Below are positions 1-64,000 of a stretch of DNA of 64,000 nt, piece by piece (position 1 is the first letter of the stretch; each line of letters starts with the position of its first letter). The stretch spans positions 77,998,001 to 78,062,000 of the forward strand of contig NC_086108.1 in assembly GCF_963921235.1 (NCBI RefSeq). Reading direction: 5' to 3'. This DNA comes from Mobula hypostoma (Eukaryota). The notes beneath the pieces are model-generated. The model was not told the origin of the DNA, made no database searches, and was given only the letters and a program-made list of their open reading frames with translations. The position numbers were made by a program, and so were the translations under genes.

Positions 1-290
1 TCCTGTGTTCACTCTCCTCTCCTCTCAGATCCCTTCTTCTCCAGCCCTTTACCTATTTCACCTGTTACCTCCCTGCTTCTTCCTTCATTCCCCCTTCCCC
101 ACTCACCTGGCTTCACCTATCACCTTCCAGCCTGTACTCTTTCTCCTCCCCCCACCTTCTTACTCTGGCTTCTTCCCCCTTCCTTTTCAGTCCTGATGAA
201 GGGTCTCAGCCCAAAACACCAACTGCGTACATGATGATTGCTGAGTTTCTCCAGCATTTTGTAAGTGTGGGTGGGATTTCCACTTTTGTT
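1..290 (+). mobile_element. Penelope-like element pLTR fragment with degenerate hammerhead motif
   Basis: Pyrimidine-rich tract, then CAGTC-CTGATGA-AGGGTCTCAGCCC-AAAACACC-AACTG (188-225) and the family tail gctgagtttctccagcattttgt; same layout as 49945-50214. Confidence 0.7.
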
Positions 291-329
291 CAGAAGAACT
301 GACGGAAAGAATCACGGTGCCACATAAAC

Positions 330-583
330 TTATTTAGTGATACAGCATGGAATAGGCCCTTCCGGGACTTTAAGCTATGCTGCCCCAGCAATCCCACAGA
401 CCTGATCAACCCTAACCTAATTATGGCACAGTTTACAATGACCAATTGTCTTTGGACCCAGAGAAAACCCATGCTTTCTAGGGGGAAGACAGACAGAGAT
501 TCCTTACAGAACAGTGCCAGAATTGAACTCTGAACTCTGGAATGCCCCGAGTTGTAATAGTGTTGTGCTAACCACTAGGCTAC
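330..583 (-). mobile_element. tRNA-derived SINE (V-SINE/HE1-like)
   Basis: Reverse strand begins GGTAGCCTAGTGGTTAGCAC (A-box-like) and ends in an AAATAA-type tail; resembles the copies at 19.3, 44.1 and 48.3 kb. Confidence 0.6.
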
Positions 584-812
584 CAAAACACCAACGCTTT
601 CATTCTAGCTGATCAGTGCATCGCTAACAAATCCACCCTGTAGTCAAGAAAAGCTCTCCCAGAAGGCTCCTGTGGCAATTTCAGAATAGCATGTAGCATA
701 CTATCCCCTTTTGACTTGCAGAAAGTTACTGCTATGATTAGTGCTCTAAGTTTCCTTGCCAGTCAAGGATTATTCTGTTTGGGTAGACTCAACTAAGCAG
801 CGTGAACATTGG

Positions 813-1044
813 ATTTAAAAACGCAAACATGAGAAAATCTGCAGATGCTGGAAATTCAAGCAACACACACAAAATGCCGGTGGAACGCAGCAGGCCAGGC
901 AGCATCTATAGGAAGAAGTACAGGAAACGTCAACTGTACTTCTTCCTATAGATGCTGCCTGGCCTGCTGCGTTCCACCAGCATTTTGTGTGTGTTGCTTG
1001 AATTTCCAGCATCTGCAGATTTTCCCGTGTTTGCGTTTTTAAAT
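813..1044. repeat. Fold-back palindrome of two Penelope pLTR ends (111-bp arms, 10-nt loop)
   Basis: 813-923 is the reverse complement of 934-1044 with 3 mismatches; loop GAAACGTCAA is a hammerhead remnant. Confidence 0.9.
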
Positions 1045-2349
1045 TCACTACTGCGAAGCATCTTCCAGTGATGCCTACACTGAAGAAGTTTAAATCTTCT
1101 CTTCGACGGGAGTTTAGTGAAACCCTCTCTGACTGCTCCCCATCTGTAACTTCTTCGGCCCTTCAGCTTTCTGACCATGAACACCAGATGTCCAGTTTCA
1201 AATAACCTGCACACTCTCTGTCTCCTGCAAATCCAGCTAGGTCCTTTTGCACACCTCCTTCTCTCCACCCCCCCCCCCCAACCCTACCTCCATTACACAG
1301 TTTCTTTCCTCTGTGCATTAGATAACTTAAAAGTTGGTGTGCAGCCACGGAAGCAGGGCACACGGGCTTACTACACAAATTGTTTTCTATTGTAGTTGTT
1401 AAGCTGTTCCACACAAAGAAACATATTGTATTGAATTAAAGGTAATGAATCACTGAAGGTAATGTCCTCTCAATTTTTGGAAATGTATGCATAAGGTAAG
1501 AAATATAGACAAAGGATGTTACTGGTGAAAGGGTTCCTACAGCTAGTCCCCAAAGAAAGCAAAACAAACTCAGTAGATCAGCAGCATGTTTGGAGGCAGA
1601 GGGATAGTCAACACTTTGACTGAAGACCATGCATCAGACTGTCAACCATCCCTCTGCCTTCATAGATGGTATCTTACTTGCTGAGGTCCCTCGTGATTTG
1701 AGATGCTTCTTGACAGACTACAAAACTGAGCAGCACCATCCAGCCCAACAGGTCCACATTGGCTACAGGCAGCGCGATTCCATTTCCACTCTCACGTCCC
1801 CTTCAGCTCCTGTCCTGATCCTTAGCCACTTACCCACACTCTGAGGCACCATACAATTGGAGTGCATGCTGTAAAACCATATTGTCTCAGGGAGAGCATG
1901 CAAATTCCACACAGAGAGCACCAACCACTACATCATCAAGACATCCGAATTTAAAATCACGAAAGACATAACGAAAACGATATACTGTTTCATACATTAT
2001 TTTTAGGGGAAACAGTGGAGGTACATAGAACAGAACAGCACTGTGCTGGAACAGTCTCCTTAGACCACTATATCTGTGCATACCATGATGCCATTCTAAC
2101 TACTTGCTCATTGTCTATCGCCCACTATTCCCTACTTATTTATATGACTGTTTAAATGCCTTCTTAAATATTGCTCTCACACCTGTTTCTAGCACGTCCT
2201 CTAGCAACGTGCTCCAGGCATTTAGCACCCTCTGTAAAAATAAACTTGCGTACCAAATCCCCTTTAAGCTTTCCCTCCTTTCACCTTTAAGCTATGTCCT
2301 CTAGCATTTGTCGTTTATACCCCTATCTCAGCCTCTGGTAATTTTATAC

Positions 2350-3201
2350 ACTGTATCAGGTCGCTCCTCAGCCTCCGCCGCCGTAAGAGTTTAGATAGCC
2401 GCTGGATAACGAAGTGGAAGCAACGGATTTATAGAGGTGGGGGAGAAAGGGCGGAACTAAGACTGATCTCATATCGAGCCAGTACGAACAAGATGGATCG
2501 AATGTACACTTTGTATCGGTCCTCTGATTCCTTGCTGTAGTCATCACTGTTTGAAATCCCTTCATAACGGGTCAGATGTGATTGATACTGAGGCGGCCTG
2601 CGGTAGAAGATACACGGCTACATTTGATTTCTAAGAAATGTCAGGGATCTCCTTTCGTTTTCGCTCTGCGATCCGTGCACCGACGATTCGCCCATCACGT
2701 AAACGTGAAAGTGTGGTACTTACGTGAAAGTGTGTGATGCTCAAATGAGGTGAGAAGGAGGTGGGTGGCACCACTACAAATAAAATGTGAGGCTTTGTGG
2801 ACGGAGGAGGAGTCAGAGAGAGCCGAGTGGATTTCAGTAGGTCATTTCATTAGAGAGAGGCTGACGCAACTAACAGGACCAAATCCGTCCGGAAGATCAC
2901 CACCGTAAAACAAAGCAAATTATTGTATGTGTTACATCTGTAGAAGGTTACTGATCTGCTTGCATAGAGAAAGGTAAGAGTCTATCTGCGGTTCCACGTC
3001 GTTTATATTATGAAGATTCATTGTGTAGTGTCACTCTCTCTCATGCTGGCATGCTTCAGAATGTGGGGAACGGTTTTTTTTCTTCTTCTGTGTTTCTTTG
3101 TGTTTTTTTTTAACTGCAGCGATCGACGTGTTCCACAAAACCGAACTGGACTAGGTTTGCTGTGGGACGTGGTCAATGGGTGCCGCGGAGGGTTTAAGTT
3201 T

Positions 3202-3270
<69 letters not shown>

Positions 3271-3900
3271 TGTGCGCGCGCGTGCCCGCGCCCCTGAACG
3301 CGCACAGTGTTGACTGATAAAACTTGCTCTCCAGGGAAGGAGCCTGGATCATTGCAAAGTGATATTGACTGGAACACGTGGCAGATCCTGCAGTCAAGGG
3401 ACCGAAACGTCACAATAACGAGCTAAATAAACCAAAAAAAAGTCACAATTAATTTGTAAATGCAGCGTGGGCAAAAGTAATATTTCAGCGGCGTGTTCCC
3501 GCTGATTAGTGCAACATCAAATCCCGCAGCCGCTGTACGAGATAGCGTGTTGTCAATGCAGAATATATCTTCTTCCATTCGTACATGTCCCGCATAACAA
3601 AATACTGGTACCTTCCTTTTAGTAGCCGATCACGTTTGAATAATTGCCGCATTTACGCAGACTAATCTTGCTTTTCCTTCTTTCGATCTCTCTCCCTCCC
3701 TGTTTTCGTTTCTAATATTAATTGTCAATCGCGGTTTTTTGTAAAGACGGCGAAATGAAGCGTACTTATAAAAGATAAATTTCCCTAGAGGATTCAAGAA
3801 AAAGGTTTCCTACCGGTTGAAGGGGGAAAATTCATGTTACAATTCGGAACTGAATGCAGAAATGGATGGAAATACAAGCGTACGTATGCAGGTTAGGTGT
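2350..3900 (+). promoter_or_regulatory. CpG-rich promoter-like region with candidate 5' exons of an unidentified host gene
   Basis: Marked CpG enrichment in non-repeat sequence; donor AAG|GTAAGA at 2973/2974; pyrimidine-rich acceptor ending AG at 3746; donor CAG|GTTAGG at 3891/3892. Confidence 0.55.
3206..3284. repeat. (GT)31 microsatellite followed by a short (GC)n run
   Basis: Read directly: GT repeat 3206-3267, then TTGTGTGCGCGCGCGTG. Confidence 0.95.
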
Positions 3901-5187
3901 TTTCACCTGTTAGAAAAATGCAAGGCATTTTTAAACAGGAAGGGGAAGGCAATATTTTAGATGAAAGGTGCTTCAAAAGAAAGTGTCTTGTGTCCAATTA
4001 GCCTCGTCTTTTCTCTTTGGAGATGTCAACAAATCTGTTGTGCATTTTCAACATTTTCTCCGTTCCCAGACTGGAAACCTGGCAGTGTCTGCTACACGAA
4101 TGTTTAGCTGTCTGGGGGAATATCCGCAGTAGATTTCAGTATTTGTGAGGGATTTGTGGGAGCTCTTCACAATCCCAGAAGGATCAAGGCAGAATGAAAG
4201 ACTGGACAACAGTACCCATTTTTCATAAATACCATAGAGGATATGGTGCCAGAAGATCTGAGGAATTTATTTTCACAAGGCTGGTGACCACGGTCTGGAA
4301 TGCAGTCAGTTGAAACGGTGTCAATTGCCATTTTCATAAAGGATCTGATTAGAAATGGGAATGAAAAAAAATCTTGCAATGCTGTAAGGCTGGGAAAGGA
4401 AATGTCAGAATTGCTGCTACATAGAGAGAGAAGTGGAGGCACAATGGGCCAAATGGCATTCTTCTGTGCTATAATGGTTCTGTGACTCAATGCTTGTGTC
4501 ATGCAAGCAACCCCTAGCATGAGGTTTTTTTTGCACATTTTCAGAAAGCCTTGAGGGATTCGGCAGTTAGTCACTCAGGGTGAAGAAATCTGAAGCTAAA
4601 TGCAAGGAGTGGGAAGATTTTCTCCTTGAAGAACATTCATAAATCTCCACAATCCAGCAGTTTCCATAATGATTTCTTGGCAGCTTGCATGAAAACAAAT
4701 TTAGTTTTTTGCAAGTTGCCACACTGGGCTTGTAAATCCTCAGGTTAACATCTTCATAATATTCCAGCACCTATTCTATTCACCAGTACGATTATCATTT
4801 TATATTTTGATGTCTGGAGTCAATTTTTAAATGATGATTTGGGTGATCAATGACGGTAATATAGCACCCAGAGGATTTCTATGTTGACAGACAGCAGCAC
4901 TTGATAAGTTTTCCCAGTAACCAACTGTTTTGAAATATTCAACTGCTGATTGGAGCTGGATGGCAGAACTGGCCCAGAGTTTTATTTTGGTCGGAATCTC
5001 TGGGACTGAAGTATGCAGACCTGAAATGGAACTGACTGAATGTGGGTAATGTGAGAGATTACCTTTGCAACAAGATAACAACTTCAGAAAATGTATTGCA
5101 GCAAAGAATTTGAAGCTTTCTGTTACAAAATAAGTAGAACATGATGTTAATAACTTTGGGGTGAAAAGCCACAACATCTAGTTTTAG

Positions 5188-5579
5188 CAACACACGCACA
5201 AAATGTTGGAATAACTCATCAGGCCAGACAGCATCTATGGAAAAGAGTAAACAGTCGACGTTTCGGCCTGAGACCCTTCATCAGGACTGGAGAAAAAAGA
5301 GATGAGAAGTCAGAGGAAGAAGATGGGGGGGGGGAGGTAGTAGTGATAGGTGAAACCTGGAAGGGGGAAGGGGTGAATTAAAGACCTGGGAAGTGGATTG
5401 GTGAAAGAGATAAAGGGATAGAGAAGTGGGAATCTGATAAGGGAGGACAGAAGCCAATGGAAGAAAAGGAAGGGGGAGGAGCACCGGAGGGAGGTGATGA
5501 GCAGGTAAGGAGATGAGGGTGAGAGAGGGGTATGGGGAATGGTGAAGATGGGGGGGGGGTTATTACCAGAATGTTTGAG
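5188..5579 (-). mobile_element. Penelope-like pLTR copy
   Basis: Family tail, hammerhead motif and purine-rich tract; flanked by the near-direct repeat ATCTAGTTTTAG (5176-5187) / ATTTAGTTTTAG (5580-5591). Confidence 0.75.
5252..5289 (-). ncRNA. Minimal type I hammerhead ribozyme motif, core intact
   Basis: Minus strand reads CAGUC-CUGAUGA-AGGGUCUCAGGCC-GAAAC-GUC-GACUG: stem I CAGUC/GACUG, conserved CUGANGA and GAAA boxes, GUC cleavage triplet. Confidence 0.75.
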
Positions 5580-6644
5580 ATTTAGTTTTAGTTAATTTAA
5601 GAATTGTTATTGCATGGCCCCATTTTGCCTGATTTAACAATTAACTTCATCATCTTTGTCTATTTACATAAATATTTTTGCATATCTCTCTTTTTCAAGG
5701 TATTGATGCATTTTACATCTCCTGTTTTCCTGCATTGATCAAATATTGTCTATGTGGCTTTCTCATTTCTTGTCTGTTGCATATAACCAGATGCACTCAG
5801 CCTTTCTGAACATACACAAATTAAGAACTCCATTACTAAGATGACATCAAGCCCCCACACTAACACATTCTGAGATTGGGATTTATTTCAAAACCAAGCT
5901 ATTTTTGCACTATGAAGTAACCGATGTTCAACTAGGGTGAAAGAGGTTTCTAGACATGTTTAAATGGCCACTTTGATCAACAGCAGTATCTGTAAGAACT
6001 TGCATGAATTCCAGAAATCTTGCCTTCTCTGACTAATGACTGTACTAAGAAAATATCTTTCATTATGGATGAGCAACTTTCCCAGTATGAGGTAGGCCTG
6101 AAGCATTTTGCGATGAAGCACTTGGAAGTGTAGTTATTGATGGAAGTAAATACTAGAATCAATCTTACAAAAAGAAATAATGGAAGTCAGAACAACTGGT
6201 TTCTTTTGATGGTTAAGGTTGAGGGATGACACCAGCAATAAGATACCCAATATACGTGCACCTTTAATACCTGAGACTTTATGGCAGACGTGGGATTTTA
6301 AGGAATATATTTGTGAGTTTTGGAAAGTTAATTTCAAAGCCTATATGTGACTTGGCACGACTGCTGAGGTGAAGGGGTTATCTTAATGTTTCAGTTCATT
6401 GACTTTTAACTGGAAAAGCTGGTCATTGAGTTGAAATTTTAACTATGTTTCTCTCTTCACAGATTCTGTCTGACCTGCTGAGTACTTTCAATCTTTTCTG
6501 TTTATATTAGTTTCTCGAACTGGCCTTGAACAAATGACATTCTGATCAGAAGCAAAAGTCCTGTTGCTGAGTAAAAGCTGAGACTTGAAAACAAAATCTG
6601 TCTATATACTGATTTTGCTTGCAGACTTAACACTAAATGCATAT

Positions 6645-7080
6645 AAATAGACCATAAGACATGAGAGCAGAATTAGGACATTTGACTATGCTATTCAACC
6701 ATGGATGATTTACTTTCCCTATCAATTCAATTCTGCCTTCTTCCCGTAGCCTTGCGCACACTTGCTAATCATCCTCCTTTCAACCTCTGCCTTAAATATA
6801 CCCAATGACTTGGCCTCCACAGCTGTCTGAAGGAATGAATTCCACAAATTCACCACCTTCTGGCTAAAGGAATTCCCCTTGTCTCTGTTCTAAAGGGACA
6901 TCCTTCTCTTCTGAAGCTATGCCCTTTCGTCATAAACTTTACACTATTGGAAACATCCTCTCCATGTCCACCCTAGATTTCAATGAGATTCCCCCCCCCC
7001 ACCCCATTTTTCTAACTCCAGTGAGTACAGGCCGTCAAACGCTGCTCAGAAGTTAACCCATTCATTCTCAGGGTCTTTCT
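6645..7080 (-). mobile_element. CR1 LINE 3' fragment (old)
   Basis: Starts with a tail-like ATAGACCATAAGACAT and follows the reverse of the CR1 3' UTR/ORF2 end seen at 22456-23042. Confidence 0.6.
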
Positions 7081-8013
7081 CATGGTGATCAAGACTGACT
7101 ATTGAGTATTTTTTGAGCTGATCTTTGTTTCTCTTACCTGCAGTTTTCTTCTAATTACTGAGTGCCTGAAAGGATCTCATCCAAGTAGCCATTCTTCATA
7201 TGATTTTATGAGCTGTTTGACAGGCAGCAAGAGAGCAAGTGTTAGATGACAATATCACACTCCAAGACAATTTTTAAGGACTCTATTAATTCTTTTTTAC
7301 ACTGTAACCCTGAACTCCAACTGATTTTACTATTTCTGAAGCCCTTGATAAGTAATGGCCTGCTTCCTTAAACTACCCTGCACAAATGATGAGGTAACAT
7401 AAGCAGGCATTGATCAGTGACATTTGGCGTATGGAATATGAAGGTAGGGGACCTATAGCATAGAATATAAGATGAGGCAATATCTTGGACTGGGAGGCCA
7501 GTTTGAAATTGTGGAGGAAAATTAGATTTTGAGATGGGCTAAGGAATTCAATAGGCTTATCCTTTTCACTCCTACTACAACTCTTTTGTGGGTTGTCCCA
7601 TAATTTATTTCAGGGAACTTTCGCAATCAGTATGTTTCCTCAGTTTCTTCTTGGGATTGTTCTGGAAAATATCCAAAGTCCCATACGCCATTTATAAGGT
7701 CACTACAAAATTCGTGAGGAGGAATGACAAAGCAGGTGAAAGACCTCATAATGCTGAGGATTATGTGGACAGCCCTTCAAGATTTTTCAGATCATCAAAT
7801 CCTGGGATATCAGGAGGACAGATTTTACTCAGTCCCAGCCCTGCTCCCAGAATGTGCTCAGGAATCTTTGGGACCTTGTGTCCGGTTACAGCAAGTTTAA
7901 TGTTGAAAATTCAACAAGCAACTCAAAACTACAAGTTTTCAAACTGTCTGTTTAGTTTGGAGATGCATGGACGGACTGGTGGTTGACTTGATATAATGCA
8001 GTAAACAACAATA

Positions 8014-9212
8014 CAGGTGTCCCCCGCTTTTCGAACGTTCGCTTTACGAAGCCTCACTGTTACGAAAGACCTACATTAGTACCCTGTTTTCGCTTTCAGA
8101 AGGTGTTTTCACTGTTATGAAAAAAATCAGTGCGCGATAAAAGGCAGCGCACGCCCCAAGCAGCCGCTCTCCCCCGGATTCAGAATGGCATTCTCGCTGG
8201 CATTGCTTAAACACTTTGTATTGAGCAGCCATTAGCAAGATGAGTTCTGAGGTATTGGAAAAGCCTGAAAGAGCTCGTAAGGGTGTTACACAGCGTAAAA
8301 CTGACATAATTATGCGTTTTGATCGTGGTGAACGAAGTAAGGACAACGTGAGTTTGGCTTGTGGAAGCTGACGAAGATGATGTTGAAGAGGTTTTGGCAT
8401 CCCATGACCAAGAACTGATAGATGAAGAGCTGATGCAATTGGAAGAGGAAAGGATAACAATCGAAACCGAATGCAGTAGCGAAATGAACGTGAAGCATCT
8501 GCGTGAGATTTTCACTGCAATGATAAAGTACGACTTTAATTTTGAAAGGGTACATAGGTGTAGGGGATATTTGCAGGATGGTTTGAGTGCTTACAAAGAA
8601 CTGTATGATAGAAAAATGCGCGAGGCTCAGCAGTCAAGCAAGCCTTCCACATCAGCCACAGCAGACGACGAACCTCAACCTTTGACATCAAGGCGGGCAG
8701 TCATAGGAGAAGATGAGCCACCTGCTCTAATGGAAACAGACGACGATGAGATGACACCCCAGTGTCCCACCACCCCAACCCATGGGCCACGGACAGATAC
8801 CGATTCATGGAGAATGCAGCGGTAGCCGGGAGGCAACAGCACATCTTTAAGAAAAAAGCCGAAATAAACATGCTAATTAATTAGGTGCCGCCCGACATGT
8901 AATTGTCGGCCCAGATCAGAGACGATGCAATCGGCAATCGGCACCTAACAGTGCCGGCAATGATTGTGGAAAAGTATTTCTACTTTATATAGGCTGTGTA
9001 TTTATCATATTATTCCTGCTTTTACTATATGTTACTGTTATTTTAGGTTTTATGTGTTATTTGGCATGATTTGATAGGTTATTTTTGGGTCAGCGAACGC
9101 TCACAAAATTTTCCCATATAAATAAATGGTAATTGCTTCTTTGCTTTACAACATTTCGGCTTATGAACCGTTTCATAGGAATGTTCTACCTTTGGATGGC
9201 GGGGGAAACCTG
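8014..9212 (+). mobile_element. Internally deleted Tigger/pogo-like DNA transposon
   Basis: TA TSD (8012-13, 9213-14); TIRs CAGGTGTCCCCCGC / GCGGGGGAAACCTG; remnants of the N-terminal HTH region (MSSEVLEKPERARKGV...FDRGERSKD) and acidic C-terminus (DVEEVLASHDQELIDEELMQLEEE); no DDE domain visible. Confidence 0.85.
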
Positions 9213-11063
9213 TACAAGGAATTGAATTTGTTGACAAGTGAGCACAAGTACTTACCCAGCCCATGACTGAAACAGCACTTACCCTCCCACAGCCCTCCAC
9301 CATCTCATATGTGTTTTATTTTGTGTGTGAAACATTGAAATATCACAAGAATTAGATAAATGTAACAGCTTAATGCATTTTACTGGTTTGGAGCATATTA
9401 TACTAAGATAATTGGTAGTCTAATAAAATGTCTCTTTTGACCACTATGCATTTGAAGTGAATTTGGCCAAAATAGATTGCTTCTGACCACTTGTGGTTAT
9501 GAACACGTCAATATCAAAAGTGATAATAACTTTTATTTAAATAGCACCTTTAAAAATAAATAGTTCTGAGGTGCTTCTGATAAATAATAGTTCTAGAAGG
9601 ATATCTAAGAGCATATTACGATACTAATTTAGGAAATTGATGCCTTTTAGAAAGCAACATCACAGAGCTGGGAAGGGGTGAAAAGAACTTTATTCTATAT
9701 ATAATCTGTGCCATCCCCAACATTGGAACATAGAGTACATTCTCTTGGGTGCTGCTGATCCATATTTTCAAATACTGGATTCGAAATCTGGAATTAACAT
9801 GCTGACTCTAAGGTTTTTCTCTTGATACTGTGTTTGCACAATTTTCTGAAATAAGCTCCTGATACTTAAAACTCTGCAACACACAGTTAACCCTTTATTA
9901 TACTTGGCTGGAAGATTACTCATCTTAAATTCAAAATCTATGTTAAGTTTGAGCTTTCTCATCATGGTGTTATGGCTGTTGAGATCAGGACAGGAAGGGA
10001 ATTAATGGAGATATCAGAGATCTATGGTGTTACAGCATGTTACCAAATCCGTTTTTGAAAGGAAGCCTTTCTGTTTTGCAACACCAAATTTGGGAATTAC
10101 ATGGCAAATTTTGTCCAATTTCCATACGATAACCAATCATAAATTGTCTCTTCTTTGATCTTGTGCATATTGTTTATAGGCAGCTTGTTTTAAGGCATCA
10201 GGGAAGTATTCTCTTACAAAATTTTATTCACTCTGTCGACATTTATGAATCAGACTTCATTTCCTTGTGGACAAAGGCACAAGGGGCTGCAGATGCTGGC
10301 TCAGTGGGTCATGCAGCATCTGTGAAGGCAAATGGTTCTGAAAAGGTTTCATTTTGCCCACTTCCTTAAACCTCTCTATTTCTGAGTGTAAGCAGAAATA
10401 TCCCAATGGTACTGTAAAATGCTGAAGCCACATTACCACAGGAAGTACTGAGCTATTTCAGTGGAAAGGAAGACCAATTTGATATTGCAGCTGAGGTGGA
10501 AGAAGAAGACTGAGGAGTTCAGCAGTTAAATGCCGAGCCTGAATTGACAGGTCTCCCTTCAAGCATCAACTACAAGAGCTTTTTCACAATGGAACATCAC
10601 TCGCCCCAACACCCCTGAAACCCCACATCTTCATAAAGTGGTTGCATCTGAGAAATCTCAATTACCCAGGATACATCTGTGGCCACCATTTTGGAAATAG
10701 GAGATAGGAAGGGAGAGAGCAAGACAAGGAGTAGAAAAATTCTTGTATCAAACAAGAAGGCCTTTATAACATGAATTTTCTCACATGTTCTACTCAGACC
10801 ACTGGGTCACGGAAGATAATTCTGTTTATGGGGTTTAACATTGTTAGTGTACACGTTCAGAAGATAATCATCGACTGGCCAGAGAGATGATTACAGCAGA
10901 ATGTTATGATTGTTTGGGTGGAGGAATTACTGGCTGAGATGTTGTACTTCCTTCCATTAGTCAGAAGTGGAAAAGTGAGATATCATCGCAGTGTAAGTAC
11001 ACTGCCTAGGAGGTACCTTATTGATTGTCTCATTCTCCTAATATTGAAATTTGATGAGAAGTC

Positions 11064-12690
11064 TGAATCAGATTTGGAATCGGGTTTAATATCACTGGCA
11101 TATGTCAGCAAATTTTGTTATTTTGCGGCAGTACATTGCAAAACCTAATTTAAAAAACTATAAATTACAATAAGATATATTTAAAGGAGTAGTTCAGACA
11201 GCAAAGAGAAAAGAGATTTGTTATCCATTCAGGAATTTGATGGTGGAGGGGAAGAAGCTGTTTCTGAAATGTTGATTATGTGTCTGCAGACTGCTGTGCC
11301 TCCTCCTCAATGGCAGCAATGAGAAGAGGGCACATCCTGGGTGATGGGGGTCCTTAATGATGGATGCCACCTTTTTCAGGCATTGCCTTTTAAAGGTGTC
11401 CTCAATGCTGTAGATACTAGTGCTTATAATGGAGCTGGCTGACTTTATAAATTTCTATGGCTTTTCATAAATCTTTCCAATGTCCTCTCTGAGCCAAACC
11501 AGACGCTGATGTAACCTGTTAGAATGCTCTTCACAGTACAATTGTAGATATTTGCTTGAGTCTGCGGTGACATACCAAGTCTCCTCACTCCTAATGAAAT
11601 ATAGACACTGTTGGGCCTTCTTTTTAATTGCATCAATATGTTGGGCCAAGGATAGATCTTCAGAGATGTTGACTCCTAAGAACTTGAACCTGCTCATCTT
11701 TTCCACTTCCGATCCCTTGATGAGGACTGGAGGGTGTTCCCTCAACCCCCTTCCTGAAGTCCACAATAATTTCCTTGGTTTTACTGATATTGAGTGTAAA
11801 GTTATTGTTGTGACACCACTCAAAGTTCAAAATAAATTTATTATCAAAGTACATGTATGTCACCGTATACAACCCTGAGATTGGATCATTTGATCTTCTG
11901 ATCTGTCTCACTCCTGTATACTTCCTCGTCACTCCATCTGAAACTCTGCCAACAATGGAGAGTTTAGAGATGGTGTTTGAGCTGTGCCTAGCCACACAGT
12001 CGCGGGTAAAACGGTGGGCTAAGCATGCACCCTTGAGGTGCGTCATTGTTGAACCTCAGCAAGGAGGGGATGTTTCCAATCCGCACCAGCTGTGGTCTCC
12101 TGATGAGGAAGTCAAGGATCCAGTTGTAGAGGGATGTGCAGAAGCCCAAGTTTTGAAGCTTGTTAATTAGAACTGAGAGTATTATTGTTTTGAATGTTGA
12201 CTGTAATCAATAAACAGCAGCCTGATGTAGGTATTGCTATTGTCCATGTGATCCAAAGCTGAGTGGAGAGCCAGTGAGATTGCATCCACCATTGATCCAT
12301 TGTGACGATATGCCAGCTGCAGCAATTCCTTGCCCTTGATTCTGACCATGACAGACTTCTCAAAGCACAATCACAGTAGATGTGAGAACAACTGGGAGAT
12401 TACTGTTGAGGCAGCTCACCCTGCGGTTCTTGGGCATTGGTATGAGTAGTTTCATTCTCCCTTTCAAAGTGTGCATAAAAGGTGTTAAAGTCATCTGGGA
12501 GTGAAGCATCACAACTATTCACAATTCAGATTCGCCTTGTAAGAAGTAATGGCCTGCAAACCCTGGCAGAGCTGACGTGCATCCGATTCCATCTCTAACT
12601 TCAATTGTTTCTTCATTCTTAAAATAGCCGTTTGTAGGTCATAATTGGGCCTGTTGTATAGTCTTGATAGATGAGAAACTGCAGTCATAG
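11064..12690 (-). mobile_element. Rex1/Babar-type LINE, degenerate RT-to-3' portion
   Basis: Fragments YIRLLFIDYS, LNISKTKEIIVDFRK, FKFLGVNISEDLS and KKAQQCLYFIR across frameshifts. Confidence 0.8.
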
Positions 12691-14080
12691 TGGATGTCAC
12701 TGACGATTTTATTAGTAGTGGGTTTTAAGATTGAGGAAGACAAAATGGCATTAAGGTTGATGTCAACAGAAGCAAAGAGTTTGTGTTTGAATTGCAATAT
12801 ATTCAAAGGTTTTGCATATAAACACAATGGTTACAACACGAGAGGCTACTCAACCTGCTCAGACTACAGTATGTGAGAAAAATCCAGCTAGTGACACTCA
12901 CCTCTCCCAAGGCCAAGCAAATTTGTTCCTTTCAGGTACTTAGCTTGCTGCCTTATGAATGTTACAAATTGACTAAATCCACTGACCAAAATTTAATTTA
13001 AGCTAGCTCTATATTGCCCATATTCCATGGAACCTTGCTTATCTATGCACATGTCCAAATTACTGGGCCGGGTAATTTATCCACTTTAAATGCCAACAGC
13101 CATTCTTGTAGTTCCCTTTTATCAAATCTTCCAGTAGATCAGTTACAAAAAAAGAGATACTGGAAATCTGGAACAAAAACAGTAAATGCTGGATGTATTG
13201 AACAGTTCAGACAGCATCTGTAGAGAGAGAAACTGAGACTAAATCAGCAGCATCTTACAGTTGTGGACTGGTGTTAAGCGCTTGTATAATATTGCTATGG
13301 TGCCAACATTCTCTGTGAATAAATTTCCTTCTACGTCTTTTCTCAGTCCCTGTGCACTTTTAGTCCTTTCCCTGCTTTCATGTGTTTTTGGATTTCCTTT
13401 TATGTTTGCTTCCAGTTTTTATTTCCTGATCTCTCTTTGTTTCTCTTATTTCCTTTTTTAAATTTCCCTCTGAAATTCTTACAATTGGATTGGTTCTCAC
13501 AGGTGTCAAAAACTTGGCATTTGTCATATGTTTGGATCAACCTAAGACGTTAACTCTGATCCTCTCTCCATACTTGCACATGGATTTGCTGAGTATCACC
13601 AGTATGCTCCAGTATTTTCTCTTTTTGCTTCAGACTGTGGCATCTGCAGTTGTTCTGCTTTTTCATTTTTTGTACATTCTTTTTATTCTATTTCAGAACC
13701 CTCCCCAGTGTTCATTTACTCAGTTATATACTTGTTTGTTAAGCTTTGATTCCTGTTTAACTGGGTTAAGTAGGAATTCGTCCCATTAAAAGTGCACCTC
13801 CTCCAGTTGACTATATTCGCCCTGGAGAAGTCCACCTCGGTTTCCATTGCTATTCTAATCTTTATGCTATAAAGCATTACCTTGAGTGATTGTCAGGGCA
13901 GAGAGCAACAGCCAGCTAAGAGTAAGCTGAACAAAATTGTTGTCAGAAATTTTCCACTCTGGAACTTCCATGGTATTTCATCTTGTGAACATCTCCTGAC
14001 AGACCTGCAAAATTGGTTATGGTCGTCAATGGCAGTCAACAACAGGAAGACATATACTGTTATAGCCCCACAACTGAATT

Positions 14081-17000
14081 TATAGAACCATAGAACATTA
14101 CAGCACAGAAACAGGTCTTTTGGCCCTTCTTGGCTGTGACAAACCATTTTTCTGCCTAGTCCCACTGAGCTGCACCTGGACCATATCCCTCCATACACCT
14201 CTCATCCATGTACCTGTCCAAGTTTTTCTTAAGTGTTAAAAGTGAGCCCGCATTTACCACTTCATCTGGCAGCTCATTCCACAATCCCACCACTCTCTGT
14301 GTGAAGAAGCCCCCCGCTAATGTTCCCTTTAAAGTTTTCCCCCTTCATCCTTAACGCATGTCCTCTGGTTTTTTGCTTCCTTAGCCTCAGTGAAAAAAGC
14401 CTGCTTGCATTCACTCTATCTATACCCATCATTATTTTATATACCTCTATCAAATCTCCCCCATTCTTCTACGCTCCAGGGAATAAAGTCCTAACCTATT
14501 CAACCTTTCTCTGTAACTCAGTTTCTCAAGTCCCGGCAACATCCTTGTAAACCTTCTCTGCACTCTTTCAACCTCATTAATATCCTTCCTGTAATTTGGT
14601 GACCAAAACTGCACACAATATTCCATATTCGGCCTCACCAATGCCTTATACAACCTCACTATAACATTCCAACTCATATACTCAGTACTTTGATTTATAA
14701 AGGCCAATGTACCAAAAGCTTTGAAAACCTTCCTCACTGTCCACTACACCTCCAATCTTTATATCATCAGCAAATTTGCTGATCCAATTTACCACATTAT
14801 CATCCAGATCATTGATATAGATGGCAAATAACAATGGACCCAGCACTGATCCCTGTTGCACACCACTAATTACAGGCCTCCACTCAGAGAAGCAATCCTT
14901 CACTACCACTCTTTGGCTTCTTCCATTGAGCCAATGTCTAATCCAATTTACTACCTCTCCATGTATACCTAGTGACTGAATCTTCTTAACTAACCTCCCA
15001 TGCGGGACCTTGTCAAAGGCCTTACTGAAGTCCATGTAGACATCCACTGCCTTCTCTTCATCCACTTTCCCGGTAACCTCCTTGAAAAACTCTAATAGAT
15101 TGGTTAAACATAACCTACCATGCACAAAGCCATGTTGACTCTCTCTAATACCTATAGGTGCAGGAGGAGAAGATGGCAACGAGCCTGCGCGTGCGCAGCC
15201 CTCTGGTAAAAAATGATATCATACCTGTTAAATAGGGGCCATGGACAATTCTGATTTGATGGAGAATGGACGTGAAAGCACAGAGGAACATCTGGAGAAA
15301 TTTCTGAAACGCCCATTCGCTGCTGTCATTACTGCGTGGTTGGGAATCTTTCAGAGGGTAGGCCTCAAAATCCCCGGCCTTGTCTGTTTTTGGTGACCGA
15401 GAAGGAGGTCGAATTGTTCGGACAGAGATGGCACTCAGTACTCGGTGTCGGAGAGCTGATCAGAGCTCGAAGTTTTCAGATGACTCAGAGTCGGACCGTG
15501 GTCGGGTATGGCAGGGAGAGTTTTTCTTCCTTCTCCCGTCTGGGACATTTGAGAAACTTTGAACTTTACTGTGCTCACGGACTTCTTCATCAAGTTATAG
15601 TATTGTTACACTGTTTGTAACTATATGTTATAATTATGTGGTTTTGTCAGTTTTTTCAGTCTTGGTTTGTCCTGTGTTTTGTGATATCACACCGGAGGAA
15701 ATAATGTATCATTTCTTAATGCATGCATTACTAAATGACAATAAAAGAGGACTACGTGTCTTTATAATCATAATAAGTCTCTGTCTATCCAAATACTTGT
15801 AGACCCTATCTCTTAGTACTCCTTCCAACAATTTACCTATGACCGACGTCAAATTTACCAGCCTATAATTTGCTGGATTACTTTTAGAGCCTTTTTCAAA
15901 CAGCGGAACAACATGAGCTATCCTCCAATCCTCTAGCACCTCACCCGTAGATACTGACATTTCAAATATATCTGCCAGGGCCCCTGCAATTTCAACACTA
16001 GTCTCCATCAAGGTCTGAGGGAATACCCTGTCAGGTCCTGGGGAATTATCTACTCTGATTTGCCTCAAGGTAGCAAGCACCTCATCCTCTTCAATCTGTG
16101 TACGTTCCATGACTTTACTACTTGTTTGCCTTATTTTCATAGACTCCATGCCAATTTCCTTAGTAAATACAGATGCAAAATCCCACTTAAGATCTCCCCC
16201 ATTTCTTTTGGTTCCATACACAGCTGACCACTCTGATCTTCAAGAAGACCAAATTTATCCCTTACTATCCTTTTGCTCTTAATATACCTGTAGAAGCTCT
16301 TTGGATTATCCTTCACCTTGACTGCCAAAGCAACCTCATGTCTTCTTTTAGCCCTCCTGATTTCTTTCTTAAGTTTTTTTTGCACTTTTTATACTCCTCA
16401 ACATCTTATTTGCTCCGTTTCCTATACATGTCATACCTCTCTTTCTTCTTCTTTATCAGAGTTCCAATATTCCTTGAGAACCAAGGTTCCTCATTGTTAT
16501 TCACTTTGCCTTTAATCCTGACAGGAACATACAAACTCTGCACTCCCAAAATTTCTCCTTTGAAGGCCTCCCACTTAGCAATCACATCCTTGCCAGAGAA
16601 CAACCTGTCCCAACCTACGCTTTTTAGATCCTTTCTCATTTCTTCAAATTTGGCCTTTTTCCAGTTTAGAACCTCAACCCGAGGACCTGATCTATCTTTA
16701 TCCATGATCAGGTTGAAACTAATGATGCTATGATTACTGGAACCAAAGCGTTCCCCTACACACACTTCTGTCACCTGTCCTAACTCGCTTCCTAATAGGA
16801 GATCTAATATTGCATCCTCTCTAGTTGGTACCTCTATATATTGATTTAGAAAACTTTCCTGAACACATTTTACAAACTTTAACCCATCTAGACCTTTAAC
16901 GGTATGGGAGTCCCAATCAATATGTGAAAAATTAAAATCCCTTATCACAACTTTATGTTTCCTGCAGTTGTCTGCTATCTCCTGCAGATTTGCTCCTCCA

Positions 17001-18595
17001 ATTCTTGCTGACTATTGATGTGGTCAAACCTTTCCTGTTTCTCAGCTCCACCGATATGGCCTCTAATCTGTCCTGCCTGAGCACTGTTGTAACATTTTCC
17101 CTGACTGGCAATGCCACCCCCCCCACCCTTCATTCCTCTGCCCCTGTCACATCTGAAACATCGGAACCCTAGAACATTAAGCTGCCAGTCCTGCCCCTCC
17201 TGCAGCCAAGTTTCACTAATGGCTATAATGTCGTAATTCCATGTGTCAATCCATGCCCTCAGCTCGTCAGCCTTCCCCACAATACTCCTTGCATTGAAAT
17301 AGACACCTCAGATTACTACCACCACACACAACCCTTCTATCTGTGACTTTGCATGAACTTTTTAATATTTATTTTCACCCCCGCTCCACTATCTGCTCTG
17401 GCACTCTGGTTCCCATACCTTTGCAAATCAAGTTTAAACCCTCCCCAACAGCACTAACGAACCTTCCTGCAAGGATATTGATCCCCTTGCATTTCAGGTG
17501 CAACGCATCTCTCTTGTACAGGTCCCACCTGCCCCAAAAGAGGTCCCAATGATCCTGAAATCTGAAACCCTGCCCCCTACACCAGTTCCTCAGCCATGTG
17601 TTCATCCGCCAGAGCATCCTATTCCTACCCTCACTAGCACGTGGCACAGGTAGCAATCCTGAGATTACCACCCTCGAAGTCCTGCTTTTTAACTTCTTAC
17701 CATGCTGTCTATACTCACTCTCCAGGACCTCCTCACTCTTTCTTCCTACGTCATTGATACTGTACTGATGTGTACCATGACATCTGGCTGATCACCCTCC
17801 CACTTCAGAATGTTGTGCACACGATCAGAGACATCCCTGACCCTGGCACCCGGGAGGCAACAAACCATCCGGGAGTCTCTGTCACGACCACAGAACCTCC
17901 TATCTGTACCTCTAACTATCGAGTCCCCTATCACTACCGCTCTCCTCTTTTTCTACCCTCCCTTCTGCATTGCAGAACCAGACTCAGTGCCAGAGATCCG
18001 GCTGCCACAGGTTGTCCCAGGTAAGTCATCCCCCCCAACAGTATCCAAATCGGTATACTTGTTGTTGAGGGGAATGGCCACAGGGGAACCCTGCTCTGCC
18101 TGCCCTTTCCCCTTCCCTTGCCTGATGGTAACCCAATTACCTGTGCGCTGCTCCTTTGGCGTAACTACCTCCCTGAAGCTACTATCTATAAACACCTCAT
18201 TTTCCCCAGTGATCTGGAGGTCATCCATCTCCTGCTCCAGTTCCCTAACGCGGATTGTTAGGAGCTGCAGCTGGATGCACTTCTTGCAGGTGTCGTTGTC
18301 AGGGACATCGGAGGTCTCCCTGATTTCCCACATCCTGCCTGGCATTCTCTCTACTCTAAACAAACAAAACAAAACTTACTGGAACTTACCCTCGCCTCTG
18401 CCTGTTCACGCCGAAGCCTGTTGAGCCAAAGCTGTCCCTCACTCCACTGCCCGCTGTATATGGTGGTCTTTTTTTAAACCTTTAGTGCTGTACGTCACGT
18501 GCCTGCGCAGTCTAGCCTCTTTTCCCCAAGCAGTGTAAAAAAAAATCTTCTCTCTGAGATTCCTTTACTCCTTCACTCTCAGCCTCTTGCTCTGC
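14081..18595 (-). mobile_element. Near full-length CR1 LINE (ORF1 zinc finger/esterase; ORF2 APE-RT), disrupted
   Basis: ORF1 pieces CKKC-coiled coil and IGDSIVRG (SGNH esterase); ORF2 pieces IIAISETWL, DFNF, SPGPD, NYRLVNLTS, DFSKAFDKVPH, QGSVLGP, FADD; TAGAACCA-type tail at 14081; several frameshifts. Confidence 0.92.
15151..15770 (+). mobile_element. 620-bp non-coding retroposon inserted into the CR1 RT region
   Basis: Interrupts CR1 ORF2 between TAATA direct repeats (15146-50, 15771-75); 5' GGAGAAGATGGC motif, 3' AATAAA and ATAATC tail. Confidence 0.75.
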
Positions 18596-19318
18596 TTTTT
18601 TAAAAATGTCAGGTGCTAAATAGAATAGAAGACCATAGATTTAGATTATTTTGTACTTCCTTCTGGTTGGATTTCAAGTCCAACTATTCATACAGGAGGC
18701 TCTTCATTCCCTAAAGCACAGTCTACTTTTTTTTTGTGGAGAAAAATTCCAACCCTACGAGATTTTCAAGAAGCTGTGTGCAAAGAAGATGGCTGTGACT
18801 GAAAAAATACTTGATAATATATGTACAGTATCTATAATAATAGTAATATATGTAATGTCTCTTATCAAGAGGTAAAATTTAGAAATAGTTCATGAAACAT
18901 TTTATAGAAATGGCTACTGACCCAGTGTGGATAAATTCACTCGCCTCAAATCTGAAGTGATTTCACAACCTATAGACTTCCTTTCAAGGACAGGGCAACT
19001 GGTGTACTCATTGTTATTCATATACTTTTTTAAAGTTTTTCGTCTTTTGCACATTTGTTGTTTCAGTCTTCCTTTGTGTGCGGTTTTTCATTCATTCTAT
19101 TCCATTTCTCCATTCTACTTTGAGAGCCTGCAAGAAAATGAATTTCAAGGTAGTATATAGCAACATTTACACTCAATAATAATTTTGATTTGAAACCATG
19201 ATGGCGAGGAGAAGAAAAGATGAAAGTACAAGTAATAGAATTGTTTACATGGGAGTAACTGCAAGAAGAAGCCATGATGGTTGTCAAGGTTATGGAGGAA
19301 GTGGTGAGGAACTAGCTT

Positions 19319-19566
19319 GGGAGTGTAGCAGTTAACATAACACTATTACAGCGCCAGTAACCCTGCTTCAAATGCATTAATATCTGAAAGGATTTTGTAT
19401 GTTCCCCTGTGACCACAGAGGTTTCCTGCGAGTGCTCCAATTTCTTCCCACAACCCAAAGGCATACAGATTACTTGGCTAATTGGTCACATGGATGTAAA
19501 TGGTCAGCATGGATTTGTTGAGCCGGAAGGGCCTGTTACTATTCTGTATCCCTAAATAAAATAAAA
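19319..19566 (+). mobile_element. V-SINE/HE1-like SINE
   Basis: tRNA-like head, V-domain-like GGTTTCCTGCGAGTGCTCC...CCCACA, TAAATAAAATAAAA tail. Confidence 0.65.
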
Positions 19567-20134
19567 TTTCAAATCTCCTGTATGTATTCATTCGGAAATG
19601 TCTCGGGCTTTGCTTGCTTTGGCAGTAAATGTTTGATTGCATCATGGATTACTATTTTGCATAATTGGGAGAGAAAAACGTGTTGCCCTGCTTTTAAAAC
19701 TTCCCTGTATTCCCTGTCTTAAAGGATATAATTATGTGTCTTAAGTCCTCTAACAAAAGGCTCAATGTTCACACAATTTGAAAGATATTTTTTCTAATCT
19801 CTTCATCTCAGTATCAATTAAATTAGCCAATCAGTGATGCAAATATGTCAATTAAATAGGTCTTTCTTCCTCATATTCATCCTTCGCCATAGCTTTCCCT
19901 GTTCCAATGGAAGTGTTCCACTATTATATATCGAACTGATTTCCGAAGAAAATTGTTTATCCTTTATCTTGCACTTTTCATACAGCCTTCCTCCTTGTAC
20001 TCCCTACCCTTGATTACAAGGAGTTATTAAAAGAGCTCATGGGTGTTGATTTCCAATTCCTTGTATGAATCTCAAATATGCCTTTTTAGTGGAGTTGAAT
20101 TTCGAGATTAGTTGGCAGACAATTCGAGCAATCC

Positions 20135-20585
20135 ACATGAAATGCTTGAGGAACTCAGCAGGTCAGGCAGCTTCTGTGGAAATGTACACAGTCAACATTT
20201 CAGGCTGAGGCCCTTCTTCAGGGTTGGAAAGGAAAGGGGGAGATGCCAGAATTTTTAAAAAAGTGAGGTGAGGGGAGGGGAAGTAGGATAGTTAGAAGGT
20301 GGTAGGTGAAGCCAGGTGGGTAGGAAAGGCCAAGGGCTGGAGTGGAAGGAATCTGATAGAGGAGGAGAGTGTACCATAGGAGAAAGGGAAGGAGGGGGTG
20401 CAGGGTGATGTAACAGACAGGTGAGAAGAGACAAGAGGCCAGAATGGGGAATAGAAGGGGGGGTTAATTTTTTTTACTGGAATGGGAAATTGATAGTCAT
20501 GCCATTTTGGAGGATACCCAGACAGAATCTAAAGTGTTGCTCCTCCTTCCTGAGGGTGGCCTCATCATGGCACAAGAGGAGGCCC
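20135..20585 (-). mobile_element. Penelope-like 3' fragment (GIY-YIG C-terminus plus pLTR)
   Basis: Reverse strand encodes DEATLRKEEQHFRFCLGILQNGM, matching the 49.6-49.8 kb copy; decayed hammerhead at 20189-20226. Confidence 0.75.
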
Positions 20586-20815
20586 TGTGCAATTAGGGCA
20601 ATTCTTGATCTGCTGCTAATTCATAACAAAATTGCATCATTCAGCCACATTTGTTTAGCTGAAGTATACTCCAGCTCCTTGTTTCCTGGTTACTGGCATT
20701 TTTTCTAAGACTCTGAATGACTTGATTGGTTGGGAGACAATTAATTGTTCAAGGCTGTGATTTGGGAATATGTGTTTAAAAGCTTATAAAGTCTTCTAGA
20801 AGTATTATGGGTAAG

Positions 20816-22193
20816 CAGACATCCCACCTCTCCCGGAAGTTCTGGGAGTCTCCCACATCTCGGTAGTGGCTCCCTAACGCCCGGAAATTATATACAATAT
20901 CCCGGAAATAGATTTTTTTGAGAGGGAGAGCGAGCATCCTGATTGGTCTCTCTTCGTGCTAAGAGTGGTCCCCAACCACCGGGCTGCGAGGAAACGATAT
21001 GATTTGGCGATATGAAACGATATGAGTCAGCAGCACCTTTCCTCATTCCCTGTCATGCACTGTTGAATTTTAACGCATGCGAGGTCATCAGTGACCCGAG
21101 ACGAGCAAAGGAATGCGTCCGTGACCCATTTGTGAATGTCCCCGGTGAATCATCCACGTCAGCGCGGGAAAAAGATCAACTCCTCGAGCTTGCAAATGAC
21201 GGTGGGCTGAAAGTATGTTTGACATAACATCTCTGCCGGCATTCTGGATCAAAGTCAAGGCTGAATATCCTGAGATAGCCACGGAAGCACTGAAAACGTT
21301 GCTTCCATTTCCAACATATCTCTGTGAAGCGGAGTTTTCTGCAATAAATGCAACGAAAACTAAATTGCGGAATAGACTGGACATAAGGAACCCCCTTCGA
21401 GTATCACTGTCTCCCATCACCCCTCGATAGGACCGTCTTGTTGCGGGAAAACAAGCCCAGGGCTCCCACTGATTCAGCGATATTGGTGTGTTGCAATGAT
21501 TTTATATGTTCATACGGGAAAAATATGCACTGTGTGTTTAATATCCAAACGTTACTTAAAATGTTATGATGCTATTGACTTATCACCTATATTCCGGTTG
21601 TGATTAACACCCCCGCCCCCCTGTCGGCCGGTCTGCAAGAATATTGTCAATATTGAACTGGTCTGTGGTGCAAAAACGATTGCGGACCCCTGCTAAGTAG
21701 ACCTATCAGTTTTCTCTGTGGGTGGGCTTTACAGTTGACCTCAAAAATAATGACAGTGTTGCTCGCTGCACTATTTGCAACAGTGACTTTTCTATTGCCC
21801 GTGGTGGGTTAAAATGTAAAAGACATGTTGAGGTGAGTTTAACAGGTGTCATTTGTTCATTAGCATAGCTAACATTATTTAAGCCAGCTGGCTGGCTGCT
21901 AAGGAGCTATGCTATTGAAGTCCTACTTGATAAGGTCAAACTCCCTGTAGACTTGCTTAAAGTTGTAATAGAATAAACATGATAATATAATATAATATAA
22001 TATAAGTATATATTTTAATGTCACATTTTCTGCATATACCCAACTTGGTTTACAGATTAGACAAAATCACTAAACAAAGTATTACATACACCCTTGGAGG
22101 TCGACCGTGGGTGGGGGGGGGCGCGGGATATGGGGTTGTGGGGGGCGGGGGTGCTACCTCCCTGAAATGAGTTTTTGCAGGGTGGGATGTCTG
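20816..22193 (+). mobile_element. Non-autonomous hAT-like DNA transposon with 6-bp TSD
   Basis: TIRs CAGACATCCCACC / GGTGGGATGTCTG; TSD GGTAAG at 20810-15 and 22194-99; BED-finger-like remnant NNDSVARCTICNSDFSIARGGLKCKRHVE (21746-21832) ending at donor GTGAGT. Confidence 0.8.
20964..21692 (+). mobile_element. hAT-Charlie deletion derivative nested in the previous element
   Basis: Ends AGTGGTCCCCAACC / GATTGCGGACCCCTG; encodes the hAT C-terminal dimerisation region FWIKVKAEYPEIATEALKTLLPFPTYLCEAEFS...KTKLRNRLD; partial TSD CTAAG. Confidence 0.85.
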
Positions 22194-22455
22194 GGTAAGG
22201 ATTAAATAGTCTTTTCTTACCAGATGGATGTAAAGGAGGAAAGCAATTTTAATAGGATGATTAGCCAGGATAAGCGGAAGAGAAAGAGTAGGATAAAAGC
22301 AACTAGCTGGAGGCCCTTTAGTGTATGTAGACAGTAGTTCTCTTAGAGTAATATTTCAGAGAATTTGTCTCCAGAAAAGAGATACTCATTTTCAACCTCT
22401 ATATCCTAGTCATAGAACTGTAGTGGTGCTATTTTGGACAGTGACCATGAGCTTT

Positions 22456-23042
22456 AGACAATAGACAATAGGTGCAGGAGTAGGTCATTTGCCCCTTCGA
22501 GCCAGCACCGCCATTCACTGTGATCATGGCTGATCATCCACAATCAGTATCCAGTTCCTGCCTTATCCCCATAATCTTTGATTCCACTATCTTTAAGCGC
22601 CCTATCCATCTCTTTTTTGAAAACATCCAGAGACTTGGCCTCCACAGCCTTCTGGGGCAGAGCATTCCATATATCCACCACTCTCTGGGTGAAAAAGTTT
22701 TTCCTCAACTCCGTTCTAAATGGCCTACTCCTAATTCTTAAACTGTGGCCTCTGGTTCTGGACTCACCCATCAGTGGGAACATGCTTCTTGCCTGCAGTG
22801 TGTCCAATCCTTTAATAATCTTATATGTTTCAATAAGATCCCCTCTCAGCCTTCTAAATTCCAGAGTATACAAGCCCAGTCGCTCCAATCTTTCGAAATA
22901 TGACAGTCCCGCCATCCCGGGAATTAACCTTGTGAACCTACACTGCACTCCCTCAATAGCAAGAATGTCCTTCCTCAAATTTGGAGACCAAAACTGCACA
23001 CAGTACTCCAGTTGTGGTCTTACCAGGGCCCTGTACAACTGC
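22456..23042 (-). mobile_element. Young 5'-truncated CR1 (ORF2 C-terminus and 3' UTR)
   Basis: 164-aa ORF YRALVRPQLEYCVQFWSP...; (AGACAAT)n tail; AGCTTT direct repeats at 22450-55 and 23043-48. Confidence 0.9.
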
Positions 23043-23262
23043 AGCTTTCTTGTCTTGGGATCTTTCTAGACTGGCACTAGCCACATTTAGAATCAAAATT
23101 AGATACGTTATCACTGACAGAAGCAGCAATATTTGTTTTCTGGCAGCAGTACAGTGCAAGGTATTTTAAAAAATTACTATAAATTAAATAAAAAATACAT
23201 AGTGCAAAAAAGGCCATGCTCAAGGATTATTAGCAAAGCGGCTGAATTTGTAATGCACTTTT

Positions 23263-24235
23263 GCAAAGCTGCTCGACAAGCTGATAGGGTTGTTAAGAAG
23301 GCATATGATATGTTGGCCTTCATTAGGAGATTGAGTTCAGCAGCCTTGAGGTAATGTTGTAGCTCTGTAAAATCCCTGGTTAGAACACACTTGCATTCAG
23401 CTATGATCCCCTGAAGGATGTTGAAACTGTAGAGAGGGTGCAGAGGGGATTTATCAGTATGCTGTGTGGACTAGAGGGCATGTCTTGTGAGGATAGCTTG
23501 AGTTTGTTAGGGCTTTTCCCTTTGGGGCAAATGACAATGACTGGCGACTTAATAGAGGTGTACAAGATAAGACCATAAGACATAGCAGCGGAATTGGGCC
23601 ACTCAGTTTATCAGGTCTGCTCCACCATTCCATCATGGCTGATTTATTATTCCTCTCAACCCCATTCTCATGCCTTCTTCCCGTGAACTTTGACACCCTG
23701 ACTAATCAAGAAACTATCAACCTCCGCTTTAGATATACCCAATAATAAGGCCTATACAGCCATCTGTGGCAGTGATTTCTACATATTCACTACGCACTGG
23801 CTAAAGAAATTCCTTTTTATCTGTGTTCTAAATGGATCCCACTATTCTGAGGCTGTGCCTTCTGTTCCTAGACTCCCCCACTATAGGAAACATCTTCTCC
23901 ACATCTACTCTATCCGGGCCTTTCAATGTTCGATAGGTTTCGATGGGATTCCTCCTGCCCTCCCCCACCCCACCATTCTAAATTCCAGTAAGTACAGGCC
24001 CAGAGCAATCAAACACTCCTCATACGTTAACCTTTACTTTCCCAGAATCAGTCTTGTGAACCTCCTCTGGACCTTCTCCAATGCTAGTACATCTTTTCTT
24101 GAACAACGGGCTCAAGACTGAAGGAAAAATGGAGAGCTATGTGTGAGGGAGGTGTTAGATTGATCTTGGAGAAGGTCGCACAAGATTGTGGGCTAAAGGG
24201 CCTGTACTATGCAGTACTGTTCTATGTGCTGTATT
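23263..24235. mobile_element. Old + strand CR1 3' fragment interrupted by a - strand CR1 3' fragment (about 23565-24120)
   Basis: VVKKAYDMLAFI and YKSLVRTHL remnants on +; reverse CR1 3' UTR starting ATAAGACCATAAGACATAG. Confidence 0.65.
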
Positions 24236-26390
24236 GGGTTGAGGAGGTGCAGGAGAATATTTCTTTATTGAGGAAAAAAGGGACAGCCAATTCGAGCTTC
24301 ATTGAGCCTCTGCCACTCCATCCATGCAACCTGATTCCTGATAATCTGAAGATGCGAAGGCCTTTCAGCCCTGGTAGTTATCACAAGAAGCTTAAGCTTC
24401 TACCACAGGTTTTCTATGTTTCTATGTTTCTATGTTACAGTTGTTTATGGCTCTGCTTCCTGCTGCATTAGTTTTTGGAGCAATGATGGTCACACGGTGG
24501 TATGTCAGCAAGGGCTGAGATGAAACTATCCTCAGTATCCATGCTAGAGAGGAGCAGTTCCATTTTTTTTCCAACCAAAATCGTTTACAAAAATGAAGTT
24601 GGATTTCCTGCAGATTTTGACATTTATAGCAGGGTTTCACCAAATGTGATAGTGCCTCAGGAATTGTGTGCACTAGCCCCTGTCTATAGGGAGCCATGTT
24701 AAGGTCTTTACAATTACACTGGAGCAAAATTTAGAGGTAACCTCAGTTTACAGGTGTTGCATGAATTGGCTGGCAACTGTACAATCCTTTTCCACTGGTT
24801 ATTCATACCTAATATTGCATGTTGATCCCAACAGTAAGGTAACCTACAAGATTTGCAGTACCAGTATTTAAGCTGGTGGTTAAACATACTCCCAGATTAT
24901 TCAGTGTTGTGTTTTATGGAATTCTTGGGTTCTCAGCAGTCAGCAATCTGTCAAAAGAACGCTTAAGGAAAGGGTTAACTAGAGACGAGGGAGCAAATAA
25001 TTATTGGTAATATGCCAGCATTGAAATTTATAGATACATGTAAGGTGATAAACAGTTGAATTGTCATTGCTGGAGCTGTAATCATGATAGTGAACAAAAA
25101 AAACAAGATTTTTATGTCTTGTGGTGCATCATGAACCCAGCACACACTTTATTTAGGGTCATCCAGTCTAGCTTCATGAGTATATGGATCAGTCATTTAC
25201 TATTTTCACCCCATGTTCAGAATTTTCCCATTATTTGTATGTTGGTATTCTTTTTTTCCTAATGTGGCATTTTTGTCTAAGTTGTTCAGTATATGAAAGA
25301 AAGAGTGAGGCCTCAGTATGATTCTTAATAATGAAAGGAAGAATTGGTGCCTTAGCAGTCAGATGGAAACTGAGACTCCAAGGACCAGAAACAAGGAAGG
25401 AACAAAGAACAGTAAATTACAACGTAAAATCTTCAGGAGGAGAAAAAAGGGAAAGAATCAGAGAAACAAATATGCATATCATTAAAGAGTGTGGATAGAA
25501 AAATAATCTAAATCAAAATCCAAGAAACGAGGGTAGGTTTTGGTGTAGATAGAAGCAGAAAGGAAAATAACAGATGTGATCTAAATGCTATCATTGACAG
25601 AATTAATATGTGAAAACTTAGTATGTTAATGTGACATTCCACTTCCTGCCATCTTAATGTAGCCATTAATTCATATGGATTAATATTACTAGTAAAATAA
25701 TGGAGAGAGCAATAACATTCAGTATGAACCTCTGTAGAGCAGCAAAGGTTATTATCTGAGCATTAAGATAAAGATTGAAATTAAACAACTGAAGCAATTA
25801 GAATAGGTAATTGTGAAGAAAGGTGAAATAAAAAGGACAAAATGTAAGAACTTAATCAGTGAAAAATGAAAAGGAGCAGAACATATCAGTAAATAAAAGC
25901 ATCCTAATGGATGCAATACAGTCAAGAAGTTTGTAGATGATTGATGTGGTTGACATAGTGGAATAAAACTCTTTTAAAGCAGATTGTAAATGGTTTAATC
26001 ATTTAGGAAGATTAGAGTTAAATGGGATCTGATTCAGGTAAGTACGAGGTAATACGTTTGGCAGGTGCTGCAATTTAAAAGGGAATATAGACTAAACAAG
26101 AGAATACAGAATATGATGCAGGAACAAATAGACTGTGGAATGTCCGAAGATCATAAAAATCTCAAGACAAATTGATAAGATAGCTACAAAGGTATAGACA
26201 ATGATTTCTTTATTAAACAAAGCACAGAATGTGTGATCAGGGTGCTATGCTAGAAAGAGATACAACAATTAGTAGGCCACAGATTAATGATTATATACAA
26301 TTATGGCAATCACATTACAGGAATGGTGTAGTTGCATTGACAAGGGTATAGAGACTGCCAGGACTGGGAATGTCTGACTATGAATAAAGA

Positions 26391-27648
26391 TTGGTATTTT
26401 TTGAGGATGTAACTATGAAAATGGACAAGGGAGAGCCAGTGGATATAATGTACCTGGACTTTCTGAAAGCCTTTGATAAAGTCCCAAATAGGAGATTAGT
26501 GGGCAAAATTAGGGCACATGGTATTGGGGGCAGAGTACTGACATGGATTGAAAATTGGCTGGCTGACAGAAAACAAAGAGTAGCGATTAACGGGTCCCTT
26601 TCGCAATGGCAGGCAGTGACCAGTGGGGTACCACAGAGTTCAGTGCTGGGACCGCAGCTGTTCACAATATATATTAATGATTTAGATGAGGGAATTAAAA
26701 GTAACATTAGCAAATTTGCCAATGACACAAAGCTGGGTGGCAGTGTGAAATGTGAGGAGGATGTTATGAGAATGCACGGTGACTTGGACAGGCTGGGTGA
26801 GTGGGCAGATGCAAGGCAGATGCAGTTTAATGTGGATAAATATGAGGTTATCCACTTTGGTGGTAAGAATGGGAAGGCAGATTATTATCTAAATGGAGTC
26901 AAGTTAGGAAAAGGGGAAGTACAACGAGATCTAGGTGTTCTTGTACATCAGTCACTGAAAGCAAGCATGCAAGTACAGCAGGCTGTGAAGAAAGCTAATG
27001 GCATGTTGGCCTTCATAACATGGGAAATTGAGTATAAGAGCAAAGAGGTCCTTCTGCAGCTGTACAGGGCCCTGATGAGACCACACCTGGAGTACTGTAT
27101 GCAGTTTTGGTCTCCAAATTTGAGGAAGGACATTCTTGCTATTGAGGGAGTGCAGCGTAGGTTCACATGGTTAATTCCCGGGATGGCGGGACTGTCATAT
27201 GTCGAAAGGTTGGAGCGACTGGGCTTGTATACTCTGGAATTTAGAAGGCTGAGAGGGGATCTTATTGAAACATATAAGATTATTAAGGGATTGGACACGC
27301 TGGAGGCAGGAAGCATGTTTCCGCTGATGGGTGAGTCCAGAACCAGAGGCCACAGTTTTAAGAATAAGGGGTAGGCCATTTAGAACGGAGTTGAGGAAAA
27401 ACTTTTTCACCCAGAGAGTGGTGGATGTATGAAATGTTCTGCCCCAGAAGGCTGTGGAGGCCAAGTCTCTGGATGCTTTCAAGAAAGAGATGCATAGAGC
27501 TCTTAAAGATAGCAGAATCAAAGGTTATGGGGGATAAAGCAGGAACTGGATACTGATTGTAGATGATCAGCCATAATCCCAGTGAATGGCGGTGATGGCT
27601 CGAAAGGCCGAATGGCCTACTCCTGCACCTATTGTCTATTGTCTATTG
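26391..27648 (+). mobile_element. Young 5'-truncated CR1 with 327-aa RT ORF
   Basis: YLDFLKAFDKVP, GVPQSSVLGP, FAND (catalytic D to N), YRALMRPHLEY; (CTATTGT)n tail; same subfamily as 22456-23042. Confidence 0.92.
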
Positions 27649-29020
27649 CCATGGGATGGTTTTCTTGAAAAGGAAACTGATTAGAGAATTAACCAGGGGT
27701 TTTAGACTTGTGAGACTCCTAATTAGAATAGGGGAATGACACAAAGCAAACTTTTTCTCCTTTACAGAGACATACAAAACCACAGAGCAAAAGTTCTAAA
27801 GTGAGCAATTAGAGGGTTAGAGGAGATCTGAGGAAGGCTTTTTCCACCCAGTGAGTGGATGGAATCTACTTTGCATTGTCTGAGGACATGGTGGCTGTGG
27901 TTCTCATTATAAAGAAGTATCTTAACTTCATAAGGCATAGGAAGCTGTGGAACAAATGCTGGTGAATGATGGGATTGGTATGGATGGATTATTGACAGTT
28001 GACATGGACATGCTGAACAATATGTGTTTGACTTTATTACTAACAATAGTATGTGGAGAGGGAAAACAACAGATCCATAGCTTTAAGATATTTGCAACAA
28101 AGAAAAATGTTTGAATCCAGATAACGCTAGTCCTCTGAAATTCACTGTGTGAAAGTCTGGTAGAGGCAGAAAATATGTGGATATGTTCTTGAGGAGCAGG
28201 AGTATAGACCAAGCATTAGAAGCTGGAATTAGGTTAGGTGGTTATTTTTCATCCGGTACAGATATGAAAATATTGCATCAGTGTTGGAAAATATTGTGAT
28301 TGAGAACTGATGAAGAATTTAATTAATGTTTAAATGTGTAAAGAGAATTGTTGAATAAAGTGTGTCTAACAATGAAAGCAAGTCAGCGAGAGAACTGTAA
28401 ACATTACAGCTGGGCTGTGTTAAATCTGGAGGACATTTATTAATTCATTGTTTTTGAAAGAAAACAAATAAACCTTTGTAAAGGAATTGTTGATCTGTTT
28501 GCAGGGCATCTTGGAAGCTCCCTTACTCCCACACAATGAATTTTACAACTAACTATAACTCCTAATTTTACCTTATCTATCTCCCCATTGTTCTCACTCT
28601 TGCAGTCTCTGGACTCCCTCATTCTTCTTTATATTTCTTTGTCACTGAAAGAGCCTTAAACATATGCTGTTGCAATGAGTTGTACATTTACACTTAAATT
28701 TAGAATTCTAGTGAAATGAATTGTGCTTCCTCGTACCCTGTTGGAACATCTAGCAATTTTTAGGCACTGATAAAAGATCTCAGCCTGAAATGTTATCTCT
28801 TCATTCCTTTCCATCGATGCTGCCTGAGCTGTTATCATAAATGTAGTTATGGCCATATATAATCACAGCTTCATTAAAATCACTGTTTCTAAAGATTTTG
28901 TGTATTTTTTCTATATGTTTACCACTAAAGTAATTCCTTTTAGCTTTATAGTTCAGAAATATCAGACGACTTGAACAAAGTAGAAAAATAATTCGTTGTA
29001 ACATGCAATGAAAACTGATA

Positions 29021-29580
29021 CATAGTCATAGTCATAGTCATACTTTATTGATCGCGGGGGAAATTGGTTTTCGTTACAGTTGCACCATAAATAATAAATA
29101 GTAATAAAACCATAAATAGTTAAATAGTAATATGTAAATTATGCCAGGGAATAAGTCCAGGACCAGCCTATTGGCTCAGGGTGTCTGACCCTCCAAGGGA
29201 GGAGTTGTAAAGTTTGATGGCCACAGGCAGGAATGACTTCCTATGATGCTCTGTGTTGCATCTCGGTGGAATGAGTCTCTGGCTGAATGTACTCCTGTGC
29301 CCAACCAGTCCATTATGTAGTGGATGGGAGACATTGTCCAAGATGGCATGCAACTTAGACAGCATCCTCTTTTCAGACACCACCGTGAGAGAGTCCAGTT
29401 CCATCCCCACAACATCACTGGCCTTACGAATGAGTTTGTTGATTCTTTTGGTGTCTGCTACCCTCAGCCTGCTGCCGCAGCACACAACAGCAAACATGAT
29501 AGCACTGGCCACCACAGACTTGTAGAACATCCTCAGCATCGTCCGGCAGATGTTAAAGGACCTCAGTTTCCTCAGGAAAT
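29021..29580 (-). mobile_element. Young Rex1/Babar-type LINE 3' fragment
   Basis: 138-aa ORF YFLRKLRSFNIC...RKSFLPVAIKLYN; (CATAGT)n tail; near-identical to the reverse of 63357-63640. Confidence 0.85.
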
Positions 29581-30243
29581 ACATTCACTTACAAAGCAGA
29601 ATTTTAAGACCCATACTGTGCATTTCTAATAGCCATTGAAAAGGTGGGGATGGACACTTCCTTAATCATCTGCAGTACGTTTGGTGAAGGTGCTCCCAGG
29701 GAGGTGTTGATAAAGGGATTTGCACCCAATGTTGAGTGTGTGACACTGTTTTTTACACATGCTGACTTTCACCACCTGCTTCATTTGTTCTTCAGTGTGG
29801 TAGAGGCTGTGAATTTGAAAACTGTTGAAGCTCGGGAAGTTGTTCCACTTTATAGATGATACATATCGTAGCTGTGGCGTGCTAGTGATGAGCAGAATGA
29901 ATATGCAGGGCTGTGTACCAAGTACAACTTGAGCAGGTTGTTTCAACTTGTTTGGTGACAAGATTCTCAAATGTTACGGGTGCAATAGTTATCCGGGCAA
30001 GTTGACAGTATTCCATTGCACTCTTGATAAGCTCTGGGATTGAGTTTATATATAAAAAAAGTAGTTTTCTAGAGTCAGGAACTGAGTTCTTACTATGGAT
30101 TATCCATTCCATCACATGCTTTGCAGCCACAGTACTTGTGTAGCTGGTCATTCAGTCACTCAACAACCATGGCACAGAAGGTCATTCAGCCCATCACATC
30201 CAGAGTAGCTCTCTTCTAGAACACAAGTTTGGCCTCTTTCCCC

Positions 30244-31123
30244 TGTTACGAGAATACACATAAAATTAAGATGTTTGCTGGCCTGGGCTAGCATCAGTGG
30301 CATCAGCAGTTGGTCTGCCACCTGCCCTCAGGGGAAGGAGAGATAAGGAACAATGGAGCAGCGTCTGGAGATGTGTAATGAAGGGATGTGGGAGGAAGAG
30401 CTGTCTGGAGCGGCTCCCCCCTTTGAACCCTGAACTGTTTGAAGTGATGGACAGGCGATACCCCAGCAGGGGGATAAAAAGGGACAGGTTCGCTAAGACA
30501 GACACACACGCCACCCGAGGTAACGAGACCCTGGAAGCGGTGCGCTTCTCACGAGTGGGTGAGAAGTCCCAGACAACGACAAGGGTGGAAAGGTACGATC
30601 AGCGGGAACCCGGTGTGTGTCCGCCCTTGCCTGGGTGCCGGGTTCACTGCAGAGGATCGACCGCATCTGGAGGAGGGGTCACAGTCGGTGACCTCAGGTG
30701 ACATCACCAAGGACCCGCCCAAAAGCTGTTTGTGAGCCATCTCGCTGGTCTGTGAGCCATCTTGCTGGTCTGTGAGTGAAGCCGTTCTGAATGATGAGTT
30801 GTTCCTATTCTATCTCTCTCTTCCCCCACGTTGTCCACCGCCATGGCAACGATTACTGCGAACTGAACTACTAAACTGGACTGAACTTTGAGTCATTTTG
30901 AAATTGGTCATTTACCCCTAGACAACGATAGAGCTTGATTGATGCTGTTATCTTAATTCTGTGCACATGTGTGTTTATCATCACTGAACTGTTGCATTTA
31001 TTATCCTTTCGATTACTGTGTTGCTTGTTTCTTTAATAAAACTTTCTTAGTTCTAGTACTCCAGACTCCAACTGAGTGATCCATTTCTGCTGGTTTGGCA
31101 ACCCAGTTACGGGGTACGTAACA
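30244..31123 (+). repeat. 5' LTR
   Basis: TGTTACG...CGTAACA terminal inverted repeat; AATAAA near 31035. Confidence 0.95.
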
Positions 31124-31127
31124 TAAG

Positions 31128-31153
31128 TGGGGTTCTCGTCCGCGATTTTGAAC
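31128..31153 (+). promoter_or_regulatory. Primer-binding site resembling the tRNA-Pro complement
   Basis: TGGGGTTCTCGTCCGCGATTTTGAAC versus the tRNA-Pro complement TGGGGGCTCGTCCGGGATTTGAAC; 4 nt after the LTR. Confidence 0.75.
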
Positions 31154-31222
31154 GCTAAATTTGGGACGGAGTAAATTGATTGGGTTAAAATTCCCGAAAG
31201 AAAGAAAAGACAAACAGCAGAA

Positions 31223-34117
31223 ATGGAGGTTGAGGAATTTATAAAGGCGCCGACCTTGGAGGCATTAGAGGATGCCAGGAAATCGGAATTGATAGCTGTG
31301 GCCAAACGGGTGAATCTTGCTAAGGTGAAGTCGACAATGAGGAGAGAGGAGATACACAGAGCTATTGTAGAGCACTATGTATCTAAAGGTGTGTTTCCCC
31401 AAGGTGAGCTGGGGGTGGTGTCTATTGAAAAACCTGCTGGAGACGCGGTACAGGTACAGCTTGAAAAACTGAGACTCGAGCACGAGTTCCGGGTACGGCA
31501 GTTAGAACACGAAGAGAAGCAGTTAGAAAGGCAGGAGAAAGAGAGAGAGTTAGAAAGGCGGGAGAAAGAGAGAGAGTTAGAAAGGCGGGAGAAAGAGAAA
31601 GAGGTAGAAAGGCAAGAGAGAGAAAGACAGTTGGAGAGAGAAGAGAGAGAGAGGGACAGACAGTTGGAGAGAGAGGAGAAACAGAGGGAAAGGGAATTTG
31701 AGCTGGAAAAGTTAAGGATAAGGGCCGAGCAGGGGCTCGTGCCGAACCAAGGTGGAGGGTTCCGGGCGACCCAGGAGGTTAGGCTGGTTCCCCCATTTGA
31801 CGATACCGATGTGGATCGGTACTTTCTCCATTTCGAAAAAGTGGCCATAAGTCAGGAATGGCCGAGGGATAAGTGGGTTGTCTTGCTTCAGAGTGTACTG
31901 AAAGGGAAAGCCCAACAAGCTTACTCCGCTTTATCCCCGGAAGATGCCCAGAAGTATGAGGTGGTGAAGGAGGCCATCCTCAGGACTTATGAGTTGGTCC
32001 CGGAGGCATACCGGCAGAGGTTCCGGAATGCGAGGAAGCGGTGGGACCGCACGTATTTGGAGTTTGCTCGCGAGATGCAAACATATTGTGAGCGTTGGTG
32101 CGCCTCGAAAGGGGTAGAGGGGGATTATGACAGACTGCTGCAACTGGTTCTGATTGAGCAGTTTAAAGGTTGTGTCCCTGAGGGTATGAGACCCTACCTC
32201 GATGAGAAAGAGGCAGCCACGTTAGCCGCAACTGCTAAGTTAGCGGATGAGTATGCGTTGACGCATAAAATGAAGGTTGCCCCGAGTAAAGGCTACCAGA
32301 AGGGTAGTCAGGACGGCGGGGAGAGTCCACCGGAAAAGTCAGAAAGTAAGCCGGGGACTAGTGAAAAGGATAAGGTAGACCGGGAGCAGTCTGGTAGGAA
32401 GTCTCCTGGAGTCGTCTGTTATAATTGTGGGAAAGTCGGACACTTTGCGTCCAGGTGCTTTGCCCCAAGGAAGGAGACGGGGAAAGGAAAAGCGGAAATT
32501 TTGAATGGCTGTATTGAGCTGTTAAGCGAACCGCTAGGGAAGGACAGGTCTGAAAAAGTCCAGGAAGGGCGCGAGAGGTTTATCTCGGCCGGACTGGTGT
32601 CAGTGAAAAAGAGGTTAAAACCAGTTCCAGTGCGGATCTGGAGAGACACGGGAGCGTGTCAGTCACTAATACTGAAGAGTGTATTAGAGTTTAGCTCAGA
32701 GACCCAGACTGGGGAGGTAGAGGTCAAAGGTGTTGGGGAAGGGACAGAGTCAGTCCCTTTGCACCAGATACATTTACAGAGCAACCTGGTCTCTGGACTA
32801 GTCACGATTGGGGTGAGGTCCGAATTACCGATGAAAGACGTGGAAGTCTTGCTCGGTAATGACATCGCCGGAGGAATCGTGTTCCCAGTCGTGAGATTGA
32901 CGGGTCAGCCTGCCAGCATGGAGGCCCCGCCCGCGATGGTGAATTTGGCTGAAACATTTCTGCCAACCTTGTATGAGACAGGGTGTAGTGAGATAAGAGG
33001 TAGTGAGGGAGCTGGGACGGACGTAGCAGTAGCCAGGAAAGAATTTGTGCAGACGCAGGAGCGAGACGAGGGGCTGATGGTTTTTGCCGAGACCGCTCTC
33101 TCTGACACAGCCTTGACAAGCTATTGTGCGGATGAGGAAGTGCTAAGGAAGAAAGGGAAATCAAGTACAGTATCCGCAGATGAGGAGTGGGGGGTGGTGC
33201 AAAAGAGTTATGGGGATGAGGTTTTTAACATGGCCCACGAGGTACCCCCCGGTGGACATTTTGCGGTGCTGGAGGAAACAGTTGGTGGAATCATGAAAGA
33301 GATTTACCGGCTGCCCAGGGGGAAGAATGTTATTGATCATGACCGACGCGAACTGAGACGGTCACCGGCTTTTGATATGCTAACAAACCTAGTCGGTATT
33401 AGCGTGGAAATCAATGAAGCTAGGGGCCCCTTGATAAGAGGAAAAAACCATTTTGAAAAGATTAGGATGGGATCGGTCAGATGGGAGAAGGCTATTGTTT
33501 TGGCCAGGTCTACTGATAAGGTCTCTCCCTTAATCCCCGAAGGAGTAATTAAACGACTCGCACCCATGTGTTTGATTGTCCCGAGGAAATGCAAAGAACT
33601 GGGACGTTGGGTTATGTCTGTTACAATAGGGCAGCCAAGTAAACAACACCCATATTTTTTGAGTAATTCAGTGACTAAAGGGCTGATGAACACAGAGGTG
33701 TGTATTGGCAATTTAACACGGCTGTCTGAAGCCAGCTTGATAGTGAACCTTGGAAAAAATGAATTCGGCCACACGAATGTCACTTACCTGGGAATTGTGG
33801 TGACACAGGGGCAGCTGGCAGTGATGCAAGCTACAGTGCAGGCTATCGCTGACCTCCCAACCCCGACAGACAAGAGGGCCCTCAGAAGGCTTTTGGAGAT
33901 GGTGGGGTACTGCAGGAAGTTTTGCAATAACTCTGCGGTCAATACCCGTCCCCCTCCTACTAAGCCCTTGCGAGAGAAAATTGAGTCGGAATGGGACGAC
34001 CCTTGTTATTGTGGTCCGGGACAAAACCAAATGAGAGGTTACATTGGTCGCAATTCATCAGTGTTTTTGGCCACTATGAAGTTTGCTGAGTTGGAGCCTG
34101 GTCTAAGGGATTATTAA
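31223..34117 (+). CDS. 964-aa Gag-protease polyprotein with in-frame integrase and RT remnants
   Basis: E/R coiled coil; SCAN-like capsid (ILRTYELVPEAYRQRFR...EQF); zinc knuckle CYNCGKVGHFASRC (32417-32458); protease DTGA (32645) and LLGND; IN zinc-finger half AHEVPPGGH; RT pieces KQHPY, VTYLG and LRRLLEMVGYCRKF. No YxDD, DDE or RNase H seen. Confidence 0.9.
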   Translation: MEVEEFIKAPTLEALEDARKSELIAVAKRVNLAKVKSTMRREEIHRAIVEHYVSKGVFPQGELGVVSIEKPAGDAVQVQLEKLRLEHEFRVRQLEHEEKQLERQEKERELERREKERELERREKEKEVERQERERQLEREERERDRQLEREEKQREREFELEKLRIRAEQGLVPNQGGGFRATQEVRLVPPFDDTDVDRYFLHFEKVAISQEWPRDKWVVLLQSVLKGKAQQAYSALSPEDAQKYEVVKEAILRTYELVPEAYRQRFRNARKRWDRTYLEFAREMQTYCERWCASKGVEGDYDRLLQLVLIEQFKGCVPEGMRPYLDEKEAATLAATAKLADEYALTHKMKVAPSKGYQKGSQDGGESPPEKSESKPGTSEKDKVDREQSGRKSPGVVCYNCGKVGHFASRCFAPRKETGKGKAEILNGCIELLSEPLGKDRSEKVQEGRERFISAGLVSVKKRLKPVPVRIWRDTGACQSLILKSVLEFSSETQTGEVEVKGVGEGTESVPLHQIHLQSNLVSGLVTIGVRSELPMKDVEVLLGNDIAGGIVFPVVRLTGQPASMEAPPAMVNLAETFLPTLYETGCSEIRGSEGAGTDVAVARKEFVQTQERDEGLMVFAETALSDTALTSYCADEEVLRKKGKSSTVSADEEWGVVQKSYGDEVFNMAHEVPPGGHFAVLEETVGGIMKEIYRLPRGKNVIDHDRRELRRSPAFDMLTNLVGISVEINEARGPLIRGKNHFEKIRMGSVRWEKAIVLARSTDKVSPLIPEGVIKRLAPMCLIVPRKCKELGRWVMSVTIGQPSKQHPYFLSNSVTKGLMNTEVCIGNLTRLSEASLIVNLGKNEFGHTNVTYLGIVVTQGQLAVMQATVQAIADLPTPTDKRALRRLLEMVGYCRKFCNNSAVNTRPPPTKPLREKIESEWDDPCYCGPGQNQMRGYIGRNSSVFLATMKFAELEPGLRDY

Positions 34118-34277
34118 TAACACGTGTAAAAGGAACAGAAAATGTGATGACTGTCTGTCAAGGTGTTGACAGCTTCAAATTCTCTGTATTAGCTAAATAA
34201 CTGTTAAAGATGTATATTGTGTATGTATCAGATAATGTAGTCATGTTTGTAATTTTTACCTCCCGGTAAAAATCCTT

Positions 34278-34289
34278 AAAGGGGGGAAG
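34278..34289 (+). promoter_or_regulatory. Polypurine tract
   Basis: AAAGGGGGGAAG directly before the 3' LTR. Confidence 0.9.
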
Positions 34290-35169
34290 TGTTACGAGAA
34301 TACACATAAAATTAAGATGTTTGCTGGCCTGGGCTAGCATCAGTGGCATCAGCAGTTGGTCTGCCACCTGCCCTCAGGGGAAGGAGAGATAAGGAACAAT
34401 GGAGCAGCGTCTGGAGATGTGTAATGAAGGGATGTGGGAGGAAGAGCTGTCTGGAGCGGCTCCCCCCTTTGAACCCTGAACTGTTTGAAGTGATGGACAG
34501 GCGATACCCCAGCAGGGGGATAAAAAGGGACAGGTTCGCTAAGACAGACACACACGCCACCCGAGGTAACGAGACCCTGGAAGCGGTGCGCTTCTCACGA
34601 GTGGGTGAGAAGTCCCAGACAACGACAAGGGTGGAAAGGTACGATCAGCGGGAACCCGGTGTGTGTCCGCCCTTGCCTGGGTGCCGGGTTCACTGCAGAG
34701 GATCGACCGCATCTGGAGGAGGGGTCACAGTCGGTGACCTCAGGTGACATCACCAAGGACCCGCCCAAAAGCTGTTTGTGAGCCATCTCGCTGGTCTGTG
34801 AGCCATCTTGCTGGTCTGTGAGTGAAGCCGTTCTGAATGATGAGTTGTTCCTATTCTATCTCTCTCTTCCCCCACGTTGTCCACCGCCATGGCAACGATT
34901 ACTGCGAACTGAACTACTAAACTGGACTGAACTTTGAGTCATTTTGAAATTGGTCATTTACCCCTAGACAACGATAGAGCTTGATTGATGCTGTTATCTT
35001 AATTCTGTGCACATGTGTGTTTATCATCACTGAACTGTTGCATTTATTATCCTTTCGATTACTGTGTTGCTTGTTTCTTTAATAAAACTTTCTTAGTTCT
35101 AGTACTCCAGACTCCAACTGAGTGATCCATTTCTGCTGGTTTGGCAACCCAGTTACGGGGTACGTAACA
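34290..35169 (+). repeat. 3' LTR
   Basis: Direct repeat of 30244-31123; the ORF-track translations inside both LTRs are identical. Confidence 0.95.
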
Positions 35170-35573
35170 CCCCAGACACAGTTTTTCCCGTTATTATTTA
35201 ATTCCCTCTTTAATCCACAATGGAACTTGCTTCATCACATCTGCAGGATGTACATTCTAGATTCCAACCAGGTGCTGTGACAAAGTCTGTCTTCATCTCA
35301 CTGTTGATTCTCTTCTCTATTATCTTATAGCTGTGACTTTTATTCCTTGACCTCTCTACCAAGCAGACAGCTTCCCGTTACTTTATACTCTCAGCATTTT
35401 ATGTTGTACTATCACATCTCCCCTCAGCTTTCTTTTCAAGTTGGGGTTGTTTAAAGCAAAAGAGCGTAAGTTTAAAATGAGTTTTAAAGAGAATTTGATA
35501 AGAAAAGAGCTTTTATTTGCAGAGTAGTTGGTATCTGGAACCCATTTCCAGAGGAGGTAGTGGAATTGGAAAC

Positions 35574-36576
35574 TGTTACAAGGAGGCGTTGGGAGCGGAC
35601 CTAAGTGCAGGACATAGGCACAGAGGTAGTATAAACAGAATTTATTGATCAATAAACAGTGTTTATTGATAGTTACTAGGAAGGCCAGGGAGCGAGGACA
35701 AAATGTCAACATGGACGTAAACGTTGGATAACCAACCGGTAAAACCTGGACTTGACCTGGACTCGGACTTGACCTGGACTTGGACTTGGACTTGGATCTT
35801 GACTCAGACTCGGAACTTGACTCGGACTCGGAACTTGACTCGGACTCAGAACTTGGATCTTGACTCAGACCCTAGAAATGGAACACGGAGCCTGGAACAG
35901 GAACACGGCTTGGGGCCTGGAACAGGAACACGGCTTGGAGCCTGGAACTGGACACAACTTGGAGCCTGGACTTGGACACAGACCTCGAGCCTGGACACGG
36001 ACATGGACCATGAGCCTGGACTTTGACACGGACCACAAGCCTGGACTTGAAGGACTTGGACAACGAGGAGACAAACTACCCAACTCAGAGTGTAGCGGCA
36101 AACAGCTGGATCTACTCAGCTGGAAGGACTTGGACATCAGGCTCTCGACTTGACCCAGAAACAGCGGACGACAGGCTCTCGACATGACCAAGGAACAGCG
36201 AACAACAGGCTCTCAACTCGACCCAGGCTCAGCCGGCCATGAAAACAACAGAATTTGTACCTTACTTGGAGTCGTGGCAAAATGGCCGGCAACTCAGCTG
36301 GACACAAAAACGACTGAATTCACTAAGCGGCCATGGCACTGAAGCAACTGGAATCCACGATTCTCGGCAGCCCTGAGACGAGCAGAGCCACCTTGCTGAG
36401 ATGACTGACTTCCGGTGACGAACTTCTGATGACGGTCCTGCACTGAGTAGCTGTAACCCAGAGCCTTTGATGCTGCCGGTTCGAAATGAAGATCAGGTGC
36501 CTTAATCAAGCCGCCCAATGGAACACGGGGAAAAGGAAATAACCGAAGTGAGGAGTCCACCGACCGGACCATGACA
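35574..36576 (-). mobile_element. Solo-LTR-like element (about 1 kb) with internal tandem arrays and 6-bp TSD
   Basis: TGTTACA...TGACA termini; GGAAAC at 35568-73 and 36577-82; interrupts an old CR1 3' end; orientation tentative. Confidence 0.7.
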
Positions 36577-38887
36577 GGAAACAATCTCTACATTTTGGAG
36601 AAACTTGGAACAAGGCAAGGTGAAGGATACAGAAATAGGATTGAGTAAAATGATCAGCATGGATGTATTGGGGGAAAGAGCCTGTTCCTATGCTTACAAA
36701 ATTGATGACTCCATCAAAGCACTCTTAGCCTCTTTGATCCGCCCTCGTCATTACAGTCCCTTATCTCAGGAACCATTCTCGTAACCCTTTATTGAACCTT
36801 CTCCCATACCCACATATCCTTTTCATAATGGGCAACTAGAATTGAACACCTTAGTTGAAGCTTTTAATAAAGGTTCTGCATAATTATGTATACACTCAGT
36901 GTCTCCATAGATAAAGCCCAGAACTATGTATTTCTTAATAGCTACTCTCTCAATCTGCCCCACTTTAAAGGCTTTGTCTGCATATAACCGTAGGTTCCTG
37001 TATTCCTGCATTGCTTTTAGAACAGTATATCTACAACAGGAACCTTCAATGCACTGGAAAAATACCACCAATACAATCTCCTGGAAGTCCTCTAAATTCA
37101 CTGCAAGGATAAAGGAAGCAATATTGACATCTTTCCAGTCACGCTTCAAACACTGAGGTCCGACTTCTCAGTTAATTGCTTAAGCAGGGCATATATTTCA
37201 CATGTCTGCATCCTGAACCATACTCTGTTCTGAGCTCTGTCATGAGAGGAGATTGCCAGGTAGAAAAAGGTGCGAACTAAAGGTGTGCTCAACACTTCCT
37301 GGAGGAAGTGCAACACCCAGGAGTCTCTGGCTCCTGACCACTAACTATGGAGTTGGAGCATGCAGGATTCAGAACTTCAAGACCATGCGCACAAGAACTG
37401 TGTACAAGTATCAGAAGGAATGCATCACCTCACAAGCTACTCACTTTCCCGCCTCATCCAATATATCTTGCTCCAGCCGTAGATGTGTCTCGATTTCCCA
37501 CACTGGCCTCAATCTGTTACATCAGAAACCACAAAGCCACAATGAAAATAAATCATCCTGAATCCCAAGGGGCTGCTTAACAAGAAGATTATGAAGAATT
37601 GCATAAATAGGAGGATGTCCAAAGTTAATGAGTTCAGAGCTTTATGCATAATTGAATTTTTATTATTGGTGATGAGTGAACTTGCTGAACTATAAATGAA
37701 CTAAGGAACTTTTAGAAGTCACTAATAAAAGTAATGACTCTGGTAGGATATTGATAATTAAATTGTCTGAGGATTTGAAGTTGCCCTGATTTTTACATTT
37801 GACCACTTTGAAGCTTTTAACAAAGCACAAGATAGACTTTAGACAGCGATATTCTAAGACTGGAAAATGTAAAGCAATACTGAACCCTCCCTCTGAATTC
37901 CCAGTAAATGCTCTAATTGTACCTAACTCCATGACAAAATGATATGCCAGTTGTTTGAAGATTGTTTAAAATGTAATTTTGAGTGTAACAGGATTCAGCT
38001 TCAGAACTGGATAAACTTTTTTTGATTTTATTGTTGGTTGTACTATGAAAATGTTGAAATTTTGCAGCAGATAAATGTACTTCTGACTTTTGATTGCATG
38101 AAGCATTGTGGGATCAAGAGTGAATCTGTTATTGAATACATTTGTAAACGTGTTGATGGATTCCAAAATCGTACAAATGAAATATTAATTTTTGCGGACT
38201 CTGATTTGCCTTCATGTCTTTGTTTCTCTGTGTTCCCTCGTCTTACCCAGGGCTAGAATAAGTTGGGCTCATACATGTGGACACATTGCATGTATTTTAG
38301 TAACAAGTAATATAAACAATTAAAGTAAACATAGAGTTACAACCTCGCAGCAGCAGACAACAAAGTAATTCATGTGCAGTGCACCGAAAGCTGAATAAAT
38401 GGCTTATTCAGCTCTATAACTGCACCATATGTGTGTACTTACATTTGATATATATTACATCATTGATTCACAGACAGTACAACAGTTTCCCATTCATGTT
38501 TTCACAATGCTTACACATTTAACCTTGCTGTAGAGTTTTATTTTAATCTCCTGGAGTGACTCAAAGGAGTTCAGGAAATTGTCAGTATATCCATTTCCGC
38601 CTCAATTTTCACTTTAAAAATTTCTACTGTATCAACATCTAGAATGCAAATATTCACAAGTATTTTATTTTAGTTTTAATTAACCCTTGCTGGAATCGTA
38701 TTGTTGTTTTGAAACTCCAAAAACTAATTGAAAGAAAAATCAGGTGAGCCAGGAATAAACATGTACTCTTTGTTTTTACTTTTAGTGAGGTGCACACCTA
38801 TGATGTAGTGCATAATGACATATGCCATTCAAATACTTTTATATAGAACCCATCATAAATTGTGAAAACAACAAAGAATGCTTAATT

Positions 38888-39830
38888 AATGAATTGAATT
38901 GACTTTATTACTTCATATACATGAGGAGTGAAAATCTTTACATTACGTCTCCATCTAAATGTGCAATGTGCAATTTATAGTAATTTGTAATAAATAGTAT
39001 GCACAACAGGACAGTCAATAAAACATAGAAATACAATTATATCAGCATGAATTAATCAGTCTGAGGGCCTGGTGGAAGAAGCTGTCCCGGAGCCTCTTGA
39101 TCCTGGCTTTTATGCTGCAGTACAATTTCCTGGATGGTAGCAGCTGAAGCAGTTTGTAGTTGGGGTTACTCAGGTCCCCAAATGATACTTTGTGCCCTTC
39201 TTACACACCTGTCTTTGTAAATGTCCTGAATAGTAGGAAGTTCACATCTACAGATGTGCTGAGCTGACAGCACCACTCCCTGCAGAGTCCTGCAGTTGAG
39301 GGAAGTTACAGTTCCCATATCAGGCAGTGATGCAGCCAGTCAGGATGCTCTCAACTGTGCCCCTGTAGAAAGTTCCTAGGATTTGGGCGGCCCACACCAA
39401 ACTCCTTCCACCGTCTGAGGTGAAACAGGTGCTGTTGTGGTTTTTTCACCACACAGCCAGTATGTACAGACCATGTGAGATCCTCAGTGATATGTATGCC
39501 GAGGAATTTAGAGCTGTTCACCCTCTCAACCCCAGATCCATTGATGTCAATAAGGGTTAGCCTGTCTCCATTCCTCCTGTAGTCCACAACCAGCTCCTTT
39601 GTTTTGTTTTTGCGACATTGAGGGAGAGGTTGCTTTCTTGACACCACTGTGTCATGGTGATGACTTCTTCTTTGCAGGCTAGCCCATTATTTTTTGAAAT
39701 TAGGCCAATCAGTATTGACAGCAAATTTAATTAGCAGATTGGAGCTGTGGGTGGGGACACAGTCATGGGTATATAGGGAGTAAAGGAGGGGGCTTAGTAC
39801 ACAGCCCTGAGGGGCACCTGTGTTGAGGTC
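38888..39830 (-). mobile_element. Rex1/Babar-type LINE 3' fragment inserted into an older short repeat
   Basis: KTKELVVDYRR, KFLGIHITEDLTW; (TGAAT)n tail; same family as 56716-57850. Flanks 38700-38887 and 39830-39860 resemble 40342-40572. Confidence 0.8.
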
Positions 39831-41219
39831 AAACATTATATCTGCAATATTATTCAAAGTGTTCTGTAATCAACGCTGGTTTCAGTTTCCATTGCTCTTG
39901 CATTACTTTCATGATGTCATCAAAGGTTGTTTCTGCTATTTTGGTTGGAGCAGTCAAACTGCAAAGTAAACTCTATTCATTTCCACAGATTGCACTCAGC
40001 AAAACTGCACTTGCTTTGCATTGGGTATTTCATTTGCTTTAAAATATTGCACAATTCACCTAGTGTATATCACCCAGTTAACTTTTGTGCATTTGAACGT
40101 GTCCATCTTTTCAATGCAGCCAGCCATTTCTGCTTTTTTATTTGCTTATCTGGAACTCACTGTTTATAAACCCATGAATTTGTCTGTTTTCTGCCTGTAC
40201 TGACTTTTTTTACTCGACCGTTTCTCTCCTCTTGTGAAGAAAGTGTGCTACAGTTTTTAAAAAAATTCTAATATCTCACTGCATTTCCACAGGCAAGTAG
40301 TCATCTTAGGTTCATTTTAAAACTTACTCATCACCACTGCCATGTTTCAAAATTTCAAAAAATAATTAAAAGAAAAATACTGGAGAGCTGGTAATAAATG
40401 TGTACTGTTCATTTTTACTTCTACCGAGGTATGCATATATGAAATGGTAGTGTGGCTTATGCTATTCACATACTTCTCATATAATCCACAATGAATTATA
40501 TAAACAACAAAGATTGCTTAATCAAACAGTATATCTACAATTTACTCAAATATCACTGAAATATTAAGTACATTATATATGAATTACATAAACATTTGAT
40601 CTTGGCTCGTTATACTTTATGCAAAACATTTCCAAGTTTCATACTTGTCAAGTGGTGTCAAACACAAATATTTATTTTTTGGTCCTGATGCAGTGCCTCA
40701 ACCCAAAACATCGATTGCTTTCCTCCCAGTGGTGCTGCTTAACCTGGTGAGTTCCTCCAGCAGGTTGTTTGTAGCTCCAAATTACAACATCTGCAGTCTT
40801 TAGTGTCTCCACACAAATGTTTGCGTCTCAATTGCTTCTTTCCAGCACTTGAGTATAACTTTGCTTCTAACTCAACTGCCTCTCTCCCACTCTTCCTTCA
40901 GGATTTAATTGGGGGGAGATTACTTTCAGTGAGATGAACTTAGAACTGGCTCAGGATAATTGGAAACCAAAGTTGACAGGCCTGCAGGAACAAATGGTTC
41001 AGGTACAGTTTATGCATATTCCCTTGAGAAGCAAAGGAAGAAAAACAAATCCACAACTCCTTGGTCGATGAAAGAGATATAGTGGAAAAGAAAACAAAAT
41101 AAGGCTGCATAGGAAAAATGTTGGATTGCAGGGTGAGGTGGTATTCCTGGAAAATTACGAAATCTGTTGGTGGGAGGGGTGGGGGAAGAAGCTATTCTAA
41201 AAACATTGCTTCAGCATCT

Positions 41220-41885
41220 TCAGGCATCTTATCTCCTCCCGGATGGTAGTGATGAGAAGAGCGCATGTTGTGGATGGTGAAGGCACCTCATGATGGATTC
41301 TGCCTTCATGAGGCACCAACTATTGAAGATGTCCTCAGTCGTCGGGAGATTAGTGTCCGTGATGGACCTAGCTGAGTCTGCAGTTCTCTGCAGCTTTTTC
41401 TTGATCTTGTGCATAGGAGCCTCCAAACCAGGTGGTGATGTGCCCAACCAGAATGCTCTCCACTTCATATCAGGTGGTGATGTGTCCAACCAGAATGCTG
41501 TCCACTCCATACCAGGTGGTGATGTGCCCAACCAGAATGCTCTCCACTCCATACCAGGTGGTGATGTGCCCAACCAGAATGCTGTCCTCTCCATATCTGT
41601 AAAAATTCTCTGGTGGCATGCCAAATCTCCTCAAATTCCTAATGAAATGTAGCTGCTCATGTGCCTTCTTCAAGATTGCATCAATACGTTGGTCCCAGGA
41701 TAGATCCGCTGAGATGCTGAAAGGAAGCTGGTTATTCTTTCAACTGCTGACTCCCTGATGAGGACTGGTGCGATTTCTCCCAACTTCCCCTTTCTAAAGT
41801 CCACTACCAATTCCTTGGTTTTACTGACATTGAGTGCATTGTTTTGTTGTGACACCACTCAATCAGATGATCTATTTCATTACTG
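41220..41885 (-). mobile_element. Rex1/Babar-type LINE fragment containing four tandem 42-bp copies (41428-41595)
   Basis: LNVSKTKELVVDFRK, KKAHEQLHFIRNLRRFG, repeated ESILVGHITTWYG, FSSLPSGRR. Confidence 0.8.
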
Positions 41886-42039
41886 TACGCCTCACAAAAT
41901 AAGAGTAAAAGATGGCATAAGAAAAGATATTAGCTGCCAAAATAAATAGAATCTTAAAGTTCTTTTGGTATAAATCTAGTAAAAGGTTGGGCATGTGGAA
42001 TTTTGACACACTGAGGCAAAAAATAGACACTTGAACATA

Positions 42040-42516
42040 CGAGGGGTGATTGATAAGTTCGTGGCCTAAGGTAGAAGGGGTCAATTTTAGAAAACCCAGC
42101 ACATTTATTTTTCAACATAGTCCCCTCCTACACTTACACACTTAGTCCAGCGGTTGTGGAGCATACGGATCTTGGACCTCCAGAAAGTGTCCACAGCAGG
42201 GGTGATTGCTAACTTTGTGGCCTAAGGTAGGAGGAGATGAGTTATACAACTCTCATTACATGCATATGCATTTCAACTCTTTGAGTAATTATGCAGAAAG
42301 TTTAAAGTTAATAACTCATCTCCTTCTACCTTAGGCCACGAACCTATCAATCACCCGTGCTGTGGACACTTTCTGGAGGACCAAGATCTGTATGCTCCAC
42401 GACCGCTGGACTAAGAGTGTAAATGTAGGAGGGGACTATGTTGAAAAATAAATGTGCTGGGTTTTCTAAAATTGACTCCTTCTACCTTAGGTCACAAACT
42501 TATCAATCACCCTTTG
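42040..42516. mobile_element. Mariner-type fold-back MITE
   Basis: TA TSD; termini CGAGGGGTGATTGATAAGTT / AACTTATCAATCACCCTTTG; about 205-bp inverted arms around an about 65-bp spacer. Confidence 0.88.
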
Positions 42517-43076
42517 TAGATGGGCACTGTTCAGGTACCTAATGAGTACTTTACATCATAAGGAAGATGTTTTTTTTTAATAGTGAAGGAGATGATGGTT
42601 GAAATGTTGGGCATGTTTAAAATATGATAGCATGGAGGCAATTTAAATTTAGTTTAAATTTAAAGAAACCTATGAGATACATCTTAGAACTTTGAGGGAA
42701 GTAGAAGAGGAAACAATGGGAATACTGACCTTAAATCTTCTAATACTCTTTGTGAATGGTTTGAATCTGAGGGCTGGAGAGTAATAAATGTAATTTTTTT
42801 CTTTGAAAAAGAACAATAGGGATAAGTCCAGCAACTATTGGCAGGTCAGCTTAAACCTTGGTAGTGAGAAAGCAATTTGAAACATTAATAAAGAATAAGA
42901 TTAATAAGCACCTGGAGGTAATTGCATTGAGGCAAACCCAAATGGGCACAAGTGTTAACCAATTTGAGGTAGCAGTGTAGCAGATGGCAACAGTAATGCA
43001 CATGGGCTTTGAGAAGGCTTTTGACTGGTGCCAAATAATAACTAGATAAGGCATGGAGACAAGCTTTTCCGTACAT

Positions 43077-43956
43077 TGTTACGAGAATACACATAAAATT
43101 AAGATGTTTGCTGGCCTGGGCTAGCATCAGTGGCATCAGCAGTTGGTCTGCCACCTGCCCTCAGGGGAAGGAGAGATAAGGAACAATGGAGCAGCGTCTG
43201 GAGATGTGTAATGAAGGGATGTGGGAGGGAGAGCTGTCTGGAGCGGCTCCCCCCTTTGAACCCTGAACTGTTTGAAGTGATGGACAGGCGATACCCCAGC
43301 AGGGGGATAAAAAGGGACAGGTTCGCTAAGACAGAGACACACGCCACCCGAGGTAACGAGACCCTGGAAGCGGTGCGCCTCTCACGAGTGGGTGAGAAGT
43401 GCCAGACAACGACAAGGGTGGAAAGGTACGATCAGCGGGAACCCGGTGTGTGTCCGCCCTTGCCTGGGTGCCGGGTTCACTGCAGAGGATCGACCGCATC
43501 TGGAGGAGGGGTCACAGTCGGTGACCTCAGGTGACATCACCAAGGACCCGCCCAAAAGCTGTTGTGAGCCATCTCGCTGGTCTGTGAGCCATCTTGCTGG
43601 TCTGTGAGTGAAGCAGTGTTCTGAATGATCAGTTGTTCCTATTCTATCTCTCTCTTCCCCCACGTTGTCCACCGCCATGGCAACGATTACTGCGAACTGA
43701 ACTACTAACTGGACTGAACTTTGAGTCATTTTGAAATTGGTCATTTACCCCTAGACAACGATAGAGCTTGATTGATGCTGTTATCTTAATGCTGTGCACA
43801 TGTGTGTTTATCATCACTGAACTGTTGCATTTATTATCCTTTCGATTACTGTGTTGCTTGTTTCTTTAATAAAACTTTCTTAGTTCTAGTACTCCAGACT
43901 CCAACTGAGTGATCCATTTCTGCTGGTTTGGCAACCCAGTTACGGGGTACGTAACA
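43077..43956 (+). mobile_element. Solo LTR of the Gmr1-like family
   Basis: 880-bp TG...CA copy with about 9-10 differences from the paired LTRs; own TSD ACAT (43073-76, 43957-60); no PBS or PPT. Confidence 0.95.
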
Positions 43957-44095
43957 ACATCAAGTACAATTGTCCATCAAACCACCCACCCCTCCCCCAC
44001 CTTTACACTTCGTTTAATTTTCCCTGTATTTCTTATCAATTTCTCCAGATTCTACACTCGCCTACACGTTATTAACAACTTACAGTGAATAACTG

Positions 44096-44385
44096 GGGAC
44101 TACACAGTAGCGTAGTGGTTAGCACAATGCTTTACAGTACAGCCAACCTGTGTTCAATTCCCACCACTGCCTGTAAGGAGCTTGTACGTTCCCCTGTAAC
44201 TGTGTGGGGTTCCTCCAGGTGCTCTGGTTTCCTTCCACAGTCCAACGACGTACCGGGTGGTAAGTTAACTGGTCATTGTAAATCGTCCTGTGATTAGGCT
44301 CAGGTTAAATCAGGATTTGCTGGGCAGCTTGGCTAACAGGACTTGAAAGGCATATTCGGTGCTATATCTCAATAAATAAATTAAT
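44096..44385 (+). mobile_element. V-SINE/HE1-like SINE
   Basis: A box TAGCGTAGTGG, B box GTTCAATTCC, V-domain GGTTCCTCCAGGTGCTCTGGTTTCCTTCCACA, AATAAATAAA tail. Confidence 0.75.
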
Positions 44386-44486
44386 TAATCTCACAACACT
44401 CATGTCTCTCACAATACTCATGTCTTTGAGATGTGGAAGCAAATTGAAGCACAGAAAGAATATACAAATTTCCCACAGAGTGCACC

Positions 44487-44812
44487 TGTCATAAGGAGGG
44501 TGGCTGGGAACGGACCCAAGTGCAAGACACAAACACTGAAGTACTAGGGACAAGACTAGGATACAGGCTGAGGGCAAGGACATGGACACGAAAACCGGGA
44601 ACCCGGAACAGGAATGGACAAGAGAGCTAGGAGCCCGGGCTTGGACTCCGAGCCAGAGACTGGACAAGAACCCAGTACCTGGGACTTGCCTCCGGCTCGG
44701 ACCCCAGAACTAGGCAAGGACAAGGCTTGGCAGGCAGGCAGGACGAGGCTGGAGTCTTCAGGCTTGAGGCTAGAGGCGAGGCTTGGCAGGAGGCAGGAGG
44801 CTGGAGTCTTCA
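44487..44812 (-). mobile_element. Truncated LTR-like fragment related to 35574-36576
   Basis: Starts TGTCATAAGGAGG...CGGACCCAAGTGCAAGACA, paralleling TGTTACAAGGAGG...CGGACCTAAGTGCAGGACA; similar short-repeat interior. Confidence 0.55.
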
Positions 44813-45564
44813 GCATTTTGTGTGTGTTGCTTCGGTTACTTTAATAGATTTGCTAATGTATGTTTTGCAACATGTTTGTTAAAGGGCTTATTTGTTCTAC
44901 AGCATTTTTTGTTTAGACCCGTTCTTATAAATTTCAATCTTTTATTTGCTATATTTTTTAAAAATCCATGCTATTAGTAGGTGAACGGAAAGGCTCATGC
45001 ATGCTTTCAAATGCAAAAAAGCTTCTAATGCAAATGTATTTTCTGATAATCTTCCAGTCATGCCATGGACACCGTTGTTTTGTAGTTATCAATAGACTCT
45101 GAGACTTACCTTTTTTTTCAGTTTGTTTTGCATTGCTTTGTCCTCATGATCAATTTATAAGGTATGCTGATGCATTTGATATTCTTGACTGTACTACAGG
45201 AATGCATCACACATATCATGCAAAACATTCCTTTGCATACATCACAGGTAGGAAATAAATACATCATTCAATTATATAAGAAGCAAGCTCACAGTTAAAA
45301 CAATTAACTTCAACCCCATACAGAAATTAGTTTATGTCTTGTACAGCAACTGCAGTGGGAGAAACAGGGAATCACTGCTTCACCATAGAGGAATAAGACA
45401 AAATGACTGTTCTGACATTGGTTGGTTGTATACACAATCAGGTTTGTGAGCCCTTCACACTTAAAATGTAAAGGATTTCATTAGTCCAAGAATGTTTTGT
45501 ATCTCAGGAGAGAGAATCGTAGAGTTTAAATAGATTTTGTGCATCAATATTTACTTGGGAAACC

Positions 45565-46770
45565 ATCTATAGAACTGAGGCAAAACAGTAGTAAGGCCCA
45601 TGGACTGTAGTCTCCAGAGCCTGACCAAGTGTCCCATCGGACTTTGTGGGAGGCTAGTGAAGAAATGACAGGGGCCCTGCCAGTGGTATTTAAAATGTCC
45701 TTAGCCACAGGTGCAAAGTGGACAGTGAGGAAGGCTATCAAGGCTTGCAGTAGGTTCTGGCCCAGCTGGAAAAATAGGCTGAAAAATGGCAGTTGGAATT
45801 GAATGCAGACAAGTGTACGGTATCGCACGTTGGGAGGATAAACCAGGTTAAGTCTAATACGATGAACAGCAGGCACTGAGGAGTCTGGTAGAGCAAAGGG
45901 ATCTGGGAATTCAGATCAATAATTTCTTGAAAGTGGTATCACAGGTAGATAGGGTCATAAAGAGAGCTTACAGCACACTGGCCTACATAAATCAAATTAT
46001 TGAGTACAGGAGTTGAGATGTAATGTTGAAGTTGTACAAGATGTTGGTGAGGCCTAATTTGGACCTCTGTGTACAATTTTGGTCACCTACCTTACATACC
46101 TAAGCCCCATCAACCCTACTGGCCAGAGTCTTCTGTCCTGGGACAGTCTTTCGAGTCCCTAGATGCAGCCCAACTTCTTAGTGTATTCTTCCTTTCCCTA
46201 GGATGAGGTCTTTGAAACTTCTGTTGGTATTTCCATAGTGCTGGATTTTTACAGGATAGGGTTGCTAGTCGCAAGCCCAACCCTCATCTTTTCACAGCTG
46301 GGCTTGGGACTGTCCATGGCGTAGTTCACCTATGTACAAGAAAGATATTAATAAGATCGAAGGAGAAACTTTACAAGGTTTGCTGGGACTCGAGGACCTG
46401 AATTACAGGGAAGATGGAACAGATTAAGGCTTTATTCCCTGGAGTTTAGAAGGATCAGGGGAGATTTGACAGAGGTGTACAAAATTAAATGGGGTAAAGA
46501 TAGAGTAAACGCAAGCAGGCTTTTTCTGCTGAAGTTGGGTGAGACGAGAACTCGGGGTCATAGGTTAAGGTGAAATATTTAAGAGGAGCCTGAGGGAAAA
46601 CATCTTCACTTAGAGGGTGGTCCCAGTGATGGACACAAGCTAGATTTCAACATTTAAGGTTTGTTTCGATATGTAAATGGATGGAGGGGAATGGAGGGCT
46701 ATGGTCCAGATGTGACGAGGCAGAATAACAGATGGAAGGGCCAGTTTCTGTGATGTAGTACTCTACGACT
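45565..46770 (+). mobile_element. Old internally deleted CR1 with a nested insertion at 46090-46325
   Basis: CR1 ORF2 remnants (AEKWQLELNADKC, LYKMLVRPNL); insertion flanked by TCACCTA (46083-89, 46326-32). Confidence 0.75.
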
Positions 46771-48275
46771 GTCGAATATAGTTTATTTGAAATATGCTAT
46801 ACTTCAGGTTCACAAGGAAATAATAAAAAAGATTGCATTGAATGTGAAATAATGAATTTTGGAGGAATTCAGTTCATTATAAATGTACAAAATAAAAATG
46901 CAACTGATCAAGTGTGTATTAACCAGATATTAAGTGTTGCTATTAGATCATCTGATCTAGAATCTGATACAAGTGTCAAGATCTGGATTGTGTCAAATAT
47001 CATTTCAGAGTATTCAAGATTCCTGGATGGACGTGTAACAGAGTGAAAGAGAAGCTCAATACAGTCACAGCAAGAAGGAGGCAGAGGGCAGCAGTGACTG
47101 AGCTGAGCAAAAGTTCTTGAAGAGTGTGGAGTGAAAACTCTGATCAATTTATTCAGACCATGCCTGACAAAAGTGCTGAAGCCATGTTGGTAAGTTATCA
47201 GTAACATGTATAACAAAAAAATTATCAATCCCTGAAGATGTACTGATAAACCCGGATATCCTCTTTTCTGCAAGATTTTGCCTGGATGTTGGTGTTTTCT
47301 CCAGCTCGGACCCACTGTGGTTGCATCTCAGTTAATCTTGTAATGGAAGGAAAAGTGCAAGGAGTGTTTGAGAGCATTACTACAGCAAAGTTAAGTTTTT
47401 GTGTAGTCATTGGCAAGTTCGACCACAATCCTCACAGCCCAGAAAGAAGTTGTTTTTGGACCTGGTAGTTCTCAACTGTTCAATTTGCATTATAACGAAG
47501 AAACAATATTCACATCTTGCTCTTTTCACTCATGCATCTTCCTCCACCCCTTCCCCCCACCCCCACCACCTGCATTTTCCATAGATGAAGGAGTAAACCA
47601 GATTGCAACGATATCACAAGTATATTCCCAAGTATGTGACTTGGGAAGTTAAGACCTTCTCTGCTGTATTAGATTCGGATTTACTTATCACGTACATCCA
47701 AACATGTAGTAAAATGCATCATTTACATGAACAACCAACAGAACGTAGGGATGTGCTGGGGGAAACCCACAGTGTCACCACACATTCCGGTGCCAACATA
47801 GCATACCTCACCAATTCTCAGCAGAGCAACACAGGACACAACAAGCAACAAAACAACAGCAAAACAAGTTTCTTTCCTCCCTCCCACCCACTTCCACAGA
47901 TGTGGACTGTCTTCCAACTCCAGTTCGAGCATCTGGGCGTCAAGTCACCAGGCTTTAGCCGTTGGCTTGGCCTTCTGAATTCTGATTGACTGCTGGGCTC
48001 CAATCTCTGGTATTGCCCCCGGAATGGTGAATGGTGAACGTCAGGCTCTTAATTGTGGGTGTGCCGATTGATCAACCCTCATGCCACCTGTTCACATGGA
48101 CATCCGATCCTGGGACACACTGACTGGGACAGCCCGACTACATGAATGTCCTTTGTCACCTGGCCGTATTGATGTCCTTCGTGTCGAGCAGAGGCCTGAA
48201 CTACAGGTTCCTTTCATCATGAATCCACGTCATTGGGCTTTGAATGGAGAGTCAAGGCCTGACTTTCTCCACATG

Positions 48276-48570
48276 CCCCACAGCAGCATAGTGGTTAGTG
48301 CACTCTATTACAGCTTGGGACGTTCTCGAGTTCAGCTTTCATTTCCATTGCCAGTCTATAACGAGTCTCTGTACATCCTTCCCGAGGAATGCATGGACTT
48401 TTTCAAGGTTCTCCGGTTTCCCCTCTCACTCCAAAGACATACTGGGTATGTAATTGGTTATTGAAAGTCATCCTGTGATTAGGCTAGGGTGAATCGAGTT
48501 TCTGTTGTGCTGTCAGGGCGGCATGATTCATAGGGCCTGCTTTGTGCTGTGTCAATAAAGGAAAAAAAAT
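48276..48570 (+). mobile_element. V-SINE/HE1-like SINE
   Basis: TAGTGGTTAGTGCAC head, CTCCGGTTTCC...TCCAAAGAC V-domain, AATAAA/A tail. Confidence 0.65.
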
Positions 48571-49426
48571 GCCTGTCTCAAAACCCTAACCTGACCTCTA
48601 ATTCCCTTTTCTGTCTCCAAAACCATCCCTACAAACTTAAAAAACCACTAAGACGGAACCACAATCTCAGCAGCCTCAGCCTTATTCCTCAGCTTTAGAA
48701 ATGGTAATCAGAGGGTTGACAATGCGTCTGGGGTAGTGTCAAGAAACCCCCTTTTGGTGTGAGTCACCCCAGCCACCAGCAATCCCCAGTCTCCTCTGGA
48801 CCCAAGCAAGTTTACAGCTGAGTCTGGAGAAAATTTGGTGGTATGTCACTTAGGTTCTGATATGTAGCGGATTGATACAGGAGAGCTGCTGCCTCAGCAC
48901 CAGAGATCTGAGTTCAGTCCTGGCCTTGGGTGTTCTTTGTCTACATGCTCTATCTGTGGCCATGTGGACTTTCTCTGGGTGCTCTGACATCCCCTTAGCA
49001 TCTAAACACGCATGGATTGTTTGAGTAATTAGTCACTGTAAATTGTTCCTGGTGTGGAAGTGATTAGTTGAATCTGCGGAGGGAATGAAAAAGGGGATTA
49101 ATTTGGGATTGGTGTAAATGGGTGTCTGACGGTTAGCGTTGAGCAGTCACTGTGTTAAAGGGTTCATTTGCATACTGTACGTTGCAGTGACCCCATTGCT
49201 ATACCTTTCTAAAATTTGAAATCTTGGCTTTCAAGTGTGGCAGCTATCATTGGCAGTGGTGACCATTACCTTCTAGCTGAGCTGAAGCCCAACGAGGAAG
49301 AGCGGAGCATGACCAAAGCAGGCTCAGGGTAACCGTCCAAACAAAAGAAACATTCACCTTGCTGTATGATGCAGTATAAACATGGCTTTTATTTAGCAGG
49401 TCAGGCAGCATCTCTCGGAAGAGGTA

Positions 49427-49464
49427 CAGTCGACGTTTCAGGCCGAGACCCTTCGTCAGGACTA
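49427..49464 (-). ncRNA. Minimal type I hammerhead ribozyme motif, core intact
   Basis: Minus strand UAGUC-CUGACGA-AGGGUCUCGGCCU-GAAAC-GUC-GACUG. Confidence 0.78.
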
Positions 49465-50075
49465 ACTGAAGGAAGAGTTAGTAAGAGATTTGAAAGTGGA
49501 AGGGGGAGGTGGAGATACAAAATGATAGGAGAAGACAGAAGGGGTAGGGATGGAGCCAAGAGCTGGACAGGTGATTGGCAAAAGGGGATATGAGAGAAAG
49601 CAGGATCTCCCAGTGGCCACACATTTTAATTCCACATCCCATTCCCATTCTGACATGTCTGTCTACGGCCTCCTCTACTGTAAAGATGAAGCCACACTCA
49701 GGTTGGAGGAACAACATCTTATATTCCGTCTGGGTAGCCTCCAACCTGATGGCATGAACATCGACTTCTCAAACTTCCGCTAATGCCCCACACCCCTTCA
49801 TACCCCACCTGTTATTTATTTTTATACACACATTCTTTCTCTCACTCTCCTTTTTCTCCCTCTGTCCCTCTGAATATACCCCTTGCCCATCCTCTGGGTT
49901 CCCCCCCCCCTTGTCTTTCTTCCCGGACCTCCTGTCCCATGATCCTCTCATATCCCCTTTGCCAATCACCTGTCCAGCTCTTGGCTCCATCCCTCCCCCT
50001 CCTGTCTTCTCCTATCATTTTGGATCTCCCCCTCCCCCTCGAACTTCCAAATCTCTTACTAACTCTTCCTTCGGT

Positions 50076-50113
50076 TAGTCTTGATGAAGGGTCTCGGCCT
50101 GAAACGTCGACTG
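50076..50113 (+). ncRNA. Hammerhead motif with C3-to-U core change
   Basis: UAGUC-UUGAUGA-AGGGUCUCGGCCU-GAAAC-GUC-GACUG. Confidence 0.65.
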
Positions 50114-51635
50114 TACTTCTTCCTAGAGATGTTGCCTAGCCTGCTGCGTTCACCAGCAACTTTGATGTGTGTTGCTTGAATTTCCAGCATCTGCAGAATT
50201 CCTGTTGTTTGTTGATGGCTTTTATTTATCTGGTTTGCTAATTATACTGAGGATTCTACACTTCTGATTTGTACTTATTCTCTTTTATATTTTGAAACTC
50301 CTTCATCCCTGTTGGCAGAAATTATTAGTGAAGGGCTGAAATAATGGAAGTGATATGAAAGCAATCCAGGTTAAAGACCACTCCATTTGTCAGGTGTCAG
50401 ACCTCAAAACAACAAACTGGGAATTGTGCACACTCCTCCTTTTCCAATTGGTGCATTTGTAGGGAAGGTCCCCCAGGCAGTGAGCCCATTCATAAAAAAA
50501 TCAAAGATTCGGATCATTCCCTCCTAGTCTCTTAACTTGCTTTGCTCCAGAGAGAACAGTCCCAGACTATCGAGACTTTCCTTATGACTCCAGTCCTCCA
50601 GTCTCAGCATCATTCTTGTGAATCTTCTCTGCACACTCTCTAGTATAATTCTACCTTTTCCTGTAGTGTGGCAAAAGGTGTAATACTCCATGTACGACGT
50701 AACCAACATTATACACTACTGTAATGTGACCCAAACCTTGAACTCAATTCCCTGTGAAGGTGAACATGCCATATACTGCATCTTCTCCATCCTACCTATC
50801 TATATGCCACTTTTGAGGAACTCTGTTCAACAACACTGCTAGGGTTCTGCCATTCACTTTATGACTTGCGCTACTCAAGCTTCCCAAGTGCACAATTTTT
50901 TACTTGTTCGGTTTAAGTTCCATTTCCTATTTTTATTTTGGCAATTTCGTTTTCAAAAAAAGATGTGGCAGAGCAGATGGACTAAGTGTGTTCATGCCAA
51001 GATTATATTGATCATCTTTTTTCTCTTTAATTGATCTTTACTGATTTGGAGCCTGGTCTCAAAATGTGATTCAGGAAACAGAGAACAGGAATAGGCACCC
51101 TATCATGATGTCAAACTAAATTAAACCTACCTGCCTACACCTGACCCATATCCTTCATTTCCTACATGTTCATGTGTCTTTTTAAATGCCACTGTCATGT
51201 CAGCTTCCACCATCATCCCGGCACTGAGTGCATCCCAGCACCCACCAATTTCTGTATAAAAACACTTAACCACACATCACCTTTAAACTGTCTCCCTCAC
51301 ATTTTAAAACAACATCCTCTAGTGTTTGACATTTCTATCCTGAGGAAAATACTCCAACTATCAGCTCTATCTATGCCTCTCTTAATTTTGAGGTTTCCAC
51401 TCAGCCTCCAGTGCTTCAGAGGAATCAGTTCAAGTTTGTCCAGCCTCCCTTATACCTAAAACTCTCTAATTCAGCTGCATGTCACCACTTCTCTTGTCCT
51501 TCATTTACATAACCTATCAAAACTTAAATGTTGAGATGATTTTTGCCTCAGCCTCAAAGTCCTTGAATTGAATTCTACAACTTCACAACTCAGTGTAATG
51601 AAATACTCCTGAATTCTGTTCTAAATATTTTATAT

Positions 51636-51880
51636 TGTTGACAGAGGAGGTCCTTGCATTTTAAATGAATATGTCATTTTACTAAAAGTACAAAGCTTTC
51701 AGTCATAATTGCAAGGTTCAAGTTCCATCACAATTTGTTTAGTTGAGTGTTATTAGACAATTTCAATGAATATCAGAGGCAGATATTCAAAGGCCAAATA
51801 TTAAATGGAATATTTTCAAGAAACTCCCTGCCTTGTTAATCTTTAGGTAGCAACACTGTAGCAGGCACAAGATAGATTTG
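51636..51880 (+). repeat. Copy 1 of a local direct duplication (copy 2 at 56300-56553)
   Basis: Shared blocks ACAAAGCTTTCAGTCATAATTGC, AATTTGTTTAGTTGAGTGTTATTAGACAA, GGCCAAATATTAAATGGAATATTTTC and TAGCAACACTGTAGCAGGCACAAG. Confidence 0.9.
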
Positions 51881-53738
51881 GTTACAAATGGTTACTTCAA
51901 TCAGAGTTGTTAGCTTGATGCTAGAATTTCCCAGTGTAATCATTATTAAGCAGTCATCTGTATTGCAGCTTTGAAATGGGTATTGGCAATATATGTAAGC
52001 AACCAAATATTTAACACATATAACAAACACAATTATTGTCCATCCCTAATTTCCTTTGGTGAGGTGATAGTGAGCCACTTTGAACTGTGCAATCCCTCTG
52101 AGGAGGGTGCTCTCACTATATGATTGAGTAAAGAGTTCTTGGATTTAGATCTAATCACTGAAGGGAATGCAATATATTACCTAGTCAGGATGCTGTATAA
52201 CTTCGAAGAGTACTTGCATGTAGCATTGCTGTATTCTTCTAGGTGCCAAAAGGCCTGAGTAATAAGATGATCGTGGAAAGGTCTTGATTAGTTTCAGCCG
52301 TGCATTTTATATCTGACCGCTGCCCTGGAGGTGCAGGGAATTAAAGTTTCATGTATGGATGTGGGTGAGCTGCTTTGCGCTGGGTTGATAGCAGATCACT
52401 CAATTATTGTTGGATGTTCACTTAACCAAATAGTGGAAAGTCTGTGGGGGGGAAAGAGGAGATGAAACATTCACCGTAAATTCTGCAGCCTCTGAGCTGC
52501 TTTTGTAGCCACAGTATTTATTGGCTCTCTCAGTTACTTTTCTGCTCAATACTGACCCCAACCCCTGGATGATAAACGGGGATTTAATGATGTAATGTAT
52601 TTTGCTGTCAGAGACAGAGGCAGGTAAACTCTCACTTATTGGAGATCGTTTTGGAATCAAAGAGCATAGAAACAGACTATTGACCCACCATGCCCATGCT
52701 GATCATCAAGTGTCCATAGGTCTTTTGGCAGAAAAAATACAGTTTTCTTTCTTTGAAGTTTATGGGGCAATGGGAATATATTCCCCATCTAGAAACGTCT
52801 AGGCTTCTTTCAATTATGTTTGGAGTTTCATTATAAAAAATGGAAATGGGTTTTATTGGTAAATGCTTATTAAAATTTTACAGTATTTTCAGCTGACTTA
52901 CTGTGTGAAGAGACAGTATCTCCAGGCTAGATGGCCCTTATTTGGCAAGATTTCTACCTCTCATTCATCAGCCACTGGCAAGTTTTTTTAAAGATCAAGC
53001 TAACTGCATAAGATAGAGCAATTCATTTCTTTGACATTCTAATGGTCTATTTATTGAAAATCATATTTAAAAAAACTACTTTCAAGCATATTAAGTTTAG
53101 TTAGTTAATTTTGATCTCATTAATTTCAAACTTATTTTAATGAAACCTGTTTGACACTGGCTTTTTTTTTTGCATTCTTTAGTTAATTTTGCCACTTTAG
53201 CATGAGTTTGAATGTAGCCAAGTCTCAAATTGCAAGCACAGTTTTATTCCAGTGTGTTATTGCTGTAAATCCTTGCTGACAGGCCTGGCTTGTTGAGGCA
53301 TTGACATCTGTCTGCATGAAATATGAATGTTTGATATTTAAGAAAACTGAGTTCAAATTCTGTAGTATATGGTGGTATGGATAGTGACCCTGGCCATCTA
53401 ATTATTGTCACATCTACTGCATCCTTCATTGCTGTTCTTCAGAGAATCATTTGGCAGATCCCATGGGATGCATCATTTGGGGAAACCTAGCAACTGGAAG
53501 TTCTGCTAGTTGTTCATCAGGTTGTTATTCCCAAGTATACCTTCTTGGAGTGACACAGTGATCATCTCCAACAAGAGAATTTATTTGCCTCTCTCTCCCA
53601 TTCAAATCCATTACATCAAGTCCTGAATTATCAGCGTCCAGCAGGGGTGAATAGAGTCAATATTGATTGGAAACATAACTAAAATAATGAACAAAATACT
53701 TACAGAAGCCAGAATAATTGCTTTTAGCATATCATCCT

Positions 53739-54510
53739 GCAGAAATTTAACAGGTTCTGCACTTTGGCAGGACAAACCAGGGTATGACTTGCACGATGAG
53801 CAGCAGAACACTGTGGACTGTGGTGAAAAAGGGAGATCTGAGAATACCGATCCATAATTCCTCGAAAGTGGTGTCACAGGTAGATAGGGTTGTAAAGAGA
53901 GCTTTTGGCACAATGGTCTTCGTAAATCAAGTAATGAGTACAGGAGTTGGAATGTTATGTTGAAATTGTATAAGATGTTAGTGAGGCCTAATTTTGAGTA
54001 TTGTGTGCAGTTCTGATCACCTACCTACAAGAAAGATATCAATAAGATTGAAAAAGTGTAGAGAAAAAATTATAAAGAAGTTGCCAAGACTTGAGAGCCT
54101 GAGTTGTAGGGCAAAGGGATACTTTATTTCCTACAGCGTAGGAGAATGAGGGGAGATTTGGTAGAGGTATACAAAATATGACTGGTATAGATAAGGTAAA
54201 TGCGAGAATCCTTTTTGCATCAAGATTGGGTGAGATGAGAACTAGAGGTCATGGGTTAAGGGTGAAAGGTAAAATGTTTAAGGCGAACGTGAGTGGGCAC
54301 CTCTTCATGTCAGAGGAGGGTTAGTGTGTAGAACGATCTGCTAGCGAATGTGGTGTATGCGGGTTCAATTTCAACATTTAAGAAATTTGGATAGGTATAT
54401 GGGCAGGAGGGGGAATAGAGGGCTTTGGTCTGGGAGCAGGTTGATGGAACTAGGCAGAATAATATTTTGGCGTGGTCTCGCTAAACTGGAGGCCTGTTTC
54501 TGTCTTCTGT
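53739..54510 (+). mobile_element. CR1 3' fragment (old)
   Basis: LYKMLVRPNFEYCVQF remnant and CR1 3' UTR. Confidence 0.75.
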
Positions 54511-55239
54511 GAATCCAGGTCTGAAGAAAACATAAATACCTGAAACTCCTGATGTTTTTTCCCTGATTTATGTTAAGTATAACTTAATTTCATGTTGTTA
54601 TGTTAGTTTCATCTTGTAATGTACTGTCCTGCTGCCACATAAAGGTAACTTTCATGACATTTATGCCTTGTGTATGTATGCCTCTAACAACAATGAACCT
54701 AATCCAGAAAATAATAAGCTACAACAGCAATGAGGCAAAAACTGCTCTGCTCTGCTTTAGGTAGTTCTATTTGTCTCTAATCTGGCTTACCATTGCTGGA
54801 TTACTCATCATCATTCACCTTCTGGCTGGATAACGGTGTCATCACTGTGAGCCCACGTCCCAGCACTCTCCACTCAACAGAGGCCCTCTGTTGGTCAGGG
54901 CTGACCATGGACATAGGACTCCAGCTCCGAATTCTTCCTCTGGGTTTACTCCTGAAACCTCCCCATAAGGCTGTAGTCGCAAGGTAGCAGAGGTTTAAGA
55001 TCAGAGCTTTCCTTCTCCTAGGCGAGCTGATGAGCCCCATCTGCCCGAAGAGAATGCTTTTAAGGTGCTAATAACTCGCCTTTGCTCCTTCTGTCAGTAG
55101 AAACAGCTCCACTGGGCTTAGTTACACATCAAGGCCAGGAGTTGGATTTGGTTGTCAGAGGCTATCTGAGACCTTCGCCATTGGGAGCATTTAATAGGTA
55201 GTGGGAGCTTATACCCACTACATTCCCCAGATATATCAT

Positions 55240-56130
55240 CATCAAGGATCAATATAGTATGATTCTTCTCCTGGTGTATGATCTGCTGACTTGTGGGTCT
55301 TGAAATGACTGAAGGGGCTGATCCATGATCCACAAGTCCTATTGCAGTGTCGGCAGATGTAAGACGCTGTTCTCATGGTGGACGTAGCTGGTTGGGCCTT
55401 TCCCAGTCTCTCCTTGTGTTGAAGCCGCTTAGTCTCAGCTACATGGTGGAGGTATTCTTCAAGCCGTGCAGTCCCCTCATTGAGAGTCCTTCTCCAGCTT
55501 TCCCTATCCTGTGAAAATTTCTTCCATCCATTCAGATTGATGTTGCGCTTCCACAGGTGGGTCTTGATATTGTCCTTGAACTGCTTTTTCTGCCCCCCAG
55601 GAGTAGGCTTTGCATCCTTGAGCTGCTGAACATGAGATGTTTAGGGAGGCGGGAGTCAGGTATACGGATGATGTTGCTGACCCATCACAACTGGTGTTGA
55701 GTCACGATTGTGGCTATGGAATTAATGCAAGCTTCCTCCAGGATACTGCAGTTAGTACGCCTGTTCTTCCAGCTGACTCCCAGAATCTTTCGAAGGCACC
55801 TTTGATGGTAAGATTCTTGAGATTTTATGTGCCTGCTGTATGTTGTCCGTGACTCCATTCCATATAGCAAGGAGGGGAGCACTGTAGCTTTATAGACCAG
55901 AAGTTTGGTGTTGGTCTTGATATCATGATCCCTTTCTCAGCCTGGCAAAAGCTCTACAGGCACAGCCTATTTTGCGATTTATTTCAAGATCAATGTTGGT
56001 TCTTGAAGAAAGAAGGCTGCCAAGATATGGAAAATAATCAGTCTTCACCAGAGGGCTGTCAGCTTGGATGGTTGGAGATTTAGGAGCTTGATCTGGAACA
56101 GGTTGGTGCAGGGCTTGGGTTATCAAGTCC
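55240..56130 (-). mobile_element. RTE-clade LINE 3' fragment
   Basis: FPYLGSLLS...EINRKIGCACRAFARL and LPSLLYGMES...HQRCLRKILGVSWKNRRTN, typical of an RTE RT C-terminus. Confidence 0.8.
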
Positions 56131-56299
56131 CAGGAGCTTGTATGCTCTGGCAAAAGTATCCTTCATATAAAAACCCCAGATATTATAACCTTAAGTCCAC
56201 ACAACTACATACAGTGAATATATGTCTCTGTGACAATTAGTCATAAAAATTGGTTGCTAAGGTTCTCAGAGTACAGTTTATTTTCAATTCAAAGGGTGT

Positions 56300-56553
56300 T
56301 GTTGGCAGAGAAGGTCCTTAAAAGTTTAAATGAATGTGTCATTTTAATAAAAATACAAAGCTTTCAGTCATAATTGCGAAGTTCAAGTTCCATTGTAATT
56401 TGTTTAGTTGAGTGTTATTAGACAAGTTCAATAAATAATAGAGGTGATGTACATAGTGAACCAGGCCAAATATTAAATGGAATATTTTCTGTGAAAGTCA
56501 TTGCCTCATTAATCTTTAGATAGCAACACTGTAGCAGGCACAAGGTAGATTTG
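56300..56553 (+). repeat. Copy 2 of the local direct duplication
   Basis: Aligns by eye with 51636-51880. Confidence 0.9.
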
Positions 56554-56709
56554 ATATTATGAATATATCAGAATCTAATTGTGATGTCTACATTTGCTGA
56601 TTAAAAAATCTGGGGGCCTTTCTTTTGAGTGCGGTGATGTACCAACAGATGTTAGTATCCTCAGTCTGTGCTGCTGCCAGAACTGACAGTACTCCATATT
56701 CAAATTCAA

Positions 56710-57850
56710 GACACAATAGCCACAGCTCTACACAGTGTCCTTACACACCCGGAGAGGAGGGATGCCTTTGTGAGAATGCAGTTCTTGGACTACAGTTCAG
56801 CATTCAACACCATAACTCCCTCCAGGCTCAACAAGAAGCTCAGAGACCTCGGCCTTCACCCTGCCTTGTGCAGCTGGATCCTGGACTTCCTGTCAAGTCG
56901 CTGGCAGGTGGTAAGAGTGGGCTCCCTCACCTCTGCCCCTCTGACCCTTAAGATGGGTGCCCCTCAGGGCTGTGTACTAAGCCCCTTCCTTTACTCTCTG
57001 TATACCCATGACTGTGTCACCACCCACAGCTCCAATCTGCTAGTAAATTTGCTGACCATACTACATTTATTGGCCTAATCTCAAATAATAATGAGGCAGC
57101 CTACAAAGAAGTCATCACCCTGACACAGTGGTGTCAGGAAAACAACCTATCCTTCAATGTTGCAAAAACAAAGGAACTGGTTGTGGACCACAGGAGGAAT
57201 GGAGACAGGCTAACCCCTATTGACATCAATGGATCTGGGGCTGAAAGGGTGAACAGCTTTAAGTTCCTTAGCATAAACATCACTGAGGATCTCACATGCT
57301 CTGTACATACTGGCTGTGTAGTGAAAAAAGCACAACAGCGCTTCTTTCATCTCAGACGTTGAAGAAGTTTGGTTTGGGCCTCCAAATCCTAAGAACTTTC
57401 TATAGGGGTACAATTGAGAGCATCCTGACTGGCTGCATCACTGCCTGGTATGGGAACTGTACTTCCCTCAATCACAGGACTCTGCAGAGAGTGGTGCAGA
57501 CAGCCCACTATTCAGGATATTTACAAAGACAGGTATGTAAAAAGGGTCTGAGGGATCACTGGGGATCCGAGTCACCTCAACCACAAACTGTTCCAGCTGT
57601 TACCATCGGGGAAAACTTACCGCAGCATAAAGCCAGGACCAACAGGCTCCAGGACAGTTTCTTCCACCAGGCCATCAGACTGCTTAATTCATGCTGACAC
57701 AACTGTATTTTTATGTTATATTGACTATCCAGTTGTACATAATATTTATTATAAATTGCACATGTAGACGGAGTCGTAATGTAAAGATTTTTACTCCTCC
57801 TGTATATAAAGGATGTAAGTAATAAAGTCAATTCTATTCCATTCAATTCA
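56710..57850 (+). mobile_element. Rex1/Babar-type LINE RT-to-3' fragment
   Basis: FLDYSSAFNTI, GAPQGCVLSPFLYSLYTHDC, ESILTGCITAWYG, SFFHQAIRLLN; (ATTCA)n-like tail. Confidence 0.85.
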
Positions 57851-58147
57851 GTGGGTTCAGTGCTGACTATAAGTGCTTTTGGAATGGCGTCAAGCAAAGA
57901 CACAATGATGTGCTGATACACAGTGTTAAACCCACTAAGTACATATACAGGTGAATGTGATGTCTGCAATTGAAAAAGTAGGGTAAGAGCCAGTGAACAG
58001 AAGAAATGTAATCATGGAAAGAGGCAACTGCAAAACTATTGGCTATGAGGTGGATAGCAAAAGATGGAATGGAGAGTCTATTGGTCATGGACGAGAAAGG
58101 CAGACTAGACTTAAAAAAAAGTTTTTATAGGAGGCAATCAAGCCTAT

Positions 58148-58330
58148 CAACACACACATATGCTGGAGGAACTCAGCAGGCCAGGCAGCATCCATGGAAA
58201 AGTAGCCCGAAACGTCGACTGTATTTTTTTCCATGGGTGCTGCCTGGCCTGCTGAGTTCCTCCAGTACTTTGTATGTGAGTGTGTTGCTTGCATTTCCAG
58301 CAACTGCAGATTTTCTCTTGTTTGTGATTT
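58148..58330. mobile_element. Penelope-derived fold-back insertion with 12-bp TSD
   Basis: Inverted arms around GCCCGAAACGTCGACTG; TSD AATCAAGCCTAT at 58136-47 and 58331-42. Confidence 0.85.
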
Positions 58331-59860
58331 AATCAAGCCTATGCTGGGCAAGGAGAGGGAAGCAAGTACAAATATGAATGTTAGATTGGATGTGAAGGGT
58401 GGTGTGGAGAAAATGTTTTGAATAACTTGTATATCTGATCTGTTGATTTTTTTTTTATTCTGGCGACTTCCAGTCTTGAAGAAGGATCTCAGCCCAAAAC
58501 GTCGACTACTCATTCGTTTTTATAGATGCTGCCTGATCTGAGTTCCTCTAGCATTTTGTGTGTGTTCCTCTGGATTTCCAACAACGGCACACTTCCTCAT
58601 TTTATATTTTTGATCTATATATATAGAAGACTCAGTATAAGTAATAGAATCTTGTTTACAATTATTTATTTTATTTGTAGACCCTTTATAATTGCTTGAT
58701 GCCTGTTTAATTATGCCCTTGTTTTTGACTTTGTTTTGGTTTTGATGTTGCATTTAGCAGATAATAGATAATAGATAAGGGGAAACCAGAAGTGTACTTG
58801 TAGTCTCAAGCCATCAGTAAGGTTATTGAGCAACATTAAAACACATAAGGATTAATAGTACTAGTCAGCATGGATGTGGTTCATGCATTGAAAACTGAGG
58901 ATCAGAATACATGTCATTTTGGGTTTGGGAGGCAGTGGTGAGTAGGGTGCAGCAAGAAACAGTGCCAGGATTAGAGCTAATCATCATCTGTATGAGTAAT
59001 CTCACAGCCATTACAGTGTCCGGATTTCTAGGATAGTAAACTTGTAGAAGAGATGGAAAATCCTGATTTTAAAAAAATGGGATAAAGGTAGTATAGAGAA
59101 AAAATACATATCTTAGCTGTGAAAATCAGAGTTTGATTGAAGCGAAGAAAAAGCCAGGGGCTGAAAACACTAATTGCCCCCCAAACAGTTCTGGTAAAGT
59201 AGGCCAGGGTATAATTTAAGATGTCAGTGTGCACATGACTAGGATGGTACAATAACCAGAGGGGGTCTTCATTCCACGTATAGATGAAGCAAACTAAATT
59301 GGCAATTATAGTGTGAATGAATCATGTATGGAAGAAATGAATTTTTACATCAGTACTTTTGAGTGGCATTAGATGAAATGGTAATAGAAGCCAAGAGCAA
59401 TGAATTAATCCAAACTTTCTTGTAGCATTTAAACAGTTGAGTTGATTTCTCATTTCTTCCTGTCTAACTTTTTTAAAAAATCTATTAAATATCTCATTAA
59501 ATTTAATCATTTGAAGCTTTTCATTACCATTTACAAAGACCAGAATATAAATGTGAGGAGATCCAAGCCTCCGCAGTCAATTCAAAGTTTAACCTGTAGA
59601 CTCATTCAAAGATCTCTCCTCCATCTCACACCCTGTCAAACATATTCAACTTCAGCTTAAAAGTTATCAGCCGGCTTCAAAATAAAGATGTGGCAATCAA
59701 TACAAATTGTGTGAGGGTTTTTCTAATGTTCTACATTGTGATGGACCATTGCTAATGACAACAACAAATTATTTGGGACAGGTCACACACACAATTCAGC
59801 GCCAGGAAGCAATCGGCATCATGGAATGTAGGAACAGTTGACGTCTCTCCGCTCCGCCAC

Positions 59861-61498
59861 TCAGTACTTGGGTCTCTTCACCTCGACACCATCTGCCTCT
59901 TAACTCCTTTCTCTTTTCAATGATCGCACTGATCTTCTTCCACTGCCGATCCAGTTCTGCCTTCTCATTTGTTGCCTTGAAACGTCGTGTTTTACGTCCC
60001 TCTGACACCTTGATGCCGTATTGGAAAGCAGCTTTGGGCAAAGCCTCTTTGTTGTTCATGTATTCACTGTATTCCTCCTGTGTATCAAAATTCCAGTGGC
60101 CAAGGGGTCCCTTCTTGTTACCCTGATCCATCTTACTGTAATCCACCTCTTCATCGCTGTCAACAGCCATATCCTCCAGCGTGGCTGGATAACATTCTGC
60201 ATAGCTGTCTGACGTTCCGAAAAAAACTCCAAGCCACTTCTTCTCTTCCTGTCTCTTTGCCGATTCTGCTCCCTGCCAGTCTCCAGCTCCAGCAAACTTC
60301 TCATTGATCGACTTAATCAGATCCTTTGTCAGCCCAGGACCAGCATCCATCTCCACTGGTTCATCATCCACTCTTGGCTTTTCAAAGTAATTGTGCCTGG
60401 AATTTTTCTCTTCGTCTCTCTCTCTTTCCCTCTCCCGCTCCCGCTCTTGTTCCCTTTCTCGCTCTCTCTCCCACTCCTGCTCCCTTTCTCTCTCCTTCTC
60501 CCGGTACTTTTCACGCTCCTTCTCACGAACAACCTTCGCGGTTGTTGGCACATAGTCACTGGTGTCATCGAAGATGCCTCTTTTCATCACCTCCCAATTT
60601 ACCTTTATCTTTCTTCTTCATTTTCTTGTTACGAGTTCCTTGGCGCAAGTAGGACAAGATCTGAGTCAGTTTATTGATAACAATGTCATTGGTGGTCAAC
60701 GTTGTTTGTGCTTTCTTGGTAGGGCAGTCGGCTTTGCTTCTGATTAGCATTGTGGGTACATCCATGTCTGCATATTCATCATCTAAGTCCACAACATATG
60801 CCATGCGTCTGGTAAAAACAGCTCATTTCGCTCTTGGGGCTTCATTTTAAACAGAATACGGTATATGTTGTGTCCCAAGCGGGTCTTGAATTCAGTTTTA
60901 TTTTCTGGATCTTCATCTTTCTTCACTTCTTTCTGTACTTTCTCAATCATATCTTCTTCTTCTGTCTCTTTGCTGGTGATTTCTGCTCGGACCTTCTGCA
61001 GGAGAGCAATATCCAGCCCCTTCACCAAGTGAGTGTGCTCCATGTCACCACCCAAGAACTTGGACTCCTGGATGAGCTGCCGCCTCTTCTCTGCTGCAAA
61101 CTTGTCCGCCTCAGCAGTTGGTCCAACGGCTCTGTAGTTTGCTGCTGTACTGATGAGCTCAGTTTCCTCATAGTCTTTGTTCACGCCATCTTGTCTCTCC
61201 CGTGCTCGATCACAGTACTTCCCAGCCAGCTCGCGCTCGCATTCCAGCTCCTGCTGCCGCAGTTTCGCGTAGTAACTTTTCTTCTTCCTCCCCCGGGCAG
61301 CAGGATCGTCCTGTTCGTTGTATTCCCTCGGCATCTCACGTTGGCGAGTTTTTGAAGGTGGAGCCGATGATGGCATTGACCTTGGGTTTGGAAGTCCTCA
61401 TTGGTTAGCTTTGATTGATTCAGTGACCGAGGATCTTCCATCTCGTGTGAATCAGGCGCCAGAGGGTTTGAAAACGGCTCATTGTCTCTCTCCGGCAT
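59861..61498 (-). pseudogene. IK: Processed pseudogene of IK (spliceosomal protein Red)
   Basis: Intronless; MPERDNEPFSNPLAPD...SKLTNEDF, KFLGGDMEHTHLVKGLD, RE/RD repeat, YAECYP, KAAFQYGIK, ending VKRPKY-stop. About four frameshifts or deletions near 61385, 60805, 60590 and 59900. Confidence 0.95.
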
Positions 61499-62917
61499 CT
61501 TGACCGCTTTTTGTGCCTGTTCCACTGATGAATTGGACGCGATACCACGACAAAACCAACAGCACTTCACAACTCCTCCAGACCTTCAGCAACTATCCCA
61601 CATTCTTGTCTAACTTTTATCTATGTAACTCTAGCCATTCCCTCACTATCTGTCCTATAAATGCATCTCTGCAATTTGCTTCATCTCTGTGGCGATAGAT
61701 TCTCTCCCCACCTTCCCCACACCTCCCTCCTTTCTGTCTTCAAATTACGACTTGATGTTGCTGCTTTTAGATATGTCATTGTTTATCATAGCTCTCTGAA
61801 TGGTAACTGAGTTACAACATGCAGGTCAGGGTTAGTTCTTCAGTCAAACTAACTGGATGTTATACTTTGTGTTCATTTAAAAATGACAATCCTTAGTTAA
61901 ATGTCAACACAATCTAAGTCAGGTTAGTTGCACTACATATAACCACATCACTACCATTGATGTTACTACTTCAGTTTTCCTTAGTCATTGACTTTGTGGT
62001 ATTTAAGTTATTTTGGGAATTATTAAGCATCTGAGTAACAACCATTACTGCTGAATAGTTATTAGCATTATTATTCATTCAGTGATATAGAGAACTTAAC
62101 TGAATTAAGTAAGGTTTGAAGTAAATGAAAGGGTCACACATGCATGTGGTCCGATGATTGGTTGTTACTGTGGGTCTCTGCTGAGATGACAAAGCAAACA
62201 TTTCTCTTGTGAATGTGCTTAATTTCAACATGAGTGGAAGCAGTTTCAAAAGCCAAGTGTTTATGTTGTCATAATGAATTTTGAAACTTTTATATTTGAC
62301 ATTTCAAAGATAGTTTCTGCCAGAGCATGCCAAGAATTACTGGCATCCATGGATATAAACTGCCTTTCTGGTCAAGTTACCGTCTGACACTACTTGCATA
62401 ATGAATAGTGAAGGTATGAGTGTTAGATGTTTTGTGTAAAAGGCACAGGAAGAGTGTCCGAACTGACTTCCAGCCAGATATTTCACTTCTGAGGTCCCAA
62501 TTTCAGTCACTTTGCTTTAATTCTATGTGATATCAAGAAATAACCCTGAGCAATGAGTACATAGTGAGGGCCAACAACATCTGGATTATAGAAACTTGTG
62601 CTCCGTAACTGGCAAGATCTGGACTATTCTAGCAGAGTACCTGCTAATGGTTTCTGTACAACTATAGGTAAATTTTTCCAGTACATACTCTGCTTAAGAA
62701 GTAAGACAAGTGTCTACATCTCATTCTGTCAGACCATGCTTAATTATAAGCATCTTGGCAGAAGGTATTGATGAGAATGCTTACCCATAATCTGTTCACT
62801 GATGCTCTGATTCAGCCAGGACCACTTGGTTCCATTGCACTCTTGGTCCAAATGTAGGCAGAAGTGCTATATTCCTGAGGTAAGGTAAGAGTGACACCCT
62901 TTTTCATTAAGGTCAAA

Positions 62918-63114
62918 TCACAAACTAGAGAAAATCTGCAGATACTGGAAATTCAAGCAACACGCGCAAAATGCTGTAGGAGCTCAGCAGGCCAGGCAGC
63001 GTCTATGGAAAAGAGTAAACAATCAATGTTTCAGACCGAGACTCTACAACAGGATGTTGACCATTTACCCTTTTCCATAGATGCTGCCTGGTCTGCTGAG
63101 TTTCTGTGCATTGC
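62918..63114. mobile_element. Penelope-derived fold-back insertion with about 15-bp TSD
   Basis: Inverted pLTR arms; TTCATTAAGGTCAAA (62903-17) / TTCAATAAGGTCAAA (63115-29). Confidence 0.8.
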
Positions 63115-63356
63115 TTCAATAAGGTCAAACTCAGGTCAGTGGGACTTCAGGGAAAACGGCCCTACCCTCCATCAACAGTTGAGAAGCACAAGTATTGATT
63201 ACTGAATGCAAAACATTCAATTCCATTTGTAACTCTTTAGTAAATAAAGCTGCCGTCACCGTACACAAGATTCAGATAACATTCAGGCAAGAGATAAAAG
63301 CAGCTAACATTTTGTAAGAGATAATGATCTTACATAACAAGCTTATGTAAGAGCTT

Positions 63357-63640
63357 ATGGTTGGGCACAGGAGTACATTCAGCCAGAGACTCATTCCACT
63401 GAGATGCAACACAGAGCGTCATAGGAAGTCATTCCTGCCTGTGGCCATCAAACTTTACAACTCCTCCCTTGGAGGATCAGACACCCTGAGCCAATGGGCT
63501 GGTCCTGGACTTACTTCCTGGCATAATTTACATATTACTATTTAACTATATATGGTGTATTACTATTTATTATTTATGGTGCAACTGTAACGAAAACCAA
63601 TTTCCCCCGGGATCAATAAAGTATGACTATGACTATGACT
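63357..63640 (+). mobile_element. Young Rex1/Babar-type LINE 3' end
   Basis: RKSFLPVAIKLYN; AATAAA then (TATGAC)n tail; near-identical to the 29 kb copy. Confidence 0.85.
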
Positions 63641-64000
63641 ACCACTTAACCTTAATATTCAGTGACATTATTACCACCAACATGAGAGAATCAGAATATT
63701 AACTGAACCAACCACATAAGCACTCTCCTAAGGAGCAGATCAGAATCTGACAATGATGGGCTAACTCCTCTAAAAACTTACCACCGTCAATTTATGTGAG
63801 GAGTGCAATTGTCTACTCTGCAGCAAAATGAATTGGATCCAGACTCGATGAGCCCATGGCAAGATCAGCCTTGATCTTATTGAATGGTGGAGCAGGCTCG
63901 ATGGGCCAAATGGCCTACTCGTGCTCCTATTTCTTATGTTCTTGTGTTCCTATCCTCACCAGTTCGGTACAAAACAGCTTGCTTGATCGGTATCCTACTC

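Follow-up and report, generated by a model that had tools for sequence, protein, structure and literature searches.

Gmr1-like Ty3/gypsy elements are described as having a SCAN-type capsid, the domain order PR-IN-RT-RH and one fused ORF (10.1101/2025.03.03.638093, PMC11117352). Among non-autonomous elements, mouse IAP 1-delta-1 is internally deleted and carries a single fused gag-pol ORF; it is reported to out-transpose its helper, and its fusion ORF is described as mattering in cis (PMC6466679, PMC7411935). In those accounts a single 1.9-kb deletion takes part of gag, and Gag is needed in trans. Plant TR-GAGs are also non-autonomous LTR elements that retain Gag; as described, they are shorter than 4 kb and were chosen for showing no similarity to PR, IN, RT or RH (PMC4350172). 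Further two-component parasite-helper systems are BARE-2, described as lacking Gag, and ETn/MusD, of which ETn is described as lacking coding capacity. In soybean, autonomous and non-autonomous LTR partners reportedly refresh their shared cis regions by recombination, as proposed by Du et al. in 2010.

The element that we analyzed lies in a window of 64,000 nt (the whole stretch of DNA under analysis) and differs from each of these systems. Having no pol catalytic core, it is a derivative of the Gmr1-like type. It differs from IAP 1-delta-1 in its whole, constrained Gag and PR and in a tail that is open across several species, from TR-GAGs in its vertebrate host and in retaining PR along with a long, translated wreck of pol, and from BARE-2 and ETn in having Gag and coding capacity. 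Compared with the swapping in soybean, exchange with its partner runs through gag and ends before the protease. Our literature searches, which left most subscription papers and Repbase outside reach, returned no description of this family nor, for any vertebrate gypsy element, of long-term selection on a meaningless open frame combined with LTR-gag exchange. The kind of element is already known; the long-term open-frame selection with LTR-gag exchange appears, within those searches, to be new.

Anatomy and classification of the element

The element is 4.9 kb long. Its LTRs (30244-31123 and 34290-35169) match at 880 of 880 positions, have the ends TG..CA and are flanked by CCCC on both sides, and because they are identical the insertion is young. 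The features are as follows.

30240..30243, + strand: left target-site duplication CCCC, read from the sequence
30244..31123, + strand: 5' LTR, 880 bp, TATA-like site at 30473; LTR swapped with the autonomous partner (AU p=0.005)
31124..31145, + strand: primer-binding-site region, the same as the partner's over 35 nt
31223..34117, + strand: single ORF of 964 codons encoding Gag, PR and a dead pol tail, from the ORF list
31490..31710, + strand: Glu/Arg-rich repeat within Gag, differing in length among copies
31745..32287, + strand: capsid with SCAN-like domain (aa 260-349), under purifying selection and common to the partner
32417..32458, + strand: CCHC zinc knuckle, intact
32573..32932, + strand: aspartic protease, DTG at 32645-32653; family-specific, under purifying selection
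32933..33349, + strand: PR-IN linker and integrase N-terminal remnant (two His kept, Cys lost)
33337..33384, + strand: integrase-core deletion junction (~300 codons gone); the 31-mer here has 1,250 genome matches
33385..33659, + strand: IN-RT linker and RT N-terminal remnant, followed by the 128-codon RT deletion
33660..34005, + strand: RT remnant, with YIDD changed to CIGN, an 18-codon deletion and a thumb remnant, followed by the 86-codon deletion
34006..34117, + strand: RNase H remnant, in frame up to 34077, then a frameshifted end
34148..34289, + strand: 3' untranslated segment, 99% identical to the partner's, with a polypurine tract (34278-34289) at its end
34290..35169, + strand: 3' LTR, AATAAA at 35081
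35170..35173, + strand: right target-site duplication CCCC

The primer-binding-site region resembles what we take to be a tRNA-Pro site; ARAGORN found no tRNA in the 64-kb window. The Glu/Arg-rich repeat has a wide length spread among copies, mostly in multiples of three. To the right of the element lies a degenerate short-unit repeat region (window 35740-36240). Elsewhere, 59796-61376 on the minus strand holds ORFs of 263 and 197 aa that contain an RE repeat and are presumably an intronless, broken copy of splicing factor RED/IK, and RT-like fragments at 14682-16149, 22544-22915, 26415-27374, 29168-29584 and 56776-57697 are of a type that we assume to be typical of CR1/L2-type LINEs.

Pfam searches of the ORF returned SCAN (PF02023, aa 260-349, E=1e-12) and zf-CCHC (aa 398-412), with rve, RVT_1 and RNase H absent at E<=1 and no family at all in the tail. 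Alignment to an intact partner from the same genome showed what has been lost. In the integrase HHCC motif both His are retained and both Cys are lost, and none of the three DDE residues remains, all having been deleted. RT has lost its fingers/palm by deletion, and its YIDD now reads CIGN; RNase H has lost its first two acidic motifs in the same way. In total, deletions in the tail have cost integrase ~300 codons, RT 128 + 18 and RNase H 86, and small indels come on top of these; the linker and integrase N-terminal remnant at 32933..33349 carries several small in-frame deletions, some of them polymorphic. A conserved linker motif that follows the protease in the partner and in the related proteins P0007-P0010, P0013 and P0014 is also deleted. 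The RT thumb remnant (aa about 831-909) gave the sole pol match in a PDB search (Ty3 RT, E=1.6e-4) and is followed by an RNase H remnant of 24 aa (aa 929-952). The final 12 codons correspond to the end of RNase H, mostly out of the old frame, and the stop falls 52 nt before the partner's stop position. The other two plus-strand frames of the tail contain 29 and 32 stops.

Much of the sequence-only reading, made before any search, stands. It had described a stop-free ORF of 964 codons between identical LTRs, with capsid, CCHC knuckle and DTG protease intact (as supported by Pfam and the partner alignment) and an HHCC motif without its cysteines. It had also placed integrase upstream of RT, as in the Gmr1 lineage; the remnant order is indeed IN-RT-RH, the same as in the partner. 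That reading saw no DDE, YxDD or RNase H and took the tail for spliced IN and RT remnants. The catalytic cores are gone, profile search and partner alignment having found no intact RT or IN core, and the tail does consist of those remnants; the reading has to be amended for the RNase H-derived end, including the 24-aa remnant.

Based on domain order and the SCAN-like capsid, the element is a Gmr1-derived non-autonomous LTR retrotransposon that probably works like IAP 1-delta-1. It has LTRs, a PBS, a PPT and a TSD, its deleted form has multiplied, and its partner shares the LTR, PBS and PPT. We considered and rejected four other assignments: an autonomous Gmr1-like element (HHCC, DDE, YxDD and RNase H are not intact), a domesticated Gag/SCAN host gene (the element is multi-copy with LTRs), a TR-GAG (PR is intact and constrained, and the length is 4.9 kb), and a member of the IAP type (it is gypsy-type with whole gag, not betaretrovirus-like with a partly deleted gag).

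Copy number, autonomous partner and LTR-gag exchange

An exact 31-mer over the integrase-deletion junction had 1,250 matches in the genome and a control 31-mer had none. An LTR 31-mer had 9,379 matches, of which ~6,900 exceed two per junction-bearing copy. A solo LTR of the same family (98.8% identity, own ACAT duplication) was also seen in the window at 43077-43956. Among matches ranked by similarity, all 40 scored DNA hits on the tail were full length, with 99-100% identity, and 94 of 99 scored protein matches were stop-free. To sample by position, 40 copies were taken from the first 100 junction places listed; 4-bp TSDs were present in 37 of the 39 that had both LTRs covered (L055, whose 5' LTR was uncovered, was excluded from LTR and TSD counts). 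The ORF reached its end in 5/11, 6/10, 2/9 and 0/9 copies with 0-1, 2-4, 5-9 and 10+ LTR mismatches, respectively, as expected if copies begin open and then decay. All 17 of the 3'-marker places without an exact junction match carried the same deleted structure (one was seen in part and one has a 780-nt insertion), and a tail-less form was found in none of these 17 extra copies. The shared deletion junctions that the sequence-only reading had suggested searching for thus mark a high-copy family, in which the stops of sister copies are not inherited.

Some individual copies were unusual. L097 has a 780-nt tail insertion and the full 63-nt linker, and L114 consists of two family LTRs 2.4 kb apart with unrelated sequence between them and flanks that do not match. 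L114 and L115 were dropped because their internal sequence could not be aligned, and L113 was only ORF-listed. Tandem elements that apparently share a middle LTR were observed at L046/L047 (G000:C80:24.47 Mb) and as pairs on C2 and C18, among both the partner and the deleted family.

Contigs from three other organisms span the same deletion junctions without gaps, and the deleted form therefore predates the splits from those organisms. In another organism, one low-depth contig join skips the tail. Near-identical proteins are recorded under Mobula hypostoma, which makes this devil ray the likely host; one copy of the ORF, P0001, is annotated as "metastasis-associated in colon cancer protein 1", probably because a gene model has taken in the element. 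In three runs that are RNA only by guess, coverage spans the element and drops to near zero in the flanks; these are strandless contigs without levels and were not counted as evidence, and no splice-like joint specific to the three runs was seen.

An autonomous partner was sought by querying the genome with the integrase core of a stingray relative (150 scored matches). The best matches had ORFs of 1535-1564 aa with the Pfam order SCAN, CCHC, H2C2, rve, RVT_1, RNase H, that is, IN before RT, and a PBS region identical to that of the window element. A helper with the same LTR and PBS, as the sequence-only reading had supposed, does exist in this genome. A marker for the young partner subfamily had nine genome matches, four of them with an unbroken ORF of 1535-1564 aa, and by exact markers the deleted family outnumbers the intact partner by about 140:1 (1,250 vs 9).

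Similarity between the two is sharply partitioned. Against one partner, the window element is 98-99% identical in the LTR, gag and 3' UTR, 90% in the protease and 75% in the tail, and its capsid is 98.8% identical to the partner's and 92.8-95.4% to those of older copies of its own family. In trees of 18-19 non-autonomous and seven young partner copies, capsid and LTR intermingle the families, with monophyly rejected (AU p=0.007 and 0.005, respectively), and protease and tail separate them, the tail with a stem of 0.25. The exchange of LTR-gag with the partner is continuing, and it stops before the protease. One chimera, L119 (G000:C1:42869200-42876000), has non-autonomous LTR-gag-PR fused to partner pol; the join is at a 10-nt microhomology, and the whole chimera went in as one insertion, flanked by a CAGT duplication. 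An established route to such mosaics is described to be recombination between RNAs packaged together (PMC6894440), and the RNAs of the deleted family and the partner are likely co-packaged, with template switching between them. This exchange was not anticipated by the sequence-only reading.

These comparisons bear on two other explanations. One is that the window holds merely a young copy with deletions and that chance alone has left its frame open, as its identical LTRs and young insertion would allow. It is refuted, and we give it next to no weight, as the tail differs by 25% from each partner subfamily and the junctions recur in 1,250 places and are bridged in three other organisms. The other is a bipartite element, in which the abundant family would be a Gag-PR-only message that gives the single-ORF partner an excess of Gag, a partly mutual relationship. 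The marker ratio of 1,250:9 agrees with this, as does the fused gag-pol described for Gmr elements (PMC11117352), and in the capsid tree young partner capsids are nested among non-autonomous ones, with older non-autonomous copies branching first. That tree, however, is weakly supported internally (11 of 25 branches are open), recombination alone yields a shared gag, the partner itself has an intact, conserved gag, and the open tail is left unexplained. We therefore regard a bipartite element as improbable.

Selection on the protein and on the open frame

Polymorphism was analyzed in 86 copies (30 chosen by similarity, including that of the window, 40 by position and 16 by 3' marker), with variants found in three or more copies set against singletons. 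For shared versus singleton variants, dN/dS was 0.17 vs 0.74 in the capsid (p=3e-4), and 0.31 vs 1.05 in the protease (p=0.014, rising to 0.052 once CpG sites are removed); for the tail it was 0.74 vs 0.92 (p=0.48). When three older-subfamily copies were compared with the young set, values were 0.12-0.20 for the capsid, 0.28-0.43 for PR and 1.09-1.45 for the tail. Among the 40 of 128 cross-species differences that were shown, N:S was 25:8 in the tail and 1:6 in the protease. On the family's own branch the protease dN/dS was 0.14-0.17, and that of the tail depended on the outgroup, being 0.54 (0.39-0.72) with L054 and 1.00 (0.64-1.96) with L053. Capsid and protease are under purifying selection, and the tail amino acids drift neutrally. 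The constraint on the capsid could come in from the partner; as the constrained protease is family-specific, the element probably uses its own protease. The sequence-only reading had proposed this comparison of gag, PR and tail, and had offered a dominant-negative decoy or a packaging domain as roles for the tail, neither of which is supported with the tail dN/dS at about 1.

Inherited changes are not spread evenly over the tail (dispersion p=0.005) and are fewest in the RT-thumb remnant, where positions 33824-33923 have four inherited changes against a mean of 13, with normal singleton counts. The inherited changes in this remnant include non-conservative ones, and the least variable stretch gave no signal of RNA structure (z=-0.37).

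The open frame itself is nevertheless kept. No stop has been fixed over 334 homologous codons, where 4.0-7.5 would be expected at 0.15-0.28 substitutions per site (P 4e-4 to 1.6e-2). Upstream of 34077 eight indels have been fixed, and each preserves the frame on balance (P=1.5e-4 at one-in-three odds), two of them via short compensated shifts, and all four between 34078 and 34147 shift the frame. With the Glu/Arg repeat excluded from indel counts, triplets made up seven of eight multi-copy indels in the tail versus 10 of 31 private indels in the ORF (p=0.013); the one non-triplet multi-copy indel lies within a run of A, and the two copies that carry it have no further rare allele in common. 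We rejected an inherited +1 near 34023 as a tolerated late frameshift, since it lies in an A-run and no other rare allele links its four carriers; three stops, each present in two copies, also look recurrent and not inherited. A substitution-only test gave no significant depletion of inherited stops (p=0.21; 0 among 78 shared and 8 among 232 singleton variants). The tail is still open after at least 15 indels and some 25% divergence. The best reading is that selection acts on translation through the tail, and so maintains the frame, and does not act on a tail product, and the earlier suggestion that selection keeps the frame open is upheld by the zero fixed stops and the in-frame upstream indels.

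Fifteen copies with 0-1 LTR mismatches carry 59 private changes, with two stops, which is above the LTR-based prediction. Broken RNAs may sometimes be mobilized, as young copies have private stops and only 5 of 11 have whole ORFs.

The order of events matters for a further explanation, that the open tail is a historical relic whose deletions arose in frame while downstream domains still worked, and which is now a mere RNA spacer. Divergence from the partner is lower in the RT remnant (dS 0.44) than in the IN remnants (0.61-0.74), which suggests stepwise loss. However, the older subfamily already has all of the large deletions, so that the catalytic cores had gone before the small in-frame deletions arose, and yet these later tail deletions of 12-27 nt are triplets. 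As short compensated shifts also bring the frame back, and no stop has been fixed over about 0.25 substitutions per site, we think a relic highly improbable.

Possible causes of the open tail

Our preferred explanation, to which we assign a probability of roughly 0.6, is that the family is a high-copy, young, non-autonomous Gmr1-like parasite whose tail frame is kept by a need for translation, likely to escape NMD. The parasite-helper part of this model, taken alone, is very probable; NMD as the agent that keeps the tail open is its least certain part. Mobilization in trans by partner enzymes is suggested by the absent enzymes together with young insertions. The element RNA would supply its own Gag-PR in cis, this would co-assemble with a little partner Gag-Pol, and the partner's integrase and RT/RNase H would copy and integrate the element. 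The tail sequence would be free and its translation required, such that an RNA translated almost to its 3' end would escape NMD and be packaged.

NMD is described as targeting long 3' UTRs unless a protective element is present (PMC5580461). Because gag and pol are fused in Gmr elements (PMC11117352), translation of their RNA would normally stop near the PPT, and with one fused ORF ending there it is plausible that protection against early stops never arose in them. Taking AATAAA at 35081 as the signal, the 3' UTR is 964 nt now (912 nt in the partner) and would be ~2150 nt if the stop followed the protease. NMD avoidance was among the options in the sequence-only reading, and it would fit a maintained frame with tail dN/dS of about 1.

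A second open-frame family was also found in this genome. The stingray proteins P0012-P0014 have a C-terminal, degenerate second capsid-protease copy, and a search with their tail identified a further, older Gmr1-derived family related to them (122 scored matches; copies L126-L129 and L131, on G000 C64, C45, C9, C58 and C40). Three of the 122, chosen for long frames and thus a biased sample, have 817-1065 open codons between LTRs. In these three the capsid N-domain, CCHC, DTG and DDE are all absent and RT is partly deleted, and pairwise dN/dS is 0.74-0.89, lower in the RT/RH third. The source element of this family must have stayed open through its decay.

The second family also bears on the possibility that the tail serves in cis as protein bulk, with its sequence mattering little, and aids co-assembly with helper Gag-Pol or protease dimerization. 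By analogy, the IAP 1-delta-1 Gag-Pol fusion, described as cis-acting (PMC6466679, PMC7411935), might point the same way. The deleted linker motif after PR, by which the tail may remain fused to PR, and the low variability of the RT-thumb remnant are also compatible with it. We nevertheless consider this unlikely, given that tail dN/dS is about 1, the tail continues to shorten, the thumb remnant has non-conservative inherited changes, and the second family holds its frame without intact Gag or PR motifs. Neither protein bulk nor NMD explains why the tail is slowly trimmed instead of removed.

Selection on an open frame can here be separated from selection on the protein, with the capsid, the protease, private versus inherited changes, and the last codons serving as controls. 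The pair is also a vertebrate parasite and helper that swap LTR-gag yet keep their protease-pol halves separate. In practice, such elements pass ORF-length filters as intact and get annotated as host genes. We suggest, tentatively and with more doubt than confidence, that single-ORF Gmr1 parasites must be translated to the end, and that rays hold several independent families whose junk frames of 800-1,000 codons would stay open through selection on translation alone. The commonest of these might be a Gag-protease segment that trades LTR-gag with a few Pol partners, in effect a two-segment vertebrate retrotransposon. The existing copies make it testable whether the RNAs of LTR elements must be fully translated for their stability and packaging.
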